From Chlorokybus atmophyticus (lineage: Eukaryota > Plantae > Mesostigma and Chlorokybus algae): 64,000 nt of DNA. The stretch spans positions 62,001 through 126,000 of the forward strand of contig RHPI01001010.1 of assembly GCA_009103225.1 (NCBI GenBank), in the 5' to 3' direction. The notes beneath the pieces were generated by a model, which saw only the letters and a list, made by a program, of their open reading frames with translations, ran no database searches and was not told the DNA's origin. Numbering within the stretch: position 1 is the first letter of the stretch; each line of letters starts with the position of its first letter. This document shows, in pieces, positions 1-64,000 of the stretch. The translations under genes were made by a program, and so were the position numbers.

Positions 1-544
1 GAGGAGTTTTGAGGCAGGCACCACGGGTCGACAAGCTGCGCATGAGTGCGCCAACTAGACTCAATGTTGTAGGTAGTTTTATGCGCAAGTCGGCTGCTCA
101 GTCGCAAGTGGACATACTCTCACCATTGCCGGTACGTTGCATTGTGGGCTTATAGTTACGTGACCAAACAATTAGTCGCAGGTTTGTGCAAGCTGCATGG
201 CATGTTGATGTTGGCTTACGGCAAGTCTTATTAACTTTTGTTAAACGGTAAGGGTCATGTATTAACAGCAGTGTAACAGTAAGAAAACTGCCGGCTATTG
301 CTGTCAGCTATCCGCGACTACCAGTTAACGGCGGTCTGTGCACATTGAGCAAAGGGTAATTGGTTGACAGCTCTCGGCCGGTCAGTGCCACTGACTACCA
401 CTTTCAGCCCGCGGCCGTCTGCGTTAGTCCACATAAGCCAACGGCAAACCCAACAAAAGTAACATTTTTGGCACCGGCAGGCAGGCTCAGGGAGGCTCAG
501 GCACCCGTCAGTCCCTCAGTCCTTAATCAGTCACCATGTTAAAT

Positions 545-1270
545 TTGAGACGGTTATTTACCATTACTTCGACCTGTTGGCAAAAGTGGTGAAAGAGTTG
601 AAAGTAGTCAAGAGCGCATCCTTTCTGCTGACGAGGTTGAAGTTCAACCAGATACCACCATGCAAAGAGTCATATATGAGAGGTAAGTGTGTTAGCTGAG
701 TTGCAATACAGTGTTGCACTTTGCAGAGTTCACAGTGCTGTACACTAACTGTATGCATATTATGCAGTGGTGCACGCTGGGCTCAAGCAGCAACAACAGG
801 AAGCCATGAGCACTTTACCATTATGGCAGCAGTGTCGGGAGCTGGTTACACCTTCCCTCCCTTGATTATCGTGAAGGGCAAGCGCATGACACAAGACAAC
901 AAAGAGGGAGAAAGCATCTGAGTCAGTGTTTGCACTGCAAGAAAATGCGTGGATGATTACAATGATGTCAGCCAGCGCGACTACCCGTGCGACTACTTAC
1001 GTATGTAAATGATCTATGCAGCGTGTTTTACTGTAGAATCTTACAGACGCCGTGCCATGGTTGATCAATGTCGATACACCATTCCTACATAGGAAGCACA
1101 TGCAACTCGCGCCATCCATTTCGTCCTGCACGCGAGTCGGCACGGCGACTCAAGTCGCGTCAGCTGCAGTTACACGCGTGCGTAACTTGTATTGTGATTT
1201 GCTACGGGCGACGCTGCTTGCGTCACTCGAAGTTACGCAAGACTTTCGATCCAAGGGAAAATCCGCTCCG
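545..1270 (+). pseudogene. Degenerate pogo/Fot1-like (DDE_1) DNA transposase remnant, frameshifted, apparently with one intron (~683-768)
   Basis: Successive frames read YHYFDLLAKVVKEL / QERILSADEVEVQ...QRVIYER / GARWAQAATTGSHEHFTIMAAVSGAGYTFPPLIIVKGKR / SESVFALQENAWM. This matches the pogo order F..L....RI.N.DE, E..T...C..A.G...PP.IIFKGK, ENGWM. There are frameshifts and an in-frame stop at 919-921. Extension beyond ~960 (PWLINV.., SLEVTQDFRSKG) is weaker. Confidence 0.65.
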
Positions 1271-2197
1271 GCGGTGACCGAAGGGCACCGGCGGGTGCGT
1301 TGGAAAGCTCTTGCCGCGACCTTTCCAACGATACATAAATATCCACATCGGATTACCATGTAAAAAAGCCCGATTACGGCCGGTAAGTACTCGTTCTTAG
1401 CGTGTCAAAGTTGCATGTGAGAGTGCACAATGCAAAGTGGCAGACGTGTAGAGCCTATCACATAAATGTACACGGCCCTGTGGGCAGGTATGATGACTGT
1501 GAAAATTGTTTGAGGGTCATGCATGTTAAGGTAGAGGTAGAAGTACCACATAGCCTGGCGATGATAAAGGTGGTGCGTTGTTGATGATTGCACGCTGCCA
1601 TTGTCGTGACTCTGACGGTGAATATGCACGCCATGCTAGCATGAGTAGCTGCCTACCCAATGCACACATGCGTGCAAAGCACACTTATGATCAATGCATT
1701 GGTCTTCCATACGTGTACACGTAACATGCATCTGTATCATTAGAATGCCTACATAAACAACCACCCAACTAACATGACTGTAACTTGGGTTGATGGGTTC
1801 GATATGAGTACACGTGCACACAATGTACACGATTCCCTTCTTCATTTGATGTACACAACACACCAAGCTCATCTCACGTGCGTAGCCTGCAGCCTACGAA
1901 CAGCCGTTATTTAACTATGTGCGTGTTGTTCTTGGCCTTTATGTTTAAGGCCCCTTTGGCCATTGGTTTTTTGTAATGTGTACATACAATGCGCGTGGCA
2001 TATGGCTGTGTGTACAATTGAAATAATTTGCAATTGGCCTTAAGTGCACAAGAATGTACAATTGTGTCTTGCAATTGGTGTGAACATCACACACGCAACA
2101 TGCTGATGAGAACAACACCACCACCTTGCATGCAATTGACTTGCCACATTCTTTCCGCATCAGATATGTATGCGGTACAAGGAGGTTTAGGACTTAT

Positions 2198-2473
2198 CCC
2201 CCCCCCCCCCNNNNNNNNNNNNNNNNNNNNNNNNNNNNNNNNNNNNNNNNNNNNNNNNNNNNNNNNNNNNNNNNNNNNNNNNNNNNNNNNNNNNNNNNNN
2301 NNNNNNNNNNNNNNNNNNNNNNNNNNNNNNNNNNNNNNNNNNNNNNNNNNNNNNNNNNNNNNNNNNNNNNNNNNNNNNNNNNNNNNNNNNNNNNNNNNNN
2401 NNNNNNNNNNNNNNNNNNNNNNNNNNNNNNNNNNNNNNNNNNNNNNNNNNNNNNNNNNNNNNNNNNNNNNNNN

Positions 2474-2568
<95 letters not shown>

Positions 2569-2584
2569 GGGTGGGGGGGGGGGG
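2198..2584. other. Assembly gap (N 2211-2473) flanked by a C13 run and a ~94-nt poly-G run
   Basis: Directly visible. The ORFs called across it are artefacts. Confidence 0.95.
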
Positions 2585-2896
2585 TCTTGATAAGTTGCGC
2601 AGGTATTAAGCAAGCGCCAGCTATTGAATCTCGTCTCATAATTGAAGTGATTAAGTTGGCTATTCAACTCTGCGACGGAGCCCTGTTGTACAACATATAT
2701 TGTGGCAGTTATTATGCCACATGCCGTGTCGTGTCATTGTTGTACCCGTCACCCATTAACACGACGTGCTGGATGTTGTTGAATGTTGTTGCACTACACA
2801 TGACTCCAGCTGTTTAAGCATAAGCATGACGTGCGCATAACATTGCACATGCACGACGAGAACCCCATGCGTTCGAGCGTCTCAATGCCGTGTTCT

Positions 2897-5178
2897 TCAT
2901 TGACCCAACGCCAACACTACTTCACTCCAGTGCGGGTCACGCGCCCAGTTAAAACCGCTCTCAAAGATGAGGCCCTGCATACATGGGCCAGCCAATGCTG
3001 TCAAATAGCAAAGACCACGCGTGCGAACTGTGCTTAAGATAAAAGGCAGTGCAAGCAGTAGCTCTGATATCACCTGTAGAGTGTTGCAAAGAACAATCGT
3101 TTCGTCATGCAGAGCCTTCGACTGCTCCAACAGCCTGGTGCAAGACAAGTGATGGGTTTATGCTGTTTGAGGCTGCTACTCACTGACTGTGCTGTTTGGA
3201 TGCATTAGCTTTCTTGCTAACTAACTAGCTGAGCAATTGGAAATTGTGCAGCAGACAAAGGGACAAGCCACATACTGCCAATGACACGCGTCTTGACATG
3301 CTTAATGTATTGGAGGCATGACAGAGCATGTTGACGACCATTCTGACCTTTGCCTTTGCTGTGGGGAGCTGGCTTCATCGCTTGCAGCGTGCCGTCTCTC
3401 TGCCTTGGCTTCTTCAAGTTGGCGGTAAAGTTGCCTTACACAAGGCATTGCATCTGCGCATTCGCATGTGTGATGTGCAATACATTCATTGCTTGCAAGA
3501 CAAATATTACACAGGTCATCACATAGTGCCACCAACCTGCTCGCGTCGCGCGCACGCTGAACAACTCGTCATTAAGTTGTGCACTGCGCGTGTGCAGCCG
3601 CGCCAGCTCTCGCATCTGAAGGTGCCACAGACCCAGTCAACATGACGCAGCTGCTTTTGGCCAAACGACTACCCATGCTCATGGAGACGGCATGACACAA
3701 ACAGCATGCAACAACCATGACTTGTTCTAGCACCTTGTCATTGCGAAGCGCCAAAACGGCAGGCAATCTGCAAACTGAACAACAGTCAAATGTTGTTACA
3801 TGCATGTGTGTGTATGTGTATGGCCCAACGATATTGGACGCCAATAGGCACAGGCAATGCGCTGTAAGAACAGTATGACACATCTCAGGCATGTGATGCC
3901 ACTATTGTTACAGGGCACATGCGCACACTAACTTGTGAACATGCTGCATGCCAGAAGCATGCACGCACGCAAATTACCCGTGCAGCAGCTGGTTGAGTGG
4001 GTTGCTGGACTCTCTGCCTTCTGTTAAGCAGGACTCAAGCAGAGGCGCTTGTCGCAGTCTGCATATGAACCACACTCAGTGCACGCGGCATCAACTGCTC
4101 ACGTTCAACATTTACGCCATGCCCTGTGATGACGAACACATGATGTACCTCATAATAAGCAATGCCTGTCGCTTTGCACGTGACTCTGCCTCTTCCACAG
4201 CTTCCTGTGTAGCAGTCAAACCGTCACGCACAAGTTGTGCGCTCAACTTGATGTCGCCATTGCATTTGCATGCAAGGATTGTGCGCGTCTTCGCATGCAT
4301 GACCACTGACTTCAGTACTGTTTGGTGTCATTTATCAACGTTGTTGTGAAAGTTGTAAATATGCATGGCACATTGAAAAAGCGTACTTGAACACGCGTGC
4401 ACGGCATTGCTATACCTCCAAGGCTGCAAGACGATCACGGACAGCTTCCTCATCATGCAAGTCCTGCAGCTCCGGATGCTCGGCCTGCAGATTTGTTGTT
4501 CTAACATATGCACACATACCCAAATGCACGCTTGCAACCTCCCAGTGTGCACAGCTGTAGAAAGATACCTACCAAATCCTGCAGAACCCGCAACTCTCCA
4601 TTGTACGCATCAATCTGTGCGGAAACACACACATGCGTTATCTGCTATACATCACAAGCAGCGTGCATGCATTGCTGTATCGTTGCTTGTATGGAGCTTA
4701 AGCGACTTACTGGCAGAGTGTAAACCAGGTAATCAGTTGTCAACTCCCAACATTCAGCATTGACACGCAGTACATTTAAGCTGCTGCATTGACTCAAGAC
4801 GTAAACCATTTCTGCCAAAGCCCGTCACCTGAACTTCTCTACGCAACAACGCACGAGAGTTAAGTTCGGCTCTAGTATACTGACGCGCCAATGAAACACT
4901 ATTAGCAGCTAAGCAGCCAGACAAGTAATACACAAACCAGCCTTGCGAGCCCTGCTCGACTCACTCACTCACTCACTCACCTGCTCCGTGAGGGCGTCGT
5001 TGCGCGCGGAGGCCTCAGCGACCCTGCGTCGGAGCTCCGCCACGTCAGAGTCACCCTCGAGGCCCCGGGCGACGACGGAGCGCACGGCCGCGGCGGGCCC
5101 GCGAGACAGCACCGCCGCTGCCGCAGCCTTCACGGCTGCCACCGCCTCGCCCAACGCATCCATGCTGCTTCCCCGCAT
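2897..5178 (-). CDS. CENPH: Centromere protein H (CENP-H/Fta3/Mcm16)-like, 10 exons, 271 aa
   Basis: Exons 5178-4981, 4614-4573, 4484-4416, 4204-4149, 4058-3978, 3767-3722, 3615-3537, 3453-3348, 3134-3074 and 2974-2897 all have GT-AG boundaries with matching phases. The protein is coiled-coil and ends ETIVLCNTLQGLIFESGFNWARDPHWSEVVLALGQ*, resembling the CENP-H C-terminal signature (human, recalled: TTVIQHVFQNLILGSKVNWAEDPALKEIVLQLE). HTRSAQLNDELFSVRATR also aligns with QQESWDLEEKLLDIRKKR. Confidence 0.78.
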
Positions 5179-5850
5179 GCAGACTGCCGCTGGTTGTCGT
5201 ATTACTGTCGTTGCACTGTGGTTGTTGTTGCGATGACGTAAGTACATAGCCCTAGTGTACAGCAACAGTGTGCATGCCATACGGCAACCCGAGACTTTGA
5301 GTACATGCAGCAATATAGGTGCCCGCACACGCAACTTGTTTATGGCTTGCAAGCCACTGATCAAACTAGGTAATGATTAAGTGGAACAGCAAATCATTGT
5401 GCTATAGTTGACTGTTCTTGTTCCATATTGGTGAAATGGTGACCCAGTGGTTGGGCTCTGTTACACAGACTGTTTGCTGCACAACTGGCGAATGGTATGG
5501 TGCAACTCTGTTGGACTCTTCTGACTTTCTCAACTCGTCCACGGCACAACATAAACCAACCTGCCTGCACCTCACCGCAGAAGATCACAATGGAGACATG
5601 CATAGAATCACAGGTGTTGGTAACTTGCATGTACAGCCCAAGCAGATTGTGCAGCATGGAGGCAATGTAGCAAAACTGGACACCTGGGACAACAGCATGC
5701 AGAAGAGCACTGCGCGGATGGTGCTCCCTGATAGCGTCTCAATATTGCAGTTTATTCCTGGTCATTGAACTGACTGTACAAACAACAACAGTGGCGACTC
5801 CAATTGGTGTTGAGTATGAACCCATCGTCACCTCGCAACTATGCTGAAAT

Positions 5851-8800
5851 TCATATGAACATGTTCTGCAAGTCTGCGGTGCTGGGCGTGCGTGGATGGA
5901 TGCCGTTCTCGTTGAAATGGCTCCGCAGTCCGAGCCAGCACTTGTAGTAGTCTTTGTCAAGGTGCGGCGAGGTCAGTGCGAACTCCGTCACGCGCGGCGT
6001 GAAGTTGGTCTCGAACATGAATGCGAGCGTGTCGGGAGGCAAATGCCGAGGCTGGTGCTCGTCCTCGGACACCGCGCGCTCAAATGTCTCGGTGTCTGGC
6101 CCGTGAGGTGTCATGTTGCAATGCAGACTGGCGCCACCAGGCAAGAAACCCTCTGCCTTTGCCTGTCGCACAGAATCACGAGATGCGCTATCACTGCTTA
6201 GCAAAGCTCCATAATCCGACCAAGTTCATGCTGAGCAGCAGCAAGCTGCTAAGTTGCAGCCTGCTTAAAAACGGCGAGCATGACTGTGACTGGCATACCT
6301 CATAGACGCCTCGTATGAGTCCCATGAACTCGCTGCTGCAGTTGCGGTGGTAGTAAGGGGGTCTGAAGGTGTGCTCTGCAACTGTCCACCGTGGTGGGAA
6401 GATGACAAAGTCCGCAATAGCCATTCCCTGCACAGGGAGCTGTTCAGCCACAAGACCTCATGCATGTGGGTGCAGCAAACTGACCGACATGCATGTGCAT
6501 GAAGTTCACCCAACACTTGTTTACATGTGCAAGTGCAACAGCATACCGGTACAGGGGATGGGCAGGTGAGCACAGTGAAGATGGATGGATCAGGATGGTC
6601 AAATGACACAGTGTTAACCGCGCAAAACAAGCGAGTGTCATACTGCAGTACCAAGACAACAATTCAGCACTGGGAACCGATCCGAGGGCAGCTTCAGGTT
6701 GCATGCTAAGCATACAATTCAATTAACCCACCAACATAAAGCAAATACACGAAACACGGTGTCACCTTGTAGGGTGCGTAATTTCCATGCCATGCCACCA
6801 CGTTGAATGGTGAAAAGGTCTGCGTTGCTTCAAATAGCCTTCCCTCAAACTTATGTACAACGAAGAAGCTTTCGCACACGCGGTCCTCGTACCATGCAAT
6901 TGGGGTCTGAAAGTCCCTTGGGTTGGCAAGGCCATTCGCACCTATCACATTGAACCATGAACATGGTCGACGGAAACTGTACAAAACCTGCTGATGCTGT
7001 GCTCTTGGGACGGCATTCCTGGTCTTCATATGCGTTTACTAATTGTATATCAAAGCTGCTGTACCTATTGGCCCAAGGTCGGGCAAGGTGAAGTGGCCGC
7101 CAAATACTTCAAGGACATATCCACGTGCTGGTTCGTTCCCAACATCAATTGAGAAGCGCATGCCTTGTTGGATGACGACCACCTCAGCAGGCAGCACGCA
7201 CAGCCGCCCAAACTCCGTGGTAATGTGCAGCACTGCAAGGACATCATCAAGTTGAACAACATGAGACTCCAAGTTTGCACAGCGCTTGTTCAACAATGGC
7301 TCAGTTGGCATTACCTCCACTTTCAGGCACAATCAAAAAATCTCCATCTGCGTTTGCCATGCATTTATCCTCCATCGACTTGTTTATTGCATACCTGCAC
7401 AAGCACTGACTGAACCTCAGAATCCAGCTCACTTGCTGTGGGACTCTCAGGACTGCTGTAATGATTTGAAAGCCCTAAAGCAGGAACTTCCTTGCCAAAC
7501 AAATCCCCAATGATTGTCATGCACATCACACACAAGTAACATTGCCAATGCGGTCTCACATGTGGATGGCGAAGCCAGACTTTGTTGACGTGCTGCCTGC
7601 CCCGGCAAAAGTAACCAAGCCTTCGACGAAGTCGGTGGGTGTCTGTGGGTAAGGAAGAGGTCGCCACCGCAACTGGTTTGGTGTGATCGTTTCATTTGAA
7701 AAATCGCTCCTGAGAAGCGTTGACGACTTTACAGGCTTGAAGGGCTCGTGTGTCACCGAAGGTCGTATGCGGTACAACCAGCTGTACTTTGAAAGTCAGC
7801 TTGGTCTCCACAACATGGCCACAATCACAGCTTACGCACTCACTGTGCGACACTCACCTTCGCTGGTTGTACTTCCTCGGTACTGTGAAGGCTGTGCCGG
7901 ACAGCTGCTCAGCGTACAGCCCGTATGGGCAGATGCGCGGATTGTTCTGCAGAAAAACCCCAATTTCGTCATAACAAGTATGACAGGTTCAGATCAGAGT
8001 TGGCTCAGCATTGCAGGATGCAGTCAACACGAGGTGCGCGGCTACGCTTGACAGAAGGCGACAGAGTCCGGCCTAGGTCCCACTATAGAGCCGCAGGAGG
8101 AAAGGGGGGGGNNNNNNNNNNNNNNNNNNNNNNNNNNNNNNNNNNNNNNNNNNNNNNNNNNNNNNNNNNNNNNNNNNNNNNNNNNNNNNNNGGGGGGGGC
8201 TTGCTCGAATGCTAGTTATGCTGTGCATGATTATGGGATGTCAGCCGCACACAAGAGCCAGGCCATGGCAGCGGCGATCTGCCTTCAATACAGACTGACA
8301 TAATCGGCAGGCAACGTTGTGCTTGTTTCACATTTAACGCCACCTTCGCAACCCAACGACTATGAGAAGAGAGCATCCGTACTGACCAGCTTGCGAGCTA
8401 ACACGTTACTGTAGTCAACTGCTAGTTGAAGAAATGAAGTAGTCGATGTGTATGCGTGATGGCAACCGCTATACAGCAGTCAATGGTTCTGCAGCTGTTA
8501 TCATCGTCGACAATTGATAGGAAGGCAACAAACAGCTGAGCAGCACTGTCTGAGACAGGCTTACAACTGATGTCGTAGTCAGTCTGAAGGTCGGCAGGCA
8601 AGCCGACGCACACGTGGCTAACCCACAAAATCCTGGCTTAGGGGTAGACTATGTGGTCAACTTTGGCCGCTGCACACACAAAGAGCAACCGAAACCAGCA
8701 GTAGACCAAAGTTGATGAACCTCCAACTCAAATAAACACACCTGCCCGGCAGGCAGGGCGTTTGGCAGCGCCTCACTGGCGAAGTGGTTGCCAAACCCGC

Positions 8801-8894
8801 TCTGGTAAGCAAGGGATCTCCAGGGGTCGTCCTCCCCGGGCTCTCCGGAAGTGGTCGCCAACACTTCCACCGCCGTCGCCGCCGCCTCGTCCAT
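5851..8894 (-). CDS. HGD: Homogentisate 1,2-dioxygenase, 8 exons
   Basis: Motifs [127 protein letters not shown] and [19 protein letters not shown]. The Fe-ligand His/Glu/His residues are present. Intron 1 contains the gap at 8112-8191. Confidence 0.97.
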
Positions 8895-9407
8895 AACCGC
8901 GCTTTCCCGCCACGCCAGCAGCTGCAACAACTTGACGCTGACAGCAAGACTATATAGACGTGGTGTCGCGCACTGCGGACCGCTGATGCATGCCGCGAAG
9001 GGGCAATCGTCCATCAGTCAGCTCAGGAAATGGTGAAAATGGCTACACCTGAATGGTGAGTGTGTGCCACGTTGGCGGCGGCGGCGGCGGCGGCGGCGAT
9101 GGCAACGTAGGTAGCTGACGAGGTCGTTGGTGTCACGCCGGAAGGAGGCGTAGAGGCCAACGTATAGGCAACGTTGCGTAGATGGAGAGAGCGACATTGA
9201 CGACAGCAGCAGCAGCATCAACAGCCGCAGTTTCACGCCTCGCTTTTCCCGCCTCCAGAAGGCCTGTTTGGGTGGACACAGGCGGCGTGATTAGGGCTGT
9301 GCTGGCGAGGGTGGGAGTGGGTGCAAGGCCAAGGGGATATTAACTTGTGATGAGCTTGCGTGTCATGATGGCTGTTGCCTGTGGACGGTCGTAGCTCGCC
9401 GCGAGCT

Positions 9408-12045
9408 ATGGAGTGGAGAAACTCAGCTGTTGCGGACTACAGCAGCATGCCACCGCTATGGACAGAGCACAAACAGCTCCAGTCCTCTCATGCACGCAAA
9501 CCGTTATCTTCACATGTGCAGCGGGCACTTCAAGAAGGTGCTTGATTGGATGGGCTTTGTCTGCCGGGGAGAGCACTTTCAAAGGCGATGTCGCCTCGGC
9601 TAGACAATAACAACGAACACGCACATAAGCACGTCATAAACATCGGGTGCAATTGCAAAATTACATCCGGTTTGTTATGCCTGCTGTACGTCGTGGTTCG
9701 GTTGGAGTTCTCGTGTGTCTGCTTGATAGCAATGCACTGACTGACTCAGGCTTGTATTGATGTGATGTGCTGCTTGCAGCGATGCATGTAGGGCCAGTCC
9801 TGCTGCGTGTACTGCACCTTCCAACCGGGAACAGTGGCGAGGACATGACCGAGCACGAGTTGAGATGTATGTTGGCGCGTTGGGTTGAGGCGGAGATGGT
9901 GCGGTACATAGCGCTATATTCTCAGCAATTCGCAGTTGTTACTTGCAACACGCTTGGTGCGGCTATTATTGTTGGCAGAGACTTGCAGGTGAGTGCAGGC
10001 TAAAGCCCGAGCACAATGACAGTGTGTGACTGTGATAGTGCTCGTTGCTGCAATACTGCGTGATATGTTGTACTTTGCATGCACTGACTTTAGCCCAACC
10101 ACTGGATTGTGCCCTCGTAAGCCGCTTCATTGTTACATGAATACATACCAGTTCGGCTGTGTGTTTGGGCGTTTACGTCTATGTGCCAGTGACTGCCCTG
10201 CTTGGTGTTTCCAATGCAAAGGTTATTTACTTTGCCTGCAGAAGCAATTTCAGTATTTTCCTATGGCGGTGCAGCCGTCATGCTTTGACATCGGTGGCAT
10301 GCTAGCCCTTGAAGTGTTTGATGCAATCACCAAAGCGCTGGAGGGAAAGCCCTACAAAATGCCTGCCAGGTGCATGTCACAGTGTGAGTCACCCAGGTGC
10401 AAGTACTATATTTTGCCTATTGTGCATACATATATATGCTGCATCTAACAGGCTGGCACCAAGTGGCTCGCAAGAGCATTTAGGAAAAGCGGCCATAGCC
10501 CGTACAGCAACGCCAGAGAAGTCACGTGAGCTGGATGCGGACATGGATATGGATTCACCCACTAAGGGTGCCATCAGTCGTGATCCAAGCAACTCACTCG
10601 AGGAAGAGCTGCATGGCCGCGATGCACCATTGGCATTGCCAGACGCATTTCAACAAGCAAGCGCACAGGTGCCAACAGTAGCTGGCAGTGAAGAACGTTT
10701 GCCGACAATGCCAGTCGAGGAACATGTTCCAGCAATGCCAGTTGCGGAACGTCCATGGTCACCAGTGAGTCCACCAACAGCAAGTGGCGGCACACCCCCC
10801 CTCCCACCATTGCCTGCTGCGCCGCCTCCTGCAACGCCACCTCCACCTTGCCTGACTCCTCCGTTACCTCCTCCCGTAAGTGTGCTAGCCTTACCTGGTG
10901 CTGTCGACATTTTGGAGCCAACTGCAACTGCAGTCGCTGACTGCAATGCCATTGCGCCATTGCCAAATGGCTGTGACGGCCACGATGAGAAGTCCTTGAC
11001 AACATTAGGCGAGACAAGGAACATTGACACACCCTACCACGAACCTCAGGCTCCTGGCTCTGTCGAGAAGTTCAAAGACATGAGTTCTTTTGCTGAAGCG
11101 TTATCGTTAGCAGCGAAAAGGTGGGCGCAGCGCCTGCCAGAACCTTCGCAACCTACCCCTGTTGAGGAGAACCATGCGCAAGGGGCGGGTGATTCCTTAC
11201 AGGAAAAATGCACAGTGGTGAAGCCAAACCCTTGTATAGTTTCCCCCGTCGCAACAATACCTGCTAGCACTCCTGATGTTAGGTCTACCGTTGTTAGTGT
11301 ACAGGACAAGGCAGACCCAAGCGCACCAGGTGCCAGAGCCGGGAAACGGTCAAGAAAAGAGCCCGGCACCTATAGCCAGCAGGCTGATAAGACATCCCTA
11401 CATGCGCTACCCTGCACCACGGGCCGAAGCGCTCGTCACAACTCATGTCACTTCAGCACTGCAGAGGGGTCAGAACCGGTTGCGCAACGATTGAAGCAGG
11501 AGGGCGAGACAGATTCTCCTGGGTCTGGACGGTCTGTTGCTGTTCAGCCGATGAAGAAGCTGTGCACCACCAACTCAGAGTCCAAGTGGCGTGTCAATGA
11601 GGACCTGCCTGGTGGTCGGCGGACATCACCTTCGCCCTTGCTGCCTCCCTTGTTGGAAGACTTTCAACCAGCGATTGCAATTGATGCAGAGGATGACGAC
11701 AACGCACCCTTCTGGCGGCCGGCATCATTGAGAATCTATGACAGGCCCAGTTCACGAAGGCGCAGTGCAAGTCCTGAACTTCGGAGACGCCATTGGACAC
11801 CAGACAAGTTAAGGCGTGGTAGGCGTCATGAACATCGACATGCAAGCAGTCCACGACGGCCTTCAAGGTCTTATCTGCCACGGAGACCAGCATCTCCAGC
11901 AGAGCATCGCAACTCTCTTCGTGACCCGGATGTGCGCAGGCGTAGACTACAGTCTCCCCCGACAAAGAGGGAGGCTGTAGAGGGAGAGCTACAAGTGGGC
12001 AGTCACCATGCAACTTCTACTGAGTTGCAAGTGGAAGAGCCGTGA
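9408..12045 (+). CDS. Uncharacterised protein: small N-terminal domain (possibly RRM-like) plus a long Pro-, Ser- and Arg-rich disordered region; may extend to ~12840 with a SPOC-like tail
   Basis: Phase-consistent exons 9408-9537, 9780-9897, 9979-9988, 10094-10116, 10242-~10369 and a ~1.5-kb exon from 10451 that is open to the stop at 12045. Downstream exon-like pieces (PMWGKWGGGEVLCGLLR; LRGGVDMTSFFNTFTCLPPNFSVEASMWR) could continue the frame if the donor at 11995 is used. Confidence 0.6.
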
Positions 12046-12959
12046 TAAGGTTCGCTGCAAAGAGATTTCACTGCTCATCAGCCGCCATCCCACAAGGAGC
12101 GTGCCCAACCTTGCTGAACACCAGTTGTCGCTGTGCTACATTAGCAAGCTTGGTATTTTCCCCCGGTTGGGCAGTTTTTCCTTGTGCCGATGGTTTATGT
12201 GCCTTTTTGCTCCGTCCAAGGCACTTTCCTCCGATTGGACTGACTGGACACACGCACGCAGCACCTATGTGGGGAAAATGGGGAGGTGGGGAGGTTCTTT
12301 GCGGGCTTCTCCGAGTAAGGCACCTGTCCACCTGTTGTCGTTGGTTGCTGTGTGCAGTAATCCTGGCATGGTACTGATGCTGATGAAGCTTCATGCAGGG
12401 CAAGAGTTGCGTGGTGGGGTTGACATGACGAGTTTCTTCAATACTTTCACTTGCTTGCCACCGAACTTCAGTGTTGAGGCATCAATGTGGCGCTTTCATG
12501 CCGTGTTCCTCATAGAACTGCTAGTGTTTGTACACAGGAGGAAACGGCAGTTCCCCTGCGGTCTTTGTTGCAGTCCAGGGTATTCTCGTCCTGCAGCAAC
12601 CCACTCAGCATCTCACCACCATTGGCGACGTACTGGGGCAGTTGCTTGCTGATGCTGGCGCCTCGTGCTCGTTTTGTACTCGAACCAGTTCAGAGCGTGA
12701 GTTACTGTAGCTGGTTGTAGAGTCACTACTGGTGACCGCTTGACCTGTTGGCCCATCAGCAGCAACGAGGGGTTGCACCGATTGCTGTGGTTGGTTGGCA
12801 AGTTGAAAAGCCAGCGATCCTCTTCTGCTTGTGGCTGATGGCGTCTTCACTCGTTAAGAATGGGAATGAAACCTAGCATGCTTATAGCACACCCTAAAGC
12901 CTCGTCATTGGTGGAAAGGTTCCCTTGCAAAGGATGGCAACCATAGGAATGCCGTCAAC

Positions 12960-14400
12960 CGCTCGGATTGCTTCATATACTAGTACCTTGGCCAAAGGCA
13001 ATTCTGTTACACTTCCGAGCAACGAGCGAGCAACGCGCTTGCAAATTTGACAAGCCATCGGTACATCTCATGGCAATATGGAAGAAAAAGCATCGCAAGT
13101 GTGACGCAAGTAACCCTCGCTGCATACAGCATCAAGCAAACAATCAAAAATCACCAACACTTTGGTGCGGGTGAGAATTGTACGGTAGTATATATAGTAT
13201 ATATATCACATAATAGAGAGTGTTATGGTGATGTATGTTATTATGCTTATGGAAATCGAGTTGTCTCGTTATGGGGTGCTTGGCTCTTTAGTGATAAAAT
13301 TCAGATGTGAAAAGTGTTGCATATTTAGTGCGTGTTTTTGGTTGCTATGCGCTAGTAAGCTCGTGCAAGTAATACCAATGATTAGCGAATAGTAAATATT
13401 ACCGAATCTAATTAAACGTGTGCACGAGGAACACTTTCTGTAGCATGTCGTTTCCCCTTCTGTCGCATCGCGATATGCAGGGGAGAAGACCTTTTCCATG
13501 AAACTCGCGCTGCACACGATAGGACATGTGCAATAATTATCGTGTATGTTAATAAGTGATCTTTATATTTTATGGTGTACAACAAAAATGAATATTACAA
13601 ATATTTTAAATATAACACGTACGATCGTGAGTACAACTGCTTTCAATGTATTCATGTGGGAAGTTTGCATTGAACATATCAGCGTGCAAAAACTAATATG
13701 AGAATAAACAATCTTTTTGCCAATCGCAAATGCTTTGCTTGAATCTAATACGGAACACAATGCTAGTATTATTAAGACATGCATATTGTGCACAAATTTG
13801 TTAATTGTACAATTTGTTGTTTACGATGAATATTATCAATAAGTGTAATTACGTTGTAACATATCATAACATATTGTATTACAATGGGAAAAGAGTACAA
13901 TTTTTTGATGAGTTAATAATTTGCATTGGCATCATTAACCATATACCATATAACATATGCCATATGCATTGGCATAAGCAATCATATATAACATATTATT
14001 TGATATAACAAAAACATATGGTTTAAGACCAAGGTTATATAATAGACATGTGGCTTCATTTGCTTATGCGTAACATCAAGTAATGGTTAACAATATGCCA
14101 TTGCGTTGTATGCATAATTATTATGCGCATGTCAAAATGTTGTGCACACCTTACCAATGTAATGCAATCATCGCACGTATATTTATTTGCAATGGTGTCA
14201 CGGACATGCTGTAAGTTATGTATGTCATCGCAAATAAAGCATCCTCAAGTATTTTGCCTACCATGTGTCACTTATTGATAAGACTGGTGTTTCGTAAGGG
14301 TTCTCAATTGTGTCAGGTGTAATAGAATATGGGTACATTTGTAATAACACTTTTTGATTGTGCAACAATACATTCTTGTTGAACCATCCTCCATCCTCTA
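12960..14400. other. AT-rich island with only broken ORFs, possibly a decayed transposon or foreign insertion
   Basis: Visibly much richer in A/T than the flanking genes, with no splice-consistent gene. A weak Ulp1-protease-like fragment (IYKLEDGGWFNKNVLLHNQKVLLQMYP) lies at 14258-14452 on the - strand. Confidence 0.4.
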
Positions 14401-14870
14401 GCTTATATATACAATCAGATTGTGCGGAGCGGAGCAACGACCAGACCACCACCTACACACGCCTTGCTCGTATGCGTTAATGGTATCTTGCAAATATACA
14501 CGCCAGAAAATGCAATTCATACTACTTGAACAAGAATCCAAACTTTGTGCGAGCATAAGTTGCAAGAGCTTGTGTATTGCCTCAGATCGCCCTAACAAGA
14601 TGGCGCGTTCGAAATGGGATAGGGCTTGCAACTTCTGAAATGCAGCATAATGGCAATGCAATGCAACACGATGTCCACCATTCGTAGTAAACATTGATAC
14701 ATGCCAACACCCGGCCATGCCGCACTTCGCTAGCAACAACAAACCAACAACGCCACATGCGTGCTGGACAGCATTGCTGCGGGATTGGCAATGACTTGCT
14801 CAACTTCTATTGAACTGATTGCCACCCGCTCCGTACAAACCACCACAAAACTTGCCACACGTTCCATACA

Positions 14871-17539
14871 TCACTTGTTTCGCTCTCGCTTCCATTTGTA
14901 TGTTGCTGGCACTCCCTCCTCAGGATCACCAGCAATCTTCCTTTTCCGCCCTTTGCCCTGCAGAACACAAATAAGCACAAAATGAAAACGTCGCCACAAC
15001 ACTAGGGACAGTTAGCCTCTCCAGATACCACCTTTATAACCTTATATATCTTGCGACCCCATTATCGGTAGGGCTAGCTGAACCTCAGATTCGCTTTAAC
15101 AGCATGCTACTGTCCCTGTACAGTTAACCACTTCCAAATCCCATTATAGAACTTTATTTTCCAATATAGCTTTAGCGGGAAATGCCCCCGTTTTTAGTAG
15201 TTTAGCTTTGTGCAGGTAAACTACTAAAATCTGTGCTCTTGATGACCAAAATGCATACGCATGCACATAGACACAAGGATACATTAATGTTGCATCTGAA
15301 CAGGTCAATCACAACACCCACCATCAGCTCTTTTCTCTGAGCCATGTGACCCGCCACTTTGGTCAAGTTGGCCAACCGCTCCTTGCGCTGCTGCAGCTCC
15401 TTATAAGCCGACAATCGCTTGCTGAACGAAATGCAAGAGTAATACAAGAGATTAGAAAGAACACAAGTAGCAACAACAGCCAAAACAGCACCACACACTC
15501 AACCACATGCAACATTATCACAGCCATCAACATCAGCCAACATTTAACTCATCAAGGCTTCAGTTCATACCGTTCTGCTCGCAGAGCGAATTTTTCAGGC
15601 AAGACATCCTCCCGTGATGGTAACAATTCTTCTGTCTCAACAATGCTTGCAGCTGGCGTGTTGGCGAGGTCGGCTTCGCGGGGGCGATTGTGCGCACGAG
15701 AGAGAAACTCGCGTGGGGTCTGGAAGTACTCTGCAGCGTCAAAATCAGCTTCTTCTTCTCTGGCAGATATGAAACGCATGTTATAGCGCATGCAATAGCA
15801 AGCAGGCTTCAGTAAAGGCATGACAGGGATGTGTCGTGGAAAGCGCATGCACGCACACGCATGTTTACATATTGCGAGCAGCGTGACAGTGCATGCAACT
15901 GACTTTGACAAGTGCAGTGTGTGTAAGTCGCTGCAAAAAACAGCAAATTACCCATGATTGACGATGCATGCTGCTACAACGCAAATGTCCCAGTAGTGCT
16001 GTGTACTCTTGTATAATTGTATAATATTCTTGTCAACAATATGAGACTGGTTGAGGGAGTTTCAAGCTTGGTTGTACGAGAACGGGTGACTGACCTGCTG
16101 TCCAGAAAGATGGTATGCTTGTTTGCTGGCTCCAAGCCAATATAATGCAATGCCGCCTGCATCTTCTCAACTTTCTGCCAAGGCAATACAATACCTTGCT
16201 GTGAGTGAAGACAAGAAAGCACTTACGAAGTCTGACACGCATGGACGTTCAATACCAAAAGTAGTAGTAGTAGTAGTAGTAGTGGAGTACTGGCAGTTGA
16301 GTATAGTGCTATAGCAGTGGAATCCTTGATGACTCAGCAACTGTATGAAGTCAGCGTGCGCGTGTGCAGGTGCATCTGCATATGTGCGTGCATATGTGTT
16401 CACATCTCTATGTGCGCATGTGCATGCGTTTCTCTGTGTGCACGCGCGGGCTTAGCCAAAGCAAGCGAAATTCTTATCTTACCATTGCTTCGGCCTGGCG
16501 GTGTGTTGAGACATACTTCAAGTCCTGAGTCTTCATGAGCAGAAGCTCTTCGTGCGTGTATTTGTTGGACTCATCACGCCTGCGTGCAGCAGTTTGTTCC
16601 TGACATCAACATCCACACAAACCTGGCCACATGATACCAACACCATCAACACCATCACAAACACAATCACATACCTGCCAACATGCACGCCGCCTTCTGT
16701 CCTCCCCCTCTCCATAGCAAAATAGAACTCATCGGGATTGCGCGCGGCCGCCTTCTCCCTGAGTTTCTGCACACATGTGATGTGTCACACATTGCAAGAG
16801 GTGATAGTGTGAGTTCAGCAGGTAAGTGATACTATAACAGATGCTCACTACCTTGAGGGGATGTAGCGAAAGACTCATGGCTTACCCGTAAGTGCTCATC
16901 TTTGCGGTGGAAGTCACGCGCACGCAGGACATAGTCCTTGTGCTTTTCGAGCAAGCCATATTTATTGCGTGCCGCCCTGCACGCAAGCATAACATAGTTT
17001 TCAACTGATCGTGACCGCACTGAGTGTGTGCGCGTGCATGTGGGCATATGCGCATGCGCACAACCTTTGTTAGAAGCAGGGGATTATGCATGAGAGATTA
17101 CATGAGAAAGCCACGTGACAACTGCTCCGTGCGGCACAAAACAAAACAATATCTCACTCAATGCTGGCAGTAGCACTGCTGCGCTTTGCACACAACCACG
17201 CAGTAATCCTTACTTGCTCAATTGTTATCAACCATTCATATGCAATAAGCAGGCAGCAAGAAACTTACTGACGCATACAACAACCATGCTTGTCAAATAT
17301 AGCGCAAAGAAAGCGCCTAACAACGAGAGGCACAACTTACTTCTTTGCATAGAATTGCCATTGCAGGAGCAAAGAACGTAGTAACAACCAGTATCAAACA
17401 TCAGACACAAAGAAGCTGTGAAAACGCTGTAACAAACCATCACAACAATCAAAGTGAGCAGTCTGCATGCATGCTGGACTTACGGTTGCGAGCGCTCCTT
17501 ATGTGTGCGCCTCTTAACGGCATTCCTCAGCGAAGCCAT
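14871..17539 (-). CDS. UTP11: U3 snoRNA-associated protein 11 (SSU processome), 8 exons
   Basis: MASLRNAVKRRTHKERSQP / AARNKYGLLEKHKDYVLRARDFHRKDEHLR / KLREKAAARNPDEFYFAM / YTHEELLLMKTQDLKYV / ... / GKGRKRKI...YKWKRERNK*. All introns GT-AG. Confidence 0.96.
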
Positions 17540-17619
17540 GGCGGCGCTGGATTCGCTTTACCCAGCCTGTTGCTACCAATCTAGGAGCAGCTTTTTAGCA
17601 ACCAGCCTTCCTCAATAGA

Positions 17620-17860
17620 AGTCCGCCTGACTGGCCTGGTCTGGCCTTAATGTCGGCCTGGCCTGGAGTAAACCAGGCTGGAGTAAACTAGGCTGGCGTA
17701 GAGTGGGTAGAGCAGGCCTGGCCTGGTGGTGGCAATCTGATTTAGCCTGGTCTGCGGTCCGACGGCGTAGTCGACAGCTAGCTGTGGGATGAAAATAAAG
17801 TTGTTCCACCACGCCTGTGGCGCCAGGCCTGGAGGCGGCGGCGGCGGTGGCGGTGTTAAG
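17620..17860. promoter_or_regulatory. GGCC/CCWGG/CTAG-rich promoter-like block upstream of UTP11 with a 15-bp tandem repeat
   Basis: ctggagtaaaccagg / ctggagtaaactagg at 17663-17692, many ggcctgg words, and a (GGC)n run at ~17834-17853. Confidence 0.45.
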
Positions 17861-18867
17861 AAACTGGAAGATTGGACTGCCTATAGTGCTGCAATCTAAC
17901 AATGTGTATAAGTATAGCCTCTCAACTTCAGACCACATCGAACATTAGCTAATGCAGGTGTGCTTCACAAATTGAGAATCACAATGCCTACCTTCACAAT
18001 GGCCTTGTGTACAAAGGCTTCGTCAACTCGACTCTACTTGGAGATCCGCCTTGTTGCAAAAGATAAGTGGGAGAGTGTAGTGCTACAAGATTCTACAAAA
18101 AAAACTATGAACGAAGTAATTTTTATATGATGTTTTAAACGCAGTGATAATTCATAAATAGACTGCATATAAGTGATCATATATCTTACAGCTCGTAAGG
18201 GCCCGCTTGGAAATTGTTTTTAATAGAACATTTCATGACATAATGCACAATATTGGTTACCGTAATTTTTAAAATGAATCATTATCCATTAACATTTACT
18301 TTATCAATCTGCTGAAACTGAATGCGCCTGAGACGATGAATAACGACCAATGTTGAGTTTAAAGTGGCGCGCAAATTGTCCATCTTATGAATAACATTTG
18401 CGTCTATAGCTGTATTGCGCGCACTTTTTGTATTGATTATGCATATTGCACAACAAAACTAAGGCATACTATCTCAAGGTAGTGCAAACACCAACAAAAT
18501 AAACGAATTACTAAACGACCACACAAATGCATGCAGCAATGCGAGAATATGGCAAGAGCTTGCTTGGTTGATATGTCTAGTCATGCAGCTTGGTGGATTG
18601 CTTGTGCCCCTTCTATGCTAGCCTACCATTACTGTGCAATTTTCTCCCGCATGACTTGTGTACGTGACAGTGTGGTTTTCACCTTGCCCAAGGAGTAGCA
18701 CACTCTTCAGCGTGACATGTACAGTCATTCACCATAATACGCCTACATGTCAGCAAACGAACATTACATTGACCTTCAGCAATTGCGAACTCGCAGTTAC
18801 GCTATGTACATTATTGATTACGCCACCACACAATCCACCTGTACCACCAATCACAAAAGTCCACACA

Positions 18868-21800
18868 CTACACACCATTCAGAAAAAGCGCTAGCAGCGG
18901 AGGACCCAAAGCAATGGCCAAAAGCACTGTCCCTGCCAGGAGGATCAATGTTGCCAGCTGGCGTCGCCGGCTGTTACGCATGCTTGGGAAAGCTATCAAT
19001 AGCAGGTTGGTGGTTACCGCCTGACCATCTAAAAAGAAGACCTGCATGGAATAGCCCATGTGACGCTACGGTTATCCAATACCGACATGTCACAGGCAAA
19101 GCAAATACGTATACCAACATGGTGATCTTACCGGAAGTATGTTGAGCAGCGCTAGTGAAAGGGACGCGTGGAAGGAGAGGGTGAGTGCGACATCAAGCAG
19201 CAGTGGCAGCTTCAGCAAGTGAGCTCTCAGGAATCGCACGCGAGGCGCGTACTCTGTGAGCGATAAGGACCTCGCGAGCTCGCGCGGGGAAGCCAAAACT
19301 GTTATGGTACTCTCTGTCACCCCTGTGGTTGAAAAGTGTGTTGAAGCTACTGTGTAACATGACTGCCAAAAACGATATCTGCATCGAGCTGCAGGCGCGC
19401 AAGCATATGTGTCTACCTTACCAGAGTTGACGGTATTGTCAGTTGCAGCATTCTCTCGCACGTAACTCAGCTGAGACAGCATCATGCCAGCTGGCAGGTG
19501 CGGTAGCGCGCACGTCAAGCCCGGCTTGCATTGCACAGCATTGCTGCTGTCCAGCGATGCGCAGCGCAATTCTGATGCCACTGCTTTGGCTCTCAGACAA
19601 ACCTCCTGCAGCGGTGACACAAATAACTTCACACGGCTCACATTCAAACCTTGCACACGCACACGGACACGCGCGCGCACACACACTCGTACACACATGT
19701 GTGTGCCTGTGGGCGCGCGTGTGTGCGCATATGTGTGCATGCACTGATTGGCAGGTGTAAGATAGGTGCAAAACACCTGCCAATGCACTGTGCAACACAG
19801 CGCCACTGATCTGTGCACTACCTGAGTCAGCCTTCAATGAAACTGAGGTAACGTGTGCTCACCTTATCTGCCACCCAAAATTGCATGAAGTCTCCTCCGC
19901 AGATGTTACTCTCATTGCGAGCATGTGCCACGGATGGCGGCACGCAATAACCGCATGGAGGTGGGGGCCTCCAGCTGTCTTCCAACAACAACAGAGGCAC
20001 ACTTCATGAGCAAAAGAACGGACAGCATGCCCGTACTAGTCACGCTGCAGATGGACACAATATGCACTCATGATTTCCTACACTTTTGATGAACCAGAAG
20101 GCACGCATTCACGCACACGCACACTGCTCTTGCTAAAACAAAGTGTATACCGAATACCTGGTGTTGGGTTGGGTGAAACACACTGCAGGCGCTTCTGCAA
20201 GCATGTCGTCCAGTCCTTGACCGTATTGATGGGGCAGTCATCCACACTCAACAGGACGTCCATTAGCTGCATGTGGCCATGGAAAGGGGCATCCTTCGCG
20301 ACGTTCAGCACCATGACACCTGAATCTGCAAACACAACACGTGCTACCTGATCTATGTCGCGCATGAAACAACGAGTTCACATCTCAACAAGTTGGCGAT
20401 TTCGAAGACTTCAGGGGACGCGCTCACTTACTTCTCACTACTGCGTTATCCCACACTACTTAGAGTTCATACAAAGAACAACAACAAACAAGGACGCAGT
20501 TTGTTGCGGCTGCAAGCATGCGAGAGCGCACACGCGCACGCGCACGCACACACACACACATAGGCGATGCCTATCAGCTGCATGTTTGCTCTATACCTAT
20601 ATGAAACAGCGGTTTCAGTGCCCACGGCAGGCCCTGCATTCCTGCCCAGCTGCCCGCTGCCATGAAGGCGTTGTGCCACGCGCCGGCGCAGTACACGCGG
20701 AGTGCGCGCGCGGGCGGCAGCAGAGACAGCGCGTCGGCGTCCAGCACCACGCTCGCGCCGGGAAGGAGCAGCGCCACGAAGAGGGAGACGCGCAGAGTGC
20801 GCACGCCCTCGCTGTGAGCATGAAGGCAAAAGTGTTGCGTAGTCAACACCTTGTTTCACATGCAACAGACACATGCATGAGCGGTCATCTGAGTTCTGTA
20901 CCTAACTGATTACATCAAAAGTGGATGCTGTGTGCACACACCATGCATGAATGAACAACGTGCTCTACAGCCAGACAACTCTCATCCCCCTGATGGTGGA
21001 GACATGCACGCTACAGCCAGACAATCCTCATCAACTCACCATCAAGCTCACACACGACAAAGCAAAGGTGAGAGGTAGAGCACTGTCAAGCAATAACCAC
21101 TACAGTGCACCTACGAGTAAGCGAGTCATCAATGCACGGCTTACCTTGCTGCGGCGAGCGCGTGGCCGAGCTCATGGAAAGCCACGCCCCCAACAACGAT
21201 AACCAACAGCAGCACGGCTTGCTGCCACCGCGCGTCAACTGCTGCTACCTGCAGTATGGCCGTTGCCAACATGTGTTGTACAACAACAGCGCCAGACGTC
21301 TTCAAAGTCACACACAACAAGTGCGTTGAAGTCAAGCATGCATGCATGTGTCTGATGCAATAAACTTGCATCGCAGCAATTGCACACGCACGCAGGCACG
21401 CACAGGGTCGGTAGCTGCTTCGTGCCATGCTGAGGCTAAGCTCAGGCACTCTGGAAAAACGAACGACGCAAGCATGTGTACAATTAATCAAGGGGACGTG
21501 CTGAAGCTCACCACAGGCACAAGGAACCTTTCTGTCTCGGCTGGTGTGAGCAGCGACACCGCAGCATCGTGCAAAAGCAGCGGGATGGCCAACAGCAGAA
21601 GGACTATTGAAACCAAGACGCCAAGAGCAAACCATTTGCGCAGAAACCTGGCAAGGCACAGACACCGTGTCTAAACCTAAGTTTGTTGGTATGAATAAAT
21701 GCAACCGACAATGGTACAACACGCATGTTACTCAGCACAAATGAACCATCCACTTGCCTGCGATGTCTTCTGCCAAAGTTGTATACAGCTGAGGTGAAGG

Positions 21801-22601
21801 CGGATGTTTGAACACTAAGCAGCCTGTCATCATATAACATGTTTGTCACGAACCAACTGAGTGCGCAGAGTGCAATCAGACAGCTTGCACTGAATATTAC
21901 TATTCTGATACGAACGTCTTACCCAAAGGACACCTCTACATGTGTCACGCTGTGCTGCTCGCGCCATTGCTGCAAACAGAAGAACATATGCAGAGACTGT
22001 GCCGCGCGTCTTGACATGTATGTTGTTTATGTCACTCATAGGACACGTCTTGACATGGTTTCTATTTCAGTGATGGCATTGCATGGCACAGCTCCTCAGT
22101 CCCCACCCGCTCCCCCTCCTTAGCTTGGCAATGCAGTCACAAGTGCTGGAACACTCATGCACACTGTTTTGGGGTGCATTGCCTCGACATGATGTCGTAC
22201 GTGCAAGCGCACCTTTGCGCTTAAACCAATAGTCTTGGTTCAATCATCAGACAACAGACAGCTTGCAAACTGAACCCCAGGCCTCTATACTGCAACACAG
22301 GAGACCACTGCTGCTGGTATGTGGTTGTGTGTGTCAGATCAACAAGCGTTCTTCCTGCTTGACATCTTGCATGCATGCGTATACACAGTTGGTAGCAAGC
22401 AATTCTGAGTCGTTAAATTCAGCATGCAAGCTGCCTTGCATGGTTACAATACAGACATACGCACATTGGACCAAAAACAAGATAGGAGACAAGCAAAGTT
22501 GTTCTTGCTCCCACCTTGCACCAGCGGCAGTTCCACACTGCGTACGCCGCCGTCCAGGCCACAACCAAGCCTGCGCCCAACCCAAAGACTCTCGCGACCA
22601 T
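18868..22601 (-). CDS. MBTPS2: Site-2 protease (peptidase M50A, MBTPS2/S2P) with PDZ and Cys-rich inserts
   Basis: HELGH zinc motif in a TM segment, then PGASVVLD..LLPPARALRVYCAGAWHN (human, recalled: PGAFVDL..QQLRIFCAGIWHN), a PDZ-like GVMVLNVAKDAPFHGH..DVLLSVDDCPI, and a C-terminal LALLNILPVFFLDGQ (NxxPxxxLDG motif). One GC-AG intron (donor at 21757). Confidence 0.93.
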
Positions 22602-22722
22602 GCCCACAGCTACGTGCACAGCGACACCGCCTCCGCCAACGCTCCGCCTAGACGACAACTAGCCAGCAGGCAGCACGTTTGTGTTGGTGTGGTGGTGGTG
22701 GTGGTTGGAAAGGGCGGCGGCG

Positions 22723-25700
22723 ATGTCGCTGGAGGCCGGGGCAACGGAGTCACTGGTGCGAGGCTGGTGGGAGGCCAGCGTGGTGCCGGCGCTGCAGGAA
22801 TTCATCGCCATCCCCAACCAGTCGCCCTTCTTTGACAAGGAGTGGGCCAATAACGGCCACCAAGACAAGGTGTGCTCTGTGCTTGTCTGCATTTCACACA
22901 CAGTAACTTGACTTGATCCTGATCACAGTTTCAACGGCTGACAGCTCGGGCATTGCATGGCAAGTTTCATTTGTAAGTCTTGTCTGAGCTGAACGGGTGC
23001 GTGATTGAGCAAGTATGCTTCATATTACCAATATCAGCGTTGTATCTCCACGTTTGCGAGCAGTGCAGCTTGTTGTACTACTGGTGGCAGATTGAAGCAA
23101 CCAGTTACGCCTAAGCTGGACAATTGATCAAAGCGTGGCTGCGAGCTGGTAACAAAACAATTCCTGTTGGTAGAATAGCACATGTGAGTCACTAGCGCAA
23201 AGATTGGCTGTACACGCAGCCCATGGGACAAGCATGGCTGTTGAATCTAGACGTACTGTGACAGCATGTTAGCGTGTTGATGTTACTCATAGTGCAAAGC
23301 ACATGCTCGCTGCACCACCTGGCTGTACACGCCAAAGCTGCTTGAAGCCCCTGCTACTGCAGTGCATGCTTATGTCGAGTGGTTGTTGTGTCAACGTGTT
23401 TGCAAACAGTGTTATTTGATTAGGTGGTGGACCTTTTCGTATCCTGGGCGAAGACCAATGCTCCATTTGCACAAGTTGATGTGGTGCGCGCTGAAGGCAG
23501 AACGCCAGTGATATTTCTGGAAGTGCCAGCTAGCAGCGGGTCTGCTAATAGCAACGGTCATGCCGGCAGCAACTCCAACTACACAGTGTTGATGTACGGC
23601 CATGCCGACAAACAGCCACCTCTGCTGCCGTGGGCTGAGGGCTTGGGCCCGTGGACACCTGTCATTAAGGATGGCAAACTCTACGGCAGAGGCGGCGCTG
23701 ATGACGGGTACAGTTTGAGTGCGTGCATGTGTAACCGTGAGCGTGCAAGTGTGTAGGTGCGTGGGTGTGAGCGTGCACACGTATGTGAATGTACGTGCAT
23801 ATGTGTGCACGTGTGCAGGGGTACGCACGCGCATGCATATGTGCGCTGCACCAAGTGTGTACATATGTCATCACAACATAAGCTCAGCGAACGTACATCC
23901 TTGTCAGTTGGTGTTTTGAAACATCAGGACTACGGCACTGGGATAGCATCTGCAACGTACTACAGCCGCTTGCGCAATCAAGATCATTGTTATGTCAATA
24001 AAGCCCACTCTGGCTGTCAGGTACGCTATGTTTGCGGCGCTGACAGCCATTAAAGCCCTCAAGGAGCAAGGCGTGGGGCACCCGCGCATTGTCATATTGA
24101 TCGAGTTCTGTGAGGAGAGCGGCTCACCTGATCTGCCCTTCTACGTGGACATGTTGTCCGAGCGCATCGGTACATGCACTTTCACATCATCACAACATTG
24201 GCCTTGCTGCAAGCTGCCCTGTCCAGATAGACAGCAACGAACAACAAAGTCAGGTGATGCTTGCTGTGTGCAGGTGATGTGCGCTTTGTGGTCTGCCTTG
24301 ATAGCGGCGCCGGTAACTACGAGCAGCTGTGGGTTACCACCTCCTTACGCGGCATTGCAGCTGGCAACCTCAAAGTGCAGGTCTGGCATGGGTGCTTTGC
24401 ACAGAGGGGTTTCCGACCAATGCTATTGAGTTGCGGTAGTGCAAATTGCACGTAGGCAACAAAAGCTGCTTACGACTCTACATGTTTCTTGGGCTTTTTT
24501 TTAGTGTATGTGTGTCTGTGCGCGTGCATGCGCGTATGTGCACACATACGCGCACCAACACGTGCAAGTGTGTGTAACAACACACTTCTGTGTGCAGATA
24601 CTGAAAGAGGGTGTGCACTCGGGGCTTGCTAGCGGCATCGTGCCCTCATCCTTTGCCATCGTGCGCCAACTGCTGGACCGTCTCGATGACAGCACAACAT
24701 CATATGTGAGTTTGTCATCACCCAAGAGCAAATTCTGAAGTCATTAAGTATCTTGTTTTGAGTTGCATATACGCAATCAGGTGACAGAGGAAGCAGCGAA
24801 GTTCTTGACATGCGGAATCCCTCCACAAAGACTATCACAGGCGAAAGGCGCGGCTGAAGAGCTGGGTGAAAAGGTGCTGTCAAGTATTGCAATGCAACAG
24901 ACATACGAACCGTACAAATAGTGCAGACTTTGTTCTGAGATTTGATCTGTTGGCAGGTGTATATTCATTTCCTTGGGTTGAAGGCGCCCACCCGCTCAGT
25001 TCACTCAGCCCTGAGGAGCTGCTGTTGCGTCGAACATGGAAGCCAGCAGTGTCCATCACAGGTTCGTGTTCATGAGCCATGCTTATATCATCAACCTCAT
25101 TCACTAGCATGCCAATCAATCCCTGTGTGGTAACTTGTTCAGGCGCGGAAGGTTTTCCTACTTTGGGGTCTGCTGGCAACGTGCTGCGGCCCTACTCGGC
25201 ATTCAAGTTGTCGGTCCGGTTGCCACCCGCAATCGATGGTGAGACAGCCACCAAAGGACTGAAAGCTTTGTTGGAAAGGGACCCTCCATACGGTGCCAAG
25301 GTTGGATTTTCTTCAAGAGGTTGATTTGTAGCTCATCTTTGCGCTTTCCATGCATCGCATGGCTCACAACTTGTTCTTTTTCAGGTTGAGTTTGAGGCAG
25401 AGAAGGCAGCAAGCGGGTGGGACGCACCACCGCTGGAGGCGTGGCTGGAACAAAGCACCGAGCAAGCGTCCCAGATGTTTTATGCAAAGCCCGCGCGTTA
25501 TATTGGAGAAGGAGGCTCGATACCATTCATGGGAATGCTTGGTGCCAAGTATCCCAAAGCGCAGGTATGTGGAGAATACTTTTGCACTTGGGCAACATCA
25601 TGTTTATGAACAATCGCTTATGCTTCTGGTTTTTCGTCAATCTATGTTTGCTGTGCAGTTCCTTGTCACTGGCGTGCTCGGCCCCAACTCCAATGCGCAC

Positions 25701-25799
25701 GGGCCCAACGAGTTCATCCACTTGGACTTTGCGATGCGCTTGACGTGTTGCGTGGCGCACATTGTTGCTGACTACCATCAGCACGTGTCAAGCAAGTGA
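22723..25799 (+). CDS. Peptidase M20 family dipeptidase-like metallopeptidase, ~10 exons
   Basis: LQEFIAIPNQSPFFD, VLMYGHADKQPP, GKLYGRGGADDGY, IEFCEESGSPDL, CLDSGAGNY, TTSLRG, GVHSGLASGIVPSSF, EGGSIPFMGMLG and GVLGPNSNAHGPNEF. The M20 metal ligands (H, D, EE, D, H) are intact. Confidence 0.94.
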
Positions 25800-26356
25800 C
25801 CGGTCTTGGGTAAATGTGCACCATACCAAACATATAATAGTCTCAATTTGCTCAGTCGCTCGGTTCGAGTAGTCTGATTTGCAATGGCATTACTTGTACA
25901 GTTTGCAGTTGTAATGTCCAACAGTTGTAATGGCTGGCAGCCAGCTCTCTTTTGCGAAGCCGCTGTCGTGTTGCCGGTGTTATTCCTTCTTGCTAGCATA
26001 GGTTTTGTATCTGTATCTATAATGGTATATTAGTGTGCAATTCCCGTGGTGCAACGCGGCTCCGCATAACAATCTATACATGTCCCGCGCTGCGCAAGTA
26101 GCTGAGCTGCCCTACTGTCGCTACTGCCTCTTGGCGTCCTTGTGGCTGCTGAACGCACATAGAATCCAGCCCCCCCTGTAGTTTTTGGTTTTTTGGCTAG
26201 GCTTGCTGTCTTTGGCTTGGTGCTAGCTTACCTTTGTGCCATGCCATGCCATGCCCATGCTCTGCTATGCTGTGCTGTGATGCTTGTTTGCTACTTGGCC
26301 CCGTTGCTATACCATACACATGACGGCAATTTTTCTTGCGCACGAACGGCTGCGAT

Positions 26357-26473
26357 GTTCCAAAGCTTTTTGCAGCCATCGGGTGGCCATTGATATGCTG
26401 CACAATGCGTATCATTGTTCCAAGGCTGTGTGTCAATGTTTCAAGGCTGTTTGCAGCCATCGGGTGGCCATTG
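26357..26473. repeat. Short direct repeat, 2 x ~37 bp, ~80-bp period
   Basis: tgtt(c/t)caa(a/g)gct(t/g)tttgcagccatcgggtggccattg occurs twice. Confidence 0.6.
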
Positions 26474-28727
26474 TTAAACTCACAACGCATGCACAATGCA
26501 AGCACAATGCATGTCATTACCTGTGTTGTTCATAATGATGAAAGATTGCATAATGATTATCATCCATGGGCATGCAATGTTGAGCGGTACGTGTAACTTG
26601 TCAGGGACATAATTGCTGATTCCTACCAAAAACTTGCTCATGAATGAAAACACCAGCTGGATTCAATTGTATACGCTATGAGAGATATTGTATGCGACTC
26701 CGCTGCAAGGTTGGCACGAGGAAGGGAGATCCGAGGTTGTACATGATATTTTTAGCTGCAGCTGAACCAATAGCAATAATAGAAAAAGCATGATATGATT
26801 CATCTTATAAGTAAATAAACCATAGCTACCCTCACTAATAACTCATGAACTCAAGACAAATACCACGGCAGTGCTATAGAATGTTTATAACACAGTTAAC
26901 TCACTTGAATGACACGTTAAAAATGTTTATTGACTTTTTGCCGGTCATCCTTATGCAAATCAATGCATTTGCTCGCAACATGGCCGCCAAACAGCATTTT
27001 AACATGACTATGCACTGAATGCATACATTGGTGGGGTTACAACGAAAGCCTGAGTGTGGACGCTGATGGCCCTTTTTATGGACATTTTAAAGAACTATTT
27101 TGTAAAGTTAATTCTGCAATTTTGATATAATTAAATGTAGACTGTTATCTCACACGAGTGAATAACTGCTTTTTGGAATAAACACGCGTTAGCTGAGTCA
27201 GCTTGTATGAAGTAGTTGCATGCAGCTAAGCATATAACACATTGGGCAAAATGTGCCTGAATAAAAACAAGGGCAAGACATGGGATAGTTTGGGATAGTT
27301 AAGGTATAGGCTATAGCCTATGCCGTGGATGTGGCAACTTTGCATGCGCGTTTAATGATTGAGTAACGCTCAACTTGTGGCCGAGATCTGATGCACAACT
27401 TTGATGCTCAATCTTTTGGATGGCGACAACTGGCCTGCGGATGGCCCCTGACACCGCGTGCACACTTTTCCTGCTTGCAACCGCGGAACAATCCAGGATC
27501 AACGGAGCCGCCAACGACGCCACGCTGGACACCCCGCGTACAAAATTGTCACGTCGTCTCGAAAGCCTGCCAAGTAGGCGCTGCGCCGCTGCCAACTGGA
27601 CCCCACTCTGCGCGCCCCGCCTTGTTGATATACTGAGCATGAAGTTCTGTTGTATTGCAAGTTCAAAACGCGATCAGTTACGCTCACAGCTCGTCCCTAA
27701 CGGTTCATAGATTTTCCACTGAACTCGGTTGTGCCTGACAAGGAAGCGCAGTCACTGCTGCTGCAGAGCCTGGCTCTGTCCCTGGTTAAGAGTGGATGTA
27801 AGTGACCAACAGGTACGTCACGTAACTGCCGGTTCACAGCCCCTACTGAATCTAAGCAGATATCGGCACGGGTTCATGAGTGGTGTTGATATCGGCGATC
27901 AACAAAGCTGTGCATGCGGTGCGGATAGTGCAGTAGCGGCGGCATTGGCGGTGTTGGTGACGGCGGCGGCGGTGACCGCGTGGTAGAAGTACGGTTGCAC
28001 TTTGCACTTCAACTTGTAAGGTCAGTTTCGTGTGGTGAGGCTGTGAATGCAAGATTGCAAGGCTTGGAAGGTCGGTCTGGCAAGTGCAAGCAGCGCTGGT
28101 CTGGAGCTGCTCTGAGCCTGGTCGAGAGTCACTGATCTTGTTGTGACGTTTGGAGCAAGAAATCAGCTGTTACAGTTCAATCGGTTTTCTTAAGCTTGCT
28201 CAAGCTCGTTTTTGCGTTGAGGGTTGCTACATTGCCGTGTGATGTCAGCATGGTAGCGCCATGCATCCAGCATTTTGAAACTCCTGCGCGAGTTGACGAA
28301 GCAAAGTATGCTGTTCAACACAGATGCTGGATGTAAAGCGTTTATGATCATATGACGGAAGTCCTTTTTGTGATTTATGCCTTCGGTATGCATGGCGTCT
28401 GGCAACTTTGGTGCATTTCCTGTTCGGCAGAGATCAAGATCAGACCATAGGCCTTGCTTGTTCAATTCGATTGCATAGCCTGCCGGCATCGGATTTGTGT
28501 GGAGTTGCTAGCACTTTGTACATGCAAGTCGGTGAAACATATGCTGGTTGTGTGGAGACGTGAGCCGTGCAGAGCATGAGCGTGTGCAAACCATGTTTGC
28601 GTTGAAAAGAAGAGTGGACGACAATTGGCTGCTGACCCACTTCGTTGGTTGCTCCTGCAGCACTGGAGCATTGCAGCCACTTGCAGCACTGAAGTTAGCA
28701 CTTTAGCACTGAAGTTGCACACCTACC

Positions 28728-31700
28728 ATGGCGCGATCATGGCCAGATCCCGCGTTAGTGGCGCTGGCCAGCACACGAGAAGTGCCCGCGGCAAGCAGGC
28801 CTGAGCAGCTAGAAAGGAGCGACGCTGACGTTCAGACCGCAACACTACAAAGGCTTCAAACGCTTCACACAGCGTGCTCACTGGAGCGCGTGCCAGAGGA
28901 TTCTGCAGAAGAGGGTAGGGTATCACCTGCTACTAGGCCTGCTCCTGATGGCCAGCAGCCCCCTTCAACGCCAGCCAGCCGCTCCTATCGCAATAGCATA
29001 GAAATGCACACGCCACGCAACACCACACCAAACGGTTCCACACGAACTGTTGATATGCTGGACATGAACTTCCAGACCCCTTCATCTCAACCAACAAGCA
29101 TCCTGCGCCAGTTTTCAACCATCTCTATAGGGCAGGTGCGAACAGCAGGACGAAAGAGCGACTTGTGTTTACCGTAGCCTGATGAAGCTTGTGACAAAAC
29201 TAACACTTGTGCAGCCTTCACCTGGGACAGCACGAACAGAGAAGTTGAAAGCGCACAGGGGCTCCTTTCTTCGCAACAAGTTTGCTAGCGCAGCCAGGGC
29301 AGCTGTTGCAGTCGGCAAACAGAAGAGCAAGTGCGTGATGCCTACTTGTGCCTCTATGTTGTTGACATAGAGGCTTTGTGTTCGCTCATGCCAGGTTGAT
29401 TACCTGACCAGGACTCCTAACATGTGCGTGCTTGTTGCAGGTTTGAGCGCAGAGAATCTGCCTTCTATACTGCAAAAAGCGACAATGCCGATGACGACGA
29501 TGCTGATATTGAGTAAGTGAGACATATCATGCCTATACAAGTGTGCGCACACAAGTTTCAGCTCGTGCATCTGCCAGGCTATTAACCTTGTGCTGATTGC
29601 ATGCAGTGATCTGGACGCCTTCAACTATAGGGGCTGTAAGGTCTCATACCGCCGATACTTTCAACTGGTTGCATTGCTGATACTTTTGGCGATTCTCGCA
29701 TTCACATTCATCTTCCCTGAGTTCGGGGATTCAATTTTTGTAGTCACCCCATTGTGGCACTGGATCGTCCTCGGCATAGTAGTTGTAAGCGGGAGGCTTC
29801 TGACCCTTTGGGTTGTCCGAATTCTTGTCTTCGTTCTTGAGCGCCAGGTATGAAATACTATCAACCTGATGCTATGTCTCTGCGCTGTCCATCCCAGCGC
29901 TTCAGCCTCTTGTTGTGCTAGATATGGCCTACTCACACTTGTCTTATGTTGCAGTTTTTGCTGGCGGAACGTGTGATATACTTTGTGTATGCTCTGCAAA
30001 GTTCCGTGCGCAACCTGGTCTGGTCCATCCTGGTGCTTGTCGCTTGGCTGCTACTGTTCAACAGAAACGACAGGTGCGCAAACGCAACCTGTCGTGCACT
30101 CGTGTGCTAACAGAAGACTTGACCCCCAGCTCTGTTCTTGCTTGCATGCAGCAGCCTTCTCACCACATGTTGATGTTGACATGAACACTTGCTATTGGCA
30201 GCAATGTCCTGAAAACCATCACCAACATCCTCATCTGTGTAGTGGTTGCGGCGGGTGCGTTGTTCATCAAGGTGAGCATGTCAGTTGAGGTGTCTGCGGT
30301 GTTATGTTGTTCAAGTCATGTTCGCGCAAGAGGCTCAACGAGTGACTTGTTGTGTTTGTAGGTGCTGGTTGTCAAAGTGATGGCGTCACGCTTTCACGTC
30401 AAGAACTACTTCAACCGTATCCAGTCGGCGTTGTTTCAGCAGTACGTGCTGGAGACGCTTTCAGGCCCTCCGCTGCTGCCTTTCCGGCCACCCCACATCA
30501 GCAAGGTAAACCAGGAAGACCAGCCAGTATCGTATCATGCCATTGTGAGAAACAGCATGGTTTGGTGTGTAAGTTGCGTATGCTGTTTCGAGTATGCAAT
30601 GTCTTAGCCTCTTTCATGTGCCAACAGAATCAGCTGGGTGGCCAAGTAGCTATTCAAGTTGATGCGGATTCAGACCAAAGCAACTCAAGCATACCAGTGC
30701 CGCCTAAGTTGCTGAACAGCCTGTCCTCCGACACAATCACAATGCGAGGTAAGCCACAGGAGCTTCACTGGCAGCAGCAGCAACAACAACAACAACAACA
30801 GCTTAACAGCATTCATCAAGTAATGTCATGCTACGCGTGTTCTGTTGTTGGTAAACATTGCAACCGCGTGCAGGCATGAAGGACCTGATGAAGTTTGTCC
30901 GGGGGAGTCAGCTCACCACATACAGGACGTTGTTGCGGGATGCGGACGACGAACAGGAAGCGAACCAAGCTTATGACACCAACGGTGTCCAAATCACGAG
31001 CGTGCTACTTGCCAAAGCTGCTGCAAAGCGCATATTTGCAAATATTGCAACATCCGACCGCAAGTGCATTGCCAAAGAGGACTTGCAGCGCTTCCTCCCA
31101 AAGGTTTTGATTGTTTGCAAAAGCAGTTGGTTGTTACAAGTTAGCAATGGTTTGCATGGCGTCAACAACAGTATTGCTGTGCAGGAACACATCAATCGCG
31201 CATGGGACCTCTTTGAGAAAGACGTCCATGGACACGTCACACGCGGCGCACTGAAGATGTGGGTGCTTACTGTGTATCAGGTACGTGTACTTGACAGTGT
31301 TCAATTGCGTGCAAATCGGCCACTCTGCCGTCATCGCATGGAACTCAGACAAGGTTGTACAGGAACGCCGCGCGCTTGCCCGCACTCTCAAAGATCACAA
31401 GACCATCATAGAGCAGCTTCACCGTGTTCTCAACTTTGTTGTCTTCATCATCTTGATCTTTGCCTGGTAAGGCAACATTTCGACTTGGCACAGCTGCATG
31501 CATGTGCACGCGCGCGCAACCATGTGCATGTGCACCATGAGTCCAATATAGAGCTTCCAAAGCTGCTCTATGATGGTCAACCTTGTCGGCCTCATCGCAC
31601 ACGCATGCACATGCGCGCGCACACACAGGTGGCTAGGGTGTTGGGTTGAGAGTAAAGCTGTTGCAGGTTGTTCATTCTTGGAGTGGATACAACCAAGGCG

Positions 31701-32606
31701 CTGGTAGCGGCTTCGGGATGGGTGCTGGTGCTCGCAACCACTGTAGGAGCGAGTCTGAAGACCACTTTTGAGTCGATTGTGTGGCTGTTTTCTGTCCATC
31801 CGTTTGATGTTGGCGACAGGCTCAGAGTCAATGGGATAGATGTAAGTACACAACCATGCCGCTGTGCAGTTGTGTAACCTTGCTTGCAAAGTCAGGCAGC
31901 TGAGTGGCACCCCTGTTTGCAGGTTGTTGTTGATGAAATGGGTCTGATGCACACTTCCTTGGAGGCGGGTGATGGCGAGCGTGTGTTTTATCCAAATGCC
32001 TTGCTCTGGAGTCAGCCAATATCCAACTACAACCGGTCTCCGCATCAATGGGATGAAATTCTTCTACAAGTGCGCCCCTTGTGCTTAGCTGCTGTTGCTG
32101 CGCATCCCTACATGCCACTTGCAAACATGCGTTGTGTTGTTTGGTGCAGGTTGATGCCTCTATCACTGATGCACAGCTAGACGTGTTCCGCACACGCATC
32201 AAGGAGTATCTGCTCAAGAACCCCACTTGGTGGTATCCCAACTTTAAAGTCATGGCTAAGGTAAGAGCAACTACGCCTTGTTGACACACGTGTGCAAGTT
32301 GCTATGCGCGGACTACACAACCACTCAAAGGCGGGTCCGAAAATCTGATTACCTAACCGTTTTCTGTAATTTCAGGACATTGAGAACTCCAAGCGCTTGA
32401 CACTTGGCATCTACCAGCAGCACAAGATGAACTTCCAGCAGATGGGTGACCGTTTTGAGCGCCGTGCAGCAGCACTCATGACGTACAAGAAGTTCCTGCA
32501 GGAGCTTGGCATCACATATACCCTCCCAGTCCAGCCTGTGCAACTGCATGGCGGTGCGCAGGCCCCTCTCACCGGACCCACTGGCCCATCAAGTAAGTCA
32601 GATTGA
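28728..32606 (+). CDS. MSL: MscS-like mechanosensitive channel, plant MSL4-10 type, ~15 exons
   Basis: YFNRIQSALFQQYVLETLSGPPL, ERRALARTLKDHKTIIEQL, FESIVWLFSVHPFDVGDR, YPNALLWSQPISNYNRSP and DIENSKRLTLGIYQQHKMNFQ...LGITYTLP parallel Arabidopsis MSL10 as recalled. There is a long disordered N-terminus. Confidence 0.93.
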
Positions 32607-32873
32607 GAAATTGGCGCCAATCAGGCAGTGTAGTGAAGTCTGGTTCAAACGGTACTTATATTCAACACTTACAGCGGTTGCAACATTGCTAGTTGCCCTG
32701 TTGTATGGTGTCAATTTTGAATATGTATTCTAGGTTAAGAAGTGGTTAGTGGTGAATCTGTCCTTGATTACGCCAATTGTGCGATACTTATATTGAAGAT
32801 GCTGGCGTGGACAACTTGTGCGGTGTGTTGCTGGTTCATTCGTATTGCTGGTTGTGTATGCTTGGTGCATGAG

Positions 32874-32906
32874 AACTCTATGTTCAACACAGTTGAACAT
32901 AGAGTT
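32874..32906. repeat. Perfect 15-bp inverted repeat with a 3-nt loop
   Basis: aactctatgttcaac-aca-gttgaacatagagtt. Confidence 0.85.
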
Positions 32907-33238
32907 GAACATGCAGGGTTCAATTACCTATATGCCATGCCATGCCAAAAGGCGAATAGGCTATCGCTTAAGATTAGCAGGTGCTGCATGTGTCGAATAT
33001 GGTGGGTACACAGCTACACTTGAACGGCATCAAGCAGAAATGCACACTCTTATCAGCACCCACACCAACAGGAGGTAACAATAGCATAGTGCCAAGGGCT
33101 TTGCAAGAGACACTGTGCACTATGGAGTGCATACGGTAAAAGAGAGGGTCCCCCGGTAGTAGCACACACAAGCAAGCACACGTCACACCATCCCGCACGC
33201 TCCATGCAGCACAGGCAGTATATATATATATATATATA

Positions 33239-33576
33239 CGAGGCTGGTGGGAGGCCAGCGTGGTGCCGGCGCTGCAGGAATTCATCGCCATCCCCAACCA
33301 GTCGCCCTTCTTTGACAAGGAGTGGGCCAATAACGGCCACCAAGACAAGGTGTGCTCTGTGCTTGTCTGCATTTCACACACAGTAACTTGACTTGATCCT
33401 GATCACAGTTTCAACGGCTGACAGCTCGGGCATTGCATGGCAAGTTTCATTTGTAAGTCTTGTCTGAGCTGAACGGGTGCGTGATTGAGCAAGTATGCTT
33501 CATATTACCAATATCAGCGTTGTATCTCCACGTTTGCGAGCAGTGCAGCTTGTTGTACTACTGGTGGCAGATTGAA
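33239..33576 (+). repeat. 338-bp copy of 22759-23096 (M20 exon 1 and intron 1), lying between (TA)10 and a single N
   Basis: No differences seen between the copies by eye. Starts right after a TA microsatellite and ends at n33577. Confidence 0.9.
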
Positions 33577-34991
33577 NGCAGTAGCTATACCTGCGGAGTA
33601 TGGCGTAGGCACAGAGGGAGAGGGAGAGAAAGAGTTTGGGCCCTGACTCGGACTGATGACGGACAAAAAACGACAACACGACCAGCCACCGCCGCCAGTC
33701 GTTGGCAGTCTGGATGTACCCGTGCCACTCACAACTCACAACAGCTGCAGGCCACATTACTAGCCGTTGATGCATGCGTACCGTTGCGGTATAGGCTAAA
33801 TAAGCTCCAACTCAGAATCAATCTCTGGCCCACCACCACCCCGCTGCCATAATCATAGCACAGCCTCCTGTTCCATGAGGCTGTACTACAAGTTTAGTGC
33901 AGTGCTAAGCCAATGCTGAGGGCGTTTGAAATCAGCATTTCAAATCGTATGTGGCGACACACACGCATACAGCTTTGCTGATGCAATTCGGTGCACCGTT
34001 GCATGCTACTTGCCTATGCTCCGGAGTTTGCTATACGCAACTCTTATGTGTTATGTACCAGTATGAGCATGTGTTTGCTGTGTGCTTTGCTATGCCTCGT
34101 GAACCCTCCACCTCTAGCATATATATGTGCAATGTCATGGTCTCAGTCGTTGTCGCCTAACCTCTCCCTCTCTCTTTTGTGCACTTCCGCATGTAGTGCT
34201 TCAGCTCTTTCTTTGCTCCACTGCTGCTGCCTGCTGCGGTTTTGCATACAGCACATAGGACCCAGCCCCTTTTGCCATGTAAAGTTAGGTTGCTTGTAAT
34301 TGTAGTTGTGTAATTTGGAATGCACTGTGCTCAGCTTACGTTTGTAGCCCCTTTTTGTATCACACTACCCCATGTGACTAGCCCTCGCCACAAACTTTAA
34401 GGCCAGGAAGAGAGGGTTAAGCTGGAAAGACAATAAACAAAAACAAAAACTATTTGTATAACACTACCCCATGTGCGTACGTGCAGCTGGGTGTGTGTGA
34501 CTACTTGTGTTTTGTCTTTGTTGGGTGTGCGCGTGTCGCCGGGTCGCTGCATATCACCCCATGCTTGCACGGCTGGTGTGACGAACCGGCTTACCGCATG
34601 CATAAGCTGAGCGCATAGCCTCAGCTTTGTACGGTCAGCCACGCGTGCAAGGTACGGTGGCCTGGCACGTACCACGCCAGGCTCCAACCGGGCGGCGGTG
34701 GCGACGGCGACGGCGACAGCGGCCGCCGACGTGTCCTCACCGCAGACTGACTGAACCCCTGGCCAGGGGCTAGGCCAAATAGACTAGGCCCAGCAAAGGA
34801 CTAGGTCTAGCTGTAAGCTACTGGTCCCGCTTGACACTTCCAGGCACAGCCTCAACCTCTAGGCTTCGCCTCAACCTCTAGGCTTCTATCGGCCTCTAGT
34901 GCTTGGCTTGACCTGGCCTGGTCTGGTATAAGGCTGGCCTGGTGTTTGACGCTAGCCCATGGGGCCAAGGTTGTGCAGTTAGCGATGTGGT

Positions 34992-37459
34992 ATGGCGGCC
35001 CGTGACGCCTGGCGACGCTTCGCTCGGCTGGTGCTGTGGCTCCGCCGCAACCGCCGCATGACGGAGCCTGACGACGGCCAGCAGGTGTGTTTACATGCAC
35101 ACAGCGTGCAGTAGTCAGTCAAACAGTTATTGGCTGAGGCAACACATCCATCATCAAAAGGGAACTTGCATTGCTCTTTGCTGCGGGGGAGTGGCGAATT
35201 GAGTTGTGGGAATATGCACAGGCATGTCTGGGCACGTGTATGAGCATGGGCGTAAGCAAGGTGAGGGTTCCGGTCAGGTCCATATTGCAGCTGCAATCAG
35301 AATGAACCTCGCCAGCTAGCAGCTTTGGCTTACGTCACAAAAGCCAGTCTTCACAGTGGTTCAGTGGTTCAGTTGTTGTTAGACAGCAGTGAGGTTAGGG
35401 TTTTGGTGTGGTTTTGCTTTGAGGGCTGTTAGCACCCCGCTTGCCAGCTGTGCCTTGCAAGTGGTTTGACGTCCAACTGGCGATCTCTGATCCCTGCTAA
35501 CCAATGCGTGTGTGCAGAATGGGCGGGACACAGTTGAGCTGCTGAGCATTCCTTGGAACACCTGCCGCCCTGCCTTGGTAAGACCCAAGCAAAAGGTGTA
35601 TCTCAACCACACGCTTGTGCGCATGGTTGTGTTGACACTCAATCACATCAGCACTCCTTGCAATCAACTTCAATGCATGTGGCATTTTCCCAAGTGTTGA
35701 CGAATGCCGCTTGCCATCCATTGCCAACTCAGTGCACGCACCAGCCTTGAACAGGCCGCTGAACTGGCACTGTTCTGACGTGCACAAGTATGGTGCAACT
35801 AACAGGGGGATGGGGAGCGAGGGGTCATTGATGTCGCGGCCGAGTACAAGGGTTTTGGGGAGCTTACGCTGTATCCGGATCTCATGCTTCATGTCCTGTC
35901 GTTCCTTGATGTCAGAGACTTGTGCACAGCGGCCCTCGTTTGTCACAGGTGGGTGTGCTATTTATGCATGTGAATAGTCTATGTAAGGAGGTGAGGTAGT
36001 GTGCTGGTCGCAATCAACCTTGGCCTAGTAATGAAGTGCAAGGTCATTTGCATGCAGTCACAACAGATAACAACACTGCAACACACAGCAAGCAATGTGT
36101 CAGCGTTGTGACGCACTTGATGGTGTCTGCATGTAGCTTGCATTAATCATGTCATATGGACATTGGTGGGTTATTTGTTTGACATGTTGATGGGTGAGTG
36201 CTGGTCAATCCAAAGCGGCGTTGAGTGGATCCACAACTAGAACGCTTTTGCAACTATTTGAGGTTGACCACAGCCAATAATGATGCTTTTCCCTCCAGCT
36301 TATGCTCTGACTCACGTACTTGTGACTCAGGTGGCGGGAGCTGTCGCATGAGGACGTGTTGTGGAAGCCTCTGTGCTCATGTGCGTGGGTAGGCAAGCAC
36401 AACCACAGCTTGATTCGGGGCTCGGCTGCCCCGAAGCCGCAAGCCGAGGTGGTCATTCAGCCCTCCTCTTCTGCGAACGAGGGAGACGCAGCGGAGCCCG
36501 GCACCGATGATGATGGCAATGACCACCAAGATGATGATGATGATGATGATGAAGAAGGCTTTGGCCCCGAGTATGCATTCGAGTCGGCCCCAACTCCGAG
36601 GCTTGGCATGCTGCCTGCGCCAAAGTCATGGAAGGCGGCATATGCATTTGCGATAGAGGTACACGCACTGTTCACACTTGGTAACATGGGTATGTGCTTT
36701 GTTGTGGGTATGGTGTATGATGTGTGTCTGTTGTGGTCTTTGGCAGGATGCAAAGCGTGACTCGCTCACAGAGGAGGAATTATGCGGGTGCGCGTGGTCA
36801 TTCCAGTTGAGGCAGTTTATGGCGCTGCGGCTTGTGGGTATGTTGAGTGCTCGTTACATCAACGCAGACATGACCTGTGTTTAAATGTAAAACGAGGTGT
36901 AAGTTGCACTTGTGCAGGTGCAGACGGCCAGCCGTGGAGCATAGCACTGCATGGCTGCCGGTTTCATCCCGACTGCACATACACCTCACCGTTTCACGAT
37001 CAGTAAGTGTGCTACCCAATATGTGTCCTCTATAGCGGTCTTGCATAGCAAAGCACACACGGGTTCAATGCACACGAGCTCGCTTGCGCACATGCCGCCC
37101 CCCCCCACAGGACGTTGTTGCGGGATGCGGACGACGAACAGGAAGCGAACCAAGCTTATGACACCAACGGTGTCCAAATCACGAGCGTGCTACTTGCCAA
37201 AGCTNTTGGACCGTCTCCGTTGGTAATGCTTTATCCAACGCTAGCGTCCTGACACGGTTATGTTTCAACCTGCATGAGCAGGCCACTGCGCTGGAAGTGG
37301 GTGAGGCTGGCCGGGTCTCAGGTGGGTATCCAGGTGGCCGCCTACCCGCCGCTGGTGGTGTCCAGGACTCCCAACTGGGGCTGGTCCCTCCAGAACCAGT
37401 GGGTGATCATCGAGTCTGTTGATGCGGGCCTGCCTGGTCCTCTCCCAGCATCAATGTAG
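34992..37459 (+). CDS. F-box protein with an acidic insert and a plant-type uncharacterised C-terminal domain
   Basis: The F-box LYPDLMLHVLSFLDVRDLCTAALVCHR/WRELSHEDVLWKPLC spans two exons. Then SWKAAYAFAIEDAKRDSLTEEELCGCAWSF... and a final exon RPLRWKW...YPPLVVSRTPNWGWSLQNQWV. The exact structure of the first exons is less certain. Confidence 0.8.
37107..37204 (+). repeat. 98-bp copy of MSL exon sequence 30922-31019, inside an F-box intron, between a C run and a single N
   Basis: Identical text acaggacgttgttgcggg...gccaaagct, followed by n37205. Confidence 0.9.
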
Positions 37460-38260
37460 GCGAATGTGGTTGTGATGCGGTTGTCATGTAGCCGTGTTAA
37501 CAGTTGCAAACATCAAAAGCGAGCACTGCGTTGCAGTTAGCATTGTACAGACTTGTTGTGGTGGTTTTTGTCAGGCAGTTGGCTTAGTTAAGCGTTGTTG
37601 AGCTAGTAGTTGCCCCCTGTAGGAGGTTATGACGACAGTGGCACATAGATGTGAGATGTGCTCGGGTGTTTGCATGATTCACGTCTCTGCAGGTCGTGAA
37701 TCAATACCAAATACGGGTGTCTGGCTGCTGAGGATTGCCTGGTGCACAGTTAATCATACATGCAAGTTGCACATTGTGCATGAACTCCCTGCTGTTATGG
37801 ATCTATATGTTCCAACAGATCATTTAGAACTGTTTTCACAATTCCGTGTTGAGAGTATCGCCCTTTGGCTGTGACCGCTTGACATAATATATATAGAGAG
37901 ATTATTACTAAAACATTATCCATGCTATCTTCTATACAGATGATACTCTCCGCGTGTTGAGAGCATCGCCCTTCAAGATTCAAGGTATACCTTAGATTTG
38001 ATGCAATGCATGGGTATGGACTAGGGTAGACTGCAGCCCTGTGTCACTGTTTCATTGCACAAAAAGGTCATTTCAATGGCGTTTTAAGTCAACATCGAAA
38101 ACACTTTCATGTGAATATTGGCTGAAACGTTTTCGTCTCAGATGTAGTGAGCATGCCAAGTAACATGCCATTGCAACCTGCCCAGTCACTTACAGTGAAC
38201 GTAGAAAGGCAGCCTCTACATGGAAGCATGGTACTCTGCGTATACTGGACATTCGCGTGC

Positions 38261-38275
38261 GCGAGCGAGCGAGCG

Positions 38276-38363
<88 letters not shown>

Positions 38364-38603
38364 NNNNNNNNNNNNNNNNNNNNNNNNNNNNNNNNNNNNN
38401 NNNNNNNNNNNNNNNNNNNNNNNNNNNNNNNNNNNNNNNNNNNNNNNNNNNNNNNNNNNNNNNNNNNNNNNNNNNNNNNNNNNNNNNNNNNNNNNNNNNN
38501 NNNNNNNNNNNNNNNNNNNNNNNNNNNNNNNNNNNNNNNNNNNNNNNNNNNNNNNNNNNNNNNNNNNNNNNNNNNNNNNNNNNNNNNNNNNGGGGGGGGG
38601 GGG
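38261..38603. repeat. (GCGA)n/(GA)n microsatellite running into an assembly gap, followed by a G run
   Basis: More than 40 GA units at 38279-38363; N at 38364-38591. Confidence 0.95.
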
Positions 38604-38688
38604 TGTCAGGAGCTAGCATTACCCCCAAGCACGACTCTGAAGCAATGGGTTCATGAGTTAAAGCACAACTGTGCTGCACAGTCCACAC

Positions 38689-40660
38689 TCATTGCGGGCT
38701 TGCAGCAAAGTACACGCCCTCGGTTGCAACCCAGTTTGTGTCCGCTGACTTTTTCCTCATACCGCAGACCTGCACAGAACCAGATGAGTGAAGTGTACAT
38801 CGCCATGACGCACGCACGCATGCGCGCAAGTTGAGACAGGCTGCAGCCGCGACGAAAATAACAACAAGCAAGGTAGCAACAATCCATGCAAACATGCTTG
38901 TTCGTGTACCTCCTGTTGGCCCGCAATGGGCCTCGGGTACTTCTTGTCATGGCTTCCGAGGTAAGCACTCTGCAAACACATAACATCTGAGATAAGCACT
39001 CTGCAGTCAGAAACAAATGAACAGAACAACAATAAGACTGCTGTGCACCAACGCGCCAGTATGATTGCATACCAGCGTTAGAAACAGTGGTTGTGGACCC
39101 CCCCCCCCCCACCCTAACCTAAGCTAGCGCATACAACAAGTTGTGCAATGGCTGGCCATGTGAGAGTATAGTTCAGCAACAACCGAGGAAGAACAAGGAG
39201 CAAGTGATGCTTGTGTGACTTACCATCTCAACATGCAGAAAGCGGACCTTCTGTCCCCTCTCCCAAACACCCTTCCCTTTGTCCAGCTCCAGCTTCCACA
39301 CATCCCCGGTGTCGGAGTTGTTGTCATCGCCAAACCCACTCACCTGCAAAAGAATAGAAGCCAAGTCAAGTCTTTGATGCACCTCAACATCAACAACAGT
39401 CCATCTGTTGGGGTTTCAATGCACCTCATATTGGTTGCTGATGGGAGAAGCGTGGCCATGGCTGTGAAGCCACCTTCGCGTATTTAAGTGCTGCAGTCTG
39501 ATGACAGTGCCGTGCTCGACCTTGTCACCCTGTATGACATGAACAGATAATTAAGTGCTTCAGACACATGATGCATACAGCCAGATTTGCAGAATTATCA
39601 CTTGAGACATTGTGATGATGATTGCACTTTTGTACCTGATTGCTGGTTATTCCGTTTGGAAGATGAACCACCTGCAAGATATGACATTCACACACTAGCG
39701 TCACCATGAGTGAACCAAGACACCAATGGCATGCGGCTGTGTGTGCGTGCGCATGTGCGCATGCGCGCGTGCATGTCATCACACAGCATGTGAATGCGAT
39801 CCCGTTTGATGTGTATTGTGATGTCGGTTCACTCAACACAATGCACATGCTGTGTTGGCTCACAACATGTGTTAAACCAACATATTGTGACGTTTTGTAC
39901 ACCAACTCGTGAATCAATCCATTTTACAACCAACCAACATGAAGCAAACGTGTGCTTGTGGCGCAAGGCCCAAAACATGCAACTGTGCAGCTCACCCAAT
40001 AGCTGTTGGTGTCATCACCGCCTGAGAACCCAGTCACCGACTGCTGGCCGCTCCCCGACCCGTAGCTGCGCAACCACACACAGTACACTTGAGCTCATGC
40101 TTGATCGTAGTGTTAAACTGTGATGCACAGGCAATCAGTAGCAATCGGGGATCCAAGAGTAGCAACTTTATACTTGACGAAACTCGTACTGTGCTTCACT
40201 CAGCATCGTACCAAATTCGGCATGCCGCACAAATGTGCTTATATAATAGAGCAATATCAATTGACAGCATGCACCTCATCGCCCGTGCGTGAATGCATGT
40301 GACAGCAGCCTTGTTTAACCTGCTTACTTGATTTCATGGGAATGCAGGCGGTAGCCCGTCTTGTCGTGCACAAACTTCACGACGCTGCCAATTGTGACCT
40401 GAAAACAGCAAAGAAGCGTCACGTTAGCCCTGAAGGCTAAGACTCACAGCAGAGAGCATCATAAGTTGCTAAACGACAAGGAAGCTTAGAAAACGCAACA
40501 ATGCAATGCACAGGAGCACACAGTGAGCGGCAGCTTCCAGAAGCCTGTAACCGTCTCTCAGACACGCTCGCTCTGCACTCACCTCCTTGCCCTCGCCCTT
40601 CGCTGTCGCCGAGGCGACCAGCAGGAGGGACAAGATAGACAGCAGCAACCACGACGCCAT
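38689..40660 (-). CDS. SDF2: Stromal cell-derived factor 2-like ER protein (signal peptide plus three MIR domains), 8 exons
   Basis: Signal peptide MASWLLLSILSLLLVASATA, then VTIGSVVKFVH...RLHSHEI.YGSGSGQQSVTG...DDTNSYW, IRLQHLNTRRWLHSH..SPISNQYEVSGFG...DTGDVW, YL.SHDKKYPRPIAGQQEVCG and WVATEGVYF. Confidence 0.96.
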
Positions 40661-40834
40661 CTCCGCCGCCACCGCCGCCGCTGCTATGGCCACCTAGTCT
40701 GGCCTAGCAAGCCAACTGTAATGCAAGGCATAACGCGGTTACGGACTAAAGTGCCGCTCCAGCCGTATCTCAAATACGGACCAAAGTCACGAAGTACTCT
40801 AAACTACGGACCACAAACTTGAACTGTTGGCCTG

Positions 40835-41530
40835 ATGGAGGCGGCGGAGAAGGATGAGGAGAAGGAGAAGGAGAAGGAGAAGGAGAAGGAGAAGGAGAGT
40901 AAGGTGAAGGAGAATGCCGGTGAGCATGCGAAGGTGACGGAGGTGCTGCGCAAGTTGCGGGCGGCTGTGCAGGCGGTGGACTCCATGCTCGTGGCCATGC
41001 ATGAGGTATGCCGTTTGCGCCTGTGTGAAGCATGACGCAAGCAGGTAAGGCAAGCTGCGCGCGACACAAGCGTTGTACATCAAGCATACAGTGATGCAGT
41101 CTTCAGGGTATGCATCGCATGCCGTCAAGCAATGCATCAGGTATTGCGCAATCGCTTGACGGCATGCATTGCACAAACCAGTGTTTGCACGCTTGGTACA
41201 CACAAGTGCGTGTTTGTGAAGCGTGACGCGTGCATCATCAGCGGTGCCACCCGCAAGGCACGACTTTCTCGCGCATGCTTCATGCATAACAGCATCCCTG
41301 CCTCAGAAGCACTCATGCTGGTCTGATGGCTTGCATTGATAGCAAACATTTCATGCTTGCTGATTACGCTCGTGCTCGTGCACAGAGACAAAATGCGTCC
41401 GTTTGTAAACACGACACTTGCATTATTTTTCATTCTTTGTCAGGATCTGCTGGTGGCTGCGGACAACCTGGACGCAGTGGCCGCAGCCAACGACGACTGG
41501 CGCAGCTTTGTTCATGCCAAGAGGCTGTAG
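40835..41530 (+). CDS. Small 85-aa helical protein resembling DASH/Dam1 complex subunit Dad2, 2 exons (40835-41005, 41444-41530)
   Basis: The spliced ORF is MEAAEKDEEKEKEKEKEKEKESKVKENAGEHAKVTEVLRKLRAAVQAVDSMLVAMHE/DLLVAADNLDAVAAANDDWRSFVHAKRL*, with a canonical phase-0 intron. The core aligns without gaps to Dad2 as recalled (S. pombe KLETLTDGSEAVATVLNNWPSIF; S. cerevisiae EMGMNADSVAQLMNNWDSII). The gene is fairly secure; the family call is less so. Confidence 0.6.
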
Positions 41531-42637
41531 CAAAGAGGAGCCAGCCAGCCAGCCAGCCAACCAAAGCAGCACACAAACACAGCCACATACACACACAGAC
41601 ACACCTATGCATGCAGGTGACCAACACGAATGGTATGCGTTTGTGTTCCATCTATGTAGTCTGATAGTACAACAGGTTGCAAGCTGATGCTGCGCTACAC
41701 TGATTACTTTACATTTCTGTTGGCGGCAAGGTAGTTGTATGGTGAGTGTTGCATGGTGCATGTTAAGCGATTGTTAGTTGCTCGTGGGGGTGTTGTGGGG
41801 GCTGCGTATGCAATGCTCTCTCTCTCTCTCTCTCTCTCGTATGCAGTTGCGCACACGCCCATGGTCAATGTGTCACGTTATACTCACAACTTTGTTCTCT
41901 GCTGCGGGTGGCATATGCAAGCGGGCTGCAACGGAGGTGATCAGCTCTTACAGCACCAACTCTCCTTACAGTTGCATCTAACTCTATACAGCTGTGGCCC
42001 ACAGCAATATCTGACACCATTGCAAAGTAAAGCAAGGCACTCTGCAGTAGACTCTCTGCAGTGGTGGTAAATGTGTCCAACCACTGCCAGCTACATTCGC
42101 ACCATGCATCATGCAAGCAGTAGTTATGGTCTAATCGCTAGAGTCCATTGTGTTTCACATAAAAGCTGTGGTCAGCAAGTCACAACCAGCAGCAAACAAA
42201 TAGTAGCACCAATTGTCACAAAGAGAATGAAGAGAACAAAGCAACAAAATGGCCCTGCTTATACTCACCAATTGGAGAGAAAAGAAAGCAACACTGTCAG
42301 AAAGGGGTCAGAAATGAAGACAAGGACACGCAGCAGCAAGAGGAGTTCCACGTTGACGCTGTGGCGGCGGCGGTGGCGGCGGCGGCGGTGGCCTAACAGC
42401 GCGGAGAGGAGCACGATAGCGACGTCGTCGACGACGACGCCAAGTAGCAAGCTGAAGGCTCTGCAGTGACGACCGCTCGGTGGGCCACGACAACAAGCCC
42501 CTGGCCGGCTGAGCTCTCTAGCAAGGAAGCTCTGGTTGCCGCTGCCGTTGAGGTGGAGGTGGAGGTGGAGGTGGAGGTGGTGGTCGTCTTTTTCCATCTA
42601 CGTACAGGCCAGCCTTGTGAGGGCCGTCAGTGCCGGC

Positions 42638-44321
42638 ATGGCTGAGCACGAGGCGAAGGAGCAGCAGCAGGAGGAGCAGCAGGAGGAGAAGGAGCAGCTG
42701 ACTGGGGCTTCTTCGCAAGCAGAGGCGAAGGAGGCGGCGTTCGTGCATGCGCTGGACGCCGTGGAGGAATTGCTGGACGCCCGCCGCAGACTGCAGGACC
42801 AGCTGGCTTTGGTGCGTGTATGTGTGTCTCAAAGCCACAACACGATAGTGAAGTGCAACCAACGTGCAGCAGCCAAGCAGCCAACAATGCAACAGCTTTG
42901 CGTGCTCGGCCAGAGTTACGCAGGAGTGTATGCACAACACACATGCATTGAGCTTGCAATTGAAGCGGATGACGAACAACTCTAGCAGCATCGTGTTGAG
43001 GGTTACCGTTAGGAGTTTGGTTTATTGTGATGTTAATTGGCAAACACTCTCAACAACTGTGCAATGTGCTTCCGGGAAGAGTTGTCTTGAGTTTGAGTAT
43101 AAGTTTTTTGGTTCATGTTGTTGTGTTTGCTGTGTGTGTCCCTGCATGGTGGGCGTAATGCTATACCATGTAACCTTTGCTGTGTGTATCTGATGTGGTG
43201 TGGTTGTGCATTCAGGGTTTCATGAGCCTCGCGCGGGCGCGTTATTCCCTCGGCGCGGGCAGCCTCTCTCAGGAAAACTACGACTACGCCTCCATGGCCG
43301 CCACCACTGCCACCATCCGCGTTTCCGGTGCGTGTGTTGTACAATTGACAACATGCGCTTGTGTGTGTGCCTGTTCGGGTTTGGTACGCTACTTGCTTGT
43401 ATTGTGCATGTTAGACGTGTGCGTACATGGCTTAGTGTAGCTGCTAACATTACAACAATTGAGCTTCTGCCGCTACTATGTGCACAAGCACATACTTAAC
43501 ATGTCTCTCTGGCCGCCACAGGTGGCACAGGATCTTCATCAGCAGGGGTTCATGAACACGAGCATGCACAGTCTCCTTCTTCGCCGGTCTTCAGCGTGTC
43601 TTCAAGGAGAGAAAATGCTGCTGACAGCGACAGTGAGGGCTATGAACTTGATGAAGTTGCAGTGCAATCAGCCTTTGGGCTGCGCAGGAGAGCCAACGTT
43701 GCCGGTAGGTGTGAGAAGATGTCTTATGCAACAGCACGGATTGTTAATATTATGCAGTGACTTAAGCGAAGGCAGCTTTGGGAGAAGACATGCACACACA
43801 CATATGCACATGCTCACGCAATCACTCATTCAGTCATCACTTAGCTGTCAATTATCAGGTGCATCAGACAGGGCGAGTTCGTCCGACTTGAGTGATTGGG
43901 AGAAGGTGGACTTACCTCAAGAGAAGAAAATATTGGAGGATGTGAAAGATGTTGATGGCAGGCCGGCAGTGCCGCCCATACGCTGGTTTGGGGTGCTGGT
44001 GCCACCCGCCATGCGTGAAGCGCAGCAGCAGTTCATCAAAGGTAAGGACTCTCTGGCATGTTACCTTGCCACACGCGTGCGCGTGCACACATGTGCGTGT
44101 GCGCACTCATGAGTATGCACGTGCAGTGCCTTCCACGGCACATGCGTAGTTACCGAACAAGTTGATGACATTGTCTCCTCGCTCTCCAACATTGGTTACG
44201 TGTTGCAGCATTGGAGCTTGTTGCTGAGGCCGCCACTGCTGCGGCCCGGTATCAGACCAGCAGCGGGTTGTATGAGGAGTTATGCGGAGAAGACGGGGAG
44301 CGGCTACCAAGTGCTAGTTAG
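42638..44321 (+). CDS. CCDC115: V-ATPase assembly factor CCDC115/Vma22, 5 exons
   Basis: LDAVEELLDARRRLQDQLAL/GFMSLARARYSLG...Y (family GWLSLAKARY.MG), PIRWFGVLVPPAMREAQQQF (family PL.WFG.LVP.SLR.AQ..F), and a last exon ALELVAEAA. Confidence 0.88.
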
Positions 44322-45410
44322 TGTTTGGGGATGATGGTGGACCTGGTAGGTACTATCTGCTGTACAGTTGGCTGTTAAGGCCAGTCACGGTGTCAAAGCA
44401 CAGAAAAGAACTGAGTTTTACCCTGTTTTGCGCACAGGATCTGCCCTTTTACACCTTAGGTGCGGCATGTCATCATCTTGCATTCATACCAGCAGAGCTA
44501 CCAGAATTCGTTGTTGCTCACAGCAAGCAAAACTGCTAAAATTGTCAGATGGACATTACGGCGCACACTACAGCATCTGCATACATGCTACCAACTAGTA
44601 TGCTACCAACTGGTATCAACTTTCTTCTCTTGAGTTACTGTTCTGCATAGACCACCCACTTCTACTAGTGTCACATCGCAGAAACAAAAACAAAAACACC
44701 GCGCGTACAGAATGAATCTCACAGTCAATACCTGTGCAGCGCGACAAGCGCGCTGATGTTACCACCATCAATTTTCTCAACAATATCCTGCTTGTCGAAC
44801 ACGCAGTATCCTTCCGCATAACTACAAGGACCTTCTGCAAGTAATTCTGTGCGCAGTATTTATTTGGACAGTATCCCACTGCCTTCACCATGGCTTAAGT
44901 ACTGCGTAGGCTCATCACTGACACGACCACAGTCTCCTTCTCATTTGCAACTGACTCCAGATGATCAAGCAACCCTTGTGGCACTTGCAGAGGTTGTGCT
45001 TAAGAGTTAGACATGGACCTTTGCGAGAACAGCGGGAGAAGGTCGATTGGGCTTTCTGACTGGGAGCCTGCCAATCCACATCGCTGCATGTGAGGTCAAC
45101 TCACTGCAAGCTTGAACGGACTTCAACGCACGAGTTACAGTGACTGCATCGCAACCATCAGGTATACCTGTTATTGTGCAAGGTGTTGAGGACTCCAACT
45201 GGCGTTATTGAATGGTGGTGGCCATCAGCACGCCACGGACGCTCTTGTGGCTGCCAACATCATACTCAGAACCAAGTAAAAGTGAGCAACGACAAACGAT
45301 GTCAGCAGATCAGTCCACACTTACCAAATGCCGTCATGCATTGTTGATGTTTCTGTAAGATGTGGACGCAACAACGGCCGACAGCGCTCATATTGCTTAC
45401 GCAATGCTGC

Positions 45411-48400
45411 TTACGCAAGTCCCCAGAGCTCCACATGCCTTATCTCAAAGTCCTCAGCACTGCCAAGACACGACATTGCTCAGCACCCAGCATAGATTCA
45501 TGCAACAGTGACGGTATGTGCTAGCCAACCAACACACTGCACTTAGCAAGTAGGTGTACAATGACAAACACAAGGAACCAGCACAGAGTTACACACGCTG
45601 CTGCACCTGGCAAGGCAGCTATTATTGAAGGTCTCACACGGCCCGCTGCTGCCCCAAAGCAAGTCATCATCGAGGCGCAGGCTGTAGCGCCCGCCGCCGC
45701 CCATGGCGAGTGCATCAGCAGTAGAAAACTGAAAAAGGCCATTATCCCTGCATGACACGACAGTTTGATGGATGATGTGAAATTGCATGTATGTGATAGT
45801 GGTTAGCACAGGGCAAACTTGTACCACACACATCCACATGCACACCTGCTCCATGGGAAAGCTTCAGGGAAAGGCCGCAGGCGGAACACAAAGCACTCTC
45901 CGGTGCCGAAGTAGCGCGGGTATACACGCCACGGGTCTGTCGCATAGCAACCAAACACGTGCTCGGCCATGTCTTGCACCGCTAGCACTGTTGGACTGCA
46001 GTTCTGAGCAAATCTGTACAATGTCTGCAAACTGAGGTACGCATGCACACAGACAAGGTGAGGGGAGATGTCAAACCGGGCAATAGCAACAACAACAACA
46101 CAACGCAAAAGACCAAAATCAACAAATATATTACTAGCAGCAGCTACCACCACCACCACCACCACCACCACTACCACCACCACCACAATAGTAGCAGCAA
46201 CAACCACCACGACAAAAAGCTCTCAATTGCAAGGCTCGCACCTAATTCCATCTCTGGCAGTGCTGTACAGCAGCTCCCAGGTGGCCAGGCGGAACCGAGG
46301 GGGCAGGACACCGGCCAGTGCGCTGACGTCATCAACGGTTAGAAACTTCGATGCGTGCTTCATGACAGGCGCGTAAGAACTCTTCAGCAACGGCACGCCC
46401 AGCGGGATATCCTCCTGCGCTTCCTCTTGCTGCCGAAACACAAAACTCAAAGACTTGCAGATGCAGGCGTACTGGCATGTATCAGTCAAGGATGATAGGA
46501 TGTCCGCACCACTGAAAGTGTATACAAGCTGACGAGACAAGAACACACATGTGCGCATGCATGCGCGATGTACCTCAGCCTCGGGTCCAGTGTCAGCAGC
46601 TTGTGCACCAGTCTTAGGCGTGATTGTCATGGAGGACGTCCTTGAAGGTGCTCTGGACGGCGCTTTGGAAGCCGCGGCATTCCAGCGGTTAACGCACTCG
46701 CGTACGCACCGGAACCTATCCGTGAAGGTGACATTTGCTGCATGTCTGACACAAGCAAAACACATCCACATCCACATGTGTATGTGGATACGAGTACACA
46801 TACCCAGCGCCATTGGCTTCGAACTGCAGGCGCCTGAGAGGCCCCCCACCTCCGCCTTCTTTCCACAGCAGTTCCCATGCGCCTGCATTGGCTGAGGAGG
46901 GTGTCATTGGTGTAGACTGCATCAAGAAGAAACAACACACAGACACGTCAGTCACAATCAGTACATGAACACATACAACAAGAGAAAGTACCAACGTCAC
47001 CTCCGAGTCTGCCATGATGGCACCAGCACCATTCTCCACAGCCTCCTGCCAACTCCGCTTTAGCTCCTTCTCTAAACCCTCAGTCGCCTTTGTAGCCTCT
47101 GCAGGACCTGACAAGAAGCGCAATGAGCACAAAACCCAACTTCATAGCCATTGGTTACATAGTACTAGTACTACTCTGCGTGCTGGGACGGGTGCACGTA
47201 CGCACATGTGCACACACAAGCACACGTGTGCACATGCGTGCGTACACGTGCATAAGGGCATGTGCAAGCGCGCTCATGATGTGTATGTGCATTGATAAGC
47301 GTGTTAATGCTAGCATTTGAGTGTTTAGTCTTCGTAAGTCAAGCCATGGCAAGCGTCAAGTGACTGCAGCCACCTGCTGTTGTTGGGCTTTCCTGATCCT
47401 CCGGTTTCTTCTCTCCTGCACTGGTCATCGACGCTGACAGCCACAACGAGGGGAGGCGGAAGGACGGCCGGCGCGGCTTGTCCGCCGGCGGGGAGAGCGT
47501 GCCGCTGTTGCCGCCGCTGCTGGTGGTGATGACAATGGGCGTGGGCGGGTTGGACGGCGGCTGGTTCAGAGCACGCATGCCAACAAACTCCGCCGCCTGC
47601 ACGCGGGCACGCAACTCACCAAAAAGGATGCCATCCGGAGTTGTGGCCACCACTGCCGGCACCTGTTGTTGCAGTGCAAGCGTCATGTGCCTTTCTCCAT
47701 TGCTAGTTTGGCGTCAGCTAACAAACGGAACAGACAACCTTGCTTGTCTACGTACAGACTGTGATGTAGTTGAGTACATGCTGTCATACGTGTTACTTAC
47801 AGGCTGTGTATACTGATGTTGTGTGTGTTGCGTCGAGCAGCACTGAGCCTTTAGTATGAGTCGAAGCACTCAGGTAAGTCAAGCATGCAATCAAGCGAGC
47901 AGGCGTAGGCGTAATTAACAGAGAAGAAGCAGCATTCACAAGCAAGGAAGACAACAGCGTGCATTGATTGCATGCGAGCATGCTCACGTTCCACATTTCT
48001 CAGTTAAGCACACACGTCTGGCAATGTGTATCTGCATGCCTATTGCTGACTTGACACGGCCAATGCTGTGCACATGCACGTGCAAGCATGCACAGCTTGA
48101 CTGTTGATGCTTCAATCAAGAAGAGATGTTAGACACACCGCAGTGCACGCCAGAAATGCACAGCTTGACATGCAGATTGGTGACCTAGCATGCTGTGCAA
48201 TACCAGTACTCACAACAGGCCAAAACCAAGTGTGACCACCCAGCTTGCAAGACACACGAGTCCCTATGAAAATGACCTCGGGAAGCACTTTGCCAGTAAT
48301 GGATGCATGGAGTTTCGACTATTCGTGTGTTAACAATCAGCAACACACGCCACCTGTCTCAAATATATACACGATGGAAACAGCAGCACGCACCTTTGAA

Positions 48401-48660
48401 CCATCAGCCGCAATAAGGTAAAAGGCGGCGGCAGCGGGGGTGGCAAGGCGACGCAGAGCCTCGGCTCGGTTCTGCGCAGCATGCAGGGCGCTCTCAAGCT
48501 CCTCACAGCGGGCCTTGAGGTCCTTCAGCTCCCTCTCCTTGTCCGCCAGCGCCGAGGCGGGGACCATTGCTCCCCCTGCTCCCCCTGACGACGCCCTGCG
48601 CCCGGAGGAGGGCATCTTGCCGCAACTCAGACACCCCACGCAAGCAGAGCCCTGACCCAT
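45411..48660 (-). CDS. TLDc-domain (OXR1/NCOA7-like) protein with an N-terminal coiled coil and a probable PH/GRAM-like module
   Basis: C-terminal TLDc: LPPRFRLATWELLYSTARDGISLQTLY, VFGCYATDPW..YPRYFGTGECFVF, LAMGGGGRYSLRLDDDLLWGSSGPCETFNNSCLA, EDFEIRHVELWG. Upstream exons give KERELKDLKARCEELESAL and AWELLWKE...LRRLQFEAN. Confidence 0.85.
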
Positions 48661-50314
48661 GCGCCGCCTCGGCCGCCGCCTCCGCCTCGTCCACCGCCTC
48701 CTCCACGGCAGTGATAGTGTCAACGGCCGCTTTTGGTGGCCAGCTGTGTTCACGCTGTTCATTGATTCTGAATTGGGCTCTAGCTACGATTCAGTGATCC
48801 GACTGAACACAACATGCACAATGCGAGCTAAGTTGTGCATGCGTTATGGTCCATAACTTATGGACCATTGGGCCAAAGCAAGGTTGCATTTTCTTGCTAG
48901 ATATTACCTTTACGTAATCTTCTCGTTGAGAGTACACATGATAAACTTATTTACGGAAGTAATAAGTAGTTGATAATAACGCAATGATACACGATTTTTT
49001 TTAAATAATATTATGTATTAGTGTTAATACCTGATGATTCCATCGGAGTGTGTAATTGAGAGGTGAGTACCGTTGGATATTTAAGAATGTGAAAGCTTGG
49101 TTGCAGCTTCGGAGAGTAAGCAAGTGGTAACCACGGTTGCCAAGTGTAATGACATGAGCTAGTGTATACCATAATTTTGCTAGCGAAGTCCCNNNNNNNN
49201 NNNNNNNNNNNNNNNNNNNNNNNNNNNNNNNNNNNNNNNNNNNNNNNNNNNNNNNNNNNNNNNNNNNNNNNNNNNNNNNNNNNNNNNNNNNNNNNNNNNN
49301 NNNNNCCGCCCCCTTGCGCGCCTTCCTAGATGTACGTAGCGGTGATTGATTGAGCAATAAAATTCGATTGAGTTTTAAGCCCTTTCTTACATCGTTGCAA
49401 AAGGAGGTTTATGCATACATATAACGCGAATCATTCACGTCGGACTTCAGTGTGTGACATGTCATATACCACACACGTATGCTACACTTGTCTGCTTAGA
49501 GTATCAACCTTGACCAATTAACTTGGTGGTGTACCTCTTTTGTTACAGACATGAAGCAAATGGGTGCAACAAGCATGACATCAATGCACCATTTCAAATA
49601 TTTACACAATGCTCGCCAGTTGCAAGTGATTGACATGTTTCATAAGCAACATGCAATCATATAACAATGAAGTTTGATGCACGCACACGATAAACATGTG
49701 ATATACACACCACATGTGAACTCACATTTACTACGTGATGTGTCCATGTTTGACATCACAAATACATTCAGTTGTTGACTACCGTAATCGCCTTGCAAGG
49801 TGAATGACCTCAACATCAGGCTGCCATGTCATTAGCATAGGCATGTGCACAGCAGCCAGCAGCCCATCCGGCACGTTCACACACCTCACTTTCAAACCTC
49901 GATAACAGCAAAAAACGCTCGTTTCATGAGCCACAGCACCACTCGCCGGCAACGCACGGTGCGGCGAGGCGTTGTGCCGCACAGTCGGGCAACGTGCGTG
50001 GTAGAGGACATCAGCAAGGCTGTGTGGCGCACGCGGGCGGCGGCGGTGACGGCGGCGGCGTTGAGCTGGACAGCTTGGGGAGCATTTGTGTCGTGTTGGA
50101 CGCCCTGCTTGAGTCTCTCGTTGCTTGACTTGCTTGAGTGATTGCTTCATGTGGCTTTGAGGGCAGCTGAGGTGCTGGGGAAGGCCAGTTGGAGGGTGTA
50201 TTATGGGAGGGCAGGCTGCTGCTTGGTTAAGCGGAAGGATGGGCAGGTGGTAGTTGGGGCAGACTGCTTTTGCGGTTGCAGCTGCTGCTGCCGTGCTGCT
50301 AGTCTGGTTTTAGC

Positions 50315-53020
50315 ATGGGCGAGCAGCAGCAGCAGCAGCAGCAGCTGCAACATGAGGGGGTTCTGCAGGCGGGCGCAAGTGCCTCCCAAGGCGACTCGCC
50401 GCTGCGGGCATCTGCTGCGGCGCTGCGAATAAGCTCGCCTTTAGACGCAGGCCCTCCGGTAAGTACTCACGATTGGCATGCAAGAAACTTGTGCACAATG
50501 ACTGTACTTTATGCAGGTAATAGATGAAGCAGCATTCAGCACTTGTATAAATATCATTAGTAAGCTTAGATTCCGTATCCTCATCTGTACAACTTGACTT
50601 CTGTTTCAGTTATGTGTTACTCGTCACACACAAGAACTCACTGTTTCTTGCTTACGACCAGCACAGTGTAACAAGGTAGTTGTAGGGCTGCGTAACATCT
50701 GTGGTAGCTGCCCAGCTTGTAACAACAACATGCGCAGTTCTATGAGACAGCATGGTGCTGGGATGCTGGCCTGTTCTGTCAGTCTGTCAGTCTTCCCAGC
50801 AACAAGAATGCCTTGCAGCAGGCTCTCGCAAAAGGGTCAACATGAAATCAGGAACATGGTTACAGTAGCGTACCGTGGCGCTTGATTCAACAAGTTAACT
50901 TGTTGCATTGCTTGCATTGCCACAAAAAGTGTTTACCATGGCAGTCCCCCAACTGTGCACACAGCTGAGAGGTTTTTGCAGCGCTTTGGGTAGGACTTGT
51001 ATGCAAGGATCAAATTGCTATATTGCGCAGATCAAGACACCTTCCAGGCCGCGTTACAGCGACCGTTTTATTCCAGCACGCACATCCTCCAACCTGAGCA
51101 GCTTCATGTTGGACATCCCGTCACCAAATCCTGCGAGCGCGGTGAGTTGGTTGATCCATGGTGCACTCATGACATGGTTTTAGAAGCAACGTTTCTAAGT
51201 ATCCAACTGATCACCATGCATTGTCGCAGATTGGCACGCCCGAGATTCGTGAGGACGGGTCTGCGGCGTACTCGTCGCTGCTGCGCACAGAGTTGTTGGG
51301 TTTGGACGCACGCTCACCGGGATTGGAACGAGCCTCGTCCACTCCAGCAGGCACCTCATCAGCGCTGCTTGACGCCGCGCGATCCCCGCTGGGACCGGCA
51401 AGGAATCTGTTCAGGTTTCAGTCGGACCCGTGCTCAAATAAAATCGAGTCCCCTTTCTTGCTGTCGCCTGTTAACACTGAAAGCCCTCTTGGAGTCAATT
51501 ATAGCAGTCCAAGGCGCTCCATGCGGAAAATTGCTCGATCACCATTTAAGGTGGGTCTAGCATGAGTGTTTGCGCTCATGTGCTTGTGTGGACATGCGTG
51601 TTATTGTCCATTTCTTGTTCATCTCCTATACATGTCTGCTGTGTATGGAGTTAACAGCACACAAACATTGTCTTAATGTAGGTATTAGATGCACCGGCAC
51701 TGCAGGATGATTTCTACCTCAACCTGGTAGACTGGTCAGCGCACAACACATTAGCTGTAGGTTTGGGCACTTGCGTGTACTTGTGGAGCGCGTGCACTAG
51801 CAAAGTCACGAAGCTCTGTGACCTTGGGCCGAGCGACAGCATCTGCTCTGTCGGCTGGACTCAACGAGGCACATACCTTGCAGTAGGAACCAACCTTGGG
51901 GAAGTGCAGATCTGGGATGCTGCACGGTGTAAAAAGGTGACTTGAACTGCACATATGCTTGCATACCTGAGATGAATGTAGACGGCAACTCTTAACTGCT
52001 ATGTGGCATGGCAGGTGCGAACCATGGGTGGGCATCGCACAAGGGTGGGTGCGTTGGCGTGGAACTCTCACATGTTGTCTTCGGGAAGCAGAGATCGACA
52101 GGTGTGCAGCCACACAAGAATAGTGTTGCTGGCATGTTGTTGCAATGGCTTCTTTCAGTTGTTGACGTTTCGTTGCCGTTCAGATTTTGCAACGAGATGT
52201 GAGGTCCAAAGAAGACTTCACCAGCAAGCTTGTTGGTCATAAGAGCGAAGTGTGTGGCCTCAAGTGGTCCTATGATGACCGCGAGCTGGCGTCAGGAGGG
52301 AATGACAACCAGTTGTTAATATGGAACATGTCATCAACTTCCCCAATCCAGGTGTGCACGCGCACGTTGGTGTTACTTACATGCAACAGCTGTTGCCACT
52401 GTGTGTTTGTTGGCTGCGTTAACATGTTGTTGGCTTTCTCTGATTGGTGTTGCGCAACTTGTTTGCAGAAGCATACACAGCATACGGCGGCAGTCAAAGC
52501 TATTGCCTGGTCGCCTCATCAACACGGCCTGCTAGCCTCAGGCGGTGGAACAGCTGATAGATGCGTGCGCTTCTGGAACACTGCAACGAACTCTGCTTTG
52601 AGCAGCATTGACACTGGCAGCCAAGTAAGCTGAAGAGGTCCATCTGATTGAGCAACAAGACACACGCAAGCATCCGCTAGCGAACATGCACAGAGGCATA
52701 TGATGGTGAAGCTGACCTCTTGTGGGCAGGTGTGCAACTTGGTTTGGTCCAAAAATGTCAACGAGCTGGTTAGCACACACGGGTACTCTCAGAACCAGAT
52801 CATAGTGTGGCGGTACCCGACCATGACAAAGCTGGCGACGCTGACGGGCCACACGCTGCGGGTGCTGTACCTCGCCATGTCCCCGGACGGGCAGACCATT
52901 GTGACCGGCGCCGGCGATGAGACCCTCCGCTTCTGGAATGTCTTCCCCGGCGCAAAAGCGCAGGGCTCCGTGCACGACTCTACGGCGTGGGGACTCGCAG
53001 GGCGCATGCAGATCAGATGA
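50315..53020 (+). CDS. CDH1: APC/C co-activator CDH1/Fizzy-related (CCS52), WD40 protein
   Basis: C-box [37 protein letters not shown]40 repeats, [67 protein letters not shown] and a C-terminal IR tail (RMQIR*). Confidence 0.98.
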
Positions 53021-54463
53021 TGACGAGGAGGTTTGGTTTGTGCATAGCCTCGTCATGCAACAGTCTGCAAGAGTCTTAGAGTGTGCTGGTGGTTCCGGTG
53101 TGTTTCTTCTTAGAGTATATACATATACAGGGTTGTCATGGCGTAGGCGTGTAAAGCGAGGTGACACATTACGTACATGCAACCATTACAGGTAATCTAG
53201 TTACAGGCTCTGGTCTTCGTGTTTGTGTCGTTGAATGCCACGTGTTGGGTTGGCAGATGTTACTTAGAGTTGCATCTGAGCTGTGCATCTGATCCATACT
53301 ACTGCTGTTGGATCGTCACCAATGTCATTGTTGTGCTGATCATTGTTGGCGTTGTGGCCTTGCAACTGCTGCTGCTGCTGCAGGGGCAATGAGTTGCGCT
53401 GGCTTAACACCCGAGTTGCATGAAGCTGCCCTTCGGTCACTTAGTTTATTGGTAGCTGTAGGGCTGGTAGCTGCCCTTGTTCATATCGGTGGTGCAACTC
53501 ACTACCTAGGAATCATTGGTAGTGGTTGATTGCTGCTCAACAGGCACTTCGTGCTGATGATGTACGAGTGTCAGGGGTTGTATTGAGCGACTGGCACTGT
53601 GCTGTACCCGCGTACACTTGTCATCGATGGCAGCAGCAGTTACAGTACACCTCGAGACGCACACGGAGGCACACGCGCGCGTGCACACCATATGCCTTCC
53701 GTACACATGCGCGCAACAGAATGGCAGTAGCCTGCGTGCACAGATAGGGTATAGATTACACACAAATGTTGTCATGTGCGCAACAACATCAGCAAGCAAG
53801 GAAGTGAGCTTCAAAACCTCTCTTGCATGTGCGCGCATGAGCACGTGTGCATGCGTGTGTGGTGCATGCCACCCTTTCCCATTCGAGCAATCGGAGTGTC
53901 CCGCCCCACCACCGCGACATTGATTGCTTTGGCGGAGGTAGCTGCTTTGGCTTTGGATGTGCTTGTGTAGTCCGATTGCCTGCTGTAGTCCGCTAGTGCT
54001 GACAGCAAGAGTCTTTGTCACGGTGGACCGTGTTGCCCATGTTATGTCATGTCTTGGGCATGCGCTGGGAGGTTGTGTGTTTGTGATTGTAAACCCTAGT
54101 GTTTCATCTCTCCTGCTGTACATGCGTGCTTGCTTATGCTTGCTTCACGTGAGCATACTTGCATCAGAACCACTGGAACGCTTATGCACTGCAATGTTTC
54201 ACAGCAGCACTTGAAGCGAAGCGAACAAAGGTCAGAAAAGCACGACTAGTGTGGTTGTTGTGTCCTGGTTCTTTATTCTGACGCCAACAACGACCAAGCG
54301 TGCAAGGAGCAGCAGTGAGAGTCTAGCCCACTGCGTGTCACTCACAGCACGAAGCGAACTAACGAGGGCTTCTTCAGCAACATAGCAGAAGCAGCGCCTG
54401 CTGCTGCTGCTGCTTCTGCTTTTCGAGGTTGTCTGGCAGTCCAAGCTGTGCAGTGGTCAGGCC

Positions 54464-56973
54464 ATGCTAGGCAGCAGCGGTGGCGGCGGCGGCGAAGGAG
54501 GAGGAGGAGGAGGAGAAGGAGGAACAGCAGCGGCAGTAGGAGAAAGAGAAGGAGCAGGAGCAGGAGCAGGAGAGCAACAAGGGTGTTCAAAGGACCTCCG
54601 CTGCGGGGACAGGCCTGCCGGCAGCAAGCAGGACGGCGTGGACAAGAGGGAGAAGCAGCAGGACAACGGTCAGGCGGCCGACAAGCAGCTGCAGAACAAA
54701 AACGTCTTCCCTCTCTTCCTCAAGCGCCAGCCCAGGCAGCTCAAGGTGAAAGATGACCATACCGAAGCAAAGCTATTTGTTAAACCTCAGCGATCAGCAG
54801 CAGTTTCAGCTTTTGCAACTTGGCAGTTTTTTATTGAAACTATGAAGTGTGGTACAAGACATCTTATGTGGCTTGAGACGTTTGTCCAGGCGCACCTATC
54901 AACCTACATTTGTGCGCGAACCACCATGTGTACAACTGACTTGAGGTTGGGTTTGAGTGTTGGGGTTGTTTGCAACAAGTACACTGGCAAGCACATGATC
55001 GGCCATGCGCGCACATGCATGCGTATGCTTGTGCGCATGCGTGCGTGCGTGCCTGTGTGCGTGTGCTCGGGATGATTTGGGCATGCATGCATACACAGTA
55101 CAGTTCATACACTTGTTGAAGCACGCACGCACGCATGCACGCACCGCATCAAGTTAACCTTCTCGCACCATACGCGCAAGCATCAGCGTGTGCGCTCTTG
55201 CTGGATATGCACACCACCCAAGCACCCATGTGTGCGCAGACCGTGTATCTAATCCGGCACGGCCACACCGCCTGGCCGACAGCAGCCTTGGCTACAGAAG
55301 CTGGCAGCGGCGATTCCTCCCGTTTCGACGTGCGCTTGACCAGTCTCGGCATTGAACAAGTGAGAGACACGCACGTGTTTGGTTTGGACTGGCATGCCAG
55401 ATGTCTGTGTTTGTAAATCTGATGCAGTTGTGTTTGTGTTGGCAGGCGCGTGGGCTGCAGCAGCGCCTGGCGTCTATACACGCCGAGCTGGTGCGTTCCG
55501 ACCTGCATCGCATTCTGTGTGTCGTATTCACGCGCATGCGCACACGCTTGCGCGCACTCACACACACGCACTTCACACATGCCCGCGCAAGCAAGCACAC
55601 ATACACAAGCGCGTGCATGCATGCATGCACTCGTTCATATATGTGGCACACAGTTGCTCGCTCAAGTATCTGGCGGCAAAGTAAACAGCAACACAAATCG
55701 CGTTTGCACATGTTGTTGCAGCTGCAAACACGCATGAACCCTGTATGCCCACAACAGAAATCAACTGGTGCTCGTTTGCGTTGACCCTTTTATACAAACT
55801 TGTGCATTGTAAACGAGTGGACAAGATTGACAGTGATACACACGAAGACAGATAGTAGCGTATCAGTAGATGTGGCTGTGTTGAATAAATATGATGTCCA
55901 CTTGTGTTGTGCTTTCTAGGTGGTGACCAGCCCGCTAACTCGCGCACTTCAGACAAGCATAGAGTCCCGTGCAAACGAAAAGGTCAGCAAAGGAGATTAC
56001 CACTCTGCTCAAATGGTGTCAGCTCACCAAACCACTCCACGAAGCACTGCGCTTCATGTTCGTATGCATCACCATTATTTGCAGGCGCCATTGGAGATTT
56101 GGAGAGAGCACACGGAGCACATCGCTTGCAGCGGCGATATCGGCCGTCACCCTGAAGTATGTAGCAAGAAATTTCTGTTGATATCACACAAGACTAATCA
56201 TCATGTTTATTGTGCATTGTCACCATCCTCATGACCTGCTTTGTCAGGTTTTGGCAACGGAGTTCCCGTCCATGCGTTTTGATCATCTGCCGCCCGTTTG
56301 GTGGTGAGTGCTACCATATTCATGAAATAGTGTTGGTTGTTTGTGTACACTTCACTGCGCACGAGGTATTCTATATATCACCTTTTGTGTTTGGTTGTAG
56401 GTATTCACGGCCGGATGCACCAAACGATGCTCCTGGCCAGCGCTTTGGATCTCGCGAACCAAAAGGTACGCAGCTGGTTATGAAGGTCTCTCTCTCTCTC
56501 CCAAAAGCATCAAACTCAGCTTCTTTCTTTCTTGTGTCCACATGCATGCTCCATACACACACTTGCAGTGCACCACCAGTGTCATCCTTTCTAGCACTCG
56601 TGCATATTATGTGATTGATGAGGATTGACGTAACATGAGAGGTGATAGCAGGGCATCTGCGGCAGCGAGTAGGGGTATTTAGGAAACTGTTGCAGCAGCG
56701 TCCCGAACGCTCGATAATTGTTATTGGACATTCCACATTCTTTATGGTGAGTAGTCCTCCCGCTGTCATATTGGGCTGCCAACCTGTGCACATACAAAGT
56801 TCGCTTCAAGACAATCGTTGGTTATGTTTACTAGTCGCTGAGCAGTGGTCGTGCATGTGCATGCAGCATGTGTACTCCCTTGTCATAAGTTTGCCCTGTT
56901 GTTTGCGTGGCAGGAATTGTTGGGTAGCCGGAAGCGAATGGCAAACTGCGAAGTGGCAGCCATGCAGCTGTGA
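54464..56973 (+). CDS. Histidine phosphatase / phosphoglycerate mutase-like protein with a Gly/Glu-rich N-terminal extension, ~9 exons
   Basis: TVYLIRHG, LTSLGIEQA, VVTSPLTRALQT, CSGDIG, EFPSMRFDHLP..WW, IIVIGHSTFF and MANCEV. Exon phases are consistent. Confidence 0.9.
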
Positions 56974-57644
56974 TGATGATGTTGATGTTGTTGTGTCGCT
57001 GTCTGCTGTGCTGTGCAGCTGGCGGACTTGTACTGCGCTTGAGCCATGCCCTTGGCCTACGTAGTGGTGTATGTGTTGTGTCTTGTGTGGTAGGATAGTT
57101 GCGACAGCTTAATTGAATAGCACGAGGTGTAGCACAACAGGCTTAGTCTCATAGTTTAGCTCATTGTTGACAAGAACATAGTTTATAGTGACATTCCTGA
57201 CGCTGGTAACTACATGAGCCCCAGCTCAACAGTGTGTCAGATCAGTCACATTGGTGACCGAACTGAACACCACTATATGTACACATGAACAACAAGGTGT
57301 GCAGTACATGCCTAAGAGAAATGCTGACCTTGTTTGGCCAAGCGCATGCATGCATCGCTGCTTTGCTTTATCCTGTATACCTTACTCAAACAACAACCAA
57401 CTCAGTATCGGCAAACCCAAATTGTATGCAACGAAGTACAATGAAGTGAGGCTCGCTTTGCACCACAGGCACGCAAAGGCAACCACACCGCCAGGTACAC
57501 GTTTCCGTTTCGCATTGATTGTACACACACAGATCTCATAACAACATAAGGTGCAGTCCCACAATGCTATTCTATGCCAATTGCTCCATAGCAACAATTA
57601 CTCGAGCAGGGTATGCACAAAGCAGATGAGGCGCGCAAAGCTGT

Positions 57645-59845
57645 TTATTTTCGCTCGACTGGCCTTTGAATGTAACGCTTATCGGGGTCTTCTGTTTTGA
57701 GTTTTGGTGGTTTTATTTGGCCAACAACCTGCGACCACAGGCCATTCAACATATTGCCATGCTGCCATGCTTGCATAACCACAAGCGGGATGCAAGCAGA
57801 GAAGCAGAACAAGGAGCAATTTTGCATGAAATGAAGTTAAGTTAACGCGCACCTTCCTTGTCTTGGAGCCCTTAGTCATGAAGTCCCGCCAGCTGCCAAC
57901 CTGACGACAAAAAACAACAAAGCCCCATTGTCATTGAATTGCAAACACACATACGGACAAAGAGAAGTATAGAGACCTAGAATAGCAATGTCAAAGCAGC
58001 AACTGGGGTGGGTATCAACTTGTCCTTACCCTGTTTTCTCTCGTATTCTCCCACGCCGCCTCGTGCTCCCTTTTCCGCTTCCAATCTTCTCGCGTCTCCT
58101 CCTCTTCCTTTTTCAACCGACCTTCTTCTTCCGATATCTGCACACAGAAGAGAAGAAGCCACATCAGGCACGCAAGCACCCACATTCACAATTCCCAAAC
58201 ATATACAACGGGTGTTTGATGTGTAGGATGTTGTAGACTAACTGTGACCCGCATGTTGTACTCTTGTACCCGTTGCGTGAGCTTTCGTCTCCTCCATTCC
58301 GTATTTGCCAGGATGTCCCTCGCTTTCAACTTCCACTTTTCATGAAAATCATCACTTTGCTCCCACTTTTCTTTGGCCTCTGTTTGTTGAAGCTGCAGGG
58401 TCAAGAGGACAACATGAACACCAGAAACACCAATCAATGTGGTTGCTATGTCTGTAGACCCTGCACTGATGCTGAATGCTGTTACATGCCTTGTCCATGT
58501 TTGCCCATTGCGGCTCCTTTTTCTTGTCCTTCTTGAACTGCGCGCGCACTTGATCTGCATGGGTAACATGTGTCTTTAATCGCAGACCACATACTAGATG
58601 CAGAAGTAGTGAACGACGTGCACGAATGCAGAGGCTCATAAAAGCAGGGGGGGCTTGCCTCTTGCAATGTTTAGCAGATGGGTCAAACCGGCCCGCAGCG
58701 CATCATCGAGAAGTTCTGTCTGAGCTTTTGCAACCGCTGCACGCAAGTAAATGAGCAACTCCTCACAGACACAGTGCAATCGGTGGCTGCTTGTACACCA
58801 ATAACGTGTGGCACACATTGCAGGACACTGTGGTGTGCACATGTGCAATGTTCATGCGTACAGTCGTTGTGCTAACCTGCGAATGCCTCCTTTGCTCCAG
58901 GCGCCTTGCACTTGTCTGGATGGATCATCAAAGACACCTGCAACAAGACAGGTACTTGGTATGACTATGGCATGAATGTGTTCATGACCACTTGAACGGG
59001 CTGCACACAACCCAGGGCAGTCCTCATACTGGTGTTAAGTTGCCTTTGCCAATATGCACTCCACATGCCAGTGCATAATAAAAGCAATCAGAAGGACGCA
59101 AGCCAATCTCAAGCAACACATGAACATAACTTCAAGTGCATATGAGTGTGCAAACGCCACGTGCCCAACTAGTAGCATTGCATGCACAGCTTGTAATGGT
59201 TGTCCATTAAAGAGTTTATGCTATACCCTACGCATAATGCTGCTGAACCAGGATGGCAAAATTGCATACTTGCGTGACAAATGTGAATCGCTTGCCAGTA
59301 CTGACCTTTCTGTACTGCTGCTTTATCTCATCCGGCGTGGCAGTGAACTTTAACCCGAGGTGCTCGTATGGATTCAACTTGAACGCCGACAGCACTCTGC
59401 TCCAACAGAAACAAAAAGCAACAAAGACAGACAGCATGTCAGCATGCAAAACTGCTCAATGTGTAATGCATGCAGTATGTTATACTGTAAGCATTGCACT
59501 CTGTAAAGTGACACTTATTTCAACACACGTGGCTCATTGCGTGTCTGTGCAGTAACAGAAGACAAGCACTACGACAGTACAACATCAACTACTTTTGTGG
59601 ATCTCGATTAAAGTGACAGCGTGACTACCTCTGTTCTGAGCAGTGCCGCTACTGAATGATAAACGCAAGCTAACACAAGATGCTGTTTACATGTGATGCT
59701 GTGAAAGTCCTTGCAAATTCCTTGTCAGTTACAATGACATGTCAGTAACTTGCCTGTGCACTTCATTCTCCCTATCGACCTCCCTCATCTCCTTCATGAA
59801 CTCATTGAGGAGGGCCTCGTCATCGGGGGCGCCGGCAGCAGCCAT
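57645..59845 (-). CDS. DNAJC8: DnaJ homolog subfamily C member 8 (Spf31-like), 9 coding exons
   Basis: EVDRENEVHRVLSAFKLNPYEHL, IKQQYRKVSLMIHPDK (J-domain HPD), WENTRENRVGSWRDF and KPPKLKTED. Three introns need GC donors. Confidence 0.94.
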
Positions 59846-60701
59846 GGCCGCCGGCGGCGGCAGCAGCGGTGGCCGCAGGCAGCACAAATAAGACGACAAC
59901 AACCAAACCCTCTACCCTCTGCTACAGCACCTTATACAAACCCTACCAGGATGCCAGTACAACACACAGCGACAACCCGCCCAGAAAGTGAGAGACGCTT
60001 TGGCCTCTTCCTGCCCCAAACTCACCGCTGTGCTTAACTCCACCAAGGAGGTGAAAACCCACAACCCTGGCCCGGCGGCGCCTGCTCCAGCTGGTCCTGC
60101 TGCTACGAAACGCCGACGACAACGCTGCCAACCCGCCGCCGCCCACAACTCCGACCAGCACAGCAACGACGCGGAGGGCAATTAAGCGCAAGTCGTTTAC
60201 TATGGCGGCGGAGGAGGAGGAGGAGGTGGAGGTGGAGGTGCGCTGAGGCTGTTTGCTGAGGTTCAGCTTGCTTAGCCTTCTCAGCCTTGGCAGCTGGCTG
60301 CTGTGCCTATGCCAGAGGCGTCGTTGTCGTCGTCAACGTCGTCGTCGTCGTGCTGGGCCCAATTGCTGTAAGCTCATGTAGTACGCAGTTTTTTTTCTGG
60401 GTTGTAGTTGCTGCTGCTGCTGCCGTTGTTGTCGTTGACGATGATAGCGATGATGTGTAGGTTGCAGACAGGAAGTTAGTGATGGCAACCCATTGACGTT
60501 CATGCAACCATGTAGCGTAGTATATGGTATCAGTTAGCAGCAGCTGCTCGTTGTCACACCATACAGCCAGCACAAGCGCATTTGCAGCGTGCAGCTTGCA
60601 AGAACATCAAGCATGCTCTGGGTGCCAAAAGTGTAGCTTGAGGGCTACAAGCTTGAAGCAAGCATAATGAACTTAGAAGTACACAACCATCATGTCCAAT
60701 A

Positions 60702-60730
60702 ATTCAAGGTTGCAGGCTGCAACCTTGAAT
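60702..60730. repeat. Perfect 14-bp palindrome with a 1-nt centre, next to a 37-bp direct repeat (~60760 and ~60863)
   Basis: attcaaggttgcag-g-ctgcaaccttgaat; ttgggaaggcacatgtccacttgttgcgcatgtatca occurs twice, about 103 bp apart. Confidence 0.8.
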
Positions 60731-60899
60731 CGTTCAATGCTGCAATTTCTCTGGCGAGTTGGGAAGGCACATGTCCACTTGTTGCGCATGTATCAACGAT
60801 GTGGTTCACTTCTAGTTTATGTTAAGGGTGGCCTTCTGCTGCCGCTTGCAGCATTCGGATAAGTTGGGAAGGCACATGTCCACTTGTTGCGCATGTATC

Positions 60900-62035
60900 A
60901 CCGATATGGTCAGCTCTTCGTTCACGCTGCGGGTGGCCTTCTTGCTTCCGGCTGTTGCAAATGAGTTGCTCAACTCGATTGACAAGAATGTCATCCATAT
61001 TGTACTGTGCGCAATATAACCAATCTTAACATATTCATGTAACAGCGATGTGTTGTACAATATGCTTTTGTACAAGCGAGAAGGGTGGGGAGAGGGGAGT
61101 ACTGTGTGCAAGAGATACACTGTACTTGAGATACGGAGCTTTTGTTAACTACGTACGTAGAATGGCTTGGCATTATATTGTGCGCAATCTTGATGTTTGC
61201 AACCGAGATCATGCGCATGGAGTAATTGCGTATGCGCAATGCATTGAATTGCATGAGGAAATTGAGGTTGTGTATCATGCATAATACGTATGATGTTAAA
61301 ACGCCATTTGCTCGCCCTTTTGCTATCATGATAAGCAAGCCGTGCAATCGGTTGAAGGTAATGTATTACCAACAAGATTATCAATCCAACACCTTGCACG
61401 TATACCATAAGTTGAACGTTGCGTATTAATTGTAAGCTAATGTTGAAATGCTCGTTAATCCATCAACACTTGAATTCTATCGAACAGCTTTGGTAGTACA
61501 TGATAAATCAATCACTTTATATCAACAATTACTATATATTAATTGATGAGGCCTAGTGCATGCTCGTAACTTTTTGTAAGCATCTTATTTTTGCAGCTTC
61601 TTAATGCATTGGCATTGACATGTTACGCGTATCAATTGAAATATGATAATTTGATAGTAAAACGTATATATTATTATTAATACCATACGATACCATTTAT
61701 AACAGAAACTTCACAAACATATGTATCAGCAATTACAAATGACCAGTTGACAATGGTTATATAAAATTGTTTTTTTCTCGTTTGTTTATTGCGACAATAT
61801 AAATATAAAAGGTCTCGGGTTTGCCGTTATGCGTGTTATAACCTTTGAACAATAACTTCAAACATATGAGCACACAAATTAATAAAAACAATAGAGAACA
61901 ACAATCCAATATTCTTGGTATAGCTTGTACCATGTGTGTGTTGCACAATGGGCATTACTCGTCGGCTTCAACTATTGGCCGGCGAGTTTTCGTTTAACAA
62001 ATTAATAAGTAAGTGATTAATACGTATAGTTTAAG
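60900..62035. other. AT-rich island without an interpretable gene
   Basis: High A/T content and only short, stop-interrupted ORFs. Confidence 0.4.
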
Positions 62036-62168
62036 TTAGGGTTTGCCTCTGTTGCTTGACACACACGTGTCAAGCAACAGAGCAGTTGAGGCCGTCACCT
62101 CAGCGGCGGCGTTGTTGGCGACGCTGCTGGCGACGGCGAAAATTAGGCGAAAGTTTGGGGAGAGAGAG

Positions 62169-63924
62169 ATGCCGCCGAAGGGGCGGGCTGTGGCTGCTGG
62201 CGGGCAGCGCGGCCGAAAGAAGCCGGCTGCTGGAGCTGCGCAGCCAGGCAAGCAGGCCGCATCACCGGCCGGTGATGAGGGGCAGGCCAGCGCGGCCAAG
62301 CAGCGGCGAGCAGCGCGGAAGGCCACGCAGCCTGCTGCGCCGGTAGCTAGGCGTACGGCTCAGCCTGTGCCGCCAAAGTCACATGCGGCCGACGCAGAGC
62401 CAGAGCCAGAGCCAGAGCCAGAGGTGACGCTGGAAAACGCTGCAGAGCCAGAGCAAGCTGCCAAGCTAAAGCTGCCCACGGTTCCGCGACGTCAGCGTAG
62501 TAGAGTGGAATTGTCATCCACCTCGGAGGAGGAGGAGGACAACAAAAAGAAGAGGTTCAAGAGGAAGAAGAAGGTGCACAAGAAGAGACGCACGTCGTCC
62601 TCGTCATCCACCTCCTCGTCATCATCTAGCTCTGATACGGACAGCTCCGACTCTGGAGATAGGCATACGAGATACATCAAGCACACCGGCTTCATCAAGC
62701 GCCTGTCCAAGCAATCAGAGACATATGCCTTGTGGGAGGAGTACCGCACGCGCAAGGTCTCGACTGGTGTGCAGGCTTGCTTCGAGGCGATTGGCCGTGC
62801 CCTCTTCACAGGTCCGCCAGTTGCGCAGTTGGTGTCATATCTGTATCAGATGCTGCTCACGCACGTGCACGGTAGCGTGGACTTTGCAGCAGCTTTTGCG
62901 ACCGGGGCTCGAGGTATCATCAACGACGCCCGCATCAACCGCAAACACAAGGAAGCCAAGGTGATTCGGCGCCTCACCAAGCTCGCCAACAGCTTCCAGG
63001 GCAAAGCAGCCATGCAAGCGNGCAGCAGCTTTTGCGACCGGGGCTCGGGGTATCATCAACGACACCCGCATCAACCGCAAACACAAGGAAGCCAAGGTGA
63101 TTCGGCGCCTTACCAAGCTCGCCAACAGCTTCCAGGGCAAAGCAGCCATGCAAAAAGGCAAAGACTTCTGTCCCTCAGTAAGTCTGTTGCTTGTGAGAGT
63201 TGTAACACCAAACATGCAATGCGCTGACATGCACATATGCACTTTGCTTAACAGTCGCACAATGTGTGCGTGCAGTATGCTCAGCAACTGCTGTTTGTGT
63301 CATGGTGCAATGCGCACCTGCTTATGAACATGCACAATGTGTGCATGCAGCATGCTCAGCAGCTGCTATCTGTTGTAATGGTGCAATGCGCGCCTGTTCA
63401 ACAATGGCACAATGTGTGCATAATACATGCAGCGTGCACCACAGTTGCTGTCAGATAGCATGGTGCTTCACGCACCCGTTGTATTTGATAATGCGCACAA
63501 TGTGTGCATACAACATCAGTTGCAACACCATGTCAATGGTGCCATGTGCGCCTGTGTCCACTCCCATATATATGTCAAGCAGTGCACAGCACTTGTTCAT
63601 GTGTTGGTGCACAGCACATGTGCTGTTACTATTGCATTGAACAACCAGCTGCAATGGGCACGGTGCATACCTGTGAGTTCTACTTAAGGTTTGCTTCACG
63701 TTAGACCATTGATGCAATTGTGCGCCTACAGGCGCTCCGTCACAGAAGAGGGGAGCACCCAGTTCCAGCGTGGACGCGGTCGTGGTGGCTACGGCCGCGA
63801 TGGTCGTGGTGGTTACGGTCGCGGAGGCGGCTACAACAATCAACAGGCTGCGCCCGCTCACCAGGAAGCGCTGGCATACTATGTCCCCGTGCAAGAGCAG
63901 CCACGCCTAGCATTGCAGCAGTAA
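62169..63924 (+). CDS. Hypothetical basic/low-complexity protein with a helical core and an RGG-rich tail, possibly retroelement Gag/ORF1-like
   Basis: A ~1-kb intronless first exon (MPPKGR...KKKRFKRKKKVHKKRR..SSSS..helical region), a donor gtaagt at ~63179, and a later RGRGRGGYGRDGRGGYGRGGGY segment. The junction phase is unresolved, there is an internal duplicate at n63021, and the gene may continue past 63921. Confidence 0.55.
63257..63580. repeat. Degenerate intronic minisatellite, about 4 units of 75-88 bp
   Basis: The anchor gcacaatgtgtgc recurs at ~63257, 63332, 63407 and 63495, each followed by related ...atggtgc(a)atgcgc(a/g)cctg text. Confidence 0.7.
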
Positions 63925-64000
63925 GTCATGCTGCCAGTACAGCTGCCGAGTAGCTACAGTGCAATAGCAGAAGATGTCGACAGGTGCTGGTGTGTATCAT

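Follow-up and report, generated by a model that had tools for sequence, protein, structure and literature searches.

An intact and transcribed CENP-H family gene in the streptophyte alga Chlorokybus atmophyticus

CENP-H is a subunit of the CCAN of the inner kinetochore and corresponds to Mcm16 in yeast and Fta3 in fission yeast. In the human and yeast CCAN structures, CENP-H and CENP-K form a parallel coiled coil. The HIK head, located beside CENP-T/W, is where the C-terminal helix of CENP-H meets the end of CENP-K and the HEAT repeats at the N-terminus of CENP-I. In animals and fungi, this head helps to connect the chromatin of the centromere with the outer kinetochore.

In a comparative study of kinetochore proteins, the CCAN was described as 'absent from ... 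all Archaeplastida' (van Hooff et al. 2017), and the CenpH sequences collected there (FASTA file in Dataset EV1) come from animals, fungi, Thecamonas, Acanthamoeba and three stramenopiles, with no archaeplastid among them. CENP-H/I/K/M was the one kinetochore subcomplex for which Yamada and Goshima (2017) found no plant member. According to Kozgunova et al. (2019), the plant CCAN comprises CENP-C, O, S and X only, and the P. patens CENP-O, S and X proteins are not located at kinetochores; these authors suggested that the kinetochore-enriched CCAN has been lost. A 2025 Arabidopsis table leaves the entries for CENP-H/I/K/M/L/N blank. The initial annotation of the locus described here, which took land plants to be without CENP-H/I/K/M, agrees on this point with both studies of plant kinetochores and with the 2025 table. 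A 2022 review held that concluding absence in Archaeplastida needs more analysis. Our literature search, with most subscription journals outside its coverage, turned up no description of CENP-H or the CCAN in Chlorokybus or in other green algae.

Here we describe a CENP-H family gene from Chlorokybus atmophyticus (Viridiplantae, Streptophyta, Chlorokybophyceae), which adds to a known family a representative from a streptophyte lineage said to be without it. The window analyzed is a stretch of 64,000 nucleotides (GenBank assembly GCA_009103225.1, contig RHPI01001010.1, positions 62,001 to 126,000 of the forward strand), and all coordinates below are counted from its first letter. The gene lies on the minus strand at 2897-5178, exactly where the initial annotation had placed it, and is composed of ten exons and nine introns, all of them GT..AG in a script check of the exon model. 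When joined, the coding sequence measures 804 nt, is in frame with a single terminal stop, and encodes a product of 267 amino acids, rather than the 271 first reported, with the C-terminal end ...NWARDPHWSEVVLALGQ. The tail had been read correctly as far as ...VVLAL, and two more residues (GQ) follow, giving ..LALGQ. The features of the gene are as follows.

4981-5178, minus strand: exon 1, coding sequence of 66 codons from the ATG at 5178, with a second possible in-frame ATG at 5163; encodes the Ala-rich N-terminus and the first part of the coiled coil; transcript contigs cover 4988-5066 only
4615-4980, minus strand: intron 1, 366 nt, GT..AG, donor inside a (GTGA)n microsatellite; placed by the letter count of a 912-nt contig and by the public protein
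4573-4614, minus strand: exon 2, 42 nt; from transcript contigs and script
4416-4484, minus strand: exon 3, 69 nt; from transcript contigs and script
4149-4204, minus strand: exon 4, 56 nt; from transcript contigs and script
3978-4058, minus strand: exon 5, 81 nt; from transcript contigs and script
3734-3767, minus strand: exon 6, 34 nt; from transcript contigs and script
3537-3615, minus strand: exon 7, 79 nt; from transcript contigs and script
3348-3453, minus strand: exon 8, 106 nt; from transcript contigs and script
3074-3134, minus strand: exon 9, 61 nt; from transcript contigs and script
2897-2974, minus strand: exon 10, coding part, 25 codons and the TGA stop at 2899-2897; carries the conserved CENP-H C-terminal signature
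2945-2971, minus strand: LIFESGFNW, the opening of the C-terminal signature in exon 10, followed by ARDPHWSEVVLAL; single occurrence in the six frames of the window
2677-2896, minus strand: 3' UTR of at least 220 nt; the 912-nt contig extends to 2677

The predicted start is the first ATG of the exon model, at 5178, which is also the start of the JGI model; in-frame ATGs are found at 5280, 5247, 5178 and 5163, and an in-frame stop lies upstream at 5379-5377. The exons have a GC content of 0.60, compared with 0.47 for the introns. At the 3' boundary of exon 1, the donor of intron 1 is situated at the start of the (GTGA)n microsatellite (4951-4987, minus strand), in which successive GTs recur every 4 nt, and it is the first GT that is used in the transcripts and in the public model. 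Intron 9 (2975-3073, minus strand) is 99 nt long, in frame and stop-free, and its retention would add 33 residues before the CENP-H tail. A plain ORF scan therefore shows one 83-aa ORF spanning exons 9 and 10. As had been remarked, the gene is visible only as fragments in the ORF track, which is a bacterial-style ORF list.

Transcript contigs from four public runs were aligned on positions 2500-5500. Two spliced contigs, one of 688 nt from run X1 (2021 study) and one of 912 nt from run X2 (2013 study), show no mismatches to the gene, and between them eight junctions are seen directly as CT..AC joints on the plus strand, equivalent to GT..AG on the coding strand. The ninth junction, that of intron 1, is unlisted as a joint because it adjoins the masked (GTGA)n repeat, and its position was derived from the letter count of the 912-nt contig, where the 50 letters between positions 79 and 130 correspond to 7 nt of exon 1, the 42 nt of exon 2 and a one-letter ambiguity of the cut. 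The contigs end at 5066, so the start codon lies outside RNA coverage. The ten in-frame GT-AG exons first proposed are thus borne out by the script and by transcripts from two independent studies, and RNA support extends through the last exons, where the longer contig runs on into the 3' UTR. The CENP-H gene is intact, transcribed and correctly spliced.

Other transcript pieces from the same alignment deserve mention. Run X1 contains two short contigs wholly inside introns 8 and 5 (3161-3336 and 3812-3972, respectively), at a depth of 3.7 versus 300, and the contig in intron 5 is on the opposite strand; they may represent unspliced RNA, antisense RNA or DNA carry-over. Runs X3 and X6, which share both organism label and study with X1, contain only pieces of exons 1 and 2 (4587-4620 and 4989-5009) that are 90-95% alike. 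This divergence suggests that sister lineages have been filed under one species name.

The spliced product is letter-for-letter identical to the EukProt protein EP00898_Chlorokybus_atmophyticus_P004117, which is jgi/Chlat1/4706/Chrsp30S04758. The identical protein is labelled Chlorokybus atmophyticus in EukProt and JGI, in keeping with the green-lineage host proposed from the DNA. P004117 is the sole member of its cluster, and a PF05837 assignment had been precomputed for it. It was reached with the 83-aa stretch across exon 9, intron 9 and exon 10 in an exhaustive search of representative proteins, and the full-length tests were then carried out on P004117. The gene model is already in public annotation, where it has gone unremarked; what is new is its recognition and evolutionary meaning, not the sequence.

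Against the Pfam CENP-H family (PF05837), the full-length protein scores 57.0 bits with an E value of 3.2e-15, compared with a gathering cut-off of 29.9, and the match covers nearly the whole profile, with residues 74-265 of 267 collinear with profile positions 13-201 of 202. The tail, in which the initial annotation had recognized a CENP-H/Fta3 signature, stands on its own: exon 10 alone matches PF05837 at E 6.6e-5 (23.3 bits, profile positions 179-201 of 202), and the stop-free stretch through exon 9, intron 9 and exon 10 (2900-3148, minus strand) matches Pfam CENP-H at E 3.5e-5. Taken singly, exons 3, 5, 7, 8 and 9 gave no Pfam match, being too short to score, and exons 2, 4 and 6 encode fewer than 20 amino acids each. 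In a sequence search of the PDB, human CENP-H chains were the only matches (E 5.4e-4, phmmer 22.8 bits); residues 56-240 of the 247 in the human protein are collinear with algal residues 73-265, and the algal tail aligns with human CENP-H 209-240 and with the 49-residue CENP-H chain of 7PB4.

Among the 20 nearest clusters in the ESM Atlas, 13 are CENP-H, with a best score of 0.96, and those CENP-H clusters are all animal or fungal; the 83-aa piece from exons 9 and 10 gave no usable match there. The CENP-H tail signature, L-I/V-x-E/G-S-x-hydrophobic-N/D-W-A-x-D ... V-L-x-L, is present in the algal protein, and by eye the tail (..LQGLIFESGFNWARDPHWSEVVLAL..) fits the motif common to the CenpH orthologues of van Hooff et al. 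(2017). AlphaFold2, run on the single sequence, predicted helices only (residues 43-82, 92-137, 142-211, 217-248 and 256-266) at low confidence (pLDDT 63). With this low-confidence model of a simple fold as the query, Foldseek against the PDB, VIA-align wide and the Atlas shape search returned generic helical hairpins only.

Coiled coils draw weak matches to many families, and an unrelated coiled-coil protein could in principle have acquired a CENP-H match through its composition and a chance motif, a reading with which the lack of individual Pfam matches for the exons upstream of the tail is compatible. We find this scarcely credible, however, as CENP-H leads all other coiled-coil families by 40 bits (the next Pfam family for the full-length protein is a generic coiled-coil at 17 bits), the collinear match extends to the C-terminus, just as it does in human CENP-H, the tail exon is significant alone, and the language-model neighbors are CENP-H clusters. 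Judged by its sequence, the protein is a member of the CENP-H family with low pairwise similarity to the human protein.

The immediate upstream neighbor, on the same strand at about 5851-9014 (minus strand), is a multi-exon homogentisate 1,2-dioxygenase gene, three ORF pieces of which match Pfam HgmA_N and HgmA_C, and the setting is an ordinary nuclear one. Assembly gaps (N runs) occur at about 2190-2590 and about 8100-8200 of the window, flanked by long G or C homopolymers that appear as poly-Gly or poly-Pro 'ORFs' when open reading frames are listed mechanically. Farther along, a candidate two-exon Dad2-like gene (40835-41530, plus strand) consists of two short ORF pieces with no Pfam Dad2/DASH match at E up to 1.

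Short-query and word-limited searches recovered no second green-lineage CENP-H, which counts neither for nor against vertical descent. The 131-aa stretch free of stops over exon 1 gave no match in a word search, and word searches with the full protein and with residues 205-267 returned only the protein itself, the full-length search being swamped by coiled-coil words (8000 candidates scored). The exhaustive search of 1.8 billion representative proteins with the 83-aa stretch, a query that is short for distant relatives, recovered P004117 and two further proteins, both unrelated and without a CENP-H domain in Pfam. A search for metagenome loci found none.

These searches bear on whether the gene came from the green-plant ancestor at all, or was instead gained by horizontal transfer or introduced as a contaminant, for example from a fungus. 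That no other archaeplastid CENP-H was recovered would suit such an origin, as would the tail, which by eye resembles the DPHW.EVVL stretch in a mucoromycete fungus of the 2017 set. The gene is nevertheless embedded in a nuclear window of 64 kb beside a host-type gene of the same intron style, has nine GT-AG introns of its own, and is present in the transcriptomes of two studies at 99% identity or more. The 83-aa query found no close relative among the representative proteins, which argues against a recent donor. A foreign origin is very unlikely in our estimation, and we infer vertical descent from an ancestral eukaryotic CCAN, with loss occurring later on the line to land plants.

Our preferred reading, to which we assign a probability of roughly 0.88, is that this intact, transcribed gene with nine introns encodes the Chlorokybus orthologue of CENP-H, a CCAN subunit belonging to an ancestral arm that was lost later toward land plants. 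By homology, the long helices of the predicted all-helical protein of 267 residues would form a parallel coiled coil with CENP-K, and the conserved C-terminal helix (residues about 240-265) would join the CENP-K C-terminus and the HEAT repeats at the N-terminus of CENP-I in a HIK head, with the protein probably localized at the centromere. The C-terminal helix is the most conserved part of the algal protein, which points to the same partner-binding role as in the known complexes. Membership in a family by sequence is no guarantee of kinetochore function, as the moss CENP-O, S and X proteins demonstrate: they show no kinetochore enrichment in P. patens and have been proposed to be remnants serving another role. 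The algal protein could likewise be a true CENP-H homologue that does no kinetochore work and persists as a CCAN remnant kept for a different role, but its partner-binding tail is its best-conserved part, and we think this unlikely.

As a CCAN subunit retained from the ancestor, CENP-H in Chlorokybus would have consequences for the history of the plant kinetochore. A canonical, expressed CENP-H in the earliest-branching streptophyte class would imply that the green-plant ancestor still had this arm and would date its loss to a later time. More tentatively, and at somewhat less than even odds, Chlorokybus may possess a near-complete, working CCAN of ancestral type (H/I/K, L/N, O/P/Q/U with Nkp1/2, and T/W), perhaps with a DASH-type coupler, in which case the CCAN would have been lost inside Streptophyta after the Chlorokybophyceae and Mesostigmatophyceae split off. 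If this is true, Chlorokybus would be the one plant-lineage system in which to study a CCAN-based kinetochore and how it was dismantled. It offers a concrete organism for asking how a plant-lineage kinetochore works with a CCAN, by comparison with those that work without one.

Among the described systems, human CENP-H (7QOO, 7R5S and 7XHO, and the HIK-head fragment 7PB4) resembles the algal protein in length, with 247 versus 267 amino acids, and in its all-helical build, and its C-terminal signature (..L I.. S.. N W A. D P... E. V L. L) is equally far from the end. They differ in that the two sequences show little pairwise resemblance (phmmer 22.8 bits, E 5e-4) and that the Ala-rich N-terminus of the algal protein falls outside the alignment. 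The fungal proteins, including S. pombe Fta3, S. cerevisiae Mcm16 and mucoromycete CenpH, belong to the same Pfam family as the algal protein, and by eye the algal tail motif is close to those of several non-yeast fungi and unicellular relatives of animals in Dataset EV1 of van Hooff et al. (2017). Budding-yeast Mcm16 is a shorter protein in which little of the tail motif survives, whereas the motif is still canonical in the algal protein. The CCAN remnants of land plants (CENP-C, O, S and X) come from the same lineage, Streptophyta, and belong to the same protein network as Chlorokybus CENP-H. Whereas no CENP-H/I/K/M member has been reported from land plants, Chlorokybus has at least CENP-H.

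Follow-up and report, generated by a model that had tools for sequence, protein, structure and literature searches.

An 85-codon gene, split between two exons and apparently unannotated, is confirmed as genuine, spliced and transcribed in the 64,000-nt stretch of Chlorokybus atmophyticus DNA that was analysed here and is referred to below as the window. As to its product, we lean, though without great assurance, towards a small helical protein for which no family was found and whose likeness to Dad2, a subunit of the DASH/Dam1 complex, is due to chance. The features of the gene and of its immediate surroundings are collected in Table 1.

Table 1. Features of the 85-codon gene and its upstream region (positions are those of the window)
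Feature	Position	Strand	Description
TACGGACYA, three copies (40740, 40775, 40805)	40740..40813	+	Repeat families D2 and D3; candidate promoter element
Exon 1, coding part	40835..41005	+	57 codons; ATG with an in-frame stop upstream; GC3 0.88; RNA-type contigs
GAGAAG-type microsatellite within the coding sequence	40847..40897	+	Repeat family D1; encodes (Glu-Lys)n, residues 5-21
Intron	41006..41443	+	438 nt; GT..AG; 51% GC; in-frame stops; splice joints in contigs
Exon 2, coding part	41444..41530	+	28 codons and TAG; GC3 0.76; carries the Trp-centred motif and forms the second helix half
DAVAAANDDWRS	41471..41506	+	Similar to the best-conserved segment of the Dad2 domain (esVasvlanWds); compared by hand
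3' UTR, minimum extent	41531..41777	+	Collinear with the genome; three contigs reach 41726-41777

The preliminary description had placed a two-exon open reading frame of 85 codons at 40835–41530, and its coordinates proved exact; the core sequence that it quoted is likewise present in the translation. The evidence for transcription comes from the contigs of four public runs (X1–X4, from two studies of 2013 and 2021), which are of a type presumed to represent RNA, are all filed under one organism label and were aligned to positions 40600–41800. Each of the four runs contains a contig whose splice joint leaves out exactly the 438 nt of the intron, bounded by GT and AG, the donor reading CATGAG/GTATGC and the acceptor TTTGTCAG/GAT, and since these intron ends lie on the plus strand the orientation of the gene is fixed. 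In X1 the depth of the spliced piece is 6259, whereas the only contig with the intron retained has 17.8. Over exon 1 the contigs cover 40911–41005, the stretch 40837–40910 being masked as a repeat. Past the stop codon the mRNA contigs continue collinearly with the genome to about 41777, and the short C-terminus of the protein is therefore real, with no third exon missed. The X1 transcript of the gene consists of many short fragments of high depth (40911–41777).

Translation from the ATG at 40835, which has an in-frame stop codon upstream of it, gives a product of 85 aa. No identical or near-identical protein was found in the protein collections searched, which fits an unannotated gene, and a look-up of the 66-aa genomic open reading frame that begins at the same ATG returned no exact record. 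As an exon finder for the window in general, GC3 was too unspecific.

It is very improbable, in our estimate, that the transcript is real while the 85-codon frame is untranslated or functionless, as would be the case for a spliced non-coding transcript or a young one that arose de novo. Such an origin would agree with a frame that is short, partly made of microsatellite and devoid of detectable homologues, but it accords poorly with the third-position GC content of 0.88 in exon 1 and 0.76 in exon 2, compared with an intron GC of 0.51, and with the fact that the frame is the first to open with an ATG after the in-frame stop. The same is true of the differences observed in a close relative present in run X4. 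This variant, 92–95% identical and carrying the same organism label, aligns to the coding part only (40919–41003 and 41442–41531), and the differences listed for it comprise three silent changes and three codon changes (K40R, D74G and R77G). No alignment was obtained over the 3' UTR, which has therefore diverged more than the coding sequence, and the X4 differences may be taken as modest evidence of constraint on the protein. The variant is absent from X1–X3, a pattern that agrees with a cryptic sister species or strain more than with a paralogue; cryptic Chlorokybus species were described in 2021 (PMC8611356).

The region upstream of the gene is distinguished by the motif TACGGACYA, which occurs three times in the 64 kb, all three copies being located here, compared with 0.31 occurrences expected in the 64 kb; none of 100 shuffled sequences reached three. 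The copies are on the same strand, are spaced by 35 and 30 nt and lie no more than 95 nt upstream of the ATG. The motif is a candidate cis-element of a bidirectional promoter, and it differs from AACGG, the core of the plant mitosis-specific activator element. A putative head-to-head neighbour lies on the minus strand (40583–40660), starting from an ATG at 40660 and running for 26 signal-peptide-like codons up to a GTGAGT donor (GT at 40582–40581), in a stretch that was repeat-masked in the contig alignment. The start codons of the 85-codon gene and of this diverging neighbour are 174 nt apart, and the three copies of the motif are placed between them.

Elsewhere in the window a Pfam run was made on 30 other open frames, and a WD40 exon of the CDC20/Fizzy kind was the only clear match. 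The frame at 52652–53017 on the plus strand matches the final 80 positions of the WD40 domain of CDC20/Fizzy (E 3.4e-32) and, judging from this match, is the 3' exon of a cell-cycle gene of CDC20/CDH1 type. On the same strand, the frame at 43459–44112 scores 25 bits (E 2.7e-05) with the C-terminus of Vma22/CCDC115, which is below the cut-off of 28; it may belong to a gene for a V-ATPase assembly factor downstream of the 85-codon one. The open frames 3948–4349 and 4969–5364 gave no Pfam match at E<=0.1 except a chance one to Ter, and the gene there is probably split.

Structure prediction was made separately for each exon. With AlphaFold2, exon 1 alone was modelled as a single continuous helix over residues 2–56 (pLDDT 93), and the 30-aa piece of exon 2 alone as a single continuous helix over residues 2–29 (pLDDT 95). 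Exon 1 supplies a charged, Glu/Lys-rich N-terminus and the first half of a hydrophobic helix (residues ~34–57). The core had been described beforehand as an amphipathic helix; a helix is predicted for both exons, and the amphipathicity is strong at residues 31–51 and weaker in exon 2. Taken together, the predictions suggest that the 85-residue protein would be essentially one long helix, which starts at the N-terminus with a charged, Glu/Lys-rich segment of ER/K type and goes on for about 50 residues as a helix rich in Ala, Val and Leu. The latter helix would be expected to pack, as a coiled coil or helical bundle, on partner helices that belong either to further copies of the protein or to other small subunits, and it is by such packing that the protein most likely works.

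All homology searches were run exon by exon, with query lengths of 28–57 residues and hence with low power. In Pfam, at E<=10, neither exon matched the Dad2 family PF08654, DASH_Duo1 or any other DASH family. The HMMER filters drop matches with E above about 0.1–0.25, which places each exon below roughly 16 bits against PF08654; tests as weak as these do not refute a Dad2 assignment either. The Pfam matches that exon 1 did obtain (DUF3915, RDD1, RRN3 and Atrophin-1) fall in its low-complexity stretch and are below the cut-offs. The alternative that the best matches would be to small coiled-coil families of the BLOC-1/BORC/KxDL type was not borne out, no such Pfam family being found for either exon at E<=10, and this assignment is no better supported than Dad2. 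When the exons were compared one by one, by phmmer, with the whole set of PDB chains (E<=10), no Dad2 chain came up, the power being low at 28–57 residues; the matches at this threshold were confined to a DARPin, RPRD1B, a de novo TIM barrel and a glucanotransferase. In a collection of 5.8 billion clusters, exon 1 had 483 word-sharing candidates, none of them at E<=10, and the exon 2 open frame (region 25–64) had no candidate; both exon pieces were also without a usable match in the ESM Atlas. When a query of 28 residues is compared with billions of proteins, a near-identical target is needed for a match to be significant.

Two repeat families came up in these searches and were rejected. The stretch HAKVTEVLRKLRAAVQAVDS of exon 1 (40922–40987, residues 30–51) mimics the designed-ankyrin consensus HLEIVEVLLK.GADVNAVD, and the E value of 1.6e-05 obtained against a 12-repeat DARPin is misleading, since it sums weak matches to the individual repeats. 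The 30-aa piece of exon 2, searched with phmmer against 1.84 billion representatives, found only two actinobacterial TPR-like repeat proteins, whose repeats read LSVSLDNVGAVARARGDWDRA and are about 50% identical to exon 2. Membership of either repeat family was rejected as a chance match, what is present being half a repeat, in a single copy, within one continuous helix, and the E values arising from the summing of numerous weak matches to repeats. The ankyrin and TPR-like matches show that an identity of about 50% over some 20 residues of these helices arises by chance.

The sequencing depth of the transcript bears on two of the readings of the protein. The contigs have depths of 3390–10617 in X1 and of 29.5 in X3, a run of the same study, which is about 200-fold lower as judged from unnormalised values. 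This gap may reflect strong condition-dependent expression, with the reservation that contig depth is unnormalised. A small helical protein that is hydrophilic and induced under certain conditions, in the manner of stress proteins or hydrophilins, would act on membranes or proteins without entering a fixed complex, and the abundance of its mRNA in one sample would reflect induction. Such a protein would be consistent with this difference, with the Glu/Lys-rich N-terminus and with a gene that appears to be lineage-restricted, having no relatives in the collections searched. We nevertheless hold such a function to be decidedly unlikely: unnormalised contig depths cannot rank expression, the protein is not hydrophilic in its second half but hydrophobic and rich in Ala, and neither exon matched a LEA, dehydrin or similar Pfam family at E<=10. 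For a kinetochore subunit, on the other hand, so high and so uneven a contig depth, unnormalised as it is, would be unexpected.

The Dad2 resemblance itself was noticed in the preliminary description from a motif of the fungal proteins. The motif is genuine: the PF08654 consensus (Table S5 of the cited work) has 120 positions and contains the core dgtesVasvlanWdsvl (PMC10551642). The candidate has DNLDAVAAANDDWRSFV, spaced as in this core when compared by hand, with D, V, A, W and S identical and a D in place of e. When the 64 kb were translated in all six frames, the pattern [DE]AVA-x5-W-x-S was found at a single place, 41471.

A hand alignment without gaps, in which Trp 76 of the candidate corresponds to position 59, covers consensus positions 1–68 and gives 15 identities in 68, compared with about 6 expected from composition by a rough estimate. 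Two good patches, E.LR.LR (residues 36–42) and D..DAVA.....W.S (residues 64–78), fall in the same register. These two features of the hand alignment, the excess of identities and the common register, speak against chance. Among the six capitalised positions of the consensus three are identical (L21, V52 and W59), V takes the place of L31, and neither K14 nor L18 is matched. Immediately before the Trp the consensus v-l-a-n is represented by A-N-D-D, A-N thus standing in place of the hydrophobic v-l, and a conserved Ile seven residues past the Trp is a Lys in the candidate.

The C-terminal part of the comparison is less favourable. The candidate ends 9 residues past the Trp, so that positions 69–120 of the 120 are missing, whereas in the fungal members shown the domain continues after the Trp (consensus positions 60–78), with ~13–50 aligned residues beyond it, and most of them reach PetLVRip (PMC10551642). 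The latter sequence belongs to the C-terminal Dad2 signature sequence (DSS), which defines fungal Dad2 and whose nearly invariant Arg contacts Dam1, Spc19 and Spc34 (PMC10551642); the candidate has no counterpart of this feature, which was defined on fungi only. The shortest Dad2 shown, that of Basidiobolus, is 87 aa long and has 28 residues after the Trp (PMC10551642).

Membership of Dad2/DASH is a reasonable lead, and one that we rate as rather unlikely. On this proposal the protein would be an orthologue of Dad2, divergent and shortened at its C-terminus, or else one of the Dad2/Duo1 pair. It would form an arm helix of a DASH/Dam1 complex retained in a streptophyte alga of early-branching position, where it would help to link kinetochores with the shrinking ends of microtubules. 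The size of the protein and its all-helical prediction from each exon with AlphaFold2 are compatible with such a role, as are the gapless hand alignment, with its identities at L21, V52 and W59, and a core motif that is unique in the window. To be weighed against them are the mismatches at K14, L18 and v-l-a-n, an end at consensus position 68 of 120 that leaves the protein without the arginine motif of the DSS, and the fact that no tool gave statistical support. By our hand estimate, the fungal PF08654 model would give the candidate only a few bits over its whole length, and about one match of such quality could turn up by chance among the small helical proteins of a genome that has several hundred of them. 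Chance similarity of short helices is a more probable source of the likeness to Dad2 than homology. In profile comparisons Dad2 and Duo1 are each other's best match (PMC9998035), and the weak Dad2-like signal could for this reason equally be Duo1.

What is known of the distribution of the Dam1 complex can be read in both directions. The complex has been inferred for the last eukaryotic common ancestor (LECA), with many independent losses (PMC9998035), and the surveys of it included neither Chlorokybus nor Mesostigma (PMC5439489, PMC9998035), which leaves room for a Dad2 in this alga. However, Viridiplantae are reported to have lost the complex (PMC5439489, PMC9998035), and among Archaeplastida it is reported only in some red algae (PMC5439489, PMC9998035). 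No literature link between Chlorokybus and Dam1 was found. The chances are small that Chlorokybus, which belongs to the earliest-branching streptophyte lineage, keeps a DASH/Dam1 coupler in which the 85-codon gene is a shortened Dad2. The inference of a Dam1-type coupler, which the preliminary description had suggested for this alga, needs the other subunits, those expected to co-occur in the genome being Dam1, Duo1, Ask1, Dad1, Dad3, Dad4, Hsk3 and Spc34, usually in the absence of Ska. For the time being the 85-codon gene does not count as evidence that the green lineage has a Dam1 ring.

Were it true, Viridiplantae would gain their first Dam1 complex, and separate losses would have to be assumed in chlorophytes and in the line leading toward land plants. 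A Dad2 in this position would add weight to the view that the complex was inherited vertically from LECA and lost many times, and would provide an organism of the plant lineage in which the use of Dam1 and of Ska could be compared. The firm result is more modest and consists in a small two-exon gene that is well expressed and conserved between close relatives; its lack from the collections searched illustrates how such genes escape annotation.

Comparison with known systems places the protein beside several kinds of small helical proteins and repeats. It resembles the ankyrin and TPR-like repeats in local matches of 20–22 residues with about 50% identity, but differs from them in having a single copy of half a repeat within a continuous helix. 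The small subunits of BLOC-1/BORC are, like it, short, helical and free of other domains, although neither exon matches their Pfam families at E<=10. In Duo1, the structural paralogue of Dad2 from the other DASH arm, a helix of the same type carries a conserved Trp; neither exon has a match to Pfam DASH_Duo1. In comparison with Dad2, the protein carries a 23-residue Glu/Lys-rich N-terminal extension and is without consensus positions 69–120 and the DSS; at the same time it is, like Dad2, small and all-helical, with a length near the 87 aa of the Basidiobolus protein, and, in the comparison by hand, its D-x-x-[DE]-A-V-A-x5-W-x-S corresponds to the d-g-t-e-s-V-a-x5-W-d-s of the Dad2 core.
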